This document shows positions 1 through 19,051 of a DNA stretch of 19,051 nucleotides, in pieces. The stretch is taken from NCBI GenBank assembly GCA_965612795.1, contig CBFDTI010000021.1:1-19051 (forward strand), given 5' to 3'. Numbering within the stretch: the first letter of the stretch is position 1; each line of letters opens with the position of its first letter. A program made the position numbers and the translations under genes. Below the pieces are notes generated by a model. It worked only from the letters and a program-made list of their open reading frames with translations, ran no database searches and had not been told where the DNA came from. Source of the DNA: an uncultured bacterium. Its GTDB lineage: Bacteria > Hydrothermota > UBA3073 > NMUJ01.

Positions 1-183
1 CATTTACACCCGTTTACCTGTATGCCGGAGAATGTAGCTTACCCTATATTACAAAACCTGAGCAAACAATATGATATGCCGCTACTCAGTATATCATTGG
101 ATGAACACACCGAAAGCGTTGGCTTATTGACACGTGTGGAGGCGTTCCTTGATCTGCTACAACAGCGTCATACTAACGGCTGA
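1..183 (+). CDS. 3' fragment (5'-truncated by window) of a 2-hydroxyacyl-CoA dehydratase / CoA-enzyme-activase-associated protein
   Basis: Not in the ORF track. Frame +1 is open from base 1 to TGA 181-183: HLHPFTCMPENVAYPILQNLSKQYDMPLLSISLDEHTESVGLLTRVEAFLDLLQQRHTNG*. PFxCMPE and DEH...GxxTRxEAF are typical C-terminal motifs of this family. Overlaps the mpg 3' end by 11 bp. Confidence 0.75.
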   Translation, partial: HLHPFTCMPENVAYPILQNLSKQYDMPLLSISLDEHTESVGLLTRVEAFLDLLQQRHTNG

Positions 184-751
184 CAAATCTGCTATCCTTT
201 ATATAAAATCGCATGTCGATAGGAAGGTCACCTTTCACCCCTATACGTTTGGAAGTCAGGGTTATCGGTTTGTAATCCGAATCCACAATGAACAGGTCGG
301 AGGTTTCATCACATATGTCAATATTGTGATGCTTTTTGGTAATCTTCAACGCCTGTGTGAGTTTAGCCGGCCCTGTGGTTAAATTGTAAAGGTTGGTCTC
401 TTTGCGGAATCGTTTCATCAGATTAATACCAGTCAGGGGTTCACCCGACCGTATGAGGACTGCAGATGGTGTACCTTCAGGTTCTGTAACTATATTAAGC
501 AACCACCCACCATGCACCATATATATGAGGGTTTTGCCGGGTGGCCCCCACATCACTTCGGTAAGCCGGGTACGTCTACCACCATACGCACGTGAAGCGG
601 GATCGTCTGGCCCATAATAAGCCTCAGTTTCTGTTATCATAACCTTCAGGTAGATCGCACCCAACCGACGTACGAGTATCTTACCAAGTAAATCACGTGC
701 CACGTCACGTGCATCACGTGCGTAGAAAGTACACGGTAAGATACCGCACAT
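173..751 (-). CDS. mpg: DNA-3-methyladenine glycosylase (MPG/AAG family)
   Basis: Motifs VARDLLGKILV, ITETEAY, LNIV, AVLIR, GPAKLTQAL, RIGV; 192 aa. Confidence 0.95.
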   Translation of the reverse strand: MCGILPCTFYARDARDVARDLLGKILVRRLGAIYLKVMITETEAYYGPDDPASRAYGGRRTRLTEVMWGPPGKTLIYMVHGGWLLNIVTEPEGTPSAVLIRSGEPLTGINLMKRFRKETNLYNLTTGPAKLTQALKITKKHHNIDICDETSDLFIVDSDYKPITLTSKRIGVKGDLPIDMRFYIKDSRFVSR

Positions 752-804
752 GCTTTTTAAAGTATAGTGTGGATCGATTAACTGGCCACCTTACATGTGA
801 ATAT

Positions 805-832
805 TTGACCAACCCATGTTATGAAGTATTTT
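805..832 (+). promoter_or_regulatory. Putative sigma70 promoter of the transglutaminase-tatC operon (probably leaderless)
   Basis: TTGACC (805-810), 16 nt, TATTTT (827-832), 6 nt, ATG 839; no SD sequence. Confidence 0.5.
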
Positions 833-838
833 TATGAG

Positions 839-2113
839 ATGAACGTTATCCCACTTTTCCTATGTCTATTGCCCTATTGGTATGGTACTTATTTAGGTGA
901 AACCAAAGTTGGTTACATACGACGTGAAATCGACACCACCGCAGTAGGTTATAAATTTAGTGAACTACAGCATATTGAGCTAAACATGATGGGTGTACGT
1001 AGGGTAGCTACATCATTTGTGATATACTACACAGATAAGGATCTGAAAATAAACGAGTTTACGTTTGAGTTTAAATCCGAAGCACAACACTTGATATGTG
1101 AAGGTACAGTCGAAGATAAGGTTTTATTACTTGATATCACCACAGATGCTGGTCATAGTGATAAGCGTGTTACACTAAACGAGCCACTTTATGCATTGAC
1201 CGTACTACCATTTATTGCAGTACGTGAAGGTAACTTTACTGATAGATGTTTGCTGTTCGACCCCACTACATTATCAGTAGAGTATGCCACGGTGAATATC
1301 AACAGAGGCGATACATTAGAATTGACCATAAATTTCCTTGGTACCACCACACGTATGTGGGTAGATCCCACTGGGATTGTGCTCAAAGAAGAAGGTCCAA
1401 TGGGTGTACTAAGTAAGTTGGAACCTGAATCACTTGCGATGAAGCTGGCAGGTGAAACCCGTGAAATAATGGCGTTTGCAGCTATACCAACGAATGTTAC
1501 CATATCACATCCACGTAGGGTGAAATACCTTAAAGCTATAGTAAAAGGTGAATTCCTACAGGACGAACGTCAAACCCTACGTGGTGATACACTCGTGGTA
1601 CAAGTGGTTGAACCCATACCACCATATCAGTTGATAGAAGGACATACCGAAGCAACCCCATTGATACAGGCGGATGACCCACAGATTAAACGATTGGCAC
1701 GTAAGATAACGAGATGGTCGATAAACAACTGGAGTCGCGTACAGAAGTTAGTACACTGGGTATCTGATTATGTAGAGGATTTCCCTACGGTATCAGTACC
1801 GTCAGCGGTTGATGTACTCAAGTGGAAGAAAGGTGACTGTAACGAACATGCGGTATTATTCTGTGCATTAGCACGTGCGTTGGGTATACCCTGCGAAATA
1901 GTTGCTGGTATAGTCTACATGCAAGGTGGATTCTACTACCACGCATGGAACCGCGTGTATCTTGGACGTTGGGTGGATGTTGACCCCACGTTCGATCAGG
2001 TGCTGGCAGATGCTACACATATTGGGTTGGTACTGGGTGGGCTCGAACATCAAGCTAAGATTATGGAACTTGTAGGTAAAATTGAAATAGAAATATTGGA
2101 ATATAGAGAATAA
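839..2113 (+). CDS. Transglutaminase-like (cysteine protease fold) domain protein, probably exported
   Basis: C-terminal GDCNEHA...ARALGIP...HAWN...WVDVDPT gives an intact Cys-His-Asp triad. Hydrophobic N-terminus. ATG 839 is preferred over 821 because 821 lies inside the promoter spacer. Confidence 0.88.
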   Translation: MNVIPLFLCLLPYWYGTYLGETKVGYIRREIDTTAVGYKFSELQHIELNMMGVRRVATSFVIYYTDKDLKINEFTFEFKSEAQHLICEGTVEDKVLLLDITTDAGHSDKRVTLNEPLYALTVLPFIAVREGNFTDRCLLFDPTTLSVEYATVNINRGDTLELTINFLGTTTRMWVDPTGIVLKEEGPMGVLSKLEPESLAMKLAGETREIMAFAAIPTNVTISHPRRVKYLKAIVKGEFLQDERQTLRGDTLVVQVVEPIPPYQLIEGHTEATPLIQADDPQIKRLARKITRWSINNWSRVQKLVHWVSDYVEDFPTVSVPSAVDVLKWKKGDCNEHAVLFCALARALGIPCEIVAGIVYMQGGFYYHAWNRVYLGRWVDVDPTFDQVLADATHIGLVLGGLEHQAKIMELVGKIEIEILEYRE

Positions 2114-2125
2114 GAAGTAGGAGGG

Positions 2126-2710
2126 GTGATGCTGTTGATGATTTTTTTGCTTATGGCAGTAGAGTTTCACCCTAAGGTGTTGATGTTGGTGGCACCCAAT
2201 GGGTTTCGTGACGAGGAATATACAGTACCACGTCGTATACTGGAAGATAACGGTGCATATATTACGGTAGCATCCACACGTAAAGGTGAGCTCAAAGGTA
2301 TGTTAGGGCTTAAAATACAAGCTGATACGGTGATATATCAGGTAAATCCGTTAGATTTTGACGCCATCGTGCTGGTGGGTGGTGTAGGTTCCACCATATA
2401 CTGGGAAGATGATTCAGTCCATAGCATGATAAAGAAAGCGTATGATTCACTCAAGGTGGTTGCCGCTATATGTCTTGCACCTGCTACGTTGGCAAATGCG
2501 GGTATATTAACTAACAAAAAAGCGACGGTGTTCCCAACGTCGACCAGCTTGCAAATATTTGAGGCCAACAACGTAAGGTATGTAAAGGATGGTGTAGTAA
2601 TAGCTGATCGTATAGTGACAGCGAGCGGGCCACAATTTGCTGAGAAGTTTGGTGAATCAATCTGGCAGTTACTAAAAGAATATGCGGGTAGTACTACAGA
2701 GAGTGAGTAG
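2126..2710 (+). CDS. DJ-1/PfpI family protein with hydrophobic N-terminal extension
   Basis: GFRDEE, DAIVLVGGVG, AAICLAP (nucleophile Cys), LANAGIL, IVTASGP. SD AGGAGG at 2119-2124; start GTG 2126 or ATG 2129. Confidence 0.92.
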   Translation: MMLLMIFLLMAVEFHPKVLMLVAPNGFRDEEYTVPRRILEDNGAYITVASTRKGELKGMLGLKIQADTVIYQVNPLDFDAIVLVGGVGSTIYWEDDSVHSMIKKAYDSLKVVAAICLAPATLANAGILTNKKATVFPTSTSLQIFEANNVRYVKDGVVIADRIVTASGPQFAEKFGESIWQLLKEYAGSTTESE

Positions 2711-3116
2711 GGCAGCTTGTTGGGTAGGTGACGAAAAGGTTGCAGAGATAGGGCGTGGTATACTTCTGTTGGTAGGTATCGAAAAAGGTGACACCATGGA
2801 GGCTATAGAATATATAGCGAACAAATGTGCTAACCTTAGGATATTCGAAGACGGTGCAGGTAAGATGAACCTTAACGTGATGGATATCGGAGGTGAAGCG
2901 CTGGCTATATCGCAATTCACGTTGGCAGCCGATATACGTAAAGGGAGACGACCGAGTTTCGACCATGCCATGCCACCCGACCAAGCTATACAGCTGTACG
3001 AGAGATTTGTAGATATACTTAACCAATATGTACCCACAAAGAAAGGTGTGTTCGGTGCGAAGATGGCCATCGAGCTTGTAAATGATGGCCCAGTAACCTT
3101 CGTGCTGGAGCGATGA
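2682..3116 (+). CDS. dtd: D-aminoacyl-tRNA deacylase
   Basis: MRVVLQRV, SQFTL, KGRRPSF, GVFGAKM, NDGPVT (Gly-cisPro motif); 144 aa. Confidence 0.97.
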   Translation: MRVVLQRVSRAACWVGDEKVAEIGRGILLLVGIEKGDTMEAIEYIANKCANLRIFEDGAGKMNLNVMDIGGEALAISQFTLAADIRKGRRPSFDHAMPPDQAIQLYERFVDILNQYVPTKKGVFGAKMAIELVNDGPVTFVLER

Positions 3117-3937
3117 TATACAGTATGACAGGATTTGGAGAAGTAGAGGATGAGCTGTTCCACATCCGTATAAAAAGTGTGAACCATAGGTTTATGAACC
3201 TATCGTTAAGGTTATCGCCAGCTATCGAGTCTTACGAGGTACGTATACGTAAGCTTATACAGGAGAAGCTACAACGTGGTGCGATAACGGTATCTATTAA
3301 GTTCAAAGAGGAACGGTGGGTACTGGATGGGAGGAAATTGCAGTCATTTAATGAGTTTCTATCTCAAGTGAGGGAAAAGTTAGGATTATCCGGTGAGCTT
3401 AAACTCGAACATTTTCTACCGTATCTCACTGAGTTCACATCACCTATGCGGGTGGAACGCAATTTATGGCCACAACTACGTAAAAGTTTAAATCGTGCCT
3501 TACGTAAGGTATGTGCTATGCAGAAAAAAGAGGGCATGGCAATATATGAACGGGTGATGGCTGAAATACAGAGGCTACGCGATATGCTTGATGAAGTACG
3601 TAAACAAGCTTCGGTACGGAACGAAGCCATAAAGCGTCGTATTAGTACGGCTTTGGGGACACATGGTGATGAGATATTGAACAATGAATACTTTTTGAGT
3701 GAAAAATATACGGTCGATGAGGAGATAAATAGGTTTGCATCGCATGTGGACGAACTTGAACGTACACTTAACGAAGGTGGTTTATGTGGCAAAAAGGCGC
3801 TATTCTTGTTGCAGGAGATGCAACGCGAACTTAATACTCTGGGAGCAAAGGCCAAGGACGATAAATTGGTACATCTTGTGGTGGATCTTAAGCTTATTGT
3901 TGAAAGTATGCATGAGGAGCTCGAAAATATCAAGTGA
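3113..3937 (+). CDS. yicC: YicC/YloC family endoribonuclease
   Basis: SMTGFG, IKSVNHRF, EEINRFASH, GKKALFLLQEMQRELNTLGAK. ATGA overlap with dtd; conserved position upstream of gmk. Confidence 0.93.
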   Translation: MIYSMTGFGEVEDELFHIRIKSVNHRFMNLSLRLSPAIESYEVRIRKLIQEKLQRGAITVSIKFKEERWVLDGRKLQSFNEFLSQVREKLGLSGELKLEHFLPYLTEFTSPMRVERNLWPQLRKSLNRALRKVCAMQKKEGMAIYERVMAEIQRLRDMLDEVRKQASVRNEAIKRRISTALGTHGDEILNNEYFLSEKYTVDEEINRFASHVDELERTLNEGGLCGKKALFLLQEMQRELNTLGAKAKDDKLVHLVVDLKLIVESMHEELENIK

Positions 3938-4533
3938 TGCGAATAGAATTTATACCTTTCCCTATTATAGTATCGGCACCATCAGGTACAGGTAAGACCA
4001 CAGTTATCAAAAAAGTGGTGGAACGTCTCCCCTATGTGGAGAGAGTTGCCACCCTCACAACGCGACCACGACGTAAAGGTGAAATATCGGGTAAGGATTA
4101 CAAGTTTGTCAGTGAACAGGAATTTTGGGATTGGGTCAACACCGGCAACGTTTACGAATACGCTACCGTATATGGGTATCACTATGCTACACCGAAACCG
4201 GATGTCGAACGAATACTGGATGAAGGTAAATACCCGATAATGGCGCTCGATATACAGGGGGTGAAATCTATGCGTAAGATATTTCCGGATGCATTGTACA
4301 TATTCCTTATACCACCATCGTGGGAGGAATGGCGACGTAGGTTGATGATGCGAGGTGCAGAGAATATCGACAAACGTATGGCAGCCGCTAAGGAAGAGAT
4401 TGATGAATGGCGTATGTTTGATTATGTGGTGGTCAACGACGAGCTGGAAGCTACGGTTGAACTTGTGACCAAGATTATTGACGTCGAACGTTACAATATT
4501 AAACATATAAAGGTGAACTACGCCGCCCTATAA
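3934..4533 (+). CDS. gmk: Guanylate kinase
   Basis: SAPSGTGKTT P-loop, TTRPRRKGEISGKDYKF, EYATVYGYHYAT, DIQG, FDYVVVNDEL. Start GTG 3934 or ATG 3937, overlapping the yicC stop. Confidence 0.96.
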   Translation: MMRIEFIPFPIIVSAPSGTGKTTVIKKVVERLPYVERVATLTTRPRRKGEISGKDYKFVSEQEFWDWVNTGNVYEYATVYGYHYATPKPDVERILDEGKYPIMALDIQGVKSMRKIFPDALYIFLIPPSWEEWRRRLMMRGAENIDKRMAAAKEEIDEWRMFDYVVVNDELEATVELVTKIIDVERYNIKHIKVNYAAL

Positions 4534-4549
4534 TCCACAAGGAGGTGAA

Positions 4550-6706
4550 ATGTGGTGGATCTTGTTATTGATACTCAATACAGGTGTTGTGGGAGTGCAT
4601 GCTGATGAGTTTGAACTCGAAGCTCGCATAGCCAGCGTCCCCATAAGGATTGATGGTATACTGGAAGATGTGTGGTACACAGCGGATACGGTGAAACAGT
4701 TTACACAATTTTCACCTCATTATGGTGAACAGCCAGCCGAATCCACGTATGTGTTTGTACTCTATGATAAAGATAATCTTTACGTGGCATTTGTAGGGTT
4801 TGTAGCTGAACGTGATGTATGGGCTAACCTCGGTGGTGCTGAGGATTACGTTAGTTTCTACATAGATACGTTCCTCGATCGCACAACTGCATATGGGTTC
4901 GGTGTAGGTGCGAGCGGATCGCACGGTGATGAACTCATATTGAATGATGGACGTTCGGAGGATGAATCCTGGGATGGTGTCTGGTATTGTGCATCGAAAG
5001 TATACCCGGATAGGTTTGTTGTCGAAATTAAGGTACCGTTTAAATCTATAAGATATAAACGTGGGCTCACTGAGTGGGGGATAAATTTCTACCGCCGTAT
5101 ACCGGCAGTTAACCAAACCCTATACTGGAAGCTACCGGACGAAAGGGAAGGCTTACGGGTGTCGAAGTTCGGTATACTTAAAGGCATAAACCCAGGTGTA
5201 GCGGGTCGCAATATGGAGGTATATCCTATAGGATTTGTACGCTCCGAGCACTATACAGATACATCCTATATATGGCCAGACATGGGGGTTAATTTCAACT
5301 GGAGTATTACACCTGAGTTGAGGTTATCGCTCACGTATAATCCAGACTTTGCACAGATAGAAGCGGATCCGTTTTCGCTGAACCTATCACGTTATGAACT
5401 GTACCTTAAAGAGAGGCGTCCGTTCTTCCTCGAAGGTACGGAAATATTCCAACCTGCCAGCTTTGGTAGGCAGATGGGGTTCTATCACCCTATACAGGTA
5501 TTTTACTCCAGGCGTATAGGTAAAAAGCTACCGGGAGGTGTGGAAGTACCTATAAAATTGGGAGTGAAGCTCACCGGCAAAGGAACAGATTGGCAAACCG
5601 GTTTATTGTACGTGTATACGGATTCAGCCTACAGTGAAGGTGTAGGTGAACCCCCTTATCACTGGTCAGTGTTGCGATACAAGCATCAGATGCTGGGTAA
5701 TTCAGAAATTGGTTTTTTAGCTGTTGCTAAGAGTAGGAAGTTTACATCGCTACCTACGTATGCGATGGGTATAGACTTGGGGTTGAGGAACCCTTCATTG
5801 CAGTTCGTATGTCAAGCAGTTACAACCAAAAATGATACACTTATAGGGTATGCGTTTAACTCTGGTATCTATGGATTTTATGGGGATTATATGGTTATAG
5901 GGCGTGCACAGTCCATAGGTGATAAGTTTGATATCTCCGAGGTCGGTTATTACCGTGAACTGCCGGGCACCCAGATGGTATGGATTATCGGTGGACCGAT
6001 GAAGTTGTTACCCAAAGGTGGAATAAAGATGTCATATGTACTGGTAGGTGGTGGTATATCAAAATACAAGGAACTACCCCGCTCGTACTTTGGAGCGTTA
6101 TGTTTTGGCATGAATTTACGACCTACCGGCGGGTTTAATATAGAGGTCGATGGTGGTAAGGTACACGAGGAAATTCGCATAACCACAGATACAGGTAGCA
6201 TTTACACGGATACGTCGTATTTCACGTGGGGTGCCAATTTCAATTACTGGTCGGGTCCAAAGGGTAAGATCAGCTACTACGGAGGGTTCAACCTCAGCCG
6301 TTCATGGATATGGGGGCTTGAGTGGTTAAGCTATCAGTTGGCAATATGGTGTGGTGTGGAATACTCCATCACACCACGGGTAAGCTTCAGCATACATCCG
6401 GACGTTTCCGTATATTTTACACCCGACAATAAATTGCATCTGGTATTTGCACATATGGAGCCACGTTTGGGTATACACTTTAACCCATATCTGCAATTAG
6501 CGTTACGACCCGATCTCGCCATACAATGGGAGGGTGCCACCCGCAGTATACCATCGTTGAGATTGGGTTACTTGTTGTCTTGGGAAATAGCACCAAAAAG
6601 CTACCTGTATGTGGTTATGAATGATGAATGGTACGAAGCTGATGGTCGGTTGCATGCGGTATCTACAGTTAGTGCGATCAAACTCAAGTGGTTACAACTC
6701 TTATAG
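4550..6706 (+). CDS. CBM9-like (DOMON-type) / DUF5916 domain protein, probable outer-membrane protein
   Basis: N-terminal IDGILEDVW...YDKDNLYVAF...SWDGVW...EIKVPFKSIRY...WGINF; middle NPDFAQIEAD, ERRPFFLEG, FYSRRIG; aromatic/Gly-rich beta-strand C-terminal half. SD AAGGAGGTGA at 4539-4548. Confidence 0.82.
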   Translation: MWWILLLILNTGVVGVHADEFELEARIASVPIRIDGILEDVWYTADTVKQFTQFSPHYGEQPAESTYVFVLYDKDNLYVAFVGFVAERDVWANLGGAEDYVSFYIDTFLDRTTAYGFGVGASGSHGDELILNDGRSEDESWDGVWYCASKVYPDRFVVEIKVPFKSIRYKRGLTEWGINFYRRIPAVNQTLYWKLPDEREGLRVSKFGILKGINPGVAGRNMEVYPIGFVRSEHYTDTSYIWPDMGVNFNWSITPELRLSLTYNPDFAQIEADPFSLNLSRYELYLKERRPFFLEGTEIFQPASFGRQMGFYHPIQVFYSRRIGKKLPGGVEVPIKLGVKLTGKGTDWQTGLLYVYTDSAYSEGVGEPPYHWSVLRYKHQMLGNSEIGFLAVAKSRKFTSLPTYAMGIDLGLRNPSLQFVCQAVTTKNDTLIGYAFNSGIYGFYGDYMVIGRAQSIGDKFDISEVGYYRELPGTQMVWIIGGPMKLLPKGGIKMSYVLVGGGISKYKELPRSYFGALCFGMNLRPTGGFNIEVDGGKVHEEIRITTDTGSIYTDTSYFTWGANFNYWSGPKGKISYYGGFNLSRSWIWGLEWLSYQLAIWCGVEYSITPRVSFSIHPDVSVYFTPDNKLHLVFAHMEPRLGIHFNPYLQLALRPDLAIQWEGATRSIPSLRLGYLLSWEIAPKSYLYVVMNDEWYEADGRLHAVSTVSAIKLKWLQLL

Positions 6707-6712
6707 AACTAT

Positions 6713-7405
6713 ATGGATGAGAAGACATTTTGGGAACATCTGGAGGAGTTACGTCGTTATGTTATATGGATATTGGTATGGTTTGGTGTAGCTTTTATAC
6801 TGGCGTATCAATTAGCACCTAAGCTACTCAATGTAATAGCAAGGGATACCACGTTGTATTTTTTTGCACCTTGGGAGCCATTCCTTGTACGGTTACGTAT
6901 AGGGGTATGGGTAGCGGTATATCTTACGTTACCATTTATTGCGTATCAGGGGTTTAGGTTCTTGAAGCCTGGACTTAAATCACACGAGTTACGTATGTTA
7001 CGTGTGGTTTTGGGCGTAGCGATACCTATAGTGTTTGGTAGTGTGTTGATCGCTTATTTCTACCTCATACCAGTGATATGGAAGGTATTGCTCAACTTTG
7101 CAGCTGGTCAGATGCTACCTGTTATTAATGTATCACACTATCTCACGTTCTTCATATGGTTAACCATAGCGTCGGGTGTGTTGATACTATTCCCCATATG
7201 TATTGTACTATCTGTGGAGTTTGGTGTTGTACCGCCAGACTTTTATTTAAGTTCATGGCGGTATGTGATTGTCACAATATTTATAATATCGGCATTACTT
7301 ACACCACCGGATATATTTACGCAGTTATTGATGGCGATACCGTTTGTGGGGTTATATCTTATTGCATTAGCTATTATCAAAAAGCATTATAGGGAAGCTT
7401 TATGA
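6713..7405 (+). CDS. tatC: Twin-arginine translocase subunit TatC
   Basis: FWEHLEELR, FLKPGL, ALLTPPDIFTQLLMAIP; about six hydrophobic segments. Confidence 0.95.
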   Translation: MDEKTFWEHLEELRRYVIWILVWFGVAFILAYQLAPKLLNVIARDTTLYFFAPWEPFLVRLRIGVWVAVYLTLPFIAYQGFRFLKPGLKSHELRMLRVVLGVAIPIVFGSVLIAYFYLIPVIWKVLLNFAAGQMLPVINVSHYLTFFIWLTIASGVLILFPICIVLSVEFGVVPPDFYLSSWRYVIVTIFIISALLTPPDIFTQLLMAIPFVGLYLIALAIIKKHYREAL

Positions 7406-7438
7406 TGGATGGCACTCACGACAGTGGATGCTTGTAAC

Positions 7439-8185
7439 CTATCTCCTGCGGGTTAATAGTTTCATAATATCAGTTAAAACATCACCCGCTTTACCTTGTA
7501 GAAAGATATCTGCGTGTGGAGTGATGGCTGAAGGTTCTATATTTACTTCGATAACTTTACCACCGTGTTGCTTTACTATCAATGGTACATATGCGGCTGG
7601 ATAGACCACACCGGAGGTACCCACCACCAGCACAACGTCCGCAGTACGTGCAAACTCAAACGCCTGTGTGAGTGCAGTTTCAGGTAAAGGTTCGCCGAAC
7701 CATACGACTGCGGGCCGCATGAGTGCACCACATTCGCAGTAAGGTAGATCGGACCAGTTTTCACCCTCATATTCGTAGATGCAGTTGTCACAAGAGGTAC
7801 ACTTTGTGAAGAAGATGTTACCGTGAAGTTCGACCAGCTTCTTATTGCCAGCAACCCTATGTAAGCCATCTACGTTTTGGGTTACAAGTAAAAAGGTAGA
7901 CTTTATACGTTCGAGTTCCGCTATCGCTATATGTGCGGGATTGGGGTTGGCTTTCCTTATGAGTGTCCTACGGTATCTATACCAATCCCATACTACACGT
8001 GGAGCTTTACGGAAGGCGTCTGGGGTGGCAAGCTCCTCAGGTCTATATCTTTGCCATAACCCATCCTTACCTCGAAATACGGGTATACCGCTTTCGTGTG
8101 ATACACCAGCACCGGTGAACACCAATAGGTGGTTTGCATCTGCTATGAGGTTGGTGGCTTGGATAAATTTATCGGCCTGTTGCAT
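7439..8185 (-). CDS. cobB: NAD-dependent protein deacylase (sirtuin, class III-like)
   Basis: TGAGVSHESGIPVFRG, TQNVDGLH, ELHGN, CxxC...CxC zinc site, RPAVVWFGE, GTSGVVYPAA; YxxR (WYRYR) motif associated with desuccinylase activity. Confidence 0.96.
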   Translation of the reverse strand: MQQADKFIQATNLIADANHLLVFTGAGVSHESGIPVFRGKDGLWQRYRPEELATPDAFRKAPRVVWDWYRYRRTLIRKANPNPAHIAIAELERIKSTFLLVTQNVDGLHRVAGNKKLVELHGNIFFTKCTSCDNCIYEYEGENWSDLPYCECGALMRPAVVWFGEPLPETALTQAFEFARTADVVLVVGTSGVVYPAAYVPLIVKQHGGKVIEVNIEPSAITPHADIFLQGKAGDVLTDIMKLLTRRR

Positions 8186-8194
8186 GGATGGTGG

Positions 8195-8917
8195 TCACTT
8201 GTGTTTGATGGCGTTTGCGAATTCAGCTGTTAAAGTATGATCTTCTTGTAGCTTTTGGCCGATGACAATGAAATTGGCACCCGCTACCACCTTATCATGA
8301 GCGTCGTGGGGTGATTTGATACCACCACCAACGATCAGTGGCAACTGTACGTATTGCTTGATACCACGGATGAGCTCGGTAGGTGGCGAGAGTTTGGCAC
8401 CACTACCGGCTTCGAGATATAGGAGTTTAAACCCAAGATACTGTGCAGCTAATGCGTAATATTGGGCAAGCTTCACCTTATCACGTGGTATCGGTAGGGT
8501 ATGTGTTACGTAATGTACGGAGGTCATCGTACCACCTTCCACCAACAGATACGCAAGCGGTATAGCTTCAAGCTTGTATCGATAGACGAGTGGTGCCATC
8601 TTAACTTGCTCCTCTATAAGATACATGGGATTGTTACCGGTTAGAAGCGATGGAAACAGTATTGCATCTGCATGTGGGGTCACTTGTAACGCATTACCGG
8701 GGAAAATGATCAACGGTATGTGTAATTTTTCTTTAACACGACGTGCAAACTCGTGAAAATCATCGATACCGGTGGTGCTACCACCGATTAACACTGCATC
8801 AGCGTGACGATCGAACTCACGCAGGGCGGGTTCGGGTGGAAATGGACCGTCAGGGTCGATTAATACCAAAAAGCCAGCACGCTCTTTTATGATATCAAGT
8901 AAATAGTTGAGTACCAT
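8195..8917 (-). CDS. Geranylgeranylglyceryl phosphate synthase family, group II
   Basis: LIDPD, IGGS, IIFPG, ADAILFPSLL, YLEAGSGA (group II; group I has YLEYSG), IVGGGI. Confidence 0.92.
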   Translation of the reverse strand: MVLNYLLDIIKERAGFLVLIDPDGPFPPEPALREFDRHADAVLIGGSTTGIDDFHEFARRVKEKLHIPLIIFPGNALQVTPHADAILFPSLLTGNNPMYLIEEQVKMAPLVYRYKLEAIPLAYLLVEGGTMTSVHYVTHTLPIPRDKVKLAQYYALAAQYLGFKLLYLEAGSGAKLSPPTELIRGIKQYVQLPLIVGGGIKSPHDAHDKVVAGANFIVIGQKLQEDHTLTAEFANAIKHK

Positions 8918-8948
8918 TGATTAAAATTTTGTGTAAAACAGGTGAAAG

Positions 8949-9749
8949 TCAACCACCGCACGATTGAGGGGTACGGATGATTACGATAGGGGTGCCGATA
9001 CCTATACCCAATATTTCAGCACATGAACTGTTCTTAACACTAACCTCAAGCATATGGAAAGAGTCAAATAATGCGATAATTTCACCGTCTTTCGCCTCAC
9101 AGTACGAGGTGGAAATCTGGGTTATCACTTTACCTGCCACGTGTAGCTCAAACCGTGCATTGCCGACGAAGGATTTGAAAGCATCTTCTGATACATTAGA
9201 GATGAGGTTGCCAAACCTATCCACGTGGATGATCTCACCTATAAGTTTATCACCTATCTGCTTTGGCTGTGGTAACTCAATACGTACGATGGTGTTAAGC
9301 TTGGACCCAAAATCATCAACTGGTATACCTTTCGATAAATGTGCAGCTACCGGTGCGAATATGTCACGGCCATGAAACGTACTTGATACTGGATGTAGAA
9401 AGTACTTATCATTGGTGAGCCAGATTACTCTGGTGATAGAATTGGGGTGAATGAATGAAAATATGCCATTGTCAGGGCCGATGAAATAGTAATCATCAGC
9501 CTCTATAAGGATAGGCTTACGTGTGGTACCTACTCCGGGGTCGACGACTGCAACAAATATGGTACCTTTAGGAAAATATTTATATGAGTGCATAAGCAGT
9601 AAACAAGCTGTACGAACCGCCTGTGGAGCCACTTCATGGGTGATATCAACAATATGGACGTTGGGATTTATGCGTAATATAACGGCTTTCATTACACCGA
9701 CGAAGATATCTTGGTGACCAAAATCCGTAAGCAACGCTATGATACGCAT
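8949..9749 (-). CDS. SAM hydroxide adenosyltransferase (DUF62; chlorinase/fluorinase superfamily)
   Basis: LLTDFG, VVDPGVGTTR, GPDNG, STFHGRDIFAP, DRFGNL. Start moved to ATG 9749 (MRIIALLTDFG); the track's TTG 9782 is part of the -35 box. Confidence 0.93.
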   Translation of the reverse strand: MRIIALLTDFGHQDIFVGVMKAVILRINPNVHIVDITHEVAPQAVRTACLLLMHSYKYFPKGTIFVAVVDPGVGTTRKPILIEADDYYFIGPDNGIFSFIHPNSITRVIWLTNDKYFLHPVSSTFHGRDIFAPVAAHLSKGIPVDDFGSKLNTIVRIELPQPKQIGDKLIGEIIHVDRFGNLISNVSEDAFKSFVGNARFELHVAGKVITQISTSYCEAKDGEIIALFDSFHMLEVSVKNSSCAEILGIGIGTPIVIIRTPQSCGG

Positions 9750-9754
9750 GTGAT

Positions 9755-9782
9755 AGAATAGCTTAGTGTAGAAGGTTGTCAA
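9755..9782 (-). promoter_or_regulatory. Putative sigma70 promoter of DUF62 (leaderless)
   Basis: Minus strand: TTGACA (9782-9777), 16 nt, TATTCT (9760-9755), 5 nt, ATG 9749. Confidence 0.65.
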
Positions 9783-9832
9783 CGTGTCACCCGCAGTAAG
9801 TGGATTATATTAAATTGCAAAAGGAGGTAAAA

Positions 9833-10816
9833 ATGGGTATCCGAGTGATAAATTATTCCGAAAAAGATGTTGAGGCCAGAACTGTTAAATCAATAAAAGA
9901 ATGTATTTCCTACATAGGTAGAGGGGTCACGTGGATCGATGTTAAAGAACCCACACCTACGGTTATACATGAATTAGGGGAATACCTCAACCTACACCAA
10001 CTCGTGGTGAAAGAACTGACCAAACCCCACGGTAGGTCACATTATGAGGACTTTGGGGAGTACCTATTCATTGCTATGATGGTACCAAGCTATGGCAAGC
10101 AGCACGTACATGTGAGCAGGGTTAGCATAATAATGAGTAAGGATTATGTGTTGACCATACAACACCAACCAACCCATATATTGGAGCCTATCGTTGAGCG
10201 GCTAAGCACTACAGGTACACGTATACGTAAGATGGGTACCGATTATCTCCTTTACGTGATAATTGATAGTGTTGTGGCACAGATATTTCCGATTTTGGAA
10301 AGATTAGGCGAACGTATCGAACGAATAGAGGATGAACTGGTCATCAACCCCACTACGAGGACACTCGAAAGAATACATAGGTTACGTAGGGAGTTGCTTG
10401 TAATACGTCGAAACGTGTGGCCACTGAGGGAGATATTATACAGTATGGTGGAAACAGAATCTCCACTCATAAAAGAGGAGACAATACCATACCTACGCAA
10501 TAGTTATGGACATGCGATCGATATACTCGATATAGTTGAAACACAACACGAAACTATGGGTGAAATGTTGGACGTGTACCTATCGAGTGTAAGCAATAGA
10601 ATGAATGAGGTGATAAAGATGCTCACCATCATAGGTACGATATTTATACCGTTGACATTCATAACCGGAATATATGGGATGAACTTCAACACAAGGGTTA
10701 GCCCATGGAATATGCCAGAGCTTAACTGGTATTGGGGATACCCCATCATCATGGGGTTGATGGCAGTGATGGCAGGTGGTATGTTGGTTTACTTCAAACG
10801 CCGTGGTTGGATATAA
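9833..10816 (+). CDS. corA: Magnesium/cobalt transporter CorA
   Basis: TFITGIYGMNF (GMN signature), MPEL, two C-terminal TM helices, basic tail. SD AGGAGGT supports ATG 9833. Confidence 0.96.
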   Translation: MGIRVINYSEKDVEARTVKSIKECISYIGRGVTWIDVKEPTPTVIHELGEYLNLHQLVVKELTKPHGRSHYEDFGEYLFIAMMVPSYGKQHVHVSRVSIIMSKDYVLTIQHQPTHILEPIVERLSTTGTRIRKMGTDYLLYVIIDSVVAQIFPILERLGERIERIEDELVINPTTRTLERIHRLRRELLVIRRNVWPLREILYSMVETESPLIKEETIPYLRNSYGHAIDILDIVETQHETMGEMLDVYLSSVSNRMNEVIKMLTIIGTIFIPLTFITGIYGMNFNTRVSPWNMPELNWYWGYPIIMGLMAVMAGGMLVYFKRRGWI

Positions 10817-11518
10817 TTAGCTTTTTAGCGATTGTAACCATTTAAGTAGTTCAGCGTCTTCCACTGGGGGATGCTGGGTAAGCCACCTGGCTAACCGCCA
10901 TGGACGGGTGGGTGTGGGTTCACCTTTTATGTTTAAGGTGCCGATGACACGCCCTATACGGGGTAGGTCGTACATGCTATCGATCTGGCAGTTATGCTTG
11001 GCAAGCACTGTACGGAACTGCTGGCGTGCCCAGGATTCAAACCTTTGAAGTGTATCAGTAATCTCGTAACGGTTAGCATCGGTCACCTGCCAACGTGGTA
11101 TACGGAAATAGAGGCATACTCCATTACCGGTGATGGCAAGCAAGGGTCGCTTGTAGCTGGAACGTTCAAACCACTCCGCTATGTGGTGGCCAACTTCTAT
11201 CGCATGTGAAAGCTCATCCTCTGTGGCAGGTGTTTCAGGTGCCCGTATTGGGTCGATATCGAGCACTAATATCTGTACAGCAACTATATCGAACATGGTC
11301 GCAGATTTGCGTAGACCAGGTTGACGTTCACGTAGCACAGCGTAAAGATTACGACGGCCTGACCAGTTGCGACATACTTCGATGAACTTATCCTCATCCT
11401 TTACAATCTTGCATATGGGGTATTTGCCACGTTGTAGTAAACGGAGCTCGGTTTCATGCTGATGATCCAATATCTTATAGAAGAAGCGTGCATCAGCTTC
11501 TAAGAATGTGACTGCCAT
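10817..11518 (-). CDS. Hypothetical protein with AEP/RepB'-like primase-domain motifs (stand-alone, divergent)
   Basis: hhhDhDP (VLDIDP, D87/D89), TGNGVCLYF, ID(180)...RIGRVIGTLNIKG, RPWR. Start overlaps the IPCT/DIPPS 3' end by 19 bp; stop abuts the corA stop. Confidence 0.65.
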   Translation of the reverse strand: MAVTFLEADARFFYKILDHQHETELRLLQRGKYPICKIVKDEDKFIEVCRNWSGRRNLYAVLRERQPGLRKSATMFDIVAVQILVLDIDPIRAPETPATEDELSHAIEVGHHIAEWFERSSYKRPLLAITGNGVCLYFRIPRWQVTDANRYEITDTLQRFESWARQQFRTVLAKHNCQIDSMYDLPRIGRVIGTLNIKGEPTPTRPWRLARWLTQHPPVEDAELLKWLQSLKS

Positions 11519-12834
11519 CGTACGGCGATGAGCATCATCTTGATACAGAAATGGGTAAGCCCACCCATTGCGATCAACATCCAGTAAGGTACGAAGAATA
11601 TGCTGCCTAGGAATATCATGAACAGACGTAGGTCACGTTTGGATAGGTAGTTCCAGACATTAAGTGGATACGGCTTATTGTAACGTAGGTGATACTCTTT
11701 ACGTGTGTAGCTGGCAAGTATGAACCCCGTGATGGGTAAAACCGCAAGCAATGGTGCCCACCAGTATGGTTGTAACCGCCAGTATCCGTAGGTGATACCC
11801 AAACATAGGATGAGCTCACCGTAGCGATCAAGTAACGTATCGAACCACCCACCAAAAGGACGTGCTTTATAGAGTAAACGTGCTACTTCGCCATCACAAC
11901 CGTCGAGTATGGAGGCTATCTGTACGAGTATGCCGGCGGCTATCCATAGCCAGGTTGTGGTGGAAGTAAACATAACCGCAGCAATCACCGATAGTAACAA
12001 CACAGATAAGCTGATAAGGTTAGGATGAACCCTACAGCGTGCAAATAAGCGTGATAACTGTAACGATATGGGGCGATTGAGGTGACGTGAGATTATGCCA
12101 TCCTCTTGGGGTTTGGGTAGCTGTCGAAGTAAAATGGTTTCAGCTACCTTGAGGTCGGTAGGTGTGTCGATATCACACCACATGAACCCATGTATAGGGG
12201 AGGCAACTAATTGAGCGGTTTGGATAAGTTGCAACATACCACCCGTTAGTGTATAATCGCCATGCTCAATGGACCTACGTAGTGCGGAGAAGATAGATCG
12301 ATGCAATATGAAAATACCAGTATCGATGGCGTTGAACTCATGTAGGTGTTTACCTATATTAAGTACACGGTTGTTGGGACCGATTTGAAGCTTGGTAGCT
12401 TCATGTAGCTTATCGCCTTTCGCTATATCGGTATCTGCAAGTATATAGGAAGTATTGGGTTGGCATGTGATACGTAAGAATTGTGATAATACTTGGGGGT
12501 CGAAAATATGATCGCCCATCAACAATAGAAAGTAGTCATCCACATGGGGTTCGGCTGCTAAAACTGAGGTGCCGTTACCTGATTCCCAATCAGGGTTGTA
12601 CACAATTTTGAGGTTGAGATGCTCACGGTGGGCGAACTCTTTGAGATATGAAGATATGGCTTCATGGGCGTAACCGACGACTATGATGAACTCATCGATA
12701 CCAGCAGCACGTGCATTGAGTATTATGCGGATGATGAGTGGTATACCAAGTAACGGGATGAGTGGTTTAGGTTTACCTCTGGTGAGCTTGGTAAGCCGTT
12801 CACCCTTACCTGCACATATTATTACGGCTTGCAT
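11500..12834 (-). CDS. Bifunctional inositol-1-phosphate cytidylyltransferase / CDP-alcohol phosphotransferase (IPCT/DIPPS-like)
   Basis: N-terminal NTP transferase (CAGKGERL, PKPL, GNGTS, LMGDH, DTGIF, WCDIDT) fused to DGIISRHLNRPIS and the CDP-AP motif DGCDGEVAR...GGWFDTLLD. Start moved to ATG 12834 (MQAVIICAG). Confidence 0.88.
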   Translation of the reverse strand: MQAVIICAGKGERLTKLTRGKPKPLIPLLGIPLIIRIILNARAAGIDEFIIVVGYAHEAISSYLKEFAHREHLNLKIVYNPDWESGNGTSVLAAEPHVDDYFLLLMGDHIFDPQVLSQFLRITCQPNTSYILADTDIAKGDKLHEATKLQIGPNNRVLNIGKHLHEFNAIDTGIFILHRSIFSALRRSIEHGDYTLTGGMLQLIQTAQLVASPIHGFMWCDIDTPTDLKVAETILLRQLPKPQEDGIISRHLNRPISLQLSRLFARCRVHPNLISLSVLLLSVIAAVMFTSTTTWLWIAAGILVQIASILDGCDGEVARLLYKARPFGGWFDTLLDRYGELILCLGITYGYWRLQPYWWAPLLAVLPITGFILASYTRKEYHLRYNKPYPLNVWNYLSKRDLRLFMIFLGSIFFVPYWMLIAMGGLTHFCIKMMLIAVRWQSHS

Positions 12835-12840
12835 GGAAAT

Positions 12841-12867
12841 AAGATAATCGAGATGGGTAAGTTTCAA
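12841..12867 (-). promoter_or_regulatory. Putative sigma70 promoter of IPCT/DIPPS (leaderless)
   Basis: Minus strand: TTGAAA (12867-12862), 15 nt, TATCTT (12846-12841), 6 nt, ATG 12834. The spacer is short. Confidence 0.45.
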
Positions 12868-12996
12868 GAACCTAAATGATAACAATGTAACGGATAACTT
12901 GATATATTGTAAGTTGCTGTATATTCATAATGTGGTGATAGATAGGTATGAGTTTATAAACGTCAAAAAGTGCTTGTTAATTGACAAGGGGTGGCC

Positions 12997-13893
12997 ATGG
13001 TTGTAAATGTAATGTTGGGGGTCATCCTTGTGTTAGTAGTTCTGGTGTTGTTGATTGTGATATTCAGAAGCAGACGTATCACACCGAGCGAAGTAGAGGC
13101 TGCAATACTTAAGGGCTGGATGGAGTTGAAGCTGGACGAGAAATTGGGCAAAATATCGGAAATAGCAGATAATATCGCGGAGTCACATACGAGGTTGGAG
13201 AATCTATTGCGTGCACCAACGGCACGCGGGACATTTGGTGAGCTGGGGTTAGAGACGATATTGAAAGACCAGCTACCACCTAATATGTATGGTATAAGAG
13301 AGGAGGTGTTCGAAGGTAAACGTCCTGATGCATATATAAAATCGACTGTTGGAATAATATGCATAGACTCGAAGTTCCCGTTGGAAAACTTTCGTAAGAT
13401 GGTTGAAGCCAAGGATGAAGCTACAGAAAAGGAATTTAAGAAAAAGTTTCGTGAGGATGTTAGACGGCATCTCAACAAGATAGCCGCTGACTATGTACGA
13501 CCTGAATTCGGTACTGCGGGGTTTGCATTCGCATACATACCATCGGAAGGCGTACATTACTATCTGTTGACAGAAGAGCTTGATATGATGCGCGAGTTTG
13601 CCACCCGTGGTGTGATAATCACGTCACCACTTACACTGGCACAGAGGATAGAACTCATAAAAGCGGGTGTGGAGGCAAAAAAGTTGTCAGAAGAAGCAGC
13701 TCGCATAAGGAAAGATCTTGTGGTATTAAACAGGATATTCGGTGAAATCGATAGGGATTGGCAAACCTTTTATGGACACCTGCGGAATGCATTCAACAAA
13801 GCAAGGGATATCGACGATAAATACAGTAAGCTGAAAGACGAATTTGAAAGGATCATAAAGAGCACGGTAAGTTGTGATGATACATGGGATTGA
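12997..13893 (+). CDS. rmuC: DNA recombination protein RmuC family
   Basis: N-terminal TM segment, RGTFGELGLE, RPDA, IDSKFPL (PD-(D/E)xK-like), YIPSEG, SPLTL. Start uncertain (12991 GTG, 12997 ATG or 13012 ATG). Confidence 0.9.
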   Translation: MVVNVMLGVILVLVVLVLLIVIFRSRRITPSEVEAAILKGWMELKLDEKLGKISEIADNIAESHTRLENLLRAPTARGTFGELGLETILKDQLPPNMYGIREEVFEGKRPDAYIKSTVGIICIDSKFPLENFRKMVEAKDEATEKEFKKKFREDVRRHLNKIAADYVRPEFGTAGFAFAYIPSEGVHYYLLTEELDMMREFATRGVIITSPLTLAQRIELIKAGVEAKKLSEEAARIRKDLVVLNRIFGEIDRDWQTFYGHLRNAFNKARDIDDKYSKLKDEFERIIKSTVSCDDTWD

Positions 13894-13976
13894 CAAGAGA
13901 TTATCAAAATTAAATTTGATGGGTGGCTGATCATTAAATGAAAAATGGGTAGCGGTACTGAAGGAAGTAAAAACAG

Positions 13977-15971
13977 ATGAGAGAGTTAACCGAGAAGGCG
14001 TCGGTTGGTATCTACCTGGTACAGGATGGTATATTCAAGTATGTAAACCCCAAGTTGACCGAAATATTTGGATATACTGCTGAGGAGTTAATCGACAAGA
14101 AAGGGCCTAAAGAGCTAGTCTTGCCAGAGGATTGGCCACGTGTAGAGGAGAACATTCGTAAGCAGATGTCGGGAGAGGTTGAATCCATTCGCTATGATTT
14201 CAGGGGAATAAAGAAGGACGGTGAAATTGTTTACGTTGAGGTTTATGATACAGCTATAATTTATCGTGGCCGGCCATCTATCGTTGGTATACTGAGGGAT
14301 ATCACACCACAAGTACGTGCGGAGGAGAGGTTAAAACATATTAACGCAGTATTATATGGTATACGGAAAGTTAACCAGCTTATCACAAGGGAGAAAAATC
14401 GCCACCGCCTACTTAAGGGAATCTGTGATGCTCTTGTTGAGACCGGGGGGTACTACCATGTATGGATCGCTCTTATCAATGAATCCGGTAAGCTTGTGAC
14501 GAGTGTCGAGTCGGGATTGGGCAAAACGTTCCAACCATTAAACGAGCAATTGAAACACGGTGTGTTACCTGTCTGTGGTAAGATGGCATTATCGCAAGCT
14601 GGAGTGGTGGCGATCCAGGATCAACGTGCAACATGTGGTGATTGCCCGTTAGTGGAGAAGTATGGCAATAAGGGAACGATGGTCACACGGTTAGAATATG
14701 AGGGGAAGGTTTACGGACTCATGTCTGTGTCCATCCCCACACGTATGGTGATGGATGAAGAGGAGCAGGTGCTGTTTGAAGCAGTAAGTAAAGACATAGC
14801 TTTTGCTCTACATGATATAGAGCTGGATGAAGAGCGTAAACGGGCTGAAAGTGCACTACGTGAAAGTGAGGAACGGTTTCGTACGCTTACTGAGAAAGCG
14901 CTCGTCGGTGTATATATTTTTCAGGATAATAGATTTCTGTATGCTAATCCTGCATTTGCAAAGATTTTTGGCTATAAACCTGAAGAAATAGTAGGTAAGT
15001 TGGGGCCATTGGATTTGACACATCCAGATGACCGCCATATGGTTATTGAAAACATTCGACGTCGGTTGACAGGAGAGATAGAATCTGCGCATTACACGTT
15101 TCGTGGGATTCGCAAGGATGGTAGTATCATCTACTGTGAGGCAATAGGACGGCGGATTGAATATCACGGTCAACCTGCTATTATTGGAACCCTTATGGAT
15201 ATTACTGAACGTAAACGTGCTGAGAGGGAGCTCCAGGATGCATATAGAAGGTTGCAACGTGCTTATGAGGAGCTTAAGGCGCTCGATAAATTAAAAAGAA
15301 ACCTTATCGCCAATGTAAGTCATGAGCTACGTACGCCGTTGACTATTATCAAGAGTGCCCTGGAGCTTGCAATAGAGGAGACAGACCCGGATAAAAGGAA
15401 TAAGTTTTTGGGCATGGCAATGGATGCAGTTGCACGTCAAACGCTGGTTATCGATAACTTAATAGAAGCTGCACGTATGGAGAAAGGGCAACGTGAGTTT
15501 AATATAACGGATGTGGACATAGCTGATGTGATAACACAAGTAAGTGATGAGTTTAAATCCATGGCTATCAAAAATGACATAAAAATAGAGGTAAACGTGA
15601 AACAGAACCTACCAATGGTGAAAGCAGACCAAGACAAGCTACGGTACGCGCTACGTAATCTTATCAGTAATGCGATAAAATTTAACAAACCAGGCGGTAG
15701 TGTCCGGATTACGGCTAGGAAGAAGAAAGATATGGTTGAAGTTTGTGTCAGTGATACAGGGATAGGTATCCCAAAAGAAGAGCAAACGAGAATATTTGAA
15801 CCTTTCTACCAAGTAAATAGCTCGCTCACGAAGCGATACAGTGGTGCTGGGTTGGGATTAGCTATAGTGAAGGAAATCGTCGAGGGGCACGGTGGTAAGA
15901 TAACCGTAAAGAGCGAAGTAGATAAAGGTAGTACGTTTTGCTTTGTGTTGCCGATTAAAGAAAAAGAATAA
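13977..15971 (+). CDS. Cytoplasmic PAS-GAF-PAS sensor histidine kinase
   Basis: Two PAS/PAC units ending in DIT, an intervening GAF, H-box SHELRTPL, N-box NLISNAIKF, G1 DTGIGI, F-box IFEPFYQ, G2 GAGLGL; no TM segment. Confidence 0.95.
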   Translation: MRELTEKASVGIYLVQDGIFKYVNPKLTEIFGYTAEELIDKKGPKELVLPEDWPRVEENIRKQMSGEVESIRYDFRGIKKDGEIVYVEVYDTAIIYRGRPSIVGILRDITPQVRAEERLKHINAVLYGIRKVNQLITREKNRHRLLKGICDALVETGGYYHVWIALINESGKLVTSVESGLGKTFQPLNEQLKHGVLPVCGKMALSQAGVVAIQDQRATCGDCPLVEKYGNKGTMVTRLEYEGKVYGLMSVSIPTRMVMDEEEQVLFEAVSKDIAFALHDIELDEERKRAESALRESEERFRTLTEKALVGVYIFQDNRFLYANPAFAKIFGYKPEEIVGKLGPLDLTHPDDRHMVIENIRRRLTGEIESAHYTFRGIRKDGSIIYCEAIGRRIEYHGQPAIIGTLMDITERKRAERELQDAYRRLQRAYEELKALDKLKRNLIANVSHELRTPLTIIKSALELAIEETDPDKRNKFLGMAMDAVARQTLVIDNLIEAARMEKGQREFNITDVDIADVITQVSDEFKSMAIKNDIKIEVNVKQNLPMVKADQDKLRYALRNLISNAIKFNKPGGSVRITARKKKDMVEVCVSDTGIGIPKEEQTRIFEPFYQVNSSLTKRYSGAGLGLAIVKEIVEGHGGKITVKSEVDKGSTFCFVLPIKEKE

Positions 15972-16348
15972 TGACAAAGATACTGGTGGTTGAGGATGAG
16001 CCCGAGATACGGATTTTGGTAAAAACAATATTAGAGAAAGCGGGTTATTCTGTTGTAGAAGCTGAAGACGGGGAAGCTGCGCTTAGGTTGGTTAATGAAG
16101 AGAAACCTGACTTGGTGTTGCTGGATGTGATGATACCCTGTATCGAGGGATGGGAAGTATGCAGAAAGATAAGGGAGAACGAAGCCACAAAGAGGCTACC
16201 AATAATTATGGTGACAGTTAGGACAACTAAGGAGGATGTACAGCGTAGTGTTGAATGTGGTGCAAATGCACATATTAATAAGCCGTTTGATCAAAAGGAG
16301 CTGTTGGACACTATTAAGAAATTATTAGGTGAAGCTTCCTCCTCTTGA
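15971..16348 (+). CDS. Single-domain response regulator (receiver only)
   Basis: ILVVEDE, PDLVLLDVM (phospho-Asp), IIMVT, KPF; TAATG stop/start overlap with the kinase. Confidence 0.95.
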   Translation: MTKILVVEDEPEIRILVKTILEKAGYSVVEAEDGEAALRLVNEEKPDLVLLDVMIPCIEGWEVCRKIRENEATKRLPIIMVTVRTTKEDVQRSVECGANAHINKPFDQKELLDTIKKLLGEASSS

Positions 16349-16483
16349 GAGATACCTTTCGTTTCTACAGCGAAGGAGATCGTGGAAGCCCATGGTGGAA
16401 CGATATGGGTTGACGGTTCAGATATGTCACATAAATACCATGAACTCATGTTGAACAGTATGCCAGCTACTCGGTATGGGTAA
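16349..16483 (+). pseudogene. Relic of a histidine kinase HATPase C-terminus
   Basis: In frame after the receiver's TGA: EIPFVSTAKEIVEAHGGTIWVDGS...*, matching VKEIVEGHGGKITV of the upstream kinase; no start codon before the motif. Confidence 0.65.
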
Positions 16484-17996
16484 GAGCCACCTAACAAATA
16501 AAAGGGCGAGCGGCATCTTATTACATATCACATGTTTGCCATCACCTTATGGGGTGGGCGATCTTGGACCATGGGCGTATAGGTTTGTGAAGCTACTGCG
16601 GACAGCTAAGCAGAGTGTGTGGCAGATTTTGCCAATTAATCCAACCACCCCCGATAGGGGTAACTCTCCATACAACAGTTTGTCGGCGTTTGCGGGAAAT
16701 ATCTGGTTGATAAGCCCCGACATTATGGTGGAAGAGGGGCTACTTGCGAAAGAGGATATCGAACCGATACCTAAATTTACAGTGAGTAGAGTGGATTATC
16801 CCAAAGTTATCACCTATAAAAGGAAGTTATTTAATAAGGCGTATGAGAGGTTCAAGAAACTACACCTATATGAATCCGAATACGAGGCTTTTTATGAACA
16901 GAATGTGTGGTGGGTGGAGGATTATGCAACCTTTGTGGCATTGAAGGAATATTTCACGGGTAAAAGTTGGAACGAATGGCCATATGAGATAAGGGATAGG
17001 GAGCCAACAGCTTTACAGAGAGTAAGACAACGGCTTAGGGATAGGGTTGAACGTGAGAAGTTTCTTCAATTCCTGTTCTTCAGGCAGTGGTTTGCACTTA
17101 AAAGCTACTGTAATGAAAATGGGATAAGGATTTTTGGTGATATACCGATTTATGTAAGTTACGATAGTGTGGATGTGTGGACAACCCCGGAGATATTTAA
17201 GCTCGGTGACGATAAGCGTCCGTTGTATGTGGCGGGTGTGCCACCGGATTATTTTAGTCCAACCGGTCAGCTCTGGGGCAACCCCGTATATAGGTGGGAC
17301 GTGTTAAAGCAAACCGGTTACGAGTGGTGGATACGTAGGGTAGAACATAACTTGAGGCTGTTCGATATGGTGCGGATCGATCACTTTCGTGGGTTGGTGG
17401 GATATTGGGAAGTGCCAGCAGGTGAAAAGACTGCGGTTAGGGGGCGTTGGGTTAAAGCGGGGGCGGATGATTTCTTTGCTACACTTATGGAGCGGTTTGA
17501 TAGCTTACCGATAGTGGCGGAAGATCTGGGTGTCATAACCGAAGATGTGAGGGAAATTATGGAACGGTTCGAAATACCCGGTATGCGTGTGCTGTTGTTT
17601 GCGTTTGGTGACGATTTCCCGCACGGCCTTTATCTACCACACAATCATATCAGAGGATGTGTTGTGTATACTGGTACACATGATACCAACACTATAAGGG
17701 GATGGTTTGAACACGAGGCTACTCCAGAAGCTAAAGAAAGGTTGTTACGCTATATAGGGCGTAGGGGCTCGGTGGATGAGATACATTGGGAGTTGATACG
17801 GTTGGCGATGCTATCAGTAGCTGAGCTGGTGGTTATACCATTGCAGGATGTGTTGGGATTGGGTAAGGAGGCACGGATGAACCGTCCCGCTACTGCCAAG
17901 GGTAACTGGGAATGGCGGGTTTTGGATGACCAGTTAACCGCAACGAAATGGGTAGAAAAGCTATCGGAGCTCACAGAAACCTATGGTAGAGCGTAA
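16476..17996 (+). CDS. malQ: 4-alpha-glucanotransferase (amylomaltase, GH77)
   Basis: GILLHITCLP, WQILP, SPY, GDIPIYV, GVPPDYFS, GQLWGNP, RIDHFRG, AEDLG, YTGTHD, RMNRP, NWEWR. Confidence 0.97.
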   Translation: MGKSHLTNKRASGILLHITCLPSPYGVGDLGPWAYRFVKLLRTAKQSVWQILPINPTTPDRGNSPYNSLSAFAGNIWLISPDIMVEEGLLAKEDIEPIPKFTVSRVDYPKVITYKRKLFNKAYERFKKLHLYESEYEAFYEQNVWWVEDYATFVALKEYFTGKSWNEWPYEIRDREPTALQRVRQRLRDRVEREKFLQFLFFRQWFALKSYCNENGIRIFGDIPIYVSYDSVDVWTTPEIFKLGDDKRPLYVAGVPPDYFSPTGQLWGNPVYRWDVLKQTGYEWWIRRVEHNLRLFDMVRIDHFRGLVGYWEVPAGEKTAVRGRWVKAGADDFFATLMERFDSLPIVAEDLGVITEDVREIMERFEIPGMRVLLFAFGDDFPHGLYLPHNHIRGCVVYTGTHDTNTIRGWFEHEATPEAKERLLRYIGRRGSVDEIHWELIRLAMLSVAELVVIPLQDVLGLGKEARMNRPATAKGNWEWRVLDDQLTATKWVEKLSELTETYGRA

Positions 17997-18624
17997 GCTG
18001 AGGCAGCATTATCTTAGTGTACGGGATGAGATAAAACGTAGATTGGATGAATTTAAAAAGCTATGGCAAACTGGTGGCGATGATGAGATATTTGCTGAAC
18101 TTGTGTTCTGCATGTTGACACCACAGTCCAAAGCTAAAGTATGCTGGAGGGCGGTAGAGAATCTCATACGTAAGGGATTGTTGATAAAAGGAAGTAAGAG
18201 CCAAATCGCACATGAGCTGGTAGGGGTGCGATTTAACCGCAAGAAGGCTGAGCATATCGTAGGAGCACGTAAACAATTCATGGTGGATGGTAAAGTATCC
18301 ATTAAAGCCAGGATAGCGCAGTTTGATAACCCATTTGATGCAAGGGAATGGTTAGTGCATAACGTAAGGGGTATTGGATACAAGGAGGCGAGCCATTTTC
18401 TGCGAAACATAGGGAGAGGTGAAGAGCTTGCAATACTGGATAGACATATACTGAGAAGCTTGAAAACGTTGAATGTGATAGAAGAGATACCGAGGACGTT
18501 GTCAAAAGGTAAATACTTGGAGATAGAAGCGGAGATGAGAAAATTTGCAGAAAAAATTGATATACCCATGGGGGAGCTCGATCTACTATTATGGTACATG
18601 GGGACAGGTGAGATTTTTAAATGA
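17983..18624 (+). CDS. ogg: 8-oxoguanine DNA glycosylase/AP lyase (OGG2-type N-glycosylase/DNA lyase)
   Basis: ELVFCMLTPQS, HhH GIGYKEASHFLRN (catalytic Lys), AILDRH (Asp), DLLLWY, terminal Lys (GEIFK). Overlaps malQ by 14 bp. Confidence 0.93.
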   Translation: MVERKLRQHYLSVRDEIKRRLDEFKKLWQTGGDDEIFAELVFCMLTPQSKAKVCWRAVENLIRKGLLIKGSKSQIAHELVGVRFNRKKAEHIVGARKQFMVDGKVSIKARIAQFDNPFDAREWLVHNVRGIGYKEASHFLRNIGRGEELAILDRHILRSLKTLNVIEEIPRTLSKGKYLEIEAEMRKFAEKIDIPMGELDLLLWYMGTGEIFK

Positions 18625-18684
18625 TGTCAGGAAATTTGTTTCATCAGAAAAACATTTAAACTGGATGGTTGGACTTTGTGGTCC

Positions 18685-18713
18685 TTGATGGAGAATGAGG
18701 GTTAATCTATACT
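18685..18713 (+). promoter_or_regulatory. Putative sigma70 promoter upstream of sORF-sfsA
   Basis: TTGATG (18685-18690), 17 nt, TATACT (18708-18713). Confidence 0.55.
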
Positions 18714-18759
18714 ATTTTGGGAACAGTAAACAGTCATAAAATAAACATGAGGAGGTAGT

Positions 18760-18828
18760 ATGGGTTATCTGTGGTTAAGCGTTTTGCGAGCAACTTATAA
18801 AAGGAGACTACCGAAAGTAATGCCATGA
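18760..18828 (+). CDS. Small ORF, 22 aa (MGYLWLSVLRATYKRRLPKVMP)
   Basis: AGGAGGT at 18750-18756 before ATG 18760; stop TGA 18826-18828 overlaps the sfsA ATG (ATGA). Confidence 0.5.
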   Translation: MGYLWLSVLRATYKRRLPKVMP

Positions 18829-19051
18829 GATTACTTATGTCCATACCCTACGATGCTACTGCGGTATTCAAGTGTAGGGTGAATAAATTCCTGGGTGTGG
18901 TAGACATCCTAACCCCTGAACCGATGCATGATGTGGAGGTACACATACACGACCCGGGTAGGTTGACTGAATTACTCTATCCCGGCAATAAAGTGTTATT
19001 GAAAAGTGTCCACCGTAACACACGTAAGACGGGATGGGACGTTATCGCAGC
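18825..19051 (+). CDS. sfsA: DNA/RNA nuclease SfsA, 5' part (3'-truncated by window)
   Basis: Not in the ORF track. MRLLMSIPYDATAVFKCRVNKFLGVV...VHIHDPGRLTELLYPGNKVLL...RKTGWDVIA; RxNxF, HxxDPGRLxELL and RKT are SfsA N-terminal motifs. Confidence 0.92.
   Translation, partial: MRLLMSIPYDATAVFKCRVNKFLGVVDILTPEPMHDVEVHIHDPGRLTELLYPGNKVLLKSVHRNTRKTGWDVIA

Follow-up and report, generated by a model that had tools for sequence, protein, structure and literature searches.

P0001, a stand-alone AEP (primase-polymerase) domain protein of 233 aa encoded in the window (the whole stretch of 19,051 nucleotides that was analysed), is quite likely the polymerase of an undescribed LigD-like nucleic-acid repair module. 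Judged by its motifs it is a catalytically intact and chromosomally fixed AEP, and its clade probably arose within the mobile-element primase-helicases, in a PrimPol-PV1-like branch marked by a motif II without fixed His and by a motif IV Arg. The features that the argument draws upon are listed below.

10817..11518, minus strand: gene of the stand-alone AEP (primase-polymerase) domain protein P0001, 233 aa (ORF and translation, AF2 model, fold searches, dN/dS)
11249..11266, minus strand: AEP motif I, VLDIDP, with D87 and D89 as predicted metal ligands (homologue alignment)
11105..11131, minus strand: AEP motif II, TGNGVCLYF, with C135 in the canonical His position (homologue alignment)
10979..10981, minus strand: AEP motif III Asp, D180 (homologue alignment)
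10922..10960, minus strand: motif IV region, RIGRVIGTLNIKG, residues 187-199 with R187, G193, T194, K198 and G199 (homologue alignment)
10895..10906, minus strand: RPWR, residues 205-208 (homologue alignment)
11500..12885, minus strand: IPCT/DIPPS-like gene upstream of the AEP gene, a neighbour specific to the window's lineage (Pfam, NCBIfam)
12991..13893, plus strand: RmuC gene, divergent from the IPCT/DIPPS-AEP pair (Pfam RmuC, 2.1e-39)
9800..10816, plus strand: CorA gene, convergent with the AEP gene, its stop abutting the AEP stop (ORFs, Pfam)

Gene context and conservation

The reading frame, its motifs and the 19-bp overlap of the AEP ATG with the 3'-end of the IPCT/DIPPS gene are all as an earlier note on this DNA had claimed. 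The upstream gene has the domain architecture of IPCT/DIPPS (NTP_transf_3 and CDP-OH_P_transf in Pfam), and its match to NF041135 reaches 289 bits, which is under the model cut-off of 580. On the other side, the CorA stop abuts the AEP stop and hence there is no leftover of a fused domain downstream of the AEP. The divergent RmuC gene is seen also in the Caldisericum loci L007, L015 and L084, where it is divergently adjacent to the AEP-ligase gene. A Pfam scan of 18 further ORFs in the window returned no helicase, integrase or other mobile-element gene, in agreement with the earlier note, and none was found in the related loci scanned.

Between the IPCT/DIPPS and AEP genes, a simple consensus scan turned up nothing promoter-like on the minus strand, the scan overall being at chance level (9 sites vs 6.5 +/- 2.9 in shuffles). 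A relative with 90-95% identity is present in 2 metatranscriptome runs of 1 sample; one RNA-library contig of 2751 nt covers 10700-11984, that is, the AEP gene and its junction with IPCT/DIPPS, with DNA carry-over possible. These RNA-library contigs are only a hint of AEP transcription and are uninformative on a single transcript.

Searching with P0001 gave 35 homologues at E<=1e-3, 33 of which were aligned with 50 invariant columns, and the family keeps 46-57% identity over several phyla. A dN/dS comparison, one of the checks suggested earlier, yielded 0.09 for P0001 against its 95%-identical copy L002 (12 non-synonymous and 34 synonymous differences), with 0.15 for each of the two adjacent genes. 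The reading frame at 10817-11518 is a genuine gene under purifying selection and no chance frame.

The conservation is concentrated in the motifs. D87, D89 and D180 are invariant in 33/33 aligned homologues, which upholds the claim that the metal ligands are kept; T130, G131, N132 and G133 of motif II are invariant too, as are G193, T194, K198 and G199, and R187, R205, P206 and R208 are nearly so. C135 is Cys in at least 90% of these sequences and His in L016 only. Across 149 representatives of the wider clade, motif I reads D-D, but D-E in 3 rows; the motif III column is D, and the R187 column R, in nearly all of them. At the third position of RPWR, most primase-helicases have H and many have W, F or Y, with RPHR, RPWR, RPFR and RPYR all seen. 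At the column of C135 these representatives have mostly Gln, a minority of His, and also C, A, Y, N, S and P. The earlier note had read the His-to-Cys change as an altered nucleotide site. The change does not point to new chemistry, given that the position is variable and that relaxation of this His is already known for PrimPol-PV1 from the sections of PMC5862659 drawn on here.

Fold and family placement

The AF2 model of P0001 (pLDDT 93.5, pTM 0.90) is assigned to the AEP fold with high confidence, in line with what had been proposed from the sequence. Foldseek returned 22 PDB matches at E<=1e-3, and all among the matches listed are AEPs (S-2L PrimPol, LigD PolDom, RepB', CAPP and PriS). The wide VIA search gave 14 chains at Z>=8 with the AEPs leading, from Z 16.3 down to 10.2 (6zp9 16.3, RepB' 14.2, CAPP 12.7, PriS 12.3, Prim-PolC 12.1, LigD Pol 11.3). 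The motifs of the superfamily are present as motif I hhhDhD/E (VLDIDP) and motif III hD (D180); motif II sxH, with its nucleotide-binding His, is absent from P0001, which has C135 there instead.

Sequence searches place the protein more sparingly. P0001 has no match in Pfam and none in NCBIfam at E<=1, its sole PHROGs match is phrog_2478 'DNA polymerase/primase' at E 0.005, and querying the PDB sequences with the protein or its profile gave chance matches only (E>=0.4). The profile search gave 5650 matches at E<=1e-3; the best 60 of them, scanned with Pfam, include helicase fusions of the D5_N+DUF5906, DUF3987 and AAA_25 kinds, and the two closest long matches are ligase fusions. In a tree of 85 AEP domains, all stand-alone loci (9/9) and all ligase-fused loci (6/6) form one clade together with P0039, P0040 and P0041 (SH-aLRT 97); the two forms are intermixed inside it, and the window's AEP groups with the ligase fusion P0041 (support 90). 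Look-alike clusters of the AEP in the Atlas are largely viral, with a RepB_primase share of 18% in one cluster. No close-clade relative was found on viral contigs in a scan with two peptide patterns of the close clade, by which distant phage relatives are not expected to show.

Ligase, P170 and phosphoesterase partners

Fifteen genome loci contain a full AEP, which is stand-alone in 8 and fused to a PF01068 ligase domain (E 1e-17 to 1e-22) in 7, the latter from Caldisericota, Aminicenantes and a 'Clostridia' MAG. All of 13 sequences share ligase motifs I, III, IIIa, IV and V without change, and the protein stops just past motif V, features that describe a putative OB-less ATP-dependent 'mini-ligase' of ~190 aa. 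One AEP-ligase fusion scores weakly on PF09414 RNA_ligase (E 1.9e-5), and the sequences are compatible with either DNA or RNA as the substrate.

Directly downstream of the fusion, a gene for a 170-aa protein (P170) is found in 7/7 genome loci, and the same order recurs in 10 further metagenome loci, the genome and metagenome sets overlapping in part (e.g. L011 and L076, whose contigs are equally long). Of the 48 metagenome loci that do not belong to the window's lineage, 13 have a mini-ligase/P170 pair on the opposite strand, 2-4 kb from the AEP; at least 4 metagenome loci that are complete for 5 kb to either side (L054, L070, L075, L086) gave no mini-ligase or P170 match. In about 20 loci the AEP start codon coincides with the end of a gene for a 149-aa LigD 3'-phosphoesterase (PF13298, E 1e-34); these loci are mutually close (phosphoesterase 80-100% identical) and were counted as one lineage, in which the mini-ligase/P170 operon is 2-4 kb distant. 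A 166-aa PolX palm+thumb protein is encoded between mini-ligase and P170 in L032 and L033, where it would serve as an alternative polymerase in the same ligase module.

P170 was modelled with a pLDDT of 88.9 and has no Foldseek match at E<=1e-3; its best VIA Z is 4.2, and in three rows, at Z 3.2-3.5, it matches the helical C-terminal part of a fungal tRNA ligase, too weakly for use. It belongs to no Pfam or NCBIfam family and to no named Atlas cluster, it occurs in 1543 protein clusters overall, and it is found also in a protein named by one source as from Caldisericum exile. A complex prediction of P0001 with the P170 of its own genome scored 0.01 vs a mark of 0.32, a result that carries no weight on binding in either direction. 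PADLOC gave no match for the AEP, the AEP-ligase fusion, P170, the mini-ligase or the phosphoesterase.

The phylum was surveyed in 272 genomes, of which 8 have the close AEP form, 55 the mini-ligase and 66 P170. None of the 8 AEP holders lacks both mini-ligase and P170, and 6 of them have the two together, these holders representing 6 genera and not being independent. The ligase module does not need the AEP, as mini-ligase and P170 have a much wider distribution. The module genes are unlinked and dispersed in the window's own genome; there the mini-ligase locus would lie in the gap between the ends of contigs C37 and C50, the gene is missing from the assembly, and we infer its presence from a congener. 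Co-occurrence of the phosphoesterase with the AEP in the phylum is weak, at 2 of the 8 holders plus one weak partial match.

Comparison with known systems

A close known counterpart of P0001 is the PrimPol-PV1 supergroup, including RepB'-like and PrimQH members, as it is described in the sections of Kazlauskas et al. 2018 (PMC5862659) used here. The acidic motifs I and III are common to P0001 and the supergroup; a relaxed motif II His is a hallmark of the latter, and the relatives of P0001 accordingly have Gln or His at this position. What defines the supergroup is the Arg of an 'Rh' motif IV that comes after motif III, its conserved nucleotide-binding residue, which is essential in PolpTN2 according to the same sections; the P0001 clade has a conserved Arg in the strand after motif III as well, R187 being assigned by sequence position only. 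RepB' is the second-best structural match of P0001 (Z 14.2), and this match and the RepB_primase share of one Atlas cluster are indirect signs of kinship with the named PV1 families. Relatives of P0001 have helicase domains of the D5-like, DUF3987 and RepA-like (AAA_25) kinds fused to them, as these sections have for PrimQH and all3500. They further call the supergroup '(nearly) exclusive to MGE' and its PrimQH members multidomain, all but seven. In contrast to this description, the P0001 clade is stand-alone or ligase-fused, it stands among housekeeping genes with no mobile-element gene in the window or in the related loci scanned, and it has Cys in motif II. The word 'domesticated' in the earlier note was well chosen to that extent, P0001 being stand-alone and chromosomal.

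The organization of the partners resembles LigD and the split NHEJ/LigC-Prim-PolC systems, in that the same three predicted activities (AEP polymerase, PF13298 phosphoesterase and ATP-dependent ligase) are encoded together in relatives of P0001, fused or operonic, though not in the window's own locus. LigD Pol and Prim-PolC are also structural matches of P0001 (Z 11-12). There are differences as well: the AEP is no LigD PolDom, as it lacks an NCBIfam match at E<=1 and branches among mobile-element primases; the ligase has no OB domain; the constant partner is P170; and the AEP clade does not co-occur with Ku. The best structural match of all is the AEP domain of the cyanophage S-2L PrimPol (PDB 6zp9; Z 16.3, 176 aligned, rmsd 3.1; Foldseek E 3.5e-6), but sequence identity is only 12-14%, and in the phage this domain forms the N-terminal part of a longer replication protein. 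In the full-text literature searched, with subscription-only papers and supplements outside its scope, we found neither an AEP fused to an OB-less ligase nor the 170-aa partner described.

Alternative explanations

One alternative is that P0001 is the missing polymerase of Ku-dependent NHEJ in its own genome. Contig C1 of this genome encodes Ku (TIGR02772, 238 bits, cut-off 150) and, immediately after it, an NHEJ ligase domain (TIGR02779, 254 bits, cut-off 227.75), and neither the LigD polymerase (TIGR02778, E<=0.01) nor the phosphoesterase PF13298 has a match in the genome, so that the place of a polymerase would be vacant. Against this, co-occurrence over the 272 phylum genomes gives no support: 7 genomes have Ku and 8 the close AEP form, both together only in the window's genus (G000, G263), the other 6 AEP holders give no Ku match, and no Ku neighbour stands at any AEP locus examined. 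We regard this role as rather improbable, and it could coexist with that in the LigD-like module in the window's genus.

The other alternative of similarly low probability is that P0001 acts alone, as a repriming or lesion-bypass primase-polymerase or as an RNA-end repair enzyme, and that the ligase association seen elsewhere is secondary. The stand-alone forms at 8 of the 15 genome loci and the weak RNA_ligase score of one fusion are in favour of it, and so is AgaPP, for which the sections of PMC11724360 drawn on here report that AEPs of mobile-element origin can have translesion synthesis, terminal transferase and microhomology-mediated end-joining activities. Yet stand-alone and fused forms do not separate in the AEP tree, the stand-alone holders carry the ligase module elsewhere in the genome, and there is no zinc-finger or helicase partner as in replicative or repriming primases.

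The earlier note preferred to link P0001 with CDP-inositol and compatible-solute metabolism, as an AEP fold repurposed into a nucleotidyl/phospho-transferase or DIPP phosphatase working with IPCT/DIPPS. The 19-bp overlap suggests co-transcription, the window has no visible DIPP phosphatase, and the RNA-library contigs bridge the junction, subject to possible DNA carry-over. The arrangement is moreover retained in L002 and L041-L044, copies 92-100% identical with AEPs given as 78-100% identical; these loci, however, all belong to the window's lineage, and outside it IPCT/DIPPS is a neighbour in 0/14 genome loci and 0/48 metagenome loci. The conserved partners of the family are a ligase and a 3'-phosphoesterase, and the metal ligands, motif IV Arg and GTxNxKG strand of P0001 are as in bona fide primase-helicases; inositol-1-phosphate synthase stands on another contig of the own genome, hence the pathway genes are unclustered anyway. 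The metabolic role is thus very improbable. The placement behind IPCT/DIPPS is a local accident of gene order that gives at most co-expression with a heat-stress solute gene, and both this coupling and the His-to-Cys change are incidental. Of the three features whose conservation the earlier note wanted checked, C135 is kept in at least 90% of the aligned homologues, the stand-alone architecture is seen at 8 of 15 genome loci, and the linkage is absent beyond the lineage.

That P0001 is a functionless decaying remnant of a phage or plasmid primase has hardly any probability left: its relatives are overwhelmingly long mobile-element primase-helicases, its Atlas look-alikes largely viral, and a truncated copy matching residues 176-228 only exists elsewhere (L018/L094), but the selection and conservation data contradict such decay, as P0001 is full length with every motif residue intact, has a dN/dS below that of its neighbours, belongs to a family kept over several phyla, and lies in a window without mobile-element genes. 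The earlier note had named two outcomes that would speak for a remnant, linkage confined to one genome and homologues that are all longer primase-helicases with intact His; the IPCT/DIPPS linkage is indeed limited to one lineage, but the closest relatives are stand-alone or ligase-fused, with no helicase fusions among them.

Proposed mechanism and implications

Returning to P0001 as the polymerase of a LigD-like module, we propose that an AEP clade was recruited from mobile elements into this role, the other parts being the mini-ligase, P170 and, in one lineage, the LigD-type 3'-phosphoesterase. D87, D89 and D180 would hold the metal, R187 and the GTxNxKG strand would hold the incoming nucleotide, and the AEP would fill short gaps or extend 3'-ends at breaks, presumably in DNA rather than RNA. 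The phosphoesterase, where present, would trim the 3'-ends, and the nick would be sealed by the mini-ligase after adenylylation of the Lys in its KxDGxR motif, whether or not the parts join in a putative physical complex. In the window's genus the module genes are dispersed, and the AEP gene overlaps IPCT/DIPPS. A repair enzyme was the second option of the earlier note, and it is the one that the fusions and neighbourhoods support.

On a broader view, for and against which the balance is about even, the AEP may be part of an undescribed repair system that works without Ku and is spread over uncultured and thermophilic bacterial phyla (WOR-3, Caldisericota, Aminicenantes, Hydrothermota, TA06 and others). 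Such a system would consist of a captured primase-polymerase, an OB-less mini-ligase, P170, whose predicted fold has no solved relative and which may replace the missing OB or DNA-binding domain, and an optional LigD-type 3'-phosphoesterase or mini PolX, and it would be a second and independent assembly of the LigD logic.

This AEP branch is viewed, in the sections of PMC5862659 considered here, as essentially confined to mobile elements; here one of its clades is chromosomally fixed and under purifying selection, with repeated fusion to a ligase or separation from it. The partners, too, are unstudied, that is, a ligase cut down to its nucleotidyltransferase domain and P170. If the proposal is true, the LigD-type toolkit of polymerase, end-trimmer and ligase would have been assembled more than once from non-orthologous parts, and compact, probably thermostable fill-and-seal enzymes would be on offer.

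A stand-alone AEP gene in ordinary chromosome

The genes on which the analysis turns are listed here; the last two lie on other contigs of G000, the window's own genome.

10817-11518, minus strand: archaeo-eukaryotic primase (AEP) gene encoding P0001, 233 aa (open reading frame and translation)
11500-12885, minus strand: IPCT/DIPPS-like gene, NTP-transferase and CDP-alcohol phosphatidyltransferase domains (domain matches)
12991-13893, plus strand: RmuC gene, divergent from IPCT/DIPPS
16476-17996, plus strand: GH77 4-alpha-glucanotransferase gene
C44:3040-3540, minus strand: P170 gene, 167 aa, between nrdD and acpS (loci L019/L026)
C1:99390-101100: overlapping genes for Ku and an NHEJ-type ligase domain (locus L022, 1471-2238 and 2235-3191)

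P0001 carries VLDIDP (D87, D89), TGNGVCLYF (C135), D180, RIGRVIGTLNIKG (187-199) and RPWR (205-208), and its ATG lies 19 bp within the upstream IPCT/DIPPS-like gene, all as an earlier note made from the sequence alone had described. The convergent CorA gene and the AEP gene meet stop to stop, and the window also encodes a histidine kinase, a response regulator, two DNA glycosylases, TatC, a Sir2 protein and others. Outside the AEP gene the window is ordinary chromosome; like the earlier note, which had seen no helicase, integrase or mobile-element gene nearby, we found no integrase, helicase or phage gene in it. The AEP frame is a real gene. It has 35 homologues at E<=1e-3, mostly stand-alone proteins of 231-249 aa, and an alignment of 33 of them has 50 invariant columns. 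Against the 95%-identical copy in L002 its dN/dS is 0.09 (12 non-synonymous and 34 synonymous differences), below the 0.15 of both neighbours, IPCT/DIPPS and CorA. One source labels a 231-aa family member in cluster P0020 'tRNA(Ser,Leu) C12 N-acetylase TAN1', a name that neither fold nor motifs back.

P0001 matches no Pfam or NCBIfam family, sequence searches of the PDB returned nothing useful, and in PHROGs it matches a single family, DNA polymerase/primase, at E 0.005. Its AlphaFold2 model (pLDDT 93.5, pTM 0.90) gave 22 Foldseek matches at E<=1e-3, headed by S-2L PrimPol, the LigD PolDom, RepB', CAPP and PriS, while an independent all-against-all structure search returned 6zp9 (Z 16.3), RepB' (14.2), CAPP (12.7), PriS (12.3), Prim-PolC (12.1) and LigD Pol (11.3), with unrelated folds from about Z 6. 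AEPs thus lead both searches, and the predicted structure bears out the AEP fold that had been proposed.

Mini-ligase, P170 and other partners

In 7 of 15 genome loci (L004, L006, L007, L009, L010, L015 and L016, from Caldisericota, Aminicenantes and a 'Clostridia' MAG) the reading frame of the AEP runs on into a roughly 200-aa adenylation domain of the ATP-dependent DNA ligase type (PF01068, E 1e-17 to 1e-22), and in 10 further metagenome loci such a mini-ligase directly follows the AEP. Ligase motifs I (KxDGxR), III, IIIa, IV and V are invariant in 13 of 13 sequences, and the protein stops only a few residues past motif V, which indicates that the mini-ligase lacks an OB domain. The next gene in all seven fused loci encodes P170, which is some 170 aa long and keeps 56-67% identity between phyla. 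No Pfam, NCBIfam or PADLOC family matches P170; its model (pLDDT 88.9) has a best structural match of Z 4.2, with no Foldseek match at E<=1e-3 and no solved relative. It occurs in 1543 clusters, under names that, where seen, are all 'hypothetical' or 'uncharacterized', and one source assigns a member to Caldisericum exile.

Among 272 genomes of the phylum, the close AEP form occurs in 8 (6 genera), the mini-ligase in 55 and P170 in 66, counts to be read as nesting rather than as a statistical test since related genomes are not independent. By hand count, mini-ligase and P170 occur together in 50 genomes and in about 37 of these at most 1 kb apart, P170 usually coming after the mini-ligase, which lacks the OB domain and has about 190 aa. 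All eight AEP holders have the mini-ligase or P170 and six have both; G080 has no P170 match, and G000 has no mini-ligase match. The congener G263 carries the mini-ligase gene, and the flanks of its locus map to the extreme ends of G000 contigs C37 and C50, which would place the G000 gene in an assembly gap. In two genomes of the same class, at G258:C2:425069-425713 and G259:C9:99028-99747, open frames of 859 aa match the AEP distantly (E 1e-22 to 1e-27); they are presumably mobile-element primase-helicases of the wider clade.

One stand-alone AEP lineage has a further partner, a 149-aa LigD 3'-phosphoesterase (PE) gene (PF13298, E about 1e-34) that ends on the AEP start codon. This PE-AEP arrangement was found by tblastn in about 20 loci, each with a PE that shares 80-100% identity with the query; in 13 metagenome loci the mini-ligase/P170 pair, or the part of it present in the locus, lies 2-4 kb off on the opposite strand. 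Between the two pairs, L060 (6944-7840) and L049 (6435-7301) encode a radical-SAM/DUF1848 protein that scores weakly as a spore-photoproduct lyase, and also an RsmE-type methyltransferase. In L018 (5467-6158) and L094 (4467-5158) the PE gene is followed only by the last ~50 residues of AEP similarity (query 176-228), which looks like a truncated or decayed copy in one record. In L032 (965-1465, plus strand) and L033 (967-1461, plus strand) a PolX-like protein of 166 aa, consisting of palm and thumb alone, stands between mini-ligase and P170, a different polymerase in the AEP's slot of the module. A photolyase-like frame lies just upstream of it in L033.

The IPCT/DIPPS neighbour

The headline of the earlier note was a link to inositol-solute metabolism through IPCT/DIPPS. 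We surveyed 15 genome loci with a full-length AEP relative and 52 metagenome loci, and L002 and L041-L044 are the only ones in which IPCT/DIPPS adjoins the AEP. Their AEPs are 78-100% identical to the window's, and they have the CorA neighbour in common with it, as well as RmuC where the locus extends so far; these are the window's own lineage. It is beside the AEP in 0 of the 14 other genome loci and 0 of the 48 other metagenome loci, and the inositol-1-phosphate synthase of G000 is on another contig, so the coupling is a local accident of gene order and the proposed link falls away. On the Thermococcales IPCT/DIPPS equivalog model the IPCT/DIPPS-like gene reaches 289 bits, well short of the cut-off of 580. 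Its listed start is a TTG; family matches begin at residue 18 (MQAVII...), so the real start is probably the ATG 17 codons downstream.

Metatranscriptome contigs from one sample cover a 90-95%-identical AEP relative and cross its junction with IPCT/DIPPS. A 2751-nt contig from a marine-sediment library matches window 10700-11984 at about 93% identity (89 differences in 1285 bases), reaching from CorA's end across the AEP gene and into IPCT/DIPPS, a hint rather than proof that the pair is transcribed. Close relatives are also present in a hydrothermal-vent metagenome DNA run.

RmuC and then GH77 stand divergently beside the AEP gene both in the window's WOR-3 genus, where IPCT/DIPPS and a two-component pair are inserted, and in Caldisericum loci (L007, L015, L084); the RmuC and GH77 of L084 are each 54% identical to the window's. 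The arrangement may be shared old synteny or a whole-block transfer.

Motif II and the wider clade

A family profile searched against 1.84 billion representatives found 5650 proteins at E<=1e-3 and 173 at E<=1e-30. The best 150 are mostly of 600-1100 aa with the AEP N-terminal. Where any Pfam domain matched in the best 60, it was D5_N+DUF5906, DUF3987, AAA_25 or HerA-like, the kind of helicase module found in replication proteins of mobile elements; in the two closest of the long proteins among these 60, a DNA ligase domain takes the helicase's place.

In 149 representatives the near-constant motif columns are D-x-D, (S/T)GNG, D180, D184, R187, GT, K and G. The 'His' column of motif II is mostly Gln, with His a minority and C, A, Y, N, S and P also present; inside the close clade the C135 position is also Ala (2 of 33 aligned sequences, and the ligase fusion P0041) and, in L016, His. 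A relaxed motif II His is what marks out the PrimPol-PV1 supergroup in passages of Kazlauskas et al. 2018 (PMC5862659), PolpTN2 and RepB' having Gln there and 'PrimQH' either Gln or His; the same passages give the motif IV Arg of 'Rh' as invariant and report that R231A inactivated PolpTN2. The wider AEP clade resembles the supergroup, as there characterized, in both the relaxed His and the conserved Arg, R187 having the matching place downstream of motif III by sequence position. Given such tolerance, Cys135 is a clade-specific variant and no sign of new active-site chemistry: the substitution had been correctly seen, and the altered nucleotide site read from it does not hold. Nor is RPWR unusual beside RPHR, which is commonest among the 149 representatives, RPWR, RPFR and RPYR all being frequent.

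Origin of the clade

A quick, unrooted maximum-likelihood tree was built from 85 AEP domains (the window, 8 stand-alone loci, 6 fused loci and the first 70 full-length-domain representatives; L015, whose ORF is cut, was left out). All stand-alone and ligase-fused AEPs form one clade (SH-aLRT 97), nested in a larger group otherwise of long primase-helicase proteins. L016, the sole clade member with the motif II His, branches first within the clade, and the window's AEP pairs with P0041 (support 90). Placing the labels 'stand-alone' and 'fused' on the tree takes 4 and 3 changes. A scan of viral contigs with two peptide patterns of the close clade turned up no relative of it. Nesting and context suggest that mobile-element primases gave rise to a chromosomal repair clade, and domestication, as the earlier note had read this stand-alone gene in ordinary chromosome, appears right.

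A proposed LigD-like repair module

As in bacterial LigD, an AEP polymerase, a 3'-phosphoesterase and an ATP-dependent ligase are encoded together here; in contrast to LigD, the parts are not orthologous to LigD's (the LigD polymerase model has no match from P0001), the ligase has lost its OB domain, and it is always accompanied by P170. P170 may stand in for that domain, may bind the ends of DNA, or may have another role. P0001 could also serve the Ku and NHEJ-type ligase pair of G000, in which the Ku gene is directly followed by that of the ligase domain, both above curated cut-offs, and no LigD polymerase or phosphoesterase was found anywhere in the 1.42-Mb genome. However, Ku occurs in 7 and the AEP in 8 of the 272 phylum genomes with an overlap only in the window's genus, so Ku is not the usual partner of the family. 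G000 also has a LigB-type ATP-dependent ligase on contig C28.

A full-text literature search gave no description of the mini-ligase/P170 module, although supplementary tables and papers beyond the library could hold one. From what the earlier note proposed, the AEP fold, domestication and a possible repair role are thus retained. Like every function proposed here, the reading we prefer is drawn from fold, conservation, fusion and gene context: with LigD's three activities encoded together by non-orthologous parts, P0001 would be the polymerase responsible for fill-in or extension in a LigD-like repair module, a chromosomal PrimPol-PV1-type AEP that appears tied to a previously undescribed mini-ligase/P170 module.
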